Shown piece after piece: positions 1 through 64,000 of a stretch of 64,000 nucleotides of DNA. The stretch is from Adineta vaga (Eukaryota > Animalia > Rotifera): NCBI GenBank assembly GCA_021613535.1, contig CP075495.1:10168001-10232000 (forward strand). Direction: 5' to 3'. The position numbers and the translations under genes were made by a program. The notes below the pieces were generated by a model, which saw only the letters and a program-made list of their open reading frames with translations, was not told the DNA's origin and did not search any database. Numbering within the stretch: the stretch's first letter is position 1; each line of letters starts with the position of its first letter.

Positions 1-359
1 GTTTGTGATCTTTAAAAACATTAAGTGCACAACATAAACAAAATACACACATGTTATAGAAACATAAAAAGCAATTCGAATAGGAAAAGAATATTTCATA
101 GCATGTATCGGAATGAAACAGCATAGAGATATTTCCACATGTTCATCAACTTTGAAGAAGTATTAAACTTCTTCTATGAAGTACATACTGATGTTTAAGA
201 TTGTATTTCTACAAAGATACATCGAAGGACGAAAGACAATATGCTGCTTTATTCTTTCTCATGCAATATTCATGCATACAAACAAAAAGTATATCAAAGT
301 ATATTAACTAATGAAAGCAAATTGTGAATCGCTTTTGTTTTCTTTTTATACTAACATAC

Positions 360-1419
360 CGTTTAATCTGATTTCTTCACCATCGTCAACATCATCATCA
401 ACACTAACTGTTGTTGTTACACCGGGGACTGTGTATAATGTTTTCGTTGATCGATTTACTAGTACTGAGTGAGTAGAAGTTGCAGTAGACGGACGTGATG
501 TATTTGGACTATTTCTCTAAGTAAATGAAAAAAAAACGAGACAACAACACCAAACATAGATTAGAAAAACTCTGTTCGATCAATCAAATCTTACGGATGT
601 TACTTTTTCATTTGATGTAATTCGAATTGTACGTAATGGTTCAGCTGTTGGAAATGCTGTAGAACGATTATTACCATTGAATACTGTTGGTTCACCATCA
701 TCGGGATGAAATGAATTATTATCAAATCCTATCAGGCGACAATAAGGTATCATGAAAAAATAAGAACTATATCAAAGCTTAACAAAGATTAATCTGAAAA
801 GCTCAATTAAGTTCGTTCTCTTTGGAACAATGAATATAGAAAAATAGTCTATTGTTTACCGTAGGATAAGAAGAAGTAGTAGAAAAAGAAAAAAGAAGAG
901 ACTAGATAATTAATAGAGAAAATACTGAGAAAATGAGATGGAACATGAGCTTCGTTTATATTCCGCTCTAACTAACTTGAAATAAAAGAAACAGAGCACG
1001 TTTAATACCGGTTTTTTTTATAGAAAAAGAAAAGAAGATTTCTTTTTTTATATTCTTATTCTATAAAGAATATCTACATTAGTTTCTCGATGAATTATAA
1101 AGGAAAGCAATTGTCAGCAATTTATCTTACCTTTTATATCATCCGGTCCAGATGAATCCGTTCGATGAGGTGTACGACGAGTACGTAAATCTCCCGCACG
1201 TTTTATTGCTTCTTGCTAAAAGAAAAAATAAATCCAACTAGGAAGACATTGATTGGATTTATATATGTATCAATACTTTTTGACGTATTCGACTTTTATC
1301 AAATTTTTGATATGATGCTAACGAATTTTGATCATCATCATCTGATATTCTAAAGAAAAGAATTAAATCAAACAAATTTTATGAATTAACTATCATAGTT
1401 CAACTTACTGTCCTGGCAT
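360..1419 (-). CDS. Partial multi-exon gene of unknown function; the 3' end could not be traced and may run off the left edge
   Basis: Phase-compatible GT-AG exons at ~1409-1419, 1277-1349, 1131-1216, 595-728 and 360-516 give MPGQISDDDDQNSLASYQKFDKSRIRQKQEAIKRAGDLRTRRTPHRTDSSGPDDIKGFDNNSFHPDDGEPTVF...; low-complexity, no recognised domain. Confidence 0.55.
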
Positions 1420-2584
1420 TGTGAATTCTTCATTATTGTGAAAGATTATAAGGATATCTTTTCTTTTGCTTCTCCTATAATATCATCTAGAAGGAAAATA
1501 TTCGATGAAAAGTGTAGTATCAGAAGAAAAAACATGGCTGGTCATCAATTGTAATACTTTTGTTTTCAGGTTAAGTACTTGTTGAAAACAAGATAGTAGT
1601 CATATCGAAATAAAGAAACAAAGTAATGTGTGTATATGTTGTATTTCTTTTTGCTTCTTATCATATGATTCTTCTTTCGCTTCGTTGCCGATGCCAACGA
1701 GTTAGTATGATGTTTCAATCATAACATTGATACATCGATGAAAGAAGACGAAGAAAAAAAATCAAGATAAAAAGAATTTCAAAATGGTAATGATTATCAT
1801 TCATTTATAGACCAAATGAAGAAAAAAATACAAAGAGAGAGAAATGACCGATTTGATTAAATAAAACTAATACAATTAAACTCAGTGTACAAATAAAAGC
1901 TCAACTCATAACTGAATTTTCTACCGACATCATTAGATTTTTATTCCTTCTTCTATCTGTTGTTATTGTTGTTTTTTTTCTCTCTCTCTCTCTCATTTTT
2001 TTTTGTATTTCTACAAGTGTTCTTGTCACTGACAGACGATATGTGAAGATAGAATGGAAAACGATGTTCTCTGTTTTTCTCGAGTTTTTTTCCTTTCTAT
2101 TACGAACTACTAGTAGATTTATTTTTCTCTCTGCAGTTTTTTTTTCATTAACCATCTGGAAGAAGAAAAAAAATAATATATTATGAAAGAAGAGAATTAA
2201 TCAAAGAAGAAAAAAAGCTGACATAAAAGGGAGAAAAAAAACCGTAGGAATTCTGCCTATGGAATCAGACAAACAACTAGGTTAGATAAAAGAAGAAATA
2301 TATTCAAATCCAAAAAGATTTTGAAAAACGGATGTGTTGCTTTCATTAAATAAAGCATATACTAGTCAAGACAAGATGTCATCTAGTTGATTTGAGAGAT
2401 AGTTATCTATGAGTCACTTTTTTTTTAATCAACCATAAGCTTGATTGTTACTAAGCGACCAACCTTCAATATGATTTAGATTGAAAAATTACAAAAAGAA
2501 GCATGTAAATATGATGAATGATGTCACTAAAGGAAACTTTTGACAGAACAGAATATCAATAAACATATTTCATTTTGAGTTTCA

Positions 2585-4104
2585 ATGTCATCAATGAACT
2601 TATTATCAACATCGAACGAAATAAATTCATTCTCAGGAATTGACGTAATTGTGAAAGATGTTATTCCACATTCAAAAAGAGATGAAATCGATGAATACAA
2701 TTGTGTATATACTTGTACAGCTTGTCCAACTCTATTCGATTGGTGTGTAAAAGATGCATTTGGTATATCATGCAGTTTTACAACATGCTTGCTATTTCTT
2801 TACGGACAATTTGTAATGATCTTTGTTATTTTATTGCCAAATAGCTATTCATTCGTAAATTATATTCATTTTGTTCTACTTCATTGTCTTGAATTTCTTG
2901 CTTTATCAGCATATTATCGAACAATGTTTTCCAATCCAGTATGTATGTAATCGTCAAAGAATCATTCTATTAGTTTTATACTGAATATTCAGGGTGCTAT
3001 ACCATTGAATGGCGCTACACTAGAAAAATTATCAAGCTATGGTAATGGTGCAACCATTTATCGATGTACAGTGTGTCAAAGTATAAAACCACCACGAGCA
3101 CATCATTGTAGGTATTGTCATTTGTAATCTTTATCTCAATAAAAAGTATTGTCAAATATCATATTTGACTTCAAGTTAATGTATTCAGTTCATAATCAGG
3201 GACAATAGAATTTTTTCTAGAGCTGTTTTTTCTTTCTTATCTGCTTAGAATCTGTCAACGATGTATAAAACGAATGGATCATCATTGTATGTTTGTGAAT
3301 AACTGTGTTGGACAAAATAATCAGAAATATTTTATCCTTTTTACGGTAAGAAAATGTTTCTATTATAAAATTTAATACTTAGATTAAAATCATGACTTTA
3401 ATTTGAAAGAAAGAATTTCTAACAATTTAATTTCCGTCTGTGCCCCTAACCTTGTTTACAGAAGGAATATGTACTCAAGAAACTGTCTCAGTACTACGAT
3501 CGCTCATAGATCAACTCTACTATATCCACGAGACTAATTTGTATCCGATTGATTCAATATATACGAATCATTAAAACAACATGATAAGAAATATGCGTTT
3601 CTTTAATATTGTAGTTTTATACATCCGTCGTATCTCTATATACATTAATTGTTCTCTACAAACATTTAACTAATTGTATAACATCAAATTGGACTGGTAC
3701 GTTCCTGAATAAGAATTTATATGTATATCATTGTTTTCATTATTTTATAGTCTGTCCTGCTTGGTCACCACCGATGACATTTCTCTTTGTTATACTACTT
3801 GGTTTAGAATCATTCGGCTTTTTTGTATTCACTGCTGTTATGACGGGCATACAATTCTACTGTATATATACGGAGACAACGGTATTCTCTTCATAATCAT
3901 TGTAAAATTATATTGTTTAAATATTCATTTCAGGGCATTGAATTTTTCAAAGGTAAACGAAAAGTTTCTCATCGATCGAATTCATTTGTTTCATCATTGA
4001 AAATTGTCTTTGGTTCGCAAATTGGTCTTCAATGGTTAAATCCATTTTCTCGACCTGTTGATTATATAACTCAGAATGATGAACATATTACATTTGATAT
4101 TTAA
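2585..4104 (+). CDS. DHHC palmitoyltransferase, ZDHHC3/ZDHHC7-like (about 6 exons)
   Basis: [13 protein letters not shown]-terminal motif; MFSNP-GAIP; [44 protein letters not shown] Cys-rich domain; C-terminal GIEF...[12 protein letters not shown]. Confidence 0.9.
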
Positions 4105-4205
4105 AAGAGAATATTTATTTTCCGTCAAATAGCAAGTAATAAATAAAAAATATGAACACAAAGAATTATGTGAATTTATTCCTTTTTTTGTTTTCGAATC
4201 AATCT

Positions 4206-6767
4206 TTATTTCAGTTTGTTAATATCATTTGATATATTTGTTTGAAATTTTTTTAATGCATCAAATACAACACACATGTCACCTTTCAAATCTGAGATAA
4301 TTTGTGAAACATGTTGTGTACTGGAAATAGTCTCAATACTTTGATTATAAGGATTAAATCGAATAGCAAACGGACGTTTGATTGATAAAGCAAATTCTCT
4401 ACGAGAAAAAACAAATAATCTATTAGATAAGAGATAAATTTTTATCAGAATATTTACCTCATCTTTTCTTTAGCTTCAATAAAACTTTCTGATACGAAAT
4501 ATTGATCTTGATATGTTGTTATCAAACATGTTTGTTTACAAACTACATCCGGATCAAATGGAATTTTTTTTGCTTTATCACTCAATGCATGTTCCAATTC
4601 AGCACAGGATGATAATAACCCAGCACCATACGCTCGAAGACCATTATTTTGACGACATAAACCAAATTCAATTGTGAAAAAATAACACTAGAATAATTTG
4701 AGAATGTATGTAATAATCTTCTATGATCTTATCTCTTACTGTTGCTAAGCGATTGATATCCTCTTCGGATGCACCAATAGCAGCTAGACCAATTTCATGC
4801 GAAAATTGTGCAAAATTTGGATCGGCTAATAATGGAATATGACCCAATAATTCATGGCAACAATCCCTATAAAGAAAAAAAATAACATCAATTTGTTTTA
4901 CATTAATTTTAAAACAAAACTTACGGTTCAGGTGTATACGATGGATCCGACGAATGTCGTATATATTGTGTACAATGAAATACACGAAATGCTAAACCAT
5001 AGAGAAAATCTCGTGGTGATAAATAACCAGCAACAGGCCGTAAAGTAAAACCAGTTCGTTCACGAAGAAAACATGATATATCTTCTAATTGAGGTATATT
5101 ATCTTCTCTAGAAAAGAAGATGATAACATGCAAATAGAATATACTAATTTAAAAGAGTTTAGCCGTACCTGAAACCACATTTTTCTCTTAATAGGGGCCA
5201 ATTAGCCAAATATTCATTGCATGCATGTGTTGGATATAATTTATTTAATTTTCGAAATACGACACCCCATGTTTCAGTTTCTTCTTTGGTATATTCAACA
5301 CGTGGAATAGGTTCTCCACTAAACAAAAAACAAATGTGAAATTAATCAATTGTATTCTCAAAACTCAAAGAAAAGACAAGCAAATAACTTACTGTTTGTA
5401 TGCCATCGCTACATCATGAAAATACATTCGACGTGCTCTATAAACTCGATCAGTAAAGCCCTAATAAACAAATGAATTATAGATTGATTTTTACAACTAA
5501 AACAATTTCTCTACCGGATGATCAGCATCAAGATCTGCTCCATAAAGAAGAACTTTAATTGAACATTGGTCTAAATCAGTAATTCGCCGTGGAAACCAAA
5601 GTATTTCTTCTGTTGCAACTAAACAAAAAAGAATTATATTCTTTTCCAATGTAATTATTTCATACCTTTTCCTTTCTTATGTTTTTTCACTTGTGTTTGT
5701 ATTTTTTCGAAATTTTCTCTCGAAAAATCGTCATCAGTGAAACTTTTTCGTCGTGTAAAAGATTTCTTTTTTTCTTGAACAGAATCAAACATTGATTGAG
5801 AACGATTATATCCTGTAAATTTTGATTTCGGTTTTTGAACATCAACACCTGCCGGATAAATCCATAAATCATCATCTCGAATGACAACAATTGAACCTGT
5901 TTTTGAACTAATTGATTGTTCATCATCACTACTCATATTATCATCAAAAGAAATCGTCGAATATGTTTGTTCAGTCAACATTGGTGCAGTTGGCATTAGA
6001 AAATTTGAAACTGGATTACGAATAAAACCAGGAATCGTTCGATTGTATGTTGTGACAGACGTTTTTTCAAAATCAAGTGATGACCAAGATGATGAGGGAG
6101 AATCCATAATTGATGTTATACGTTGATTAGATGGATGTTGACAATATGTACGTAAACAACATTGATCAGTCAATGTTAACGAATCGTTTGTTGATGAGAT
6201 TTGTTTTAGATTATCAACTAATTGATTTAATGACGAAAGATTTTCCTTTAAATTAACTATTTGTTCTTGTAAATTTTTGATAGTTAATGATGATGGTGTA
6301 TCAATTTTTTCAAGATCTTGAATATTACGTATCATATTAATCCAATCATTACTAACGAATAATGGTAAATAAGAAAATAATTGTTTTGAATGAATCATTT
6401 GAATAATTGTTAATAAACATGACGAATCATGTAGATCATCTAAGCATTGTTTAAGAATTTCATAAATATGATGATCGAAATCAGAATTTAATATTGATAA
6501 AGAATAATGAAGAACATTTTGAAGATTATAATAGGCTTGTTCTAATTGTTTATATGTAAAATAACGTTTTAAATTATCTTCGATTTCATTGAATGAACCA
6601 TGATCAATAACATTTGATAAATAACATAGAACAGTATCATAACATAAAATAGATGATGATGAATCATTTGTTAATGAAATATATAAATGATGTTGTAATG
6701 CATTTTGTAATTGCGTTGAAGATAATAAGGAAATATCCAATGAAGATTTTTGAAACATGATTTGCAT
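4206..6767 (-). CDS. TPH: Tryptophan hydroxylase-like aromatic amino acid hydroxylase with an atypical ~367-aa N-terminal extension
   Basis: [50 protein letters not shown] (Fe ligands), [11 protein letters not shown] and YGAGLLSS. The GYLSP and YFFT variants are TPH-type rather than PAH/TH-type. The first exon (5666-6767) joins in phase 1 across a 47-nt intron (5619-5665). Confidence 0.9.
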
Positions 6768-7700
6768 ATATGAACTTCAAATGATGTGAAATGAAATTAG
6801 AAAGAGTAGTATTGATATTTTTGCACTAGTATTTATATGTACTCGTATGAATGAGACAAAAGATAGAATATGAATCACTCGGTTCTAAACTTTTAGAAAT
6901 GATCATTCCTGTAAGTTCTAAATCGAAATTCGGTAGAAAGAGAATAGCACTCGTATATACAATTGATCATCACTGTTCCATGCCGTGACGGCGTGATGAT
7001 TTTCTATGAGTAAAAAAGAAAATTAAAAATCAACTATGCGACAGCTGTTTCATTTTCAAACATGTAAGTACAAGTCGAGAATTAAACCTTTTTTGTCTGA
7101 TGTACTCAGTGTTTTTTTAATCATAATTTTCATCTCATTATGCTGCTTATTTTTGTTAGCCAGATTCGAATGGAATATTTAATGAAAATGTTTCTACTTG
7201 ACTAAAAAAGAGACTTTGTTCTTAAAGGATATATACTAATATAACCTGTGTACTTTCGCACAATAAATGAAGATTTTATGAATTGTATTGGAATAAAAGT
7301 AGATTATTCCAGCTGATACTTCTTTTTCTTTCTCTCTTTGAATGGAATACTTTATTGTCGATCTATTGTTAGTTTAATGTGAAATGGTAATGACATTGGC
7401 ATGTTTACTTTGGCGTTCGTTTCTTTCACAAAAAAATGTTTGGAACGAAATTCGAAAGATGAAACTTATCGTTTCGATGCTTTTATTGATTGTTAAATTA
7501 GAATGCGATCTTTAAAAACGAAATCAAATTTGAAATACTACTGTGTATCAATGGTCACCTTGTATGTTATAGAGATGAAATTTCTATGCGTTGTATTCTT
7601 TTTTAATTAGGAGATGAATCATTCAGAGTAATCGATTTAACAAATGAGTAGTAACGATAAATTTTTCATGTCATGAAATAGTATTGATCCATCCACAGAA

Positions 7701-10700
7701 ATGGATCAACTATATTTTCTTCTTAATGAAAATTCGTTTTCACCAAATTTAACTATCACTGAAGATAATAGATTCAAACGAATCAATGTTGTTATGGAAG
7801 CAATCGATAATGATCTTTTGAAAAAAGAAGAAGACGAACAACAACCGCAACAATCATCATTTCCATCATTTGATTTTAAACAAACTAACACAATTACTAC
7901 AACCAATACATCAGCATTAGTCGAAAATTTTACTGATACTTCATTAACAGAACAACATACTCGTCGAACGGTAACATTCGATGATGATCACAGTTTTGTT
8001 CCTTCGATCTTAAATTTACCTATACATACAACAAATATCACATCTCGATTGTCGAATCGTGATCCAATTTTAAATGAAGAGCAACAGGAAGACATGATTA
8101 ATCGTGTACGCTCATCGAATATTCCTAATGAATCTGATCAAATCAATGTTATCACGCAAGATTTGAGTAATCTTGTAAGTAATCAATACTATTATCAGTC
8201 TCTAATCCAAACAACATAGAGAATAACATTAGTTTTACATTTCTACCAAATGTTTTTCTTCAAAGGCTACTGAAGATGAATATATTCCAGGTGGCTTTGT
8301 AAATCTTGATCAAGATTTAGAAGAAGAATTATTAAATGATTTTGATGATGAATTCGATGATGGAAATATTAGACGTAGTCGATATATATCATCACTTCGT
8401 TCTAGTGATCCAGTTCTTACTATAATTCGATCGCCAATCGAACTGTGGCAACGTGCACGTATTCTCATTGCAATTCATCTCCATAAAGTATCCGTATTCA
8501 TTGATATTTATGCCATCCTTTTGTTTTTTGTTTCGGTTTATTCCATTGATATGTAGATACAAACTAGAATATCTAATGCATATGATAATACAATTCCTGT
8601 ATCGGCTATAATTGATACATCAATCAGGAAGATATCTGATGAAAATAAGCCATCGAATAGTATTAATGAAACGGATTATCTAGAAAAAATTTTTCAACAA
8701 AAAAATAATTCAGAAGATCGAAAGATTACTTTTGGTCTTATAGTTATTAAACAATTCTCCCTTGATTCATCTCAACAGTATCAATACGTAGACTTTTATG
8801 ATGTTGAACAAGGATATATTATCATTTCCAACGTACTTGATAATTTCAAAACAGAAGAAGTTTCACTACATAGTATATCAATTGTTGATAATAATCTAAT
8901 ATCTATGTTTATGAAATAACTTTTAGAAAAAGATGTTACATACAGATCATTGACACAAGATAATTGTAAATTACATGTATATGCTATTGATCGGAAATTA
9001 TTGAATGAAATACCATCAGTACAATTGGATTGTTCTTTTCAATTTGATTTTATGATTTGTATACCTATTTTTCGTCTTATACTCGGTTTTATGAATATGA
9101 AAAATCACAAATCATTGATGATTCTAATCGGTGATGTTTCTCGTAAATGTATATTTCTATCAAAACAAGAAATATCCGAACATATTCATAGTGTTCTATA
9201 TATTCACGAAATTTCATTACTTTTTATTGGTATGTAAAATGGCGTAAATGGCGTTTATTTTTTCTATAACCATCAAATTTTTTAGGTTGTATAGGCCGTA
9301 TATTGCAATATAATACTCAATCACTTCAATTTATTTCTCAACCGATATTTACATCTGAACTTCCACAATTACCATTTCATTCTCATGAATCAATTCTACA
9401 TATGTGCGATATACAATCACATCGATCTATTGGTCTTCTATCCAGTCGATATTTTCTCGTTTGGCAATATGCACCAAATGAAAAATTACTATTGAAATTC
9501 TGTAATTCATTTCAATATGATTTTAATCGTTGTCATCATCATTCGAAATTTGATTATTTAATATTTGCATTGATTGATGGAGTTATTTTAATTTATCAAT
9601 TTGAACAAATGAAACGAATTCGTCGTTATCAATGTCATTGGCAACTGATCACCGATTTAAGAACAACTCAAAATTTTCTTCTTTCTTCATCAATGGATCA
9701 TCGAATTAATGTTTGGAATTTAGGTTAGAATACAAAATTCAATCGTAACTTGATTGATTTTTATTCGAAAACTTTAGAAACTCTTCAACATATATATCAA
9801 TACAATACTTCAAAAGAAATCTTTCAAATTGATATCATTCATGAAAATTTATTTTATTATCGTACTTTACAAGAGATTATTCTCTTTCAATTAAATTTAC
9901 ATACAGTATTATTTTCAGTAATTAAAACTAAAGTTCGAACATTGAAATTATTTAACGATACACAAAAAATTGCACGAATTCTAGCACTCTTAGATGATTA
10001 TTCATGTGTACTTATACCAATTACTGGCTGTTGTCTTACACATGTACCAAATGTAGCAAAAAAACCAATCAAACAAGTTTTACATGATATTAGTAGGTAA
10101 GAATACAAAAACAAAATCTTAATGTTTGAAATATGATTAGATGAGAACTTCTTATCAAATTTATTCCATATAGATCAAGTATTTATTCACTTCATTTCGA
10201 TGGTGAAATAGTTCTTTATCGTACTCATAATGATCCATGTGTAGCAGAATATAAAATACAAAGTAAATCAGAACAATCTACAATAACTTGTATGACATTA
10301 ATTAATCCCATGCGGACACATTTATTCAGTTTGGGTGCAATGGAAATATCTACAGAAAAATCACTTGCAAACCAAGCGATCTTTTTCGGACATTCTAATG
10401 GTTATATATCACTTTTTCAAGGTGATTCTTTAACTATGGAACCTATATTAGCACATAAAACTTCACTCGTATGTCTTGAAACATCACGAGCTAGTATGCA
10501 AATGTCAAATATTTCATTTACCAATAGTGAAATTCTCCTATCATGTAGTATAGATCGAAGTATTTATTTATGGGATTTAAATATAAATAAATCTAATGAA
10601 TCAATTCAATTAATTCATATCATAACAATTGAACAAGAAAAAAATATTTCATTAGAATCTATCAAATTTCTAACAATGATTGATAATTTTCTTGTTGCGA

Positions 10701-11521
10701 ATTATTCCGATCAAAAATTTCTTCATATTTGGCAATTATTAAATATATCTATTCAAACAAACGATCGAGATCGTTGGGGTATTGTTGAACATCCAACAAA
10801 AGGTAATCATCATCATAGTCAAATACAAGGTAAAATTAAAAAGTGATTCCACTAATTTTCTTATTCGAATATTCCTATTTTCTAAAGCAATATCTGCAAT
10901 ATCAAAATTAAAATTATTTGCTTCATCAGATAGTGAAGGTAATATTAAAATATGGGATAATACAAATAGTTTATTGCGCGAAATACATCTTGATTCAACA
11001 CTTCATACTATCGAATTCAATTCACAAAACGGAGAATTAATAATTGCTTATCAAGATAATCTGCATTTGATTTTATTGGAGAATTATTTAATCAACACTA
11101 AGAAATTCAAAGTTAAACAACAGATGATTGTTGATTGTATTGCAGAAGATAATCGTTTAGAAGTTACTCCATCATTAATAATACCCTATGAATCATTACC
11201 ATTTTTTGATTATAAAATTAAACATCATCATACAAAGAAGCGATTACAAAGATTTGAACGACAATTAGCAGGTTAAGAAAATATCCATTGTTTTTTTAAA
11301 AATTTCATCATCAATGATTTTACTAAGATTTCTTTTTTTTTCTAGGTCGTTTTGTTGTAATCGACAGTCAAAGTTCTCAATCCGATGATGAAAATACTTC
11401 ATCATTAACTACTGATCGTTTATCAACTATAAGCGATGATGATAATTGGTCAAACTTAGCTGATGACGTTAAAGATATATTGCGAATGAAAAAATATGAA
11501 ATTCGAAAAGAAAATAAATAG
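7701..11521 (+). CDS. Multi-exon WD40-repeat protein (WDR87/WDR97-like; family assignment tentative)
   Basis: WD repeats: LLSSSMDHRINVWNL, LLSCSIDRSIYLWDL, LFASSDSEGNIKIWD..LLREI; about 9 exons with short GT-AG introns; stop TAG at 11519-11521. Confidence 0.75.
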
Positions 11522-11570
11522 CTTAAACAACAGTTTATGTATATATATATATATATATTTATCTTTAATA

Positions 11571-13780
11571 TTAAAATGGTCGATAAGAATGAAATCCATT
11601 ATGAATATGATAATTTTCTGGTATAGAATTTGTTGCTTGTCTTGTATGTTGTGTTCGATAGAGATAATCCATTTTAGCTACTTGTCCATTTTTATTTGTC
11701 CATTCGATAAGAAAAATAATTTGTCGATGACGTGGAGGAATACAATCAAATGTTGATAAGGCTTTTCGTGAATTACGAATACGTACACTATCATTTAAAT
11801 CAATTTCGATATTTAAAAAGTCTATTAAAGATAAGTTTTCAGCAATAAATATAGTAAAATTATGTTCATTTGTTGTGACATAATAATTATAATCAAGTCC
11901 CTAGAAAAATAAAACCAAAGTATGAAAGGAACAAACGATTTTTACAAACTTTTTGTGGTGGATTATGATTTTTTAGAACAGTTGCAATTAAACAATCAGC
12001 TAATAAGGTTGCAGGTTCATGAGTAACTTGAACATTCAATTGAACTTTTGAATGAATGACTAGTGTATAATCTTTCGTAGATTCATTATCTTCATTCCAA
12101 AAACTAGCTGAAAAAGGTATTAGAACATAATAACCAGGTTCTAATGATCCAATCCAGTGTGTAAATGCTCCACGATTTGTACATAATATTGCTTGATATG
12201 TTCCAACTTCCTTCGAAGCTCCTTGCTCAACATTACATAGAACAAATGATTGTGTATGGTAATTTCTTATTCGACGATTTGGACGATGGTACAACAAACT
12301 GATATTGACTAATGATGTTCTACAAATGAGGATATACATATATATATATATATATAATGACGTGAGATTTTTCTTTTGTAGAGAATTATATTTACTTGGA
12401 TAGATGAAAATGAAATGTAGGAAGTGATTGTGTTGCTGATTGAGTAAAATGATTAACTTCGCGAACATCATAATCATCACTAGCATATGATGATATTGTA
12501 ATTGAATTAAAAAATCGAAGAAATTTTGGCCAAGATATCCAAAATACACCGGGAGATCGACTATTTCGTCCGATAGAATTTAATTTATTCAATATGGGTA
12601 CAGTAAGAAATTCATCTTGATAGTAAGAAGAGGCATGTGGATCACGGACTAGGACAAACGGCAATAATATTGATGCATTCGAATATGCAGCAAGTACAGA
12701 AAAAGCATGATTACTGGGAATATGATTTCGTGCATATTCTTCCTCACTGATATCTAATCGACCAGTCGATGCACCAATTAATAAACTAGAAAAGAAAGAT
12801 AACAAACTATTTTTGACTATGATCAAATGAATTAAATCATACTGTGATTCACAAGCAGATAAAAGTTTTGCCCATATGATTTCATCATCAATAGTATTCT
12901 TAGTTGGATTTAATTCAATATGTTCACATGGAGCACCAGTTAACAATTGTAACCCTTCTTCAGTTTGTCCACCAATTAAATCTGCATATGAACCGAATAG
13001 TTTCGCACAAGCTTTTTCAATTAATGGAACATATAATTGTCGATGATGTGCTTGGGTAAATGCAAGTTGATTATATTGTGTACAAGGAAAACAATCATCA
13101 ACAATAACTGTTTTCCATAAACCATTATGACAAAGACGAATGAGATAAACACCTTGTTCATTAATCGTTTTAGTTAATAGGATATGTTCAAGCATATGTG
13201 GTCGTTCAGTAATCAAAGCTAGAGCAGCCATTAACCAACAATCACCAAGAGCACCTTGTTGAATATCACTTGGCTTTGGTACGAATAGACAGACCAATGT
13301 CGATGAGGATCAGAATGTAATAATGGAGTTATATGAGCAATTCTTAACCACTTCAATGGATGATTACTAACAGACTCAATTTCACCGATTGAACGGAAAA
13401 TTGGAGGAAATTGATCATCAACAAAATGTGTACCTTCCTACGAGAAATTTCATTCATAGACATAAAAAGGAAAGAGAAATTCAATACCATTCTACAAAAA
13501 TTCACTATATCACGATAAAGTTTTTCCGCTTTTGCTTCATCTGTTTGTCGACGATCACGAATAGGTAATGATTCATATGTTGTATTAGATAATTTTGTAT
13601 TAATCAATTTTTTCTAAAAGAAAACTTATATTTATGAGCGAAAAAACAAAGACTTATTTTTTGCATACTGAACTTACTTGTGACTGATGATTCGATGAGA
13701 TATTCTCTAATCGACGTGACCGATATGTTGATATCTGATTTGACTGTAAATTTTGTCCTTGCTCCTTTCGATGCTTCCAT
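11571..13780 (-). CDS. Calpain-15/SOL (calpain-D)-like cysteine protease; contains an apparent frameshift and the start is uncertain
   Basis: FVDDQFPP..KWLR, PSDIQQGALGDCWLMAAL, GLWKTVIVDDCFP, LIEKACAKLFGSY, HAFSVL, GVFWISW, and SOL-type C-terminus DCIPPRHRQII; no EF-hands or N-terminal Zn fingers seen. Confidence 0.85.
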
Positions 13781-15049
13781 CTGTGTGTGTATTAAATCTA
13801 TTACTACTCATATTCACTATCTAAAGAAAATGTATCGTCAATTTAGGAAATAACAATCATGAATAACTCCGACTAGTTTTACTCATTTTCAGTTCTTTTT
13901 TCTATTACTCATTTTCTTTCCTTCCTGTATGTTAGTGTCAGTTACGTATCGGAAAGTTATAGTCTCTTACAATTGACTAATGTTGTGAGTCATCACTATA
14001 GTTTGCCCTTTTGCTTGTTCGAAATAAATCGAGAAAAAGAGAGAGAGAGAGAAAGAACGGAGAGAGGGAGACAGAGAGAAAAGGAAACCTACATACACGA
14101 TGCATTATGTTACCATACCAATAGATGACATTAAATTATAGACAAAGCATGATCAATGTATTTGAATACAGTAACTATTGTGTTATGTCACATTCTTTTT
14201 CGACTATTTAAATAGTTTTAAAAACACATTCAATATGGATTAGTTACAATCAATGCATGAATGACAAAGAAAAACGTTTTTATATGTACAATCAATCGAA
14301 TTTATTTGCTTACGACATCATTTTCAGTTCAAAATCGAACTATTACTTCTGCATATATAACCTAATCTTAACGACCTTACTCTAGTCTATTCTAGATAAT
14401 ATTAATTTAACTTATAGAACATGAAGTAAATTGTGAAACGTTACAGATATAAGGGAAGAAAAATATGAACAGAATCACATAAATGAAATGTCATTATATA
14501 TCTTCAATGAATAGACTTTTTATAGATGAAAATATTCAGTATGGTTTTCGAGGTCGACATTTTTCTTTGATTCGAGCGGCACTTCACTTTTATGGTAATA
14601 TAAAGTTCAAGGTTTTGACATAGTTGAACTGATTTTTTTATCAGAATAGAAAAAAAATAAGACATAGGGTAAAAATCAATGTCTACAGATGTAGTCAAAG
14701 TAATCTACCCTCTCACATCACTCGATAAATTCTGGTTACTTTTTGTGTTAAAAATGGTTGATCAATTTTCATACAATTGACTGAAGAGTAATGGTTACTA
14801 TGATTTTGAATACCGTTTTAAATCATGTTTCATCCTAAATCTCATCTATTAAATGATATCAAAACTGACTAGAGAGTCGTATAAACAATAGGATTAAAAA
14901 CTTCTTATAGTTGTTGATATTTTACAAACAAAAATCTGTGATGAAATTGTTTTATTCTTAAATTCTATATTGAACTACATTGAACATAAAACAAGTAAAA
15001 AAAAGTATTTCTTTTTTTTCTTGTTTGTAATTCTAATTCGTTTATATCT

Positions 15050-18000
15050 TTAAATTAAACTGGGACGTCGATCTACTTCAGTTTTCTTTTCTTCATCTTC
15101 TTTATTATCACCACCACTATTATCATCATCATCATCACCATCACGAAAACATTCATTATCAACTTCTTCGACTTGTAAATATCGTTCACCGTCGATATTT
15201 GTCCAATATTTGTTCGTTGATAAATTACGTTCATCAGTAGACATTTCACTTTCAATAGCAAATACAATACGTGCTCGTTCTAAATGCCTATTTGAAAGAA
15301 TGTTTATTCATTTTTAATTTCATATCAAGTAACAATTTAACTAACCAGATTTGTGTTGCACCTTCAATAACATTTCCATATGTATCACCCATCATAGCAA
15401 TTAATAAATTGAGTAATAGAATAGTAACAACAACAATATAAAAAACAAGTAATGTTACACTGATATAAGAAAATGATGTATCAGAATATGCATCAAGATC
15501 AAAGTCACCAAGCATACCAAGGAAACTTTGCTTTACACTCAAAAGAAAACCACCAAAACCTATGAGAAAGAAAAAGACACAAAACATATTTCTTTTCTTT
15601 CAAGTTTTATTTTACCATTATTATCAAATAGAATAAAGAATGCTTGTGAAAATCCTGCTAAAAAGACGCCATAGATAATAAAAAATCGAAGAACATCATT
15701 GAATAACATCTCATAGATCATCACCACAAATGGACCTGTTAAACGAAAAGCCATGACGAAAAAAAGCATATAACCCCAACCAAGAATGGCTGCAACTGCT
15801 AGCATAGCGCTTTCAGCGTGAAAATCAAATATACGAAGAATATTCACAAGATAGATACTTAGACAAAATAATAATGATAAGTAATTTTCTAATAAACCAG
15901 AACCCTATGTTCAAATCAAATAAATCTTCTTATTGGATCAATAAAACTCGTTTTTGTTTACCGTCGTTTGAAAATATTTCTTTAAACCTAAACTAGTCAT
16001 TTCGTTGTATTCAGATTTTCCTTTCCAGATTGCTCCTGCTAAAACAAATAAACGACCAACAGCACATATACTTTGATGGACCATCCCAGGTGGTTCAATC
16101 TTAGTTACCATGGCATCATCGCCTTCACCTTCAATCTAAAATAATATAGTTCCATATATATATATATATGGATATATATCAAATCATATATCAACTTTTT
16201 ACCGTTTCTATGCGAGATTGATCAAGTATTGTTGTAATAAGAAAAACGATTAAATAAGTAAATGTAATAAGAAATCGATGAAAAAAAATTCGTCGTGCAA
16301 AACGTTCCCATTTCTTATTGACTAAATCGATAAGACGTGGATGCATAATTAATTCTACATGTGCATTTTTGACGATAATTTCCAGTGCACCAACTGGTTT
16401 ACTATCATCATCCTAGAACAAAGCAAACAAAAGTTTAATTCAGTTTTAAATGTGTTGTCTCTTTACATCATCATCATCATCATCATCATTTTGAAATTCC
16501 AAATCAACTTGATCCAATGGATAAAGTACACAGGAAACAGGTCCAAAACTCCATTGTGTTATTTTTCGTTCTTCAAGTAAAAACGAAAACATATCAGCTT
16601 GACCAAGTTTAGCTGCTAATGTCAATGGTGTATATCCATCTTTATTTAAACGTTTCCATAATGGTGTATCTTTCTTTGATCCAGATGATTTTTTGTCATT
16701 TTCATCATCTTCATCTTCGTCACTTGATCCTTTGTCAAGTGCTTGCATTTCTATCCAACGTTGTTTAACTTTCGTATACATTTTTGGTAAATGATGAATA
16801 ACAAGTAAATGTAATAAATTGTTGCCATTGGAATCGACCTATAAAATGGAATACAAACGACGATTATCGAAAAATATATAAGTCAACTGAATATTAAAAA
16901 CGAAAACAATTGATTGGAGAGAGTGAGAACGATTACATGACGATAATCATCAATATTTAAAGTTGAGAAAATCTTTATACTATTTTTAATGTACCGTATT
17001 TCTTTACTTCTACAAAATAAGTTCAATAACTTATGATGAAGTTCTATTTGTCTTTCAGAATTTATCAACTAGAACAAATATCGGAATCAAATCAACCATA
17101 AAAAAGGACTATGTACGTATGATTGAATGAATTCTATTACAATGTATGCACTGGTTTATTTTTGTATTTTGTTGTGATAGGGGGTCATTGATTGACAGAT
17201 GCTTTATTCTATCCTTTACAAATATCTAACATATTTACGCATAGTTGAATAACTACTCCTACGTACGTGATACTATATTACCACCTACATGAAGACAGGT
17301 AAGGTAAATAATTCATTTTGTTTTTATGATACCAAACTATACCTTACTATATTGATGTTTTATTTTTCTTTCTTTTCTCTCGCATTTAATCATCTTTACA
17401 TAACATATAATACGGTCATTTGCAGACAAAATAGTTCATGGTTTCTGTTTGAAAAACAAATAGAATCGTCAAAGTTTAGTACATTTTGACATTCTGATTG
17501 CTTTTTTTTCTCTCAATTCAAGTCAATTACTCAGTCATTTGCCAGTCATACTCGATGAAATGTATGAAAATAAAAAAATAAAAATTTTTATGAAATACTT
17601 ACTGTATCCATAGACGCTCCATATTTTAGTAGAATTTCGGCTATATTCCATTGATTTGTACAACAAGCGAATGCTAATGGTGTTTCACCATAGTAACATG
17701 GGCGACCACTAAAATGAAATTTTGTCGAAAAAAGAAATTTTCTTTCATCAATAAAGAAAGCATACACTGCAAAAAAGTTGCCACTAGCACAAGCTGTTAA
17801 TTGTTGTTCTTGATAAATTTGATTACATTCATCGCCAAGTAGCCATTCAACCATTGTTGCATTTCGTTTAATAATTGCAATATGAAGAGGATTTTCACCG
17901 TAATATTCCTAAAAAATACAAAGAAATCTTTTCATTTCTATACAAATCAATTCGCTGATTTCGAGTTTACAGCTTCATTATATATCTGTGTTATTGTATG

Positions 18001-18330
18001 AGGAAAATTGGATATCAGAAATCGTGCCATACTGAGATGAGTTTCACTACCATATAAAAAACACATATGTATTGGACAATCACCGACTGGACCTCTTGCA
18101 TCAACATTTGTAGGATCTTGTTTAACAAGACGTTTCATCGCTTCTTCATCAGCTTTTCGTACAGCTTCCCAAATTGTTCCACCTTTTCGTGAATTTTCCG
18201 TTTGTCGTTCTACTGCCGATAGTTTCGATGCTTCATCTGTTGCTTTTGCTTTTGCTTGTGCAACGTTCAAAACTAAACGTGACCATATACTACTAACTGC
18301 AACAGACTTTTTCTCTTCTTCTGTACTCAT
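15050..18330 (-). CDS. TRPV-family cation channel (ankyrin repeats + 6 TM)
   Basis: Ankyrin motifs YYGENPLHIAI, YYGETPLAFACC and GYTPLTLAAKLG; QWSFGPVSCVLYPL; TGPFVVMIYEMLFNDVLRF; S6 LLNLLIAMMGDTY; TRP-box-like IWHLERARIV. Confidence 0.9.
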
Positions 18331-20799
18331 TGTCTAACAGAATCGTGTAGTTGTTACTAGTAAACCAGTTGTTTTTCGGTTAGCTCACCACGTTTATCAA
18401 TGTGATTGACAAGTGTGGTAATGATCAACATTTAACGAATAATTTACCTTTTTTTTCTAGTTTTCTTTTTCATTCAAACACTTGTTTCGTTTTCTACGTT
18501 TACCTGTAAGCAATGATTGTAAACTAAACCATACGCTAGTATAATCACGGCAATCAACCAATGCGAAAATATATAGCCTTTAAATGAAGGACACTCTACG
18601 TATTGCTGGTGATGAGAGGACTATAAAAAACAATATGTTTTCATCGTTAGTAATTTGTATCAGAGTTAATTAAGTTCATTTCAAATAGTTCCAGATTTTT
18701 AGTTTGAAAGACTTAATATCGATGAATAATTTTTTTGTATTGTTCAGTATTCGTTGGTTCGTTCGTTCGAAGATAATAGTTTAACGATCTTTCGCTCTTT
18801 TTATATGACGAACAAAACTTGTTTTTCCTGCGTATATGTTGTTTTTTAAATTAATGAACCATGAAATATTTAATAATCGTTTAAGCAACAGAACTTACCA
18901 GCAATATTGATAACTGGTTTTCTCCTGTAAAAGATATCATATCTGCAAGATAGTCACAAATATTTTAATCAATAATGTATGCGAATAAATTTATTGGTTA
19001 TTTTCCGTAAAAAATAGCTAGGTAAATAAAAAACTAAGTATCGATAAGTTGAGTACAAAAAAATAGAACATTAAGCTTTAATTATCCACCATTTTTCATT
19101 TTTTTTCTATCATTGAATACGTTTATGTGGCTTAAATTAGGTATGGAAACAGCGAAAAAGAAAACTATTATCTATTTCTCGGATTTTCACGTTGAACCGT
19201 TGATGAATTTGAATATATGATGATTTTTTTATAAGATGAAAGAAAATAAAACATTTTTCTCGAATGTTATATGTAATGATAAGAAACAAAATAATCTGTC
19301 TAACTGATCAATTACTTTAACTAATCTTTACATATGTACAGTAAAGAAACAGACTACTTTTGCCATCTGATTGATTTGTCATGATTTCACTTGAGTTCAA
19401 ATTATGTTCGAAAATCTAACGAAAATTTTTGGAAATAAATGGAAAATAGTAGACATTGACTAACAATCAGAATTGGTTTAAATCCTTCTTCTGCTTGCAT
19501 ATATATGCTATCGAGTTTGAATTGAACATAAATTTTTTGATAAGAATAATAATAGTTGAAGAAAATCTTTCATTTCAATTAACTCTGTCATAGTTTGTTA
19601 AAGAACGACTAAATTCCTTTTTGAGAATACTTCAAGTGAGATGAAATGAATTCTCTACTGACAGAGTGATGAACAGAAATGATGATCTTAATAACGTATC
19701 AAAATGTGTTCTTGAAATATTGACTATGTCGAAAGTTTTAGCGATATTTTCAAGAGAAAATATTGTTTTTTTATTTTCAAAGTTCGAGACAAGAAGGAGA
19801 CAACTAATTAATGCTTTCTATTTTATGTCTTTTTTTCATAATTATTCTTTTTTATACTGATCAATACCATTAGTGATCATTGCAAACAGGCCAAAACTGT
19901 TTTCTACTATCGGTTTAGTCAGTAAACGAGCTCTAAATCAGTCAAAAAACACTACCTGAAACGTATGTGCTGATCAATACTTGAGTTTTAGCTCCTTTAC
20001 TAATGTACTATTCATCAATCGAATCAAAATATAAACGATAACATCTCTACTGATGGTTTTACCTCATTAATTTTTCTTTGGCGTTTTTATCGTTCTTTTT
20101 TCTCTTTTTATATTTACCACTGCACATGCAACAACATGTAAATTATTGTGACTGATACATTTGTCAGATAACTTACACAACATGGCCATAGTTTGGAAGG
20201 TTTTCTTTCATATCTATATCATCAATATAAAACGTTATTTAACGATTTTTTTGGTTTTAGTAATAGTTATTTCTTTCGAATGCCGTTTACATTGTTTTCT
20301 CTATCTATCTTCATCTGTGCCAAACTAAGATCTTCGAAAAGGTTTTGAATCTTGAGTTATTCTATTAATACTACGTCGATGGTTGTCTGTTAATCATCAA
20401 AAAAATAGTCTGATGTGTTAATTAATAGATCTGATAGGAAAAAGTATTGGGATTCCCTTGACAGCGTACCGTGACTATCTTAATACCAGCATCACATCGT
20501 ATTTTCACGACTTATTTACTTAAAAACTACTGATTTTCTAAATTTCTTCTTAGAACAAAACAATGATTCTTCAGCTACTATTTTCTACGACGGTATACTT
20601 AAAATTATCTTTACTATTCATGTATCATTAAGTATTACCTTGTGGCATTAAAATAAGAGCAATTTATATCATAGAACAAGGTAAAAAATTGATATATTCT
20701 ATTGCATGATGGATATGTAATTGACTGAATATATCATTTAATTATCGTATCATTCAGAAACATAGACAAAATATTTTATATAATTTTCAGAGAACGACC

Positions 20800-23700
20800 A
20801 TGTATCATTTCTATCCATACTATCCAGTCCAACAACAACAACAACAATTTTTCCCATGGTACAATCAACCTTACATACCTCATACAACAACTTCCTTTGA
20901 TACATTCGGAAATCCTTCATACTCACACCCACTTACTGATTTAAATAGTTCTCATTATCCTGTCATAAACAAGAATTTTAAGACATTCTCAGATTTTGAA
21001 TTGGCCAATCTATTGAATGATCAGAGGAACATACTCAAACAATTACATGATCGAGATCAACAACAACAATTACCTATTCTTAATGAATTTCTCACAACAC
21101 TTCTGCATATTCCCAGATCAAAGCTCCTATTAGCTATCCCAAGTGACGTATCCTCCTTGATCCGAACAACATTTAATGCTATACTTCAAGAATGGCGATA
21201 TTTTTCATACTTACCAAATAATAAAGCATTGATGTTTCGTACTTCTACTAAACTCATACGCAGATTGATTAAAGTTGCCGATGATATCAAACTAATTCCA
21301 CTATGGATATCTGATTCCACACTACTTGATACAATTGCTACTTGTCTCACTGATATAGCTACCACTGGAAAATTTCTCGATCATAACAACAAATATCATT
21401 TCAAACATTTCACTCATCTCATCGAAACTTACACTCTCTATCAACAGTATCTCAATCAACATAATCACTTCAATAAAGACACTTTCATTCAACTACTTCA
21501 TCCCATTCAACAATGTCTCACTTCCAATCATTTCATCAATACATTTACAAATCTATCTACGACTTCCAATTCTCTCACCACAGTTCAAAAGTTTCTTCTT
21601 CTCAAATCTCCAGCATTTCTCACATCATACAATGGTATGACTTTCTTACATTCTCTCTTGCAACTTCGTCTACTTCTACTTAATTCGTTTAGGACCAGCA
21701 TTAGAAGAAACTATGCATCAGCTTTTGTCGACCATGTTGCCACACTATGTCACCATTCTTGGTCAAGCGATGAAATCATGTGCTCATTGGAGTCAATCAA
21801 TGATTCGATGTGTCGAATCAATATTGGCAACGATCAACCATGGTACACACGAGTTTCCGAACAATGTGAAAATGATGAGTGATCATTTAGCACTGATTGA
21901 TCATGTTTTGAAACTGTTAGATGAACCAATATTGTACAATAATGTGAATGAAACGTTGTCGAATGGCGAGACAATGTTGCTGAATAGTGCAATGCGTTTT
22001 CTAGTGCTTATGATGAGTGAACCAAATGTGCTTGCTCACATGAAAGAAAGTCATGCGGCACAATCATTTCTTCGTTTGACATCGTGTAAAAACGAAGGAG
22101 TGGTGTTGAATGCATATACTCTTCTTGCCAATGCATGAAGAGGATATAAGAGCAATGCCTGAATCAGATAAATTATTGGATGCCATCATTCAATCATTAA
22201 AAGCAACTATACATGAAAAATCAGAGAAAAAGCATGAAACAGAACAGCTATTGGAAACTCTAAAAGGTAAGAAAATGTTCTCGACTTTGCTCTTAATGTG
22301 ATGAAACATTTTTGTGTCATTACTCATATAGTGTATTGGGAGCTCTTTAGAACGATTATATTTACATTTTAGGTCTCATTCAACATGATCACATAAAAAC
22401 TGAAATAAGCAAAGAAAATGTCCTTCCATTTCTTCTTGAATTGACTGATAAATTAACTGGTAAAGCATATGTCTTACTACTGGAAATATTATGGTCATTG
22501 ACATTTCATGATGAAAGTGCGGTTCTTCTACGTTCCAATGCAAGTTTTCTGAAAAGAATTGAAACCATTTCAAAAGAAAGCCGTGATGAAGCATTGAAAA
22601 AAGCAGCTGATGGACTTGTATGGAAACTTATTCGAGGTATATATATATATATACATACATATTCTGACTAATAAAATTAGTAACACATACTTATTTGGAT
22701 ATATTTTAGAACCAGAATTTCTTGACAAGATTGCAAAACAGGAAGAAAATGAAGAACATACTGATGTAGACGTGACACAAACAATAGTTGAAGAAATTGT
22801 AAATGATGCTGGTCAAAAACAACTAGTGACAACAATCAAACCAGCCACACATCCCAGTGGTGAACGGATATTTCAGTTTGATATAATGATATCGTATTGT
22901 CATGCTGACAAAGAATTAACTCACAAAATTCACAAGTTTCTCGTAAAACAAGGTTTCAAAATCTGGATTGATCTTGATAATATGAATGGACCAGGTAAAC
23001 GCATATTTTTCATTCGCTAATTAAAGTGATCAATTTTCTTTCGTTTATGTCTTGGTTTAGCGATGAGTGCTATGGCAGATGCAGTGGAGAATTCAGAATT
23101 TGTAATTATGTGCATGTCAGATTCTTATAAACAAAGTACTTATTGTCAAGCAGAAGCTGAATATGCTTTTAACTGTAAACGACGATTGATTCCATTGATT
23201 ATGAGAGCAAAGTATCGGCCAGATGGATGGCTTGGTTTCTTGATTGGATCGAGAATATACGTGGATTTTGGTCGATTTGATTTCGATACAGCTTGTAGGA
23301 AACTCATGACCGAAATTAGTCTTCAAAGTAAACGACCATTACCATCAAAACTAAATGGAATCAATCAGCATGAAAAACCGGATGCTGCGACATCTAGTAA
23401 AAAGTCAACATCTACAATTCGTCAGGAAAAATCTTCGATGAATGATAATAACAATTTACTTTCTGAATTTACAAAACGAAAAGTAACATTTAACTTCAAG
23501 CGAAAATTAATTTCACAGTGGACAGATTCAGATGTCTTGGATTATCTATTTACTGAACATTTGATACAGATGATGCCATTATGCATAGAAATGAATGGCC
23601 GAGCATTTATTCAATTGTATAAAATGTGTATATCAAAACCTAGCCGTATGTATACTATTTTGAATGAAGAATTAAAATCAACATATAAAACAAAACTACC

Positions 23701-23995
23701 AATTGGAGTTTTCTCACGATTTCTAAGTGCTGTAGAACAACGATCGAACATGAATCCATGGGCATTACCAGAAACATCATTGCAATATTCTGAAACTGCA
23801 GTAACGAATAACATTCCAGAAGATATTCTTTCAAATATCTATAGCACACCAGTGATTAATTACGATCCAGTTCAATATAGTACCTATTCTGATAAACCCT
23901 ATGACCTTGTAATTACCTCTAATGCTTCAGCTCTCGATGTTTTAAGAGCAATAGAACGTTATGGACTAAATTTTGCAAAAACAATATTTCCATGA
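20800..23995 (+). pseudogene. ARM-repeat + TIR + SAM-like gene, copy 1; a 5-nt deletion at ~22134 gives a premature TGA (pseudogene, null allele or assembly error)
   Basis: Exons ~20800-21634, 21693-22266, 22373-22636, 22710-22994, 23061-23995. ARM-like EILWSLTF..ALKKAADGLVWKL; TIR FDIMISYCHADK..IWIDLDNM..YKQSTYCQAEAEYA..PDGWLG; SAM-like WTDSDVLDYL..MNGRAFIQL. Confidence 0.8.
21308..22134 (+). repeat. Near-identical ~826-bp direct repeat (copy A); copy B at 25623-26449
   Basis: Constant offset of 4315 bp, roughly a dozen mismatches by eye, includes the intron; flanks are clearly diverged. Confidence 0.95.
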
Positions 23996-24850
23996 AATAT
24001 ACAATTCAAGTGAACTTCAGGTGTAATTTTTATTTATAAGTTTTATGAAAATTTGAACAAATAATTAATAGATAATAAATACTGTATGAAATACCTATGA
24101 ATAGTAATGACCAATGAGCACATAATGATTGATAAGTAATTTTAGAATAGTTGTATACTATAGTCTTTTCTATGATTAATCTCTTTCTTCAATAGAAAAT
24201 ATGAAGCAAGACGAATTGGTTGAGCGAAAATTTTCGTAGATTTTATAACTAAACGAAGATTATCATTTACTTGGGTAGTAAATGACAACATATAAAGTAT
24301 TTTGATTTTTACTCACGATAATGATGATTAGAGCGAAAATATGTTTGTAGTATGACGTACGTTATCACTTTTTCTCTTTATTACTATTATACCTCAACAA
24401 AACGATTAATATTTTTTTCCTCTTCTACTATTACAATCATATTAAGATTGATTTTACAACAAGTAGACATACCCAATTTGGTCACTACTGATATTCTCAA
24501 TTGTCTATTTGAATGATAATACTTGATTTAAGTAACATTCAAAAGAGTTTTTTTCTTTAGTAAATAATGGATACGATTTGTTTCATTTGAAAAGAAAATA
24601 ATCTCGAATAGCGATGTTTTGCTTTTGACGTCAAATGAATTAATATACATCATGCGAATGAATGATTATCAATATGATTTCTATTTTTTTCCCTTTATCA
24701 ATGCATCGTTTCGCTTCGAAGAGTCTCTCCTTGGTATTATCATTCGTATGTTTTTATTTTATCATTGAGTATATAGAAAAAATGGATAGAAATACAATGA
24801 TTACATATAGGAGAAACAGTTGAGTATAGATTATAATATTATAGTTGACG

Positions 24851-27800
24851 ATGACATCTTGGAATTCTTCAAGTAGTTGTCATCCATCGTCTTCACATAC
24901 AGGTATATTGCCAGCCTATGTTTATTATTATTCGTATTCTCCAAACTTATATCAATCATTTCCGTCACACGAACAATCGTATGTCATATCAGCAGAACAA
25001 AAACAATCACAACAAATAACAACCGATTATTTTCCTCATCAAAATCAATGGGATATTTCGAATAGTATTGAGAAATCTTCTTATAGAACATCCGTACCAT
25101 TTCCCAGTTTTATGACAAGGGAACGAAATCAATTCAATTTACGTACGAAGAAAAAATATCATCGTCTTGACAATCAACGATCGATACAAACATTATCGGT
25201 CGTAACACAACTCGACCATGATACAAATGAAGAATATCATTCAAATAATGATTTTTCCATAAAAAAGTTTAGCCATATTTTGAAAAATCAGTCCAAAAAT
25301 ATTACTAATGAAGAACTGACAGATATATTACATAAACTTACAAATGTGATGAAGAATTTTGAAAAACATAATCATCAAGAACAACAACATCAATTGCCTG
25401 TTCTAATCGATATTCTTAATGCACTTCTCGATGTTAATTCAGTAATGTTAACATCAGTTTCACAAAATAGTTTTTTTTCGATTTGTCAAAAATATCTGAT
25501 TAATCTACTGCAGCAATGGCATCGACTTGGATCTTTAACAGATGATGAATCTTCTACATTTCGTTCTTTGGTTAAACTAGCTAATATCTTAACCAACAGT
25601 GCTAGTCTCGTACCATCCTGGTTATCTGATTCTACACTACTTGATACAATTGCTACTTGTCTCACTGATATAGCTACCACTGGAAAATTTCTCGATCATA
25701 ACAACAAATATCATTTCAAACATTTCACTCATCTCATCGAAACTTACACTCTCTATCAACAGTATCTCAATCAACATAATCACTTCAATAAAGACACTTT
25801 CATTCAACTACTTCATCCCATTCAACAATGTCTCACTTCCAATCATTTCATCAATACATTTACAAATCTATCTACGACTTCCAATTCTCTCACCACAGTT
25901 CAAAAGTTTCTTCTTCTCAAATCTCCAGCATTTCTCACATCATACAATGGTATGACTTTCTTACATTCTCTCTAGCAACTTCGTCTACTTCTACTTAATT
26001 CGTTTAGGACCAGCATTAGAAGAAACTATGCATCAGCTTTTGTCGACCATGTTGTCACACTATGTCACCATTCTTGGTCAAGCGATGAAATCATGTGCTC
26101 ATTGGAGTCAATCAATGATTCGATGTGTCGAATCAATATTGGCAACGATCAATCATGGTACACACGAGTTTCCGAACAATGTGAAAATGATGAGTGATCA
26201 TTTAGCATTGATTGATCATGTTTTGAAACTGTTGGATGAGCCGATATTGTACAATAATGTGAATGAAACGTTGTCGAATGGCGAGACAATGTTGCTGAAT
26301 AGTGCGATGCGTTTTCTAGTGCTTATGATGAGTGAACCAAATGTACTTGCTCACATGAAAGAAAGTCATGCAGCACAATCATTTCTTCGATTGACATCGT
26401 GTAAAAACGAAGGAGTGGTGTTGAATGCATATACTCTTCTTGCCAATGCCATTCATGAAGATGATATTAAATTGATGCTGAATTTAGATCAGTTACTTGC
26501 AAAAATTATTCAATCCTTGAAATTGACACTAAAAGAAAAATCTGATAAGAAAAATCAAACAAAACAATTGCTAGGAATTCTCAAAGGTAAAAATATTTCC
26601 GAGTTGTTTAGATCAGTCTGCAAAGAGGATAGGTATCAAAGCATATTTATTTTTCTGACATATAAAAGAAATCATTGGAATTCTTTTTTGTAGGACTCGT
26701 TCAACATGATCAAATAAAGAATAAAATTAGTAAACAAAATGTACTTCCATATCTTATTAGTTTAACCAATGAATTAACAGGAAAATCACTCGTATTATTG
26801 TACGAAATCTTATGGTCTTTAACATTTTCTGAAGAGATTGCTAGCGCTTTACGTAGTAACTCGGATTTTCTCGCAAAAATTCAGAGCATTTCTTTAAACA
26901 ATAATAATGAAGCACTGAAAAAAGCAGTTGATGGACTTGTTTGGAAACTTCTAAAAGGTATGATTCATATTTATAAAATACAATACTAGTTTTTATGTAC
27001 ACTTGTATACATATTTTAGAATCGACATTTTTGCAAAAAGTAGCAGACCATGAAATCGAGACGAAAGAAACAGGCTTACAACCAGGAGATAATAAAGAAT
27101 TCATGGCAGCAGATACAACTGGTGATAGTACAACAGCTACAGAAAGATCATATCTATATGATATAATGATATCGTATTGTCATGCTGACAAAGAATTGAC
27201 CTATAAAATATATAAATTCCTCGTTGATCAAGGTTTCAAAATTTGGATTGATCTTGATAATATGTACGGACCAGGTAAAAACATCTTTCTCATTCTATGA
27301 TTAAAATACATCAACTTTCTTCATGTCATGGATTTTTAAGCAATGAATGCAATGGCAGATGCAGTGGAGAATTCAGAATTTGTAATTATGTGCATGTCAG
27401 ATTCTTATAAACAAAGTACTTATTGTCAAGCAGAAGCTGAATATGCTTTTAACTGTAAACGACGATTGATTCCATTAATCATGCGACCAGCTTATAGACC
27501 AGATGGATGGCTTGGTTTCTTAATTGGATCACGAATATATATAGACTTTGGTCGATTTGATTTTGATACTGCATGCGGAAAATTAATGAACGAAATCAAT
27601 TTGCAAAGAAAGCAAACAGTTTCGAATATACTTGTTAATTCATTAGATCATGAAAGTCCTACAGAAACAAAATTGACAATTTCTACACACCATGAAAAAA
27701 ATAGAAAATCATCGTTGAAACCATTATCTGAACAATCAACTGAAAATAAAGATATATTATCATCAGTAATCAAATCCATTCACCGAAGTAGTGATTTTCT

Positions 27801-28375
27801 ACGAAAACACATCGAACAATGGACACCATTGGATGTATTGAATTTTCTTTTGATGCATCATTTAAATAAAATAATACTATTATGCGACGAAATGAATGGT
27901 CGAGCATTAATTCAATTGTATAAAATTTGTGTAACTCATCGACTTCAAGGATATTCGGTACTTAAAGATGAACTAGAATCTGTACATAAAATACAATTTT
28001 CAATGAATATCTATTCAAGATTGTTAACAGCTATCGAAGATGCAATAAAGTCATCAGAAATATTATCCAATATAGAAAAACCAATCGCATTATTACCAGG
28101 CACCACCACTAGCACCTCCACCTCCACCACCACCACCACCCTCAACAACAACAACAACAATACCAATGATAACATTTCCACCATTGTCAATGAATGATTA
28201 TCGAATTGAAACTCCACCCATGACATTTACTCCTGCTCCAGATTTAAACAGTCCGTATGATTTTTTAGTTACTTCAAATATATCAGCTATAGAAACATTA
28301 AAAGTAGTGGAAAAACATGGTTCTCAATTAAACATTCTTGATCGTCTTCGTTATCGAATCTTAAATGTGTGCTGA
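24851..28375 (+). CDS. ARM-repeat + TIR + SAM-like gene, copy 2 (tandem paralog); +1 frameshift near 28100 upstream of the conserved C-terminal tail
   Basis: Same exon structure as copy 1 (~24851-25949, 26008-26586, 26694-26958, 27020-27274, 27341-28375); TIR YDIMISYCHADK..YCQAEAEY; SAM-like WTPLDVLNFL..MNGRALIQL. Confidence 0.85.
25623..26449 (+). repeat. Near-identical ~826-bp direct repeat (copy B)
   Basis: Matches 21308-22134. Confidence 0.95.
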
Positions 28376-28613
28376 ATGTTCTATGTACTCCTTTGTTGAA
28401 ATTTTTTCTATTTTAATGTTAAAATGTAATTTTTTTTTCTTTGATTAAAAGAGTTTGATACAGCATAAAAAGAAGAAGAAGAAGGTAAAAACGAGAGAAG
28501 AGAATTTTGTCAGCAAACATACAATCAAGATGGATAACAAGCAAGGATTGTTCGATAATAAATAAATCATTCAAATAACGAATTTTTTTTATATAAAAAA
28601 TGATTACTAACGA

Positions 28614-31067
28614 TTAGCATTTCACATTCCATTTACGTAGGCAACAATCATTACCACCGGTAAGTAATGTATCATTATCAAGCCAAGCTAAGCATGTTAC
28701 CGGATTCAGAGGATGAGCACCTTAATGAAAAAAGATAAAGAACGTATAAATCAGTCTTTTTTATTATTCAAACTAATATATATATATGTACCTTTAACTT
28801 GCGTTACTTTTGTAATATTTTCAGGTTGATAAATCATTAAATGTGTATCGATAGCAACTGATGCTAATTTTTTACCATCAGGACTAAATGCAAGACCAGT
28901 TATTGTTGCTGCGTGATAACGCCACATATCTCGACTAATGGGATCAAAATTTGGTAATTGATAACAAACAATATTTTTCATATTATCAGCACAAGCAAAA
29001 AATCTTCCATCAGGTGAATAAGCAACACGTACAACAGCATCACGTTGTTCTAATATACGAAGAACTGTTAATGCAGTACCATCAACAGCAAATATACGAG
29101 TTTTACTATCCTAATAGAAATAGACAAATGACGTAGAATTGTTCTTGTTTTATCTCTTGCATTTAATTTTACCTTTCCACCAACAGCAATTTGTGTACCT
29201 TGTGGTAAAACGGCAATTGAAGTTGGTTCAAAGTCTAATGGATGTGTGATAAGAACACCTTGTTGTTCTCGATACATACAAACTGATGAACCACATACAA
29301 GAAAAACGATATTTAAGTCACTAATAGCTACATCACGTGGTTGACCAGCTAATTTCTCGACTCGACTACAAAAAAGAAAAAAAGAAAAATCGTATATTTA
29401 AATTCAAAGCAATGCAATTGAAATTTATCTATCATCTTACTCGTATGATTCCCAAGATGAGTTAAATAGACGAAGTGTATCATCAAGACCAATAGATGCT
29501 ATTAAACCACGTGAATTACTAGCTAACATTTGCACTTGATTTGTATGATTATCACCAGTAACATTGTGCATTTCTCGTCCATCAACATTCCAACGAACAA
29601 CAAGTCCATCATGACTACCACTAATAATTTTCGTACCTTGACTTTCACCACGTGCAACAGTTAAGGCAGTGATACTTTTATTGTGACCCTAGAAAGATCA
29701 TTTGTTATTGTTGAAATTAAAAAGGAAGTCAGATTTTGCAAAGAAAAATAAAAGTTACTTGAATAACACGGCTTGGTTTTGAACTGTTACGATCAAGATA
29801 TGCTATTTGACCAGCAAGTGAAATGGTAAGAATTGTGCTTCCGGACCAAAGACATCCAACTTGTTGATCTTTTAAATCTTGACCAAATGAATAAGTTCTT
29901 AAATGATAAACAAAAAGAAAGAGAAAAAAACCAATTCAATTCGGATTGAATAATTCTCAACTAACTGAACAGCTGATCCTGTTGTAACATCCCAAATCTT
30001 TGCTGTTTTATCACCTGATACTGTTAAAATATAACGACTTGTTGAATCCCAACAAAGACCATAAATTGAACCACTATGAGCAGCTGGAGCACCAATTTCT
30101 GATAAACGTTCACCTGTTTTTCCATCATATAGAAAGATCTATACACAAACAAATCGATTATCATAATCACTGAGAATACGTCTATCATCAATAAACATAC
30201 ACGTCCATCAGCAGCACCTGATGCAAATTTTTCTCCATCAGGAGAATAACGTACAACATGTACAAATTTTTCATGATCAGACATAGTTGTTTTCCATTTA
30301 AATGGTGGTCCTTCAAAATAGGAAACAGCATTATCTTCACTTCCAGTTATAGCACGAAATGGACGTGTCGATTTAAAATCAACGGAATTAATTGCTTTTG
30401 TCATTCCAGATATTTCACCAACGGAATTACCAGCATCAGCAGAAAAAACATGACCAAATCTATGAAATACGAACACAAAAATGAATGCTTTATCTCATCT
30501 TCCAATCTCTTACTTTTCTTTTCCTTCACCACCAACAATGATACGTTGATTATCCGATGTCCAAGCTAAATCTTTGATTGAACCAGAAAATGGTTGAAAT
30601 TCATTTTTTAATAGATGTTCTTTATTATCCGCACCCCAAATACGAACTTTACCATGATTATCTGTAAAAGTAGATCAACTGACTATTACGAAATCTCATC
30701 TATTTAGATAATTATGAACTTACCAGCTGAAGCAATATACGATCCACTAGGTGAATATTTCGCACATTGTACAGTCGTTGAATGTTCTGTGTAAACTTCG
30801 CATTGTGAAGGATCCTATTATAATTCATATTTCCAATCAAATACAATTTTTTCGAATAGAAACATACTTCAATATTACGAATAAAAACACTATTGCCATT
30901 TGTATACAAGAATGTCTTTCCTTTTGGATCAGCACCTAAGACAATCGGTTGACCACGAGTTGTGCGTGGTAATGATGCATAAATAGATGCTAAAAGATAC
31001 GAAAATTAAAATATTTCTTTTATCATTTAAATAACAAAGTTCTCAACTTACCAAGAGTACAACTCAT
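28614..31067 (-). CDS. WDR1: WD repeat protein 1 / actin-interacting protein 1
   Basis: [38 protein letters not shown]; [44 protein letters not shown]; many short introns. Confidence 0.95.
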
Positions 31068-31510
31068 TCTTCTATTTTCGATGAATAGTTTTGGCTATTG
31101 AAAAGAAAAATCTATCTAAAATAGATTTTTTATTTATTTGGTTATAAACTTTCAAGTAATATATGGGATTTGTTTTTCGAAATAACTTTTATTCACATCG
31201 GAAATCCAATTTGTACATATTGAAAATGAAAGATTTCATTGAAGATAGAGTTTTCTTCCTGATTAATCTTTCATATTCATTCGAATAAAATAGCTTTTCC
31301 AGAAAAAAAAAAGTTCTATCACAAAATCCGTTCTCTCCTGTTCGCTTGTTTATGACAAAAAAATAGTAATCGTAATCATATGAAAATAAATAAATCGTTA
31401 AAATACACACACACGCATATCATATACATTCTTTCTCACCAACCAAATCCCATGAAAAACATTTGATAATAGAAGATTTCCTGTATATAAATATATATAT
31501 ATGTCTAGAA

Positions 31511-33834
<2,324 letters not shown>

Positions 33835-35451
33835 TCTATTTCAAACAAAAACACAAAGAAATTACATCAGATCAATAAGTACGACGAAAATTAAAATTTC
33901 AAAAAGTAAAAAGATAAAATATGGTATGGTTAGCAGCAGTGCAAGTAAAAAGATACCTAATTAGTGATAGTTGAGTTCTTAGTAGTTCCTATATGAGAAA
34001 TTATTTGTTTTGATGACAAAGCAGTTTAGACAAACAAACAGATAAAACGAAGCATGCACTCACTCTCTTACTGCTGCTGGCACTGCTATTGTTCATGATT
34101 GTAAATCTCAGGAATGTTCGTTTAACTCAAAACTAACTCGATTTTTTTGTTTTTCTCTTCCTTGATCGGTCAGTTGCTTGAGGAAAAGTAATTGACGGAA
34201 AGATGATGATAATGAACTGATGTGATGTGGAAATATATGAATCATTATAATCTGGCATTCATTCAAGTTCCAATTGAAAATTTTTCATATTTTTTCTAAT
34301 TTAATCATTCTAGATAATGTTGTTATTTCAGTTTAGAAATAATCATTGAAATAAAGCTTATTTCTAAATTTATACAAAAAACATATTTCCTAGATGGCGC
34401 TACTAACCATCATGAAGTAAAAATAACAACATCATATTTCCTTAAAAGGTAATATTAGCTTTATTTACCATCGTCATTACATTGGAATGCAATGGTTTAT
34501 TGTTAAAAGTCATGAATATTTGACAGTAAAAAATTACCAGAGAAAAATCTATGATGAATATGTTCATTTTACTTGAAAGGCGTATTAATTAAATTGTAAA
34601 AGCATTCTATTGAGTGGGTGATTGATGAAATTTGTTTTTCCTCAATATATATTATTCAATAAAAAACTTGAATCATCATACTTAATGAGATATTTTTTGC
34701 ATGACTTCACATGCTTAATGATCACAGGATAGAGCAAAATATATGTAAGACTTATAGTAAACATGCATTGGAGGGTTGTTTACAAGGTAAATACATCTGT
34801 CTCTTTTAATGAATACGTGTGTTTCGGAAGGTAGAAAAAATGATTGGTACCAGAATGAATATATTTATACGTCACATTGTCGGGCTTTCTACTTTCTTTA
34901 CAGATCAAGCATATATCTCATGTTAAAAATGTTGAATTTTTTATGATTCTTTCCTTAAAGTTGATCATCTACAGAACTACCGGAGATGGTGAACATACAG
35001 AGATCAAAATATTGATTATCGATTAACTTATGGAAATAAGCATTACAAGATTTATACACTAGGTCAATATGCATATTGGTGTCAAACAATGACAGAATAA
35101 TCATTATAAAATATTATCTCAGATCGAATCCTTATTGAAGAAAAACAACGTCTTATATATCCAGGGCAACATTTTACGATTCAATTCAAAATTTCATCAA
35201 ACCGTATTTATTTGCTTGCATGTTTTTTTCTATCATTATCAATAAATGTTGCCGTGCAACATTTTTTCAAGGAAGTGAGCTAGATATACATGAATGTTTT
35301 AGTACAGATCTTAATTGAAATTATTAACAGCGAAAAATTTGAATTTATTCTGCTTCGACAAATCAGCAGAAAAGTAAGAGTTCGATTCCGTATAAAAAAA
35401 GTACTGGAAATTTACTGAAAAGAACAGAATTTGCCAGCTTTTATAGCATCC

Positions 35452-35691
35452 CAAGGGGGAACAAACTGATTTCTGGACTAGAAATCAATAGAAATCAGTG
35501 GAAAGCATTCAAAAGCACAGTAAAATCATTAATATTAATGTTAGAAATTAGATCTTGATTTCCAACGAATTTTATTGACTTTTGAGCAACACAAAAATAT
35601 TGATTTCTGGTCTATAAATCAACAGAAATCACTAGAAATCAAAATGTTTTTTGGAAATCAAGAAATCAAGAAATCAGTTTATTCCCCTTTG
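35452..35691. mobile_element. MITE-like non-autonomous element (~240 bp)
   Basis: 23-bp terminal inverted repeats, CAAGGGGGAACAAACTGATTTCT versus the reverse complement of AGAAATCAGTTTATTCCCCTTTG (2 mismatches); internal AGAAATCA/TGATTTCT subrepeats; no clear TSD. Confidence 0.65.
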
Positions 35692-36116
35692 TATCATCTC
35701 TATGTTTTTATGTATTTATTTTCAATGATCGACAGAAATCTTATGGATGAGTTAGAAAATAGTGACATTACAGAGATAAATAGAGATTTTAAAATTTTCT
35801 AGATATTATACTCACCAGTATGAGAATCCTTCAGTTAATAAACGCTGAGAATAAACTCGTTTGTGTCTATTTGTGAAACAGCTGACATTCGAACAATATG
35901 CAATATGAACGCTATATCAATTAAACTGACTTCTTATTCTACAAATCAAATTGTATGTAAAAATATCTTTATTCTCTCTTCTATAAACTCACAATTATAA
36001 GACAGGTCATAACAAAAGTCAAATATATACCATGATTGAAATGTTCTTGTCACTTTTCTTTTCTTCTTGTCTGTATTTGATTATATAAGCAAAGAATATC
36101 ACTTTCTAACTAACAT

Positions 36117-39100
36117 ATGTTTTTGATTATTAATTTATATTATTATTTCTTTTTGATAAAAAATAACCAATGTAAAATTATATCAACACCACCTATACAT
36201 TGGTTGAAACATTCGAATATACCAGATCTTAATCGTCGAGAATATTTCTATTTTTATCTTAAACAAGAAAATAATCAACGATTAAATCAGCATCTTCATC
36301 GTGCTTCATATCCTAATCATTATCTTTATCATCGTACAACTTGGTTAACACTTGATCAAATAACTGAAATAGTTCGACCAAATTTCATTTCTATTCAAGT
36401 ATGATTCCAAAGAAAAAAAAAGATACATTTTTGTATTTCTTTAGCGTTTATATGATTATCTTTGGAATCATCAGGTTAATATAAATGAATGTCGTCATAG
36501 TCTGGATGGAGGAATTCTTGTTTGTCCAATTGTATTATCAAAAGCAAATCAAATCTTATCAGCAAACTATCAAGATTATCGACATGTAATTAAAAATATA
36601 AATATAACTCGAACATTATCGTTTCGTTTGCCAACGTATCTAGCAAATCATATTGTTACAATTACACCAACAACAGTATTTCCTGATCTTTCATTATTCA
36701 TTAATTCTAAACTATCAAAATATATTCGAAAAAAACGACAAGAAAATGTTTGTTCATGTGAATATTATACTCGACCATGTTATTTACGAAATCAATATAA
36801 TATTTATGAATATCGTGCACATTCATCAACAAATGTAACATTAAGTATTATTGGATTAGCCAATCAATACATCAATAATGATGATACTAATTTATTTCTA
36901 AGACTAATCGATGAAAATAATGAAAAAATAAAACCTCAAGTAAATATTCTTGGTTATAATGATCCATTGAAACCAGGTCGAGAAGCTTCATTAGATATAC
37001 AATATGCATTAGCTATTGCACGTGGTGTTCGAATTCTTTTTTGGTCAATATCAGATATGAACGATCCATTTTCTGATTTTCTCTTCCAACTTGCTAATAT
37101 GAAATATCCACCGGATATTATTTCCATTTCATATGGTTTTTCTGAAACCATCAATGATTATTCATTATTTCAAAAAGCAATTAATCAAGAATTACAAAAG
37201 GCAGCTGCTAGAGGTATTACTATTATTGCTGCAACTGGAGATAATGGTGTTGGAAAAGGTAAATCATTTAGTATTGACAGAGAGAAGAAAATCTGTCCTT
37301 CTTATCAGATTAGATAGATAAAAGTTATTTTGAAAAATTCAATTACTCAATTGTAGAAAAAGAAAAGATTGACAAAAAACATCAATCAAATAACATATAG
37401 CTTCACAATTCCAACTTGATATGTAAGATAATCATTCAGATTAAAACCTTACTCAAACGCTTCTTATCCATATGTTTTGAAAACTTTCTTCGTCTATCTT
37501 CACTAATGTTTCTATATTAAACAAAATGAATTGTTACGAAAGATATTCCTATTGTATAATAAACTACTAATAACACTTGTTAATTTTAATTATTTACAAA
37601 GATAAGTGACTTATGATTAACATATCCCAAAATAGAAATAGATTTATTTACAAAAGCTTTCAGTTTTCATATAAATATTCACTTATTAGATGAGTCTTTT
37701 CAAGTAGAAATATGATCAATATTCTATAAATGATTCGTACTACTGTTAAGAAAGTTCTCCTTATCAGCAATATTGTTCACAGTTTTAAATAGTATTGTTG
37801 CTATATGAGTTCTATGTTAATTACATGTTTGTCAAAAAATATGGCGAGAAAAACAACATTCCTCAATCAAGATTCCCAACATTGTTTGTTCGCCTATTCA
37901 TATGTGATCGATTTCCTGCATATTAATCAAAACTATCTGAACTTTGAGGATAGAAATCTAATTAACTTTCTGTACTCGATAATAATATTGAACCAAATGT
38001 AAAAGAAAGAGAAATATTTAGCGTGACAGAATAGTTCAGTGTGATCGTGATCTGTGATATATAAATATAGATTTCTTTTCTGTTATCACTAACGATCGAA
38101 AATAAACCAACTAACTTCTGCGATTGTCGCGTGCAATGTCAGTTCATTTGAAAATTCTATATAAAAACTAATTTTCTCATTTGTCTCGATTCAGTTGATG
38201 AATGTCATTCATATTATGTCAATTTTCCAGCTTCATCTCCATGGGTTACTGCAGTGAGTAAGGTTTTTCTTTTAGAAATATTACTAAATGACCTTTACTA
38301 GATCGGTGGAACAATGGAATGTTTTGAACGTGGAGCTTCTTTTTCCAGTGGTGGATTCAGTGAGTACAGAAATTCATTATGTTTTCATCTCAGCATATAG
38401 ATTGATTTCATCAGGTGCATATGATTCACAACCAATTTATCAGCAGAATGCTGTTTCACATTATTTAAAAACTTATCAAAGAATATTACCGCGATTAGAT
38501 CTGGATAGCAAAGGGAGAGCAGTACCAGGTATGAAAAGCTAAATATATATTGTAGAACCGATTTAAAATCTGATGGGTTTCTGTTTACATCTTATCGGAT
38601 GCTATGCTATAAAACCAAGATGACCTTGTCGAAAAAGTTAATTAAGGAGAAAAAAATTAAATTGCGTGGAAAACCTTCTAAAGTCATATCTTATGCATGC
38701 TATTTATTCACGAAATGCTACATAGTATCTTTATAATGAAGAAATTAGATATTTTTTTAAAAGACCTTTTTATATTACAGATGAGCTATTCATGTTTCCT
38801 ATGATTGAAATAACATAGGCATGTTTTTCTTCAGATTATAATATTTACAATATCTTCATTAGCCTTTTATGTTGCTTTATATTATAATATACGCAGATGA
38901 GTACAATGAACTTTCTTTCACAAAAAAAGAACATTTTCTTATGAATCAACTTATAAAATAAGACTTTAAGTTGTTTTTCTCAAATTATTTCATTAATAAA
39001 CTATAGTAGAACAGTCTAGTCTATAAATAATAACTCTTTATATTGAATAGTTTCTTTTCCATCAAAAATATTTCCAAATCTATATTCAGATAAAACTTTA

Positions 39101-39477
39101 TAACCGAATAACAATAATTTTGTTTAACATCTTTCGTTTTGTATATAGATATATCTTTACATGCAACACGCTATTTAAATGTTGTCAATGGTATAATCAA
39201 ATCCACTACAGGCACGTCAGCTGCAGCACCAACATTTGCATCTATGATCGCTTTATTAGATGATTATCAACTTCGACATAATCGTAAAAGACTTGGTTTT
39301 TTAAATCCACTTCTTTATCAATATGCATCTGATCTGTTCTATGATATAACTCTTGGTTATAATTCCGATTGCAATACAACTGGTTTTCGAGCAAGTTTAG
39401 GTTGGGATCCAGTAACTGGTTTAGGTACACCATCATTTACTCGATTTCAACGAGTACTCGATAAAATGCATGCTTAG
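36117..39477 (+). CDS. Sedolisin (S53) tripeptidyl-peptidase I-like serine-carboxyl peptidase with signal peptide and prodomain
   Basis: Catalytic EASLDIQY (Glu/Asp), ISISYG, oxyanion ATGDNG, NFPASSPWVTA, FSSGGF, GRAVPD, GTSAAAP (Ser), LGFLNPLLY, Ca-site GWDPVTGLGTP; about 6 exons. Confidence 0.9.
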
Positions 39478-42400
39478 TTTTTTTTTTCTTATTTATGTTT
39501 TTGAAATAATTTTATTCGATTGGATATGAAATCTATTTTAGAAATTTATTTGAATATTACAAATTATTTCAGATCTATTAAAACAATAGAATGCAATTAA
39601 TATTTAACAAACATATTGTAATCAACATTCATTTAAATTAAAGAAAATGTAAGTAGAAAAACTTATTTGCTATAATGAAATGAGCCATCTTATTAATTTA
39701 CCATTAGTTCTAAATAAGTTATGTAGCTCATTTTAAGAGTAAAGACGATATGCACTAACACAATGTGTGCTACACGACACTTAATACTATAATATTTCGA
39801 TTTAATATTCATATAAACCTAATATAAAGAAATCTTTTCCGACCACCGAATAATTAACACTAAGTTAGACGCAAGTACAAGAACATCAATGTCAGCGTGA
39901 TCTACATACAGAGAAAACAGAAAATAATTAATAAAATATTTCTTTTCCTAAGAATAAAAACAGAATTACGAGGTGTATTCATTACAAAATAATATGTTTC
40001 TAAGTATTCAGAGTAGTTTTAAAATCTTCTATCTTCATCATATTTCTAATGAAATGAAATAAATGTAAAAATATTTGTATTTATTTCGAGATTGTTAGAA
40101 GAACTGATCAAACAGTTGTTTAATGTAATAGTCATGTCATTATTATCTTAAATGAGGAAACCATAGAAGAAATCGAATAAAACGACTAAGTTTTCATTTG
40201 ATAAGTTCAGAAAAATAATCATCGAGTCTATTCTATCAATTTTCTTTATGAATAGTGCAAAGTAGATAAAAAAGTAAGATTATTTTTCAAAACCTTCTTC
40301 TATAGTCCAATGGAAAAAAAAGATAAACTAACGCCTGTTCGAGTTCTTGAGGATTCTACTCAAAACATAATCGATGCAAATATTTTGCTATGAATATACA
40401 CATTTGTATTTATAATTTATCTGTAGGAATATTCAATAATAGTATAGACATCCGATACTGATGTATTCACAAGCTATTCTATTACCGTTTGAATGTGATT
40501 GGTAAGAATAGTTATTATCTCCTTCAGACTGATAAAATCGGTATTTTTGTCCTTTATTCTCAGTATGTATTTGTTGTTTTGCCTCTATATGCCACAAAAA
40601 TATAAATATAAAGAACGAAAAGTATTTTTTAAGTACAATGGGAACTTCATCTTCCCTAGTATACGTAACTAACTTCTTGTTTCTAATTAAAAGAAAAGTA
40701 TTTTCATGCCAAGAAAGAAAAAGTGAATAGTGAAGATTTTCTACCGCTTGTTCATTGTATTATGATTATTTTTCCAATCGATGAACATAAGTATGCTAAA
40801 ATGGAGAATTATAGAAAATTTCATAGATTCTAAGAGTATGTCATTTATTTTGAAACGAATAGGTTTTTCTTCTCTCTCCTTCGAACAACTCAAGAATTTT
40901 AAGTAATATTTTTCTGTGTGCATGGCGAAATACGAGTTTGTATTTGTAATCTCATAGTTTAGATAGATAAGTGAAGCTTACGATTAACGGAAGAAATGTT
41001 TTTTTTATTAGCAAAAGCAAAAGAAAACAATAAGATTTCTTTTGAGAAGAAGAAAATCTAATAGAATAGTTCTACAAAAAGTACATTTCTATTCAATCTT
41101 CTTGGCAACTACTTGAGAAAGAAGAGATTTGTTGTATTGATAATATAATGAAAGGATCGACTGAAAGAAATGTTAATACGGTATTTTTTACTATTCGTTC
41201 GAATATGTCTATGTCATGATGATCATAAGAGAAAAAATGAAGCTGAGTTTCATCTTTTCTTTTCAAAACCTATAATCTTTTCTCTTCGATGGTTATTTAA
41301 TCAACCATTTTATGTTAGAACAAAATTAGAATACAGAGTCTACAATGTGTGTCGTTCTTTTTTAAATTTAAAACATTCCATTTCATTGCAAAAAATTCTT
41401 TATAAAAAATATGAACTGATCGTACGTTTATTATTTGACAAATCTCAATAGAACTTTGAAATTTTAGTGAGGGTTCAGAAAATCGTCTGTAAAAAAACAG
41501 ATTTATATCATTTTCATCAAGTTAAGACTTTGCCACTGATATTCGCATCACATAGAATATACAATATTGTAATAGATCTTCTCATATTTTCAAATTAAAA
41601 AAATTCATTTGTTTCTTTGACTTTTATTAGAAGTAGCATAATGATAATATTAATATGAAAAATGATACCATGTTTATGATATATTATATGAAAGAATTCT
41701 CATTTTCTGTAAGTGCTTCAGTTAAATGCCTTCGATAACTATATATATATATATAAATTTCCTTTATAAGATAGAAACATATTTTCATCTTCTACTTTCA
41801 TAAGTAAGACACATTTATTCAAAAAAAAGATAGCTCAGAAAACGTAAAAACCCAAAAATAGATCCTCCTTTGCATGAGCTTCTATAAGTGCAGGGTATTT
41901 AATGCAGATCAAAGAAATGATTCAGCTTATCTTTAAGCTTTTGCTACAGAAATCTTCTGATGTATTTTGGATTCTAGAATTTTATTAGATTTTTTATATA
42001 AATTTTCTAGTAATATTTACATGAAAACAGTTCATTTATATTGAATATCTTTAATGCATAGAATATTTACACAATTGAACAACTATCAACCCAATTGTAT
42101 GATTTTCCTACGGAAAATCTTGTTCATTTTTTTCTGTTTTCCTAAATAGTTCATTAATTACAATAGTAGATAATCTGGTATTGTACAGCATATTTGAGAC
42201 GGAGATAGATATATTGTTACTCTATTTCCTTTGAGATTTATCTTGAAGTTTAAGGTTATTTCTTAAAAGAATTTATAAGAAAAATAAAAACAATGGATTA
42301 GTCATGAAAAGATTTCTTAAACATTATACCACGCAGATTCAGAACACGAGTAGTTATTTTATATTTTTCGACTCGATGCACTAATAAAGAGCTATACAAT

Positions 42401-42809
42401 AGAGAAGTGCAACTATTTTGATGAAAACTTATCAAAGAAATTTCCTTTTCTCTTGAAAAGCAAAACAAACAAAGAAAAACACTTTTCTATGAACCATAGT
42501 CATTTGATAAAAGAAAATCTTCTCATCAAAAAAAGTTTCCTATAGTAAATTCTATCATTTTTTTGTTATCTATTTTATTTGTCTGTCAATGTTTATTATA
42601 ATAAGCTGACAACGAACGAGGCAAAAAAAACCATATACTAATAAAAACATAATTTCAATTACTAAACTTTATCCCAAGTGAGCATCATTACATATATGTG
42701 GATTGATAAAATACTTTCTTAATATTATTCTTTGCTTTCATTATTTTTTATTTCTCGATTATCATAAACATTGGAGAAATAGTTTTTGATTCTTCTTTCA
42801 GAAAACATA

Positions 42810-44921
42810 ATGATGCTTTCTTCATCATGTACGTTGATCGGTATTTTAATTATATTTCTTGGTTCATTTGGTAATTGGTTATGTATATGTGTGTTTTGTC
42901 GTAAACGTTTTCGTTCATCAATGTTAACACCATTTTTTGTTGCTTTGTTAATTGCTGATTGTATTTATTTAACATTTCGAGTTATTAAATTATTACATTA
43001 TCAACAAACATTATTTCAAAATTTCTTTTCATCAATTTCTTGTTCATCAAGTTTATTAATACAAATTTATGCATATTTTGCACAACATGCACCACAAATA
43101 TTTATACCATTATGTCATTATGAATTTTATATACGCTTTTCACTTATATTAATGTCATTTCTAGCTATACAACGTGCCTATGATATGATTCATTCATCGT
43201 ATCTTATTATACGAAGAAAATCTTCAACACGAATATCTTCTTATTTATTGATTTTATTTGCATTTATATCTGCCTATGGTTTGGAATTTTTTGGTTTAAG
43301 TATTTTTTGCTCATATGAACTTAGTTCTCAAACAGCATATCAATGGTATAGTTATATATGGAATAATCTTTCCAATGAAACAGAAAATTTGATAACATTC
43401 GTCAAAAGTCATCCGAGAAATCAAAGTGAACTTGATTGTATTATGTTAAATCAAACAAATTGTTCTTCTGAACAACAAATTGATACAATTCGTAAGTATT
43501 AGTTGAAATATATTCATTTTCGAAGCATGCAAATGTTTTCAAGCATTGTCTAGCAATAGAGTAGAATATTCGATGTAATTTTTTGTTTATTAATTTGATT
43601 ATTCATCACGACTGGAACAGTCACCATTCGATGAGATGGACTAATTTCAAAAAACAAGATAGAATTAAAAGAAGATCTTCTCTGCTGAATAGTCTCTTTG
43701 ATATGAAATATGTTAATCACAATATTAACGAACTATTCACGAAGAAAATCCAATCTAGTAAATAGATTCATATTCATTGTCTATGGATGTATCTATCCAT
43801 CATCATTTTATCTTCTTAAAAAAACTACTTTAAATTATAAATAAATTTCTAAAGTACGTCGATTCATTTTCACCTGGATAAAATTGAACGAACCACTAGT
43901 GTACGTAGGAGAATGAAATGATAATTAATGACTTTCATCATTCGAATTATCAAAGATTTCTATTAATGGATGAATATTCTTAGACTGATCTTTTTTCGTA
44001 CTTTCAATCCCTTTTTGTTCTTTCATTATATGATTTGATTAATTAATAACAATGATTCTTAAGGATATTATTTCGATATACATCAACGTTCAATTGTGGA
44101 TCTTATTCATAAGTATCAATTATCTACAACTGGTAAAAGAATGGCACGCAATGAACTTCGTCTAAAATATCATTATCATACATGTCCATTTCGTATTCAA
44201 TCTGATCTATTTCTCAATATTTTTGATCTTCTTTATTCACGTATATTCGGTTTTAATCGATATACGATGATACTCGGTAAGATAAATTTGAATGATTAAA
44301 AATATGAAGTGTTTTTTTTCAATTTTTTTCCTAGTTTTGGGAAGTATACTTCCATCAGTTGTGATAATACTTGGTAATGCAATATCTTTACAATGTATCA
44401 TTGCTAATCGTAGTTCAATTGGTGAACAAACACGTGCATCACGTCGTCGAACAGACGAAACTCGCCGTGTAATTATCATAATAACAACTGAATGTTTACT
44501 AGCTGTAATTAATTCCTGGTTTGTTGATATTATATTAAGTTTTAATTATTGTGATCGATCTGTAGCAATTGGTGATGATTGTCCAGATTATTTATATCGA
44601 TCACAAACATTTTTAGCTCTTTCTGATTTTCTGAATTCCGTGTCGAATATCGCTCTTCATTGTTTTGCTGGAAGAAGATTTCGTCATGAATTGAAACGTA
44701 TGTTACAGGCATGGATTACTTCAATTCGAAAACATATACCATGTTCTTGTAAAATTGAATGCAGAAACGCCAAATACCTGACAAGAACTTGTGATGATGA
44801 ACAGTATATACCACAGTCGGAAACATCGACCAAACCATCAAAAACTTTTAAATATGTTAACGAACAAAAGCATGAATATATAAAATTAAGAGTTGCAACG
44901 TATCCAACGACTGTACTTTAA
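42810..44921 (+). CDS. Orphan rhodopsin-like (class A) GPCR, 3 coding exons
   Basis: TM1 GSFGN..CVF.RKRFR, TM2 LLIAD, TM3 LAIQRAY, TM5 SILPSVVIILGN, TM7 NSVSNIALHCFAGRRFR; exons ~42810-43491, 44064-44276, 44335-44921. Confidence 0.85.
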
Positions 44922-45339
44922 TTTCAAATTGTTTATTTGTTGATTGATTGAAAAATAAATTAGAGCAAAGCAGATATTCATCTCTTGTTTATCATCTAAT
45001 CTAACTATATTGAATGATTTTCATACAGTAGAAAAGTTTGTACAATCTTATTCATATCAAATATGATAATAGTTGGAAGAGTATCCGACGACCCTCTTTA
45101 AATATTCACTGTACCTAGAGTCATTTAAATACTATGTTAAATAACATTTATAATCCATTATCTCTAGTTTCATTCATATAATGTGTTGAGTCTCTATAGA
45201 TGTATCATGCGTATTGCATCAATAATTTCAGACTATGATCTCAATAGAAGTAAAACCCAAAAGAAATTTATCTTTATTTTTAGTTAAAAATCAATCGTTA
45301 ATATACAAACGAAAGCATCAATAATAAATTTTATTCTTT

Positions 45340-47301
45340 TCAATAGACAACATGTTTTTTTTGTCGACGTTTTTGTTGTGGACGAAATGTTAAATTGGCT
45401 AATGTTTCATTACTATCTAAACCAATCATTTCATCTAATCGTTTACATACCATATGAATCTAAATGTAAAAAAAAAGAATACAATATAGAAATATAATTA
45501 TTCAAACAAAAGTATTACTCGATCTAAAGCCAGAATAAGTTCATCAATTTTTCTTGGTAATTCTTCTACTGGAGTTGGAGGATCGGAACGTGTAATAACA
45601 GGATTTTCTTCTGGATGAATTTTTGCAAATATTTTTTTCATTCCTATATAGATAAGAAAACAACATTAATGTTTATGTTGTTAAATAAAATTAAACAAAC
45701 CTAATCGTCGAGCGATATCCTCGATGATAAATTTAAGGATACTCGGTTGATGACTTTCTTTTTCATTTATTTCTTTTCTCACATGACGAAAATGTTCGGT
45801 GATAATAACGACAAACATTGTAAAACAAATAAAGACACAAAAATAAATAAATAATGTAAATACAAATGGTCCAAGAAATGGATCAGCATCTTGTAAATCA
45901 GTTGTATCAAATTTTAATAGAATCATTTCAAATAACATTCCAGCTGTTAATAATATACTTGAACATGTTAACATTTTTGATATGAATAATAGATAGAATA
46001 AAATAACAAATGCTGAAAATAATAAAAAATACATCATGGTAAATGCTGCAATATCTTTAAATGCCCGATGTAATGTTCGAGAAAAAATATATATACGAGG
46101 ATAAATATCAAATAATTGTAACATACGTATTGTACCAAAAAAACAACAAAAACCAAGTAGAAATGTTAAGATATCATTTACATATGTGGCAAATTGAAGA
46201 TTAATATATTCCAAACCATTTGTTGATGTAAAACGTTTACCAATTCGTTTTGCTTCATGATAACGCCATATATATATACCGACACCACCCCATGAACAAA
46301 CGATAATACTCCATTCAATATATGAACGCATTTTATGAAAATATTTCTTTTTCAATTTCAAAATCGAACGAATTTCTACGATAGTGAAATAGATTATAAA
46401 TAATATATAGATAATCGCAATGATTAAGTAAAAAATTGATGAAAAATCATTAAATTCAATATGCATTTGAAATGGATCAATACGGTATGATGGATAAACT
46501 TGACCTGTATTTAAGATTTCAATTAAAAATGTCGTTGATGTATAGAATTTAACATTTGGATTATATAAATTTAATTGAATCATTACAGCACGAGACATTT
46601 CATCTATCCATGATAGTTTTCTTAAAAGAGTTAGATTTTCTTGAAGTTCATTGAAATTTCCACGAAATTCATAAACATAACCTCCACTACCATACGTTGC
46701 ATGATCACCCCAATAAACATACGAATCAAGTTGCTCACTTGATCGATAAATAAATGAATTGATAATGGATGATGAATAATTTACGTTAGTTGTTGAAATC
46801 CATCCAGGTGCATATGATTGTCGTTCATCATTAAATAGACTATAACTACCTTTACATGAATCAATCAATGGTCGAGCTATTGATGGTACTTGACAAGATT
46901 CATCTAATTTTAAACGTAATTGTCTCATTGTTGCCCAACCAATAATTCGATTTGATTTATCATTAAGAAAATCTGTCATATTTTTCACGACGTCTCCATT
47001 ATACCATGACTGATTACGAATATTCGAAATAAAGATCGCTTGTAACCAACTCCAATAGTCATCAATCGATATAATCTAATTTTTTTTAAGAAAGAAAATT
47101 TCGAAAGTGTGTTTTTTTCTCTCTCTCAAACCAACAACTTACTTCGGTAAAATTGTTTGAAGAACTTCGTGAATCGAGAAACAAATTACGTAAATGATGT
47201 ACTTGATGGATAGCATTTGAATCACGATTTGTATAACTAACTATATATAATATCACAACAAAAATAATATTAATACACATATTACGAATATATTTCCACA
47301 T
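45340..47301 (-). CDS. Polycystin cation-channel-domain protein (PKD1L/PKD2-like), apparently without a large ectodomain
   Basis: IIGWATMRQLR, YGSGGYV, WIDEMSRAV, LYNPNV, PFLGPFVF and 6 TM segments; exons ~47143-47301, 45702-47076, 45521-45644, 45340-45459. Confidence 0.85.
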
Positions 47302-48710
47302 TATTCTTCAATAGTAAGATAAAAGTGACAACAACCGATACAAAGAATAATAACTGGAATTGATATGAATGTCTTGTTGAAAATTTCGAATGATATTTTA
47401 TTTAAAATTGAAGACAAACGTCTTTGTAGATATGCCGATTACCATCTGTTATATGCGAAAGTAATTTGATAAAATATGAACAAAAATCTAATAGAAACTT
47501 AAACTTCTTTACCGAAGAAAAAAGGAACACATTCGTCGAGCATGATGAAAGACATCTATATAATTAGAAAATATACACCAATAATTGATGTAAATTTACC
47601 AAAAAGCATATACTAACAAACTTAATATATCCCTGATATTCTTTATTTTTCTAGTTGAATCACTTGACTGTATCAGGCAGAAAAGAAAAGAAGATATATT
47701 CAAGGAAATAGATTTCATAAATGTTCATATGCTTGAGAAACAAATTGTTCTAATAGGTTGATAATTAGAAAAAAAAGAAGAAGAAAAAGAAAATGGAAAA
47801 AGTTTAATCAAAGTGAAAGATAAATATTTCAGCACAAACATCGTCTTACAGGTTTTTGTCATGGTTAATGAAAGTTATTTGAGTAAAACTGAATTACAGA
47901 GAGAGAATTTGAACTTTCTATGTAATACTGATAGTTTAAATTGAGATGATCTGTGATTTGAATAGGATATGGTGTGCATTTTTTTTCACTAGTGGTCTAT
48001 ATCAATATTTAATGAAAGGATGTTGAAATGAATAGAGAATTTCTCTATTCAAGTCTTTCAAATTACTCCGTTTGTATTAAACAAAACTTCTTCAAAATTT
48101 TAAATATGTTCTATTATTTTTTTCAAGAGTTTGCTAGTTACCTTCCTAGACACAATAGAATAATTTCGAGGAAAACAAACGTTCTTTTTTGTCCCTATAT
48201 TTAAACATACTGGATAAACAAGTTTTTCTTAAGAAATCGAGTAAAATGACTAATACTTCTTATGCATAGTTTGTCAAGTAGGCAGACGTCGTTGTTATAG
48301 AAGCTTTAGTAGAAGAGTTCCTCAAGACTTTAGTTTGTTTTACTTTTGAAAATTTACGTCGCTATCGGAAAGATGCATGATTTAATTCTATATTTAGAAT
48401 CCCTTGTTCATTTTTCGTTAATTAAAATATTGTTTTTTTTTAAGAGAAAGAACGTTGAAGTATTAAAAATAGTCGCCTTTTTCAAGCAAATCATAGGAGA
48501 TAGTTTATTGATTTACTTCCGTAAAATGAAAGGATCTTCAACAAGAATATAATATACCAATTGAAGAATTAATAGTCAAGATGAAAAAGAGGTATGAATA
48601 TGCATCTATTTTTCTGACTCCTCCAGTCTTCTTCTTCTATTGCATTTTGATCTGTCAATCAAATACTTCTGATGAGATGAAATAAGATACCATTTAGATT
48701 CTTTATTAGA

Positions 48711-49065
48711 TCAACCGTGAGAATATATATGCCAAAGTAACATAATATTCTTATATTGAAATTGCGTATTTCTGGTTTTAGCATCTATGAACAGAATATT
48801 CATCGAATCTTTGAATATATGTGATAGTTGTTCGGACTTATATAGAGTAAATATATTCGAAACGAAATGTTTTTTTTCCATTAAAAATTGTCGAGCATCA
48901 AGAAAAGCTGTTTCAGGCATGTAAAGGATGTTATTACTTTGACCAAAGACAATCGGCACAACTGGCAATCGGAGTGTGTGAAATAATTTTCCAGCCAGAA
49001 AAAAATGAAAACGATAATTATCATATTCAAATCTTCTCTTATATCAATTTCGATCAACATTTTTG
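48711..49065 (-). pseudogene. Possible relic of an alpha-1,3-fucosyltransferase (GT10) C-terminal region
   Basis: One frame reads NVDRN*YKRRFEYDNYRFHFFLAGKLFHTLRLPVVPIVFGQSNNILYMPETAFLDARQF. This resembles GT10 YKFYL(AFENS..DYITE)KL..L....VP(I/V)V.G......P..AFI....F, with the central motif missing and an in-frame stop. Confidence 0.4.
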
Positions 49066-52000
49066 AATAAATGTAAAAATTCAGAAAAATATAATATCAA
49101 GAAATATTTTCTCAGTCAGAACATCGACTTGACTTCATATAAACTGTTTTCAACAGCTAATAAAAAATAATAGTTTTCAGCAAGATACGTTCGCGAATTG
49201 ATATTTTCATTAAGAATAATTTTGCTTTGCGAATGCTAATCTTCTTCTATGTCAGTGACCAATTAAAAAAGTAATCGTTATGATGAATGACGAGATTTCA
49301 ATTGTTTATCTTGAAGATTCATTGGATCACGTTGATGATAGACAACACCATCAGCTTCTCGAAAGCGATTCATATCATTGATTATTTCATAATGACTATT
49401 CGAGAATGAACAAAATAATTCCGAGACTAAACAAAGAAATTGAATGCATTCAATCGATATGACTATGTTTGATTAAACTAGGTCTTCTTTTTACAAAAGA
49501 AATTATTTTTCGTTAAGCTAATCTCTTTCCATTTGTTTTATGAAGCGTATATGGAGGAAAAAAAGACGACGATTTGACAAGATATACAATAAATAAGTTT
49601 GATCGTTTCTTTTTTCTTCTTTTTCACTAGTCAACTTATATTAAAATCAATTAGGAGAATAAGAAGAAAAAGAAATAAATCTAATCATATGACATACTAA
49701 TTACTTCCTGAATTAGTCTTATTTTTAATTGATTTCTTTGTTCATCGTAAATCGTTAAAGATTGTATCGGCGAGTACAATCAGTTTTTTCTTTAGAGTTT
49801 TTATTTGTAAAAATTTCTGATGACGTTTTGTATAAATTTGTATTGGTAAAAGAAGGACAAAGTCTATTTGTTCGATATGATAAATAGACGATGATTGATT
49901 GATCTAGTTCGTGTTGGATTGAATAATATAATTTCCTGAATGTTTTTTTTTACATCGATTGACTTATAAAAGAATGCAGCACAACTTAATATTGTATATA
50001 TACATGCATAGATAAATCTTTGATTACTAGACGATAAGTACCAGAAGAAGAAAACATCATAATGTTTATAAACTTTTCAATTGTTTTGTTTTGTTGTCTA
50101 TTCTAACTATCATAATATAAGAAAGGAGAAATAGAGAAACAGAAAAACGATTCATTCGACTGTTCAATCATCGATATCCTTTGTTTGATTTATCTAGTGG
50201 TTCTTTTCAATAATATAGATAAAGTTAATCATTTCAACGTAAATACTCAAGTGAATATATTGACGAATTAGAAAAATGTTCTAAATTTAGAATGATGATA
50301 GTTTATCCCTTGATATTTAACGTGAGATAAACACCAGGTGCTGATTAGTTAGCTTGCATGAATTACTAACATGATAATTTAAAAAAAGTATCATTCCAAG
50401 AATCGAATACAATGATAGTTGTATTCAACCAATATGTAATTCTCGCTTTTTTTCCATAATCAAAATAAAAAGTTTGGTATAATCAATTGATCTATTGAGG
50501 AAAATAACGATTGTTCAGAAGTTTAGCACTCCTTGAATTTTACAATTGTGCCGAAATCTCGATGTTGATGAAAAGAATCGAGAGATTTTTCTTCGCGATG
50601 ACGAGCCAAACTTAATAGAATACAAAAGAAATACTTCGCCGATAGTTATTCTTCTTAGTTTCTTTAGAAAAGAATCTAGTTTGCTATTTGATTAATATAG
50701 CGTATACGAAGAAATAATAATAAAAAGAACTAGACGAGAATAAGAGAGATAAACAGAATATTCTTTTCTTCTTTCTATTACTTATAAATACGAACATTGA
50801 TGATATCAATACCCATTTGCCTTTTTTTTCATCTTACATATTTGTTTTATATACATTGAAGGATCGACGACATTCTTTTAAGTCCTATTTCATTTCTATT
50901 ACATGAAATTTTTTCTCAGTGCTTAGCTTTTTTTTATCTTATATTGACTAATACTGAGGAATACGGCGATTATTGAAGTTATCGTGACAAAATGTAGTAT
51001 ATATATATTAATTTCTATTGAAATCAACCATGAATATTCTTATGCAAGTACTTTTATGTATCAGATTTTTTTTATTCTCAAGTACCAAATCGTATGTAAT
51101 TGCGATTGAAGTGTGAAAAGGATGTGTGTATATATTTCTAAAGCAATTTTTGAGTTTCTTTTTTTATTGTTAGAGAAATAAATTGAGGAAAAATATATGT
51201 TAAACAGGTAAGTGTACGTATGTATGTATGTTTTTATTTTATCACCTAGGGTATTTAATATAAAGTAAAGAATCTATTGAGTAACTGAAAAAGTCCTAGA
51301 CTTAATCAGATTTTACATTTCTCTACGGGTTTCTGTCATGAAATTGTGTGGTGAATTAACTCAACAAGCTTCTCTTTTCTATAGAACTGTCATAGATTTA
51401 TCCAAGAAAGATATTTAAGTGTAAGTTTTATGCCGAAGTATTATACTCTTTCTACTCTCTTATAGACAGGTACCATCACGAACAGACTACCATAGTATAT
51501 AAAGTATATGAGTTCTACATTTGAATCCTAAAAAGGACTGCACTGAAAAATTTCCTCCTATTAGATACTCATGAAATCCTTTGTCAAATACCACTCGATT
51601 ATGCTATGCAATTTTCATGTATATTTGTTCAAGATTTTTTGTTTTGATTACATGATAAAACTCTAAACATTGATCATATGACAGTGGTTAATTAATCAAA
51701 CTTAAATTACTGATTCGATTGTTCGTACTTCAATGAATAGATTAGACATCTCTCGATTTCTTTTTGTCTTCTATTTTGATTATAAATACTACTTAGTTAA
51801 TGTTCCGTTATGACAAATTTAACGCCTAAAAGTGTTGAGAGAAACAACAGAAACGATGAACTGCTTATTTCCGATTCACCTTTAACAATGATGAATGACA
51901 CCGGAAACTTTTCTACTTATTTTTCTTTACATCCATCATCATCACGATTACCATTCGTGCGTAATTTAGCAAAATCATCATCCGAAATACAATTCATCTG

Positions 52001-54222
52001 ACAAGTCACATAAATCTAGCTCAACTATTTAATAATTTGCTGCCTACGTAAAATATTTAGTATAAGACTTTTATTTATATTTTATAAAGATGAGAACTTG
52101 TAAAGAGTTTTCAACTGAGCAAAAAAGAAAACCTTTTTCCTATTTTTCTCCTATAAGACAAATCTATTTTCTTTTTTCTTCTTGATTTGATTATCGATTT
52201 GCTCACATAGATTCCGTTTTATTCAACCGTTTTCTATAGAAGAAAAAAAACGAAGATAATAAAAAGAGAATTTCTTTTACCATGAATAATCTATTGATAA
52301 TTAGATCATTTGATTCGTTTATATCAGTAAATCGATTGACAAATCTACTTTTTAAGACTTTCTCGATTATTCATGTATGCGTAAGTTAAGATATTATCAC
52401 ATTCGGTTAAATCGACATTTTATGTCTATTATTTTTGTAGGAAATATCATACTAATGTAAACGAGAATCAAAGTAGGCAAGTAAAATGTATATTTCAATT
52501 AAATATAAGATTGCAATAACTTAACAACGTTTAATATTGAAAGTAGAAAAACAATTATAGAAGAGTTGTTCATTTCAGTATTTCAACGTAGAGTGTTGAT
52601 TGTAAAATATCAAGTAGCTAAAATGACTCACATCAAGTCAAATACTTAGAATATTGCAAAGTTGTTTCCACTTTGTAACTAATTCTAACACATGACTTAT
52701 GAAAAGAAAAACATCTTAAGCCATATGAGAATAAGTTGTGCGAAAAAAGATAATATGCTCGATGATTCTATCGAATGATGTTAAGAACTTGGTTATAACA
52801 AATGAAATTTGCCTTTCTATTTCTTTTTGTAATATCAAGAGAATTTTGGATAGTGTTATTCTCAATGCAAAAAAAGTGTATATTATCCTTCGTTCTCGAT
52901 CACATGAGAAGAAGAAAAGACAGTCGTCGTCGTCGTCGCCCTCATCACATAGTCAATAAGTTTCTATTTTCAGAGAATATTTTAGAATAACTTTATCACT
53001 ACATAGATATATTTCTATGAAAAATACATTTCCCAGTAGATGTAACCTTCGTTAATAGAATAGAATTCTTGAATAAATAACTATGAACTATATATTATAT
53101 CTTAGATCCCAGCATGTGAGTATCGATTTTGTCATAAAACTTGAAAAATTATAATTTCGACATAAAATATCAGTATTTAAGTATGATTTCTTTTGATTTG
53201 AAGAGATGAGCGTGTTCTAATAATAGATAACGCGTAAGGATGAAATTATTTATTGATTATGCACTTTGTGACATTAAAGTTTTATACCAGCCAATAAAAT
53301 TAATGTTTCCGAATGAAAGAACATTGAGCTTGTTCCTTTCTTTTCCTCAAATAGGTAGAACAAAAAAGTGCATAGTAGATCAGTTCTGATCCGATCGAGT
53401 TAAACGCATTAAATTAAGAAGTATTAGTTAGACTATACCCGAAATGGATCAACAGCTTGTTTCAGCTAAGAATGAATGCGATTAACATAAACAATTTACG
53501 AACTCTTTTTACGCATGTGTTCTTATTCGATAGACGGTATTAAAGAAAATGTGGGTGTAAGCAATAGGATGTAAAATTTTTCTAGAGAATAATAGAAAAA
53601 ATTTTTTCATTATTTAACAGCCAGCTTTCAAAGCATAATTACTTTCACTACACGATATTTCCTTATATATCTCAAACATCTTTGTTCGTATTCATATCAT
53701 CTGGTAATAGTTTATTTCATCAATGATCTCTTCGACTAACTTAAACCAAACATATTGGGTCAAGTTGTTTTTTTCTAAAAACTTTTTTCCAAACTATAAT
53801 CGTCTTTTATGAATTATAAGTCTATATTTATGAAATAGCTACATGACAAAAATACTGTTCAATATTAACAGATATTATAGAAGAGAAACAACATTCGTCT
53901 TTATTATCAAATCAATCTAAAAATAACAGATTCTATATGACAACCTGTTTTTGTTCGCAGTAACATACTTATCACATTTTTTCCACATTATGATCAAATC
54001 AGTAGTATTTCCTGTACGTCACCCGTTGTGCATAATTATTATACACGCATTTTCCAAAAACAAACTCTCTCTTCTTAATATGAGAAAAGAAGCAGTGTCA
54101 TATAGTATTGTTATTTTCTACTTACATGTATATAACGCTATATATATATGTAACTTAAATTACACATAAGTTATTAATAATGTTGCGAAAGTTATTCTGT
54201 TTTACTCTTGTTCTAGATAATA

Positions 54223-55338
54223 ATGAATGATTCTTTAACTTATTCGCATGTTAACCTTACACGATGGGCATCGAGTATATTATCACCAATGATATTGTTG
54301 GGTTGTGCTATTGGAAATATAATATCCTTCATGGTTTTATTACGGCCACGTCTTCGTCGTCAGACAACATCGATCTATTTAGCTGTCCTTTGTGTTGCAG
54401 AAATGGGTACATGTTATACAGGATTACTACGACAATTTTTACTGGATGCCTTCAATTTAGATATTCGATTAATAAATTCCTTTACATGTCGTACACATAT
54501 TTATTTAACTTATGTATTTCTTCGTTTAGCTCCACTATTATTAGCATTGGTTACATTACAACGTTATCTTTATGTCAGTCAACGTGCTGCTTGTTCGCTA
54601 AGATCGACATGTGTACAATTATTTTGTTTATTTTTGTTTGTTTGCTTAGCTGAATTACATTTATTTATCTTCTATGATTTAACTTATTCAGATACGCGAC
54701 CAAGAACAGATGATGTACCATTTGAATGTACAGTTGATAAAGTACACCATAAAAGTTACTATGAATTTCGTAGTAAAATATATCCGAAATTAGCACTGGT
54801 AGCGTATACAGTTATTCCATTAGCAATTATTATTCTTGGAAATGTTCTACTAGTTCGAACAGTTCGACAAGCATCAAAACGATCACGTTCAACAACACGA
54901 AAGAAACGTTCAGTAACAAGAATGTTATATGCTGTTAGTGTTCTTTATACGGTATTAACATCTCCTGCATCGATATTTCTTGCTGTAGCACCAACAAGTT
55001 ATCAATTAGCACCAGCATTTCGTTTACAATGGACATTACTTCGTTTATTATTCTATTTATGTCATTCAGTCAATTTTCTTTTATTTTGTGCAAGTGGAAC
55101 ATTTTTTAGACAAGAATTTGCTTCATTTGTCCGCTCGAATTGTGGATGTCGAATCGATTGGACGAATTCTTCAAATCAACCATTAACAGTTGCTGGTATT
55201 ACGAAATTTGAAGAAGAAACATTGGCTCCAAATATGAAATATCTACATCAAAATAATTTAAGTTCGAACAAAACTGAACAATATAGTTCGAGATTGACTG
55301 AGCGAATTTCAATGGAAAGTCAACCAACATCAGTATAA
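54223..55338 (+). CDS. Rhodopsin-like peptide-receptor-type GPCR; 7TM in one exon, possible extra 5' exon at 51888-51956
   Basis: GCAIGNIISFMVL, TTSIYLAVLCVAE, CRTH, VTLQRY, YTVIPLAIIILGN, SVTRML, HSVNFLLFCASGTFFR. Confidence 0.9.
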   Translation: MNDSLTYSHVNLTRWASSILSPMILLGCAIGNIISFMVLLRPRLRRQTTSIYLAVLCVAEMGTCYTGLLRQFLLDAFNLDIRLINSFTCRTHIYLTYVFLRLAPLLLALVTLQRYLYVSQRAACSLRSTCVQLFCLFLFVCLAELHLFIFYDLTYSDTRPRTDDVPFECTVDKVHHKSYYEFRSKIYPKLALVAYTVIPLAIIILGNVLLVRTVRQASKRSRSTTRKKRSVTRMLYAVSVLYTVLTSPASIFLAVAPTSYQLAPAFRLQWTLLRLLFYLCHSVNFLLFCASGTFFRQEFASFVRSNCGCRIDWTNSSNQPLTVAGITKFEEETLAPNMKYLHQNNLSSNKTEQYSSRLTERISMESQPTSV

Positions 55339-55492
55339 ACAGTTGAATAGAACTCAATCGATATATTTATGAATCATCTTTTCCTCTTGTTAATCATAGC
55401 TTTCTATTTTTATTTTGTATTTCATATCGATCACAGATAAAAGGCGCGCATAAATTTTAGAAAAAAAAACACATAAAGCCCAGCAATAGAAT

Positions 55493-58400
55493 TTATCGTA
55501 TACCTAAATCAATAATATCTTCTGAAAGAATTGTTTGTAGAGCACGTGTTAGATCTGCTTTCATTTCTTTCAATGAACCTGGCCGACGATATTCATCTTG
55601 TGATAATTTTGTACTGGAAATTTGTTGCAAACGAATAGGCCGTTTAACATCATAAATCAGTTCATAACCTCCATTTGAGTATCGACGTTGAGGATTGACA
55701 TCAGCAATACGTTGCATATCTCGTTCAATTAATTCAGGATTTTTTGCATACAAATGTGCACCTATATGACATAGATAGAAATAGAAATGAAATGAAGTCA
55801 CTGAGTTTGTTGCATTTACCCCAGTGCATTGTTTGAACCATGAAATTTTTTCTTGCAATTTGTTGTTTAACATTCTTCGATAATAATGGCATAAGAACTT
55901 CACCCAATTTCAAACAAACAAAAACGATATGCTAAAAAACGAAAATATTTTGTATTAATCTATACAACTAATCGTAAGAAAAAACAGACTTCGAATACAA
56001 TTAGAAAAGCAAGACGAGCAACCATAATAACATAATAATCATGATTTGTTTGATATGGTCTGGAATCCCATGGTGGAGTACGATGATCTTTATAACTAAA
56101 AGACAAACGATTTGTTTTTCTTCTTTTTCTAAAAACGTTTTATTCCAAATCAAAATGATTTCTTACAAACAATAAATATTTGTTGAATTCAATTTTGTTA
56201 ATGATGTCGCTGAAAAACGATTGATTTCATAAGCTGATAGAGTAAAATTAACATAATTGACTAATGTACGGTTTTGACTTCGAGAATATTGATAAACAAG
56301 GCGAGGAACAAAATCTGATGTTAATGCGATAAGTAAACCCTAGAGTAGAAAGAAATAAAATAATTATTCTCGAATTTGATTCGATCTTACATTTGTTAAA
56401 ATAGCTAATTTCGATATTGCAGCAATGATTAAACGCCAAATACCTGAGAAAAAGAAACTGATTTCTCAAAGAATGTTTGATTTTTGATTGACATACCTAT
56501 ATCAGCAACTTTCTTAGCAACAGGTCGACGTACATCACACACAAATTTATGTGCATCAATTCGAATTTCGACAATATTATTGAGGAAAGCACAAAGTGGA
56601 GCAACTAAAACGAAAGAAACCAAAACATAATATTCTTTTCATGAACTTTATCAACTGTAGAGATGAAGTAAATAAAGTACTTAAAGCTAATCATATATTT
56701 ACCGGAAATCATCCAGCTCAGTTGTATTTTCTTATAATAATATAGAAGATATTCCATGGTTATAAATATTACCTTTCAAACTAATTAGGAACTCTACTCG
56801 TCTGGAGTTAACTTCCTTCTATCAGATTACAGAGTAGTTCATTCGCGCGACTCTTTTTACACCTGAGAAAAAAAATGTTCCCAGATGTATTGAAATCTTT
56901 TGTTTGAATTGATGATTATCTTACAGAAAGTTCTCATTCGTAATAAATATACAAAATTCATTTTGAACTATACATGTGCAAATTTTGATAGATGGAAAAA
57001 AATTTTATCAATTTTTTTTTGTTCTGGAAAATATCCAACTGGAAAATGACATTTTGATCTGTTCGTACGGAAATTATTTAGTAATCGAAAGACTGGTAAA
57101 TGTCTCTGTAAGACATTTTATTATTAAATTACTTACGCGGAAAGGCAACGAGAAACATTGTAACAAATCCATATTGAATAACTAAAATATCAAACAAAAT
57201 GTAAATAAAATTCTACACATTGATTCAATGAAATTCTTCATACTTAATTCCAAATATTCATAAAATAAAGTTGTTGTTGTCCATCTTTCCAACCTAAACA
57301 TCAGATTATTTCAATAGGAAGTTTAATTTTTAGGTATGAAATTTTTACATAAAATCGTCTTCTTGTGGTCGTTTACTATACCAATGAAGTGTATGATGAC
57401 GTCGATATCTCATTTGTTTGAATGCATTTCGATGCACAAGTAGTCGCCGAAAATAAGTCCAGAATTTTCTTAAGAAAAAAACAAACAAAAGAAATAAGAA
57501 ATTATTTAAATAATTCTTTTTGTATTCTTACACCATGCCAACTTCAAATAGATTATTAATAACTTGTTTTCCTACGAGTATAACCAATAATTGAATAGAT
57601 AGTTCCACTAGACAACCACTTGCTTCACACTATGAAGAAAGTACATAATATTATTTCAAATTCAGGAGAATTCTTCTTACTTCTTCAGTTTTATATTTGC
57701 CTATTTTATAACTTTCGGTACCAGGTGGATTAGCAAACCAAGGTTTAATAAATGCAATGTAAAAAATACTTGCATAGAAATTAACAAATTGAAATAGAAA
57801 CATTTTTAATGTTAAAGCATTTTCATAATCTTTTTCTGTTCGATGAATTTCTATTCAAATCAAATCATTGAAGAAATCGTTCGAATAGAAAGAAAGAAAA
57901 CTCTATTTACCATAATCTGTTAACCAAATTGCAATACGTTCATAGAGCGAGCTTAATGCAATAATAACAACAAGATTTATAAATGCACCAGTTATTGAAG
58001 CAACATGTGGAGAATAACGACGAACAAGTTCGGGTGTACGTGTAGAACTAATTGTAGCTTTAATACTAATTCGATAGAGTACAACGCCGAAAACAAAACT
58101 CAATACCAAACAAATCTAAATGAAAAAAATTTGATTAATCATCGTAAAGAAAAATTCTTTTTTCATTATTTTCAACGAACCATCATAGCAACAACTGAAA
58201 ATGATGATGCAATCTTTGCACATCGTTCCCTTGTTGGCATGTACTGTTCGACAACACCAGTTATTGGATTGATACGTGTCGTTCGTACTTTACGTTTAAA
58301 ATCTGGTCGTGGTTCATCTAAATTAACACCACCACCATTACCATCCATTAAGTCAAATGTATCCCATTCGTACTAAAAATTAAATCTAAATTATGAAATT

Positions 58401-60114
58401 GAAAGTGAATTCAATATTTACTTGATATTGATATTCTGCAACATCCCATGCTGGAAGAAATAATGCTGACCAAACTGTTACAATTGCTGCATAACCAACT
58501 GTCGCTTTATTATCAAATAGAAATGCCATCTATATGATCAAAATAAAGAATTTCGAAGAAAATTGTCTTTTTTTCGTTACCTTAGCATAAAGACAATCTT
58601 CACCAAGTACCCATAATTGTCGATGTGATCGCGGACACATGACTGTATCTGCCAATCGATTGCATATATCATTACTAAAAATAGAAAATCATAAATTATC
58701 TATGTTAGACGATAAAATTAGCTTACTGACGTCGGTACATCATGTTTCATTGCCCAAAGTCCATAGAAAAAAACTGAAAGACCAAGAACACAAGGAAGAA
58801 GCAACATTTGAATATACCTAAAAGAAAAGAAACATACAAAAATTCTTTTCTCATTTTATCAAAATCCTATCATTGAAAATACCATCGTAACCAAGAAAAA
58901 TACAATGCAACATGTTCACCAAAATAATCTTTTATATGACTGATTGGTTGATCTTTAAAAACATTACCTATTTGACTCCAATACCACCATAATTTCTACA
59001 TAAATACTTCGATAAAAATTGATAAAAATCAAATTTCATATATACAAACCATTCGATCAAATGTATTTCGATGTTCACCTTTCATCATGATCCAAGATGG
59101 AATCATATGTGGTTCAATACGTTTTAATAAAGGCTAGAAACATAATAACAATAGAAAGTAGAATAAAATCAATTTGATTTACTGCATGTAATGGATAACA
59201 ATCATCATAAACTTGATCTCGAAGAAGAAGTTCAATACCTAGAAGAAAATCATTAGAACATTTGCTTTTCTTGTAGGATGTGTACATTCTTATTCTCTCG
59301 AGTACATGTTCGTTTACTCGCATACAATCGGAACAAATACACTATTTTCTATTGTTAGAGTATAAGTCAATATAGCAACAATTCATCAATGATATTAAAT
59401 ATCGAAAACATTTTCTCCTTACCTGAACTTGTCGATGATCCAGTAAAGATCTTCTCCAATTCTAAGACACGTCTTTCTTTCACATCACCTGTACCTTGTA
59501 AAACTAGAGATAATAAAGAAAAGTAAATCAATTTGATGTTTCATATTTGCAATTAATATTTTATGAACCTTGTTGTTCTTCAAGTTCAGATTCTAATGTT
59601 GTATCAAATGGTGTACGTAATAAACAATCATAAACAAGTCGACTACGTTGTGCTGGAGTAAAATATGAATCACGAGAATTACCACGTATTGTATCAAATA
59701 AGGGTTCAAATCTTTTAAACAATAATAATTCATAACGTTTCATTTTGACAATTTAATTCCTACCGATATCTTAATGTTTTATCATATTCAGCAAGAAAAT
59801 AATGTTGCTCTGGAGGAAACATAGTTCGATCAATTTGTGTGAATGGTAACCATGACATAAGATAATCAAATGGCATCTTTGGAACGGATGGTGTACGATT
59901 TTCCTAAATATTGAAATAAATTATTTATGACAAGTAGAAAAAAATGTTTGTCGCTTTATTCTCTGTTGATATAATCTAATCTCTTCCCTCGAGTCAAACG
60001 TGTTCAATTTGTAGATTCTCGCATTCTCAGAAACGTCATTTCATGATAGAAAATGAAGCAAAAGAAAATCACAATTTCCCCGAGGACAAACAAGTTAAAA
60101 GAAAGAGAGAGGAA

Positions 60115-60156
<42 letters not shown>

Positions 60157-60972
60157 TATTACTTTTTATAGATAAAATCATTCTATCCATTTCGTATGAA
60201 CTTACTTCGATGGGTAATTTCATTCGTGTTTTTTCGGCCAATTCAAGAAGAAGTTCAAATGGTGCATGAAGACGAACAAATCGTTTTACAGATTGTTGTT
60301 GTGATGGTTCTTTAGATTTCTTTCGACGATGTCGATGTCGACTGAATATTCGATGATTAGTTAAATTATTTGTTGCATCATCATCGTCGTCATCATCATC
60401 CTTATGCCTTGATTCCTTATAAAGATATAAAGTTACAAAAAAGAAAAGATTTTTAAAATAAAGAATCTACCAATCCTCCGACAATATCTTGTTCTTCAAT
60501 AATAAACCCCACTGATTGAAGTCGTTGTTGAAATTCCTGTCGACGTTGCTTATTAATTGTCGAATCTCGAACACCAAGACTATAGACAAGAACAAAATCG
60601 ATACGTCGTCGTCGTTGTTGTCGACTATCATGATCATTGCCAGTACTTAGCGTTGTCAAGTATAGTTGACGATCGGCCTCTTCAAGCCAATCAACCGGAC
60701 GCTAAGAAAAAGTAACAAAAACAATAACAATCGTTTTTCCTGTGATATTTATCTTGTAACACTAACGAATAAAGAATCATGACTCGAAAATTGATCAATA
60801 GATGAACATTCTTATTAAGTTTCAAGCAGGAAGGAAGAGCGAACAAGAGAGACAATATGCACGCAAATGAAAAACACAACATGCATATCCGCAATTCTCT
60901 TCTACTTACGAGCCGTAATAAAGTTTGACAACCACCACCACTAGCGCTGCTATCACCAGATTTTTTGCTCAT
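55493..60972 (-). CDS. Anoctamin/TMEM16-family protein (about 20 exons)
   Basis: RRIDFVLVY, FVRLHAPFELL..AE, YFTPAQRSRLVY, YPLH, QPISHIKDYFGE..ALYFSWL, HRTEKDYENALTLKMFLFQFVNFYASIFYIAF, GCLVELSIQL, YEYLE..QYGFVTMF..AFPLAPL.AFLNN.VEIRIDAHKF; first exon MSKKSG..TLLRL splices in phase 0. Confidence 0.93.
60120..60155. repeat. (AAT)n microsatellite in an anoctamin intron
   Basis: About 12 tandem AAT units. Confidence 0.9.
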
Positions 60973-63900
60973 TAATCAACGATTTTAATTGATAAATTGT
61001 ATCAATTTCACTTGGATTTTATAATTTCAACAAACTTGATGAGAGGGAATAATAATCATTGTCATATAACGCCTATATGCGTGTTTACGCGGCCAGAATA
61101 ATTAAAACGACTGTGTATGTGTATTTTACCAAAGCGGCTTTGTCTTCTTCTTCCCTTTCGACTGCTTCTATTTCTTCTTCTAGTTTTTTGCTACTTCCCT
61201 TTATTTCTGCTTCAGTTTTTGAGCATCTAGCGAGACGATAGTGTGTGTATGCGAATGAACGCCTGAGCGAAGCAAAGAGAATGTAAGGACAGAGAGTGAC
61301 GTTGACGTTAGCCTCAAAGAGTACTTCTTCAACGTAGGGAGAAGAAAAGAATGGGAAAGAAAAGAGAAAATATTAGAAAGCATACGAAAAAAATTTCTAG
61401 ATTCTTATATATATATATATATATATGAGTTCCTGGTTGGTTGAAGTCCGGATGAAGAAATTATTTACGGGTGCAATATGATTAAATTGATTAACAGCCT
61501 TTGAATATGGATAAAATACATGATCTTTTATCAAGAGATAAAGAAACTGAATTGATACATAATCATTCAAATAGGAAACACCAACCTGTTACAAAACTAG
61601 TTTGATTCTGATATTATATCTAATGTTTCCAATTACATCGAATTTATTCTATTGATATTTACTATGTGAATAGAAAGAAAATCAACTTGTTTTCTTCGTA
61701 TACTTGATTACCGAACAAAACTAAGTCCGATAAAAAAAAGTTTCTTTTCTTCTTCATGTAAAATCATTATTCTCAATTGTTTGTGTGCTTCGATAAGCAT
61801 TTATTTTATGAGAAATCTACTATAGGAAAGAGTTGACTTTTTCCTATTAACAATCATTGAAACATGCAAGATTAACAATTGTATTGTTATATCTTGTCAA
61901 CAAAATATATTTATATGAAAAATTTCCTTCTCTTTCTCCTATTGTTCCGAATCAAAACAATAATACTATCAATTAGAACGTATTACTGTTGACAAATCTT
62001 CGATAATTCTATTAGAAATAATCGTAATTTGAATTGCTATTTTTTTCAATAAAATCTGGATCTTTTCTATTTTCTTCTAATCAAAGCACGATCATGCAAA
62101 AATCTATCCTATTATCGTTCATGTCAATGTCATGGAAGAAACTATAGGTTTCTTTTTCTCCTACTATGTAAATTTGTTTCTTTTTTATTTTAACAAGTGA
62201 TATGTCGTATCAAAGAATCGGAAGACTAAATAAGTAAAAGAAGAAGAAAAAAGAAAGAAAGTTTTATGCGTTCGTCTACATTACACTTAATGCAAACTAA
62301 TGATTATTCTATTTCTTCTTCTTATGTATTTGTTGATCGTCAAAAATTCTTGTCCTGAATATAATTAAAACTATGAATAATGAAATACTTCAATAGACAT
62401 ATGTATTCAATTTGCTAAAGTATAGATGCCAACTTCCAATTTGAATACACTCGACAATACAATATCATTCAGTACTAATGATTTTTGTTATTATTATTAG
62501 TTCAATTTTTCGAATAGGTCTATATGTTGGATCAATTCTCATTGTAGTATGTCTTATTAGACAATACAATCAAACCAGAACACAAAAAATAGCTCTTCAT
62601 CAATTCTATATTTATTTTCATAAATGTCCACTACATTGTGTTACTTGAACTATATATAGATCAAGTTAAAATATAATCAATATAAAGATACATAGTTTTT
62701 TTTTATTATGATGATAAAGTCTTCCATGAAACATGTAATATAATATGCATCTATCTTCTTTTTTTTCTATCATGATCATGACATTGAATTCATTACTATT
62801 ATTGACACGACATGTTATAGTTTGTAGAATATAGAGAAGTAAAGAGAAAAAAAGAAGACTTCATTCTTGTGATTTTGTTATTGATATGAATCTATTCTTC
62901 ATTACTCTACATCTTCAAATCATTCGATGTAGAAATCAATCTTGATTTTCTGTAGAACAATAATCTTCTTTCGTATATAAGAACATAATATTACTTTGAA
63001 AATGTACAATGTTATTTCAATCTTCTGATTAATGAAATGAACACGTAAGAGAAGTTAAGATTTAGATTTGATTATTATCTATCTTGGTGTAAATTTCATT
63101 TCGATAATATTCTTTGTCAAAGACAATACCTCGAATTAGAAAAACTCTCTATGTCAGATTAGTTTCGTATAGACATGAAAGAAATAGGAATTCATATTAA
63201 TTTAATCATCAATGCCAAGGATTTCTTTTTCTCGCTCATATCTATTCTAGACGAATATATTAATATAAATCAATCAGACAATTATCGTTCTCTTTGAATA
63301 TTTCTCCGGTAGAAGAGCAAAGAAAACGACTAGAGACCAAACGACCATAAATAGAAATTGTACTTCGGAAAAAACTATTACTATTCGATATGAATGTTTT
63401 TCTTCTACAATAAATAAAAGAAAAGACATCAGCGCAAATAGTAGTTCTTTGTTTTCTAACGATCGTTTTTACTTTTGCACTTATTTCTAATGCGCTTAAA
63501 ATGGTCCTTGAATTATGATAAACTTCATTCTTAAGTACATTTAAATAAATCTCTAAGATTGAACACAAATGTTCTTCAGAAACAATTTTATGCGTTTTCC
63601 TTCTTAATCTTGATGATGAAGATTCAGACAAATGAATTAGTTCTTTATTATACTGAAAGGGAAACATATGTCATAAATAGTTTATAAACAAAAGCGATTT
63701 GTCTGGCCACCACAGATGGTCTACATTTCAAATTGGAAATTTTGAGATAAAAAATTGACTTTGTACAATCTGATTAGGAATTTGTGGATAAAAGTCTTTA
63801 AAAAAGTTTCATGTTACTCTGCATCATGCGTTAAACATGTAGATCAAGGTTTGCGTGAATTGAAATATAGAGATTGATTCATTGTGTCGTCTTTTGATCA

Positions 63901-64000
63901 ACATATAGAATTTCATAAGCAATTTCTTTTGTCAGAAGATCTCTTATGTGATTGATTATTATATAGATATATCAATCTTCTATTCCTATGACTCCTTTTT

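Follow-up and report, generated by a model that had tools for sequence, protein, structure and literature searches.

The minus strand of the window analysed here, a stretch of 64 kb from the genome of the rotifer Adineta vaga, contains a tryptophan hydroxylase (TPH) gene of unusual domain composition. A module of 367 residues is spliced to a complete TPH core exactly where the regulatory part of canonical TPH meets the catalytic part, and there is no ACT domain; together with the proposals for history, origin and function, we consider this reading likely. To our knowledge, every aromatic amino acid hydroxylase characterised in animals combines its catalytic core with an ACT domain, which acts as amino acid sensor and governs stability and activation. 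The bdelloids, a whole class of animals, keep a second, RNA-supported TPH isoform in which an unrelated module takes the place of ACT; one of the duplicated TPH genes is dedicated to that isoform. They would offer a natural experiment on the need for the ACT domain and a clean example of how alternative first exons are subfunctionalised once a genome has been duplicated, possibly also the recruitment of a retrotransposon ORF1 fragment as regulatory domain of a metabolic and neurotransmitter enzyme. No description of a module-TPH architecture was found in full-text searches of the literature; a survey of bilaterian monoamine systems mentions A. vaga for COMT only (PMC10244343).

Gene model and transcripts

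The gene is the A-type copy of the two TPH genes of A. vaga and consists of eight exons and seven introns (Table 1). By script comparison, the conceptual splice yields a translation of 718 aa which is identical to the hypothetical protein I4U23_008935 of the NCBI annotation (P0070). This database protein was used for the full-length protein work, the exons being otherwise searched individually. A preliminary description of the locus had pointed to an ORF of 370 codons, its donor, an intron of 47 nt and an in-frame second exon, and all of them are present on the minus strand at the positions it gave. The ORF (6767-5655) reads KKHKKGK at its end, followed by G/GTATG with the donor G at 5666 and the GT at 5665-5664, and exon 2 continues in frame from 5618 with TT GCA ACA GAA GAA ATA CTT TGG TTT CCA.

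Table 1. Features of the A-type TPH gene and its surroundings (positions in the window)
Feature	Positions	Strand	Evidence
Presumed promoter and 5' leader of the module-first transcript	6768..6840	-	sequence; promoter inferred
Exon 1, module: 367 codons and first base of codon 368	5666..6767	-	ORF; joint 5666/5618 in three RNA runs
Folded alpha/beta-helical N-domain, residues about 15-156	6300..6725	-	AlphaFold2; invariant columns; remote homology P0054, P0055, P0056
Long helix, residues 163-192, four heptads	6192..6281	-	AlphaFold2; heptad spacing from sequence
Predicted disordered Ser/Thr/Asp-rich tail, residues 193-367	5667..6191	-	AlphaFold2; invariant columns
Invariant tail island of 11 residues	6135-6167	-	
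Invariant tail island SPSSSWSSL	6072-6101	-	
Invariant tail island GFIRNPVxNF	6000-6029	-	
Invariant tail island SSDDEQ	5916-5933	-	
Invariant tail island VVxRxDxLWIYP	5853-5888	-	
Tail motif RSQS, A-type copies only	5793-5804	-	
R339-x-x-S342, invariant RxxS	5742-5753	-	
Basic KKHKKGK, module end	5667-5687	-	
Intron 1, 47 nt, GTATG...TTTAG, phase 1	5619..5665	-	sequence; skipped in X1, X4, X11 contigs
Exon 2, start of the catalytic core	5515..5618	-	Biopterin_H profile 2-29; alignment to PDB 5l01
Exon 3	5393..5460	-	Biopterin_H profile 30-51; RNA joints 5459/5514, 5318/5393
Exon 4	5169..5318	-	Biopterin_H profile 53-101; RNA joints
Exon 5	4925..5107	-	Biopterin_H profile 103-162; RNA joints
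Exon 6, HELLGH iron-ligand histidines H540, H545	4740..4866	-	Biopterin_H profile 164-205; TPH1 alignment
Exon 7, CYFFTIEFG with Phe581, Glu585	4458..4687	-	PDB search; TPH1 alignment
Exon 8, predicted C-terminal helix and stop TAA 4208-4206	4206..4398	-	Biopterin_H profile 283-330; TPH1 alignment
Possible decayed ACT exon 2 relic, weak, not established	7430..7510	-	tblastn E = 1.7; HMM score -1.0

The junction 5666/5618, for which a transcript check had been proposed, is found joined in the RNA assemblies of three runs, which belong to two studies. The contigs of X1 and X4 (study P1) and of X11 (study P5) skip exactly 5619-5665 as well as the six other introns, and all seven skipped introns have GT..AG ends on the gene strand. 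A single X1 contig spans 4983 to 6472, and contigs run past the 3' end of the gene, to 4128-4000. The run type RNA is the guess of the tool used and is supported by the behaviour of the contigs only; in the DNA run X9 the whole region is covered and contains no joints. An intronless DNA copy was not found in the genome, in which Biopterin_H is located at four intron-bearing loci and the module at two, these being the two TPH loci.

Within exon 1 the RNA contigs extend from 5666 to about 6472 and no further. The first approximately 98 codons and the transcription start rest on conservation, on the upstream stop and on L027, an intronless transcript contig of a related species which comprises the whole ORF of 727 aa. 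The 5' leader of this contig includes an in-frame stop and runs collinear with the genomic sequence immediately preceding the ATG of the module. In the window a TATAAAT is located at 6837-6831 and an in-frame TGA at 6779-6777, four codons before the ATG at 6767, and transcription would start just upstream of 6767. A loose contig end at 6644 (X9, X11) was considered as an alternative splice and rejected as a chimeric contig, as it maps to the unrelated position C5:7127123 and occurs also in the DNA run.

Catalytic core and N-terminal module

Exons 2-8 tile positions 2-330 of the 331 positions of the Pfam profile Biopterin_H. The core aligns without gaps to residues 103-439 of human TPH1 (PDB entry 5l01) and to TPH2, with exon 2 mapping from residue 103 of TPH1, which is the boundary between the regulatory and the catalytic domain. 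H540, H545 and E585 align to the iron ligands H272, H277 and E317 of TPH1, and Phe581 (718-aa numbering) occupies the specificity position F313. In PAH and TH the equivalent position is occupied by Trp, and the TH-like paralogue on C6 reads LYWFTVEFG where exon 7 of the window reads CYFFTIEFG. In PDB searches the P0070 core reached 563-579 bits with TPH1/2 structures, and exon 7 scored 108-112 bits with TPH1/2 versus 73-90 with PAH and 76-79 with TH. The core of the A. steineri paralogue behaves alike (569 bits to TPH2, about 469 to PAH and about 433 to TH), and the paralogue P0048 of this species obtains a Biopterin_H score of 550 bits. The C-terminal helix is the tetramerisation region in TPH1/2; in the window protein a long terminal helix is predicted at 683-717 with low AlphaFold confidence. 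Judged from these alignments the core is complete and TPH-type rather than PAH/TH-type, and the catalytic and C-terminal helix region is apparently active.

Exon 1 matched no family in the Pfam search. With PF01842 and PF21417 as the ACT profiles considered, the module gave no ACT match even at E<=10, and a positive control consisting of bdelloid ACT exons (P0072:1-185) matched PF01842 at 1.5e-9. An hhalign comparison of the module alignment (A1) with bdelloid ACT sequences (A5) resulted in a probability of 0.5%, and the AlphaFold2 model is helical rather than beta-alpha-beta-beta-alpha-beta. These three results exclude a divergent ACT domain, which the preliminary description had named as a possible refutation. 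ACT exons were also searched for in the whole window by tblastn with C5-type and A-type exons and by family-specific HMMs on six-frame translations; none were found, bar one marginal candidate. Because no ACT is found in exon 1 or in the window, the protein belongs, as far as its sequence tells, to the catalytic family but departs from the canonical architecture.

The marginal candidate at 7430-7510 is the best tblastn/HMM match of the window to the bdelloid ACT exon 2 and contains two in-frame stops. It is on the right strand about 700 nt upstream of the module ATG, which is the usual place of this exon at other loci.

The helical domain, the coiled coil and the Ser-rich linker with RSQS and RRKS which had been read from the sequence are all found in the AlphaFold2 model and the sequence of the module. 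The N-domain is predicted with a pLDDT of 84-97 across residues 21-140, and where the model is confident it shows a bundle of helices and three short strands. Two motifs of this domain are invariant, LCYDxVLCYLSN (6612-6647) and LPxFV(S/T)NDW (6342-6368). In the predicted zipper the a/d positions are I163, L166, I170, L173, L177, L180, V184 and L187, of which L173 and L180 are nearly invariant across the module homologues. The tail of roughly 175 residues is acidic and Ser-rich, and its pLDDT is below 50 for most of residues 193-367. Its invariant islands were judged from sets of 35 and 42 sequences; in the set of 42, 24 columns of the module do not vary, many of them in the predicted disordered part. 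The RxxS site lies 26 residues before the TPH core.

For the fold of the module no Foldseek match in the PDB was obtained at E<=0.001, the best PDB hit of VIA-align wide (Z 4.8) was to unrelated helical proteins, and an ESM Atlas search gave TM<=0.38 by shape and no usable match by features. The structure prediction proposed for the full-length protein was informative for one part only: the module alone gives a confident helical domain, whereas full-length P0070 (AlphaFold2, 42-row alignment) has a mean pLDDT of 45, is poor even for the core and carries no information on module-core docking.

A word search revealed 47 module homologues and a profile search among 1.84 billion proteins 19 representatives, all at TPH loci wherever the context is readable. 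Full-length models of module plus core exist for A. steineri, A. ricciae and four Rotaria species. The expected lineage specificity is thus borne out, and in the sequences searched the module was found only at bdelloid TPH loci.

Possible relation to LINE ORF1 proteins

The module profile matches P0054 (E = 1.8e-6), P0055 (3.8e-4) and P0056 (5e-4) with library-corrected E-values, and the match to P0054 spans 150 residues including the non-coiled-coil domain. P0054 itself matches, over the same region, proteins of Tuta absoluta (including P0058 and P0059) at 5e-8 to 7e-8, and P0059 is an ORF1 with, directly behind it, an ORF2 that contains an endonuclease (Exo_endo_phos) and a reverse-transcriptase (RVT_1) domain. 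By hhalign the module (A1) and the ORF1-like family (A2) are aligned with 96% probability (E = 2.9e-9), domain and zipper being in the same register. Shared motifs are LCYLSN/LLCFVxN, YF(S/T)xEQ/F(Y/F)TDDE and LPxFV, the latter followed by the zipper. The N-terminal region had been called unrelated in the preliminary description, which is correct with respect to ACT; it is not an orphan, as its folded part appears remotely but significantly similar to a family that includes a LINE ORF1 protein, the link being transitive via P0054.

We lean slightly towards the view that the N-terminal part of a LINE ORF1 protein, inserted in sense orientation into the intron, gave rise to the folded domain and the zipper. 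The locus contains neither an RRM-like C-terminal part nor an adjacent reverse-transcriptase ORF, and the zipper is followed by the disordered tail and the TPH core. The module could instead be a bdelloid invention unrelated to transposons, the matches to P0054-P0056 and ORF1 being the result of shared helical and coiled-coil composition, and we give this explanation a chance somewhat below even. It would agree with the finding that the Tuta ORF1 proteins, scored directly by the module profile, do not rise above shuffled sequences (z <= 1.5), and with the 41% probability (E = 2.8e-4) in hhalign with three independent ORF1-like sequences. The ORF1-like family (A2) was not found in the A. vaga genome, and the lack of a PDB or Atlas fold match for the module points in the same direction. 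Composition would, however, hardly account for a P0054 match that extends across the non-coiled-coil domain, for the motif-by-motif register, for scores of P0054-P0056 that exceed those of shuffles by z = 5.5-8.2, or for the fact that P0054 matches the ORF1 proteins across the very same region.

Paralogue, alternative first exons and history

The paralogous (ohnologous) TPH gene L013 is located on another chromosome of the same genome (C5:9040732-9044900). It shows the same layout of module and core exons, collinear flanking genes and the same phase-1 junction reading K-G-V-E. Its identity to the window copy is 43% in the module, 82% in exon 2 and 89-95% in the core exons 5 and 7. Upstream of its module exon, at a distance of about 0.5-1 kb, the C5 copy has both ACT exons intact, whereas the window copy has none. 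The synteny is kept on both flanks but the interval differs: the window copy instead has an interval of 4.8 kb with a WD40 gene on the opposite strand.

ACT exons 1 and 2 at 0.5-1 kb upstream of the module exon were identified in L013, L017, L019, L020/L021 and L022, and the partial contigs L018 and L023 also carry ACT exon 2. The phase-1 donor AAA/GTAAGT after ACT exon 2 is conserved in six of seven loci, and in the C5 copy this consensus donor fits the core acceptor. A conserved acceptor for joining ACT to the module was not found across the loci compared. Six of seven loci contain an in-frame stop 7-14 codons before the module ATG (four codons in the window). Since the module exon has its own ATG and an upstream stop, it is, on sequence grounds, an alternative first exon in the C5 paralogue and in most other species. 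Splicing of ACT to the core at the C5 locus is indicated by the conserved phases and the conserved ACT exons. The C5 paralogue keeps intact ACT exons and A. vaga has therefore not given up ACT-regulated TPH.

Among the A-type loci ACT is absent from A. vaga, A. ricciae, A. steineri and L016, and present in L020/L021 and in the Rotaria A-type gene models. The A-type clade is supported with 100/100 and has a long stem branch, which corresponds to fast change after the duplication.

The comparison supports a history in which the module exon of the ancestral bdelloid TPH would have been situated downstream of the two ACT exons and upstream of the core exons and would have served, with a start codon of its own, as an alternative first exon. 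The donors of ACT exon 2 and of the module, both phase 1, fit one and the same core acceptor. This layout would have persisted in both copies when the bdelloid genome was duplicated; the Adineta A-type copy would then have lost the ACT exons and become dedicated to the module isoform, and the C5 copy keeps both alternatives. The earlier statement that ACT was replaced holds insofar as the window copy has no ACT, but it is better described as an alternative first exon that turned into the sole first exon after ACT loss.

The module might be a neutral by-product, that is, junk exonised from a cryptic internal promoter, in an inactive or irrelevant isoform, with serotonin coming from the ACT isoform of C5. 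More than half of the module is predicted to be disordered, and the long A-type stem with its fast post-duplication change would fit such an origin. We regard it nevertheless as unlikely: Adineta, Rotaria and more distant bdelloid-like contigs keep the module with its invariant columns in both paralogues, six of the seven coding variants, among them the three in exon 1, are synonymous, and the core is intact, with the high identity to the paralogue in the compared exons 5 and 7. Moreover, the Adineta copy lost ACT and kept the module, which is the opposite of what a by-product predicts.

Very improbable is a three-part protein in the window, with ACT exons located further upstream or too diverged and the module as an insertion and not a replacement. 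Three NCBI Rotaria models (P0065, P0072, P0074) do fuse ACT, module and core, and the weak ACT-exon-2-like stretch on the right strand could be taken as a remnant of such a gene. The Rotaria fusions are, however, made at three non-homologous points, one of which deletes the invariant LCYDxVLCYLSN motif, and the stretch in the window, with its two stops and its score of -1.0, is all that tblastn and the family HMMs bring up in 64 kb. The in-frame TGA precedes the ATG by only four codons, no RNA contigs of X1, X4 and X11 were found over 6760-9500, where the WD40 gene lies on the opposite strand, and the A-type loci of A. ricciae and A. steineri lack ACT as well. An ACT-module-core isoform may exist in some species. 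In the NCBI annotation of A. steineri a separate ACT gene of 178 aa is placed upstream of a module-plus-core gene of 724 aa. The bdelloid TPH annotations need curation, because gene predictors split or mis-join the loci, as seen from the separate "ACT gene" and the inconsistent three-part models.

Two separate genes, an independent 370-codon ORF and a TPH core that is 5'-truncated or otherwise initiated, are least probable of all, even though the unspliced ORF has its own stop 8 nt past the donor (ending KGKGMK) and many metagenomes list the module as a stand-alone protein of 370-390 aa (from prokaryote-style gene callers), because contigs of three RNA runs skip the intron and stay in frame, exon 2 has no ATG and begins at a splice acceptor, other species provide full-length models and the intronless transcript contig, phase 1 is required by the core acceptor in all seven loci and found at the module donor in six of them, and the module occurs only adjoining TPH cores.

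Proposed function and comparison with known systems

The regulatory domain of TPH2 is described as the unstable part of the enzyme, which dimerises with L-Phe (PMC5055035). For the module of the window protein we suggest a regulatory or oligomerisation role. It is possible, though somewhat less likely than not, that the enzyme still makes 5-hydroxytryptophan, that constitutive self-association by the zipper replaces the amino-acid-dependent dimerisation of ACT, and that control is exerted via phosphorylation, perhaps with 14-3-3 binding, at the conserved RxxS/RSxS sites and via linear motifs. The outcome would be an isoform for serotonin synthesis whose regulation or localisation differs from that of the ACT isoform. 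Combined with the proposed origin, a tentative scenario can be drawn: a LINE ORF1 fragment, perhaps with an internal promoter, may have been captured in an ancestral bdelloid TPH intron and retained as an alternative N-terminus throughout the diversification of the bdelloids, from a time before Adineta and Rotaria diverged. The window copy would then have dropped ACT and become a dedicated enzyme that is assembled and regulated via a transposon-derived oligomerisation module and phosphosites, and not via amino-acid sensing.

With animal TPH1/TPH2 the window gene shares the catalytic domain, the predicted C-terminal helix, the 2-His-1-Glu triad and the Phe at the F313 position. TPH1/TPH2 carry ACT, the window protein instead the helical domain, the zipper and the disordered tail. 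ACT-less hydroxylases are known, for instance the bacterial phenylalanine hydroxylases, which are core-only and monomeric. They share the ACT-less core and are weaker PDB matches to the core of the A. steineri paralogue; unlike them, the window protein has a predicted C-terminal helix as in the animal enzymes, and a large new module at its N-terminus.

Ser40 of TH (RRQS) and Ser58 of TPH1 (RRNS) are N-terminal phospho-regulation sites. The invariant basophilic R339-x-x-S342 of the module is likewise found shortly before the core, but in a non-homologous disordered tail and as a predicted phosphosite; the bdelloid ACT exon retains a Ser58-type site (ESRRSRRxxSEYE). LINE ORF1 proteins have, like the module, a helical N-domain which ends with LPxFV and is followed by a heptad coiled coil. 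A domesticated ORF1 gene is known from mammals as L1TD1. The module differs from LINE ORF1 in that it corresponds to the N-terminal part only, has no RRM-like C-terminal region and is fused to an enzyme.

Structure, transcript and catalytic core of the window TPH gene

The tryptophan hydroxylase (TPH) gene of the window is encoded on the minus strand; four codons 5' of its ATG the reading frame is closed by a TGA. Exon 1 contains 367 codons, here called the module, which end in ...KKHKKGK and are followed by a single G (5666) and the donor GTATG. Intron 1 ends in TTTAG, and exon 2 begins with TT GCA ACA GAA GAA ATA CTT TGG TTT CCA in frame with exon 1. Seven more exons were traced 3' of exon 1, all introns being of the GT..AG type and 47-74 nt long. 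In an exon-by-exon Pfam search exons 2-8 (the core) tile positions 2-330 of the 331 positions of Biopterin_H, while exon 1 matches no Pfam family. The conceptual translation of the eight exons (718 aa) is identical to P0070, the NCBI entry "hypothetical protein I4U23_008935 [Adineta vaga]", which was used as reference sequence for the full-length analyses.

Coordinates of features in the window and at related loci
Feature	Locus	Position	Strand	Remark
TPH start codon	window	6767	minus	ATG
TPH exon 1	window	5666-6767	minus	module
TPH intron 1	window	5665-5619	minus	47 nt
TPH stop codon	window	4208-4206	minus	TAA
ACT exon 2-like candidate	window	7430-7510	minus
ATG ORF	window	7701-8219	plus	172 aa, MDQLYFLLNENSF...
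WD40-repeat gene	window	8950-11276	plus	multi-exon, between calpain-like gene and TPH gene
Calpain-like gene	window	about 11570-13270
Separate 'ACT' gene, A. steineri	L019	6781-7436		178 aa, NCBI annotation
PAH-like locus	L014	G000:C3:11716500-11722500		carries FANRVLSYGSELD
TH-like locus	L015	G000:C6:2381500-2388000		carries KCHHLL..., LYWFTVEFG
Partner of loose contig end at 6644	L030	G000:C5:7125623-7128652		contig continues into C5:7127123

Assembled contigs from four public runs (X1 and X4 from one study, X11 from another, and X9) were placed on window positions 4000-9500. The contigs of X1, X4 and X11 are RNA-like: they skip all seven introns, with GT..AG on the gene strand, and leave the intergenic positions 6760-9500 uncovered. 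Four joints are spanned by a single unbroken X1 contig between 4983 and 6472. X9 is DNA-like, with complete cover of the region and no joints. The preliminary description had proposed that the 367-codon exon is spliced in frame to the TPH core across the 47-nt intron, and the joint 5666/5618 is indeed present in contigs of X1, X4 and X11; a spliced mRNA encodes the module together with an intact TPH core. The RNA contig cover ends near 6472, so that about 98 first codons and the start site of the A. vaga gene lie outside it. A processed DNA copy as source of the joints is ruled out, because all four Biopterin_H loci of the genome bear introns and the module occurs at only two loci. An apparent splice at 6644, a loose contig end in X9 and X11, was rejected as a chimeric assembly path, as the contig, which agrees with the window at 6644 and higher positions, continues into an unrelated locus on chromosome C5 and occurs in the DNA run as well.

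Residues 365-718 of P0070 give ungapped alignments with human TPH2 and with residues 103-439 of TPH1 (563-579 bits). The core of the paralogue type (P0048) scores 569 bits to TPH2 versus about 469 to PAH and about 433 to TH, and exon 7 of the window gene alone 108-112 bits to TPH1/2 versus 73-90 to PAH and TH. Aligned to TPH1, P0070 contains the iron ligands H540, H545 and E585, and F581 within CYFFTIEFG occupies the position of TPH1 F313, i.e. a Phe at the specificity position. The junction of exons 1 and 2 lies 3-4 residues ahead of the equivalent of TPH1 residue 103, at the boundary of the regulatory and catalytic domains. Judged by its sequence, the window gene encodes a tryptophan hydroxylase whose core is intact. 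In the six-contig assembly two other aromatic amino acid hydroxylase loci turned up, each a single time: one PAH-like on C3 and one TH-like on C6. The latter encodes Trp at its specificity position. An ordinary ACT-like ORF lies 5' of the TH-like locus.

Fold and possible origin of the module

The module had been described as unrelated to the ACT domain, and this holds: Pfam detects no ACT domain in it even at E<=10, and its alignment with bdelloid ACT sequences reaches a probability of 0.5% (hhalign). As a positive control, real bdelloid ACT exons (P0072:1-185) match PF01842 at 1.5e-9. An AlphaFold2 model built with 35 homologues shows a compact domain of helices and three short strands at residues 21-140, predicted with confidence (pLDDT 84-97), a long helix at residues 163-192, and low confidence in the rest. 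In residues 163-187 the series I, L, I, L, L, L, V, L keeps to a strict 3-4 spacing and so forms four heptads. The helical domain and coiled coil noted earlier are thereby both recovered. No solved structure was matched by Foldseek at E<=0.001 (best VIA Z-score 4.8), and comparison with the Atlas gave no match (TM <=0.38).

The tail is predicted to be disordered and is rich in Ser (15%), yet it contains invariant islands, namely one island of 11 residues, SPSSSWSSL, GFIRNPVxNF, SSDDEQ and VVxRxDxLWIYP. Basophilic kinase-type sites had been proposed for this linker; R339-x-x-S342 is invariant among 42 sequences, and conservation of RSQS is confined to the A-type, the clade of the window gene.

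Beyond the module family, the profile of the module has three library-significant matches, which cover positions 30-236, the folded domain and the zipper: P0054 (221 aa, E = 1.8e-6), P0055 (540 aa, E = 3.8e-4) and P0056 (224 aa, E = 5e-4). P0055 carries a module-like N-domain and coiled coil at its N-terminus and C2H2 zinc fingers at its C-terminus; given this combination, the N-domain is found in a putative transcription factor, too. P0054 for its part finds matches (E = 5e-8 to 7e-8) among hypothetical proteins of the moth Tuta absoluta, of which P0059 is by its genomic context a LINE ORF1, because it is directly adjoined on its 3' side by a 951-aa ORF with endonuclease and reverse transcriptase domains.

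The module family aligns with the group of P0054 and ORF1-like sequences at 96% probability (E = 2.9e-9, 133 columns, hhalign), and motifs are in register: LCYLSN with LLCFVxN, YFSxEQ with FTDDE, and LPxFV ahead of the coiled coil. Restricted to the three ORF1-like sequences that were not picked by the module profile, the alignment falls to 41% probability (E = 2.8e-4), and the module HMM scores these three not above shuffles. The ORF1-like family was not found in the A. vaga genome. On balance these comparisons tip slightly towards an origin of the module from a LINE ORF1.

Distribution of the module and arrangement of the ACT exons

A word search found 47 module homologues; by profile, only 19 were recovered among 1.84 billion representatives. 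The named carriers are Adineta vaga, A. ricciae, A. steineri and four Rotaria species, with full-length models of 712-736 aa that combine the module and Biopterin_H. Wherever the context is readable, a TPH core exon follows 3' of the module. Within the A. vaga genome the module is limited to the window locus on C2 and its paralogue on C5 (L013). In a tree of 41 modules the window gene and its Adineta and Rotaria orthologues form the A-type clade (support 100/100, stem 0.7), outside of which lie the B-type sequences including the C5 copy. Both types are present in Adineta and in Rotaria, and the C2 and C5 genes share collinear flanks, one with a DHHC gene and one with a calpain gene. This marks the two as old duplicates, in agreement with the genome duplication of bdelloids.

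The most divergent modules (27-33% identical to both of the A. vaga modules) come from two short contigs, L018 (Logan SRR27500695) and L023 (ENA ERZ12289985), each with ACT exon 2 on the 5' side and a core exon on the 3' side. They may stem from deep-branching bdelloids or other rotifers, in which case the age of the module could be dated.

In the C5 paralogue two ORFs 5' of the module exon code for a typical TPH ACT domain (...TSFIFSIKNRIGGLARALQVFQ / ENGINVVHIESRRSRRADSEYEIYVDLEAD...). The same order of ACT exon 1, ACT exon 2, module and core is repeated in the B-type loci L017, L019 and L022 and in the A-type L020/L021; L018 and L023, which are partial and more divergent, show ACT exon 2 5' of the module. 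Splice phases were compared in seven loci. The core acceptor demands phase 1 in all seven. A consensus donor AAA/GTAAGT right after ...KNGQPIxRK offers this phase in six, as does the module donor, the exception being partial L018, where it was not located. In 6/7 loci the module ATG is preceded by an in-frame stop 7-14 codons to its 5' side, and no conserved acceptor able to join ACT to the module was found in the seven. L027, an intronless transcript contig of 3,062 nt from a related A-type species, contains a complete ORF of 727 aa; its 5' leader holds an in-frame stop and is collinear with the genomic DNA directly 5' of the module ATG and 3' of the ACT exons. In the NCBI annotation of A. 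steineri a separate ACT gene lies just 5' of a 724-aa module-plus-core gene.

Together, the splice phases, upstream stops, L027 leader and A. steineri annotation speak for two 5' ends that exclude each other, by which either the ACT exons or the module exon would be joined to the core. Three NCBI models from Rotaria (P0065, P0072 and P0074, 844-903 aa, 'Tryptophan 5-hydroxylase 2') instead fuse ACT, module and core in one protein. Their join points are three and non-homologous, and one model lacks the otherwise invariant LCYDxVLCYLSN; we take them for probable predictor artefacts. The annotation of bdelloid TPH genes is inconsistent. The history of alternative first exons is well supported.

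No ACT exons were found in the 64-kb window by tblastn with the ACT exons of both types or by HMMs from seven loci. A lone candidate resembling ACT exon 2 lies at the expected distance (E = 1.7, HMM score -1.0, 11/27 identical, two stops) and may be a decayed relic or a chance match. In the window the counterpart of the 1.85-kb interval that bears the ACT exons on C5 measures 4.8 kb and contains, on the opposite strand, a WD40 gene. This WD40 arrangement is common to the A-type loci L016, L020, L028 and L029 and absent from L013, where about 0.8 kb separates the ACT exons from the calpain-side block. The interval replacing the ACT exons also contains the 172-aa ORF, over which RNA contigs are lacking in X1 and X4 and amount to only a trace in X11.

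ACT is also missing from the A-type loci of A. ricciae and A. steineri and from L016, and is kept in L020/L021 and the Rotaria A-type models. Because the tree places L016 with L020, ACT was probably lost more than once among the A-type genes. The loss in the window copy is well supported, and through it the Adineta A-type gene is dedicated to the module isoform. The claim that an unrelated region replaces ACT is accordingly correct for the window copy, but has to be restated for the gene family, as the C5 paralogue keeps its ACT exons and the module would serve there as an alternative first exon. Purifying selection on the Adineta A-type gene is indicated, since 3/3 differences in exon 1 in the DNA run and 6/7 coding differences across the DNA and RNA-like runs are synonymous.

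Proposed function and comparison with known tryptophan hydroxylases

The enzyme of the window would hydroxylate tryptophan. Within TPH2 it is the ACT domain that is unstable, and L-Phe induces its dimerisation (PMC5055035). The zipper and N-domain of the module could self-associate and so stand in for the ACT domain, and kinase control or binding of partners might run through the invariant RxxS, the RSxS sites and linear motifs that are conserved. Predicted at full length, the structure of P0070 was too poor to judge docking of the module on the core.

P0070 is already present at NCBI as a hypothetical protein, and its relatives are labelled merely as biopterin-dependent hydroxylases; our full-text literature searches found no paper describing the combination of module and TPH core. 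The protein belongs to a known enzyme family and has a new architecture: it shares the intact core with canonical TPH1/2, but carries the module instead of the ACT domain.
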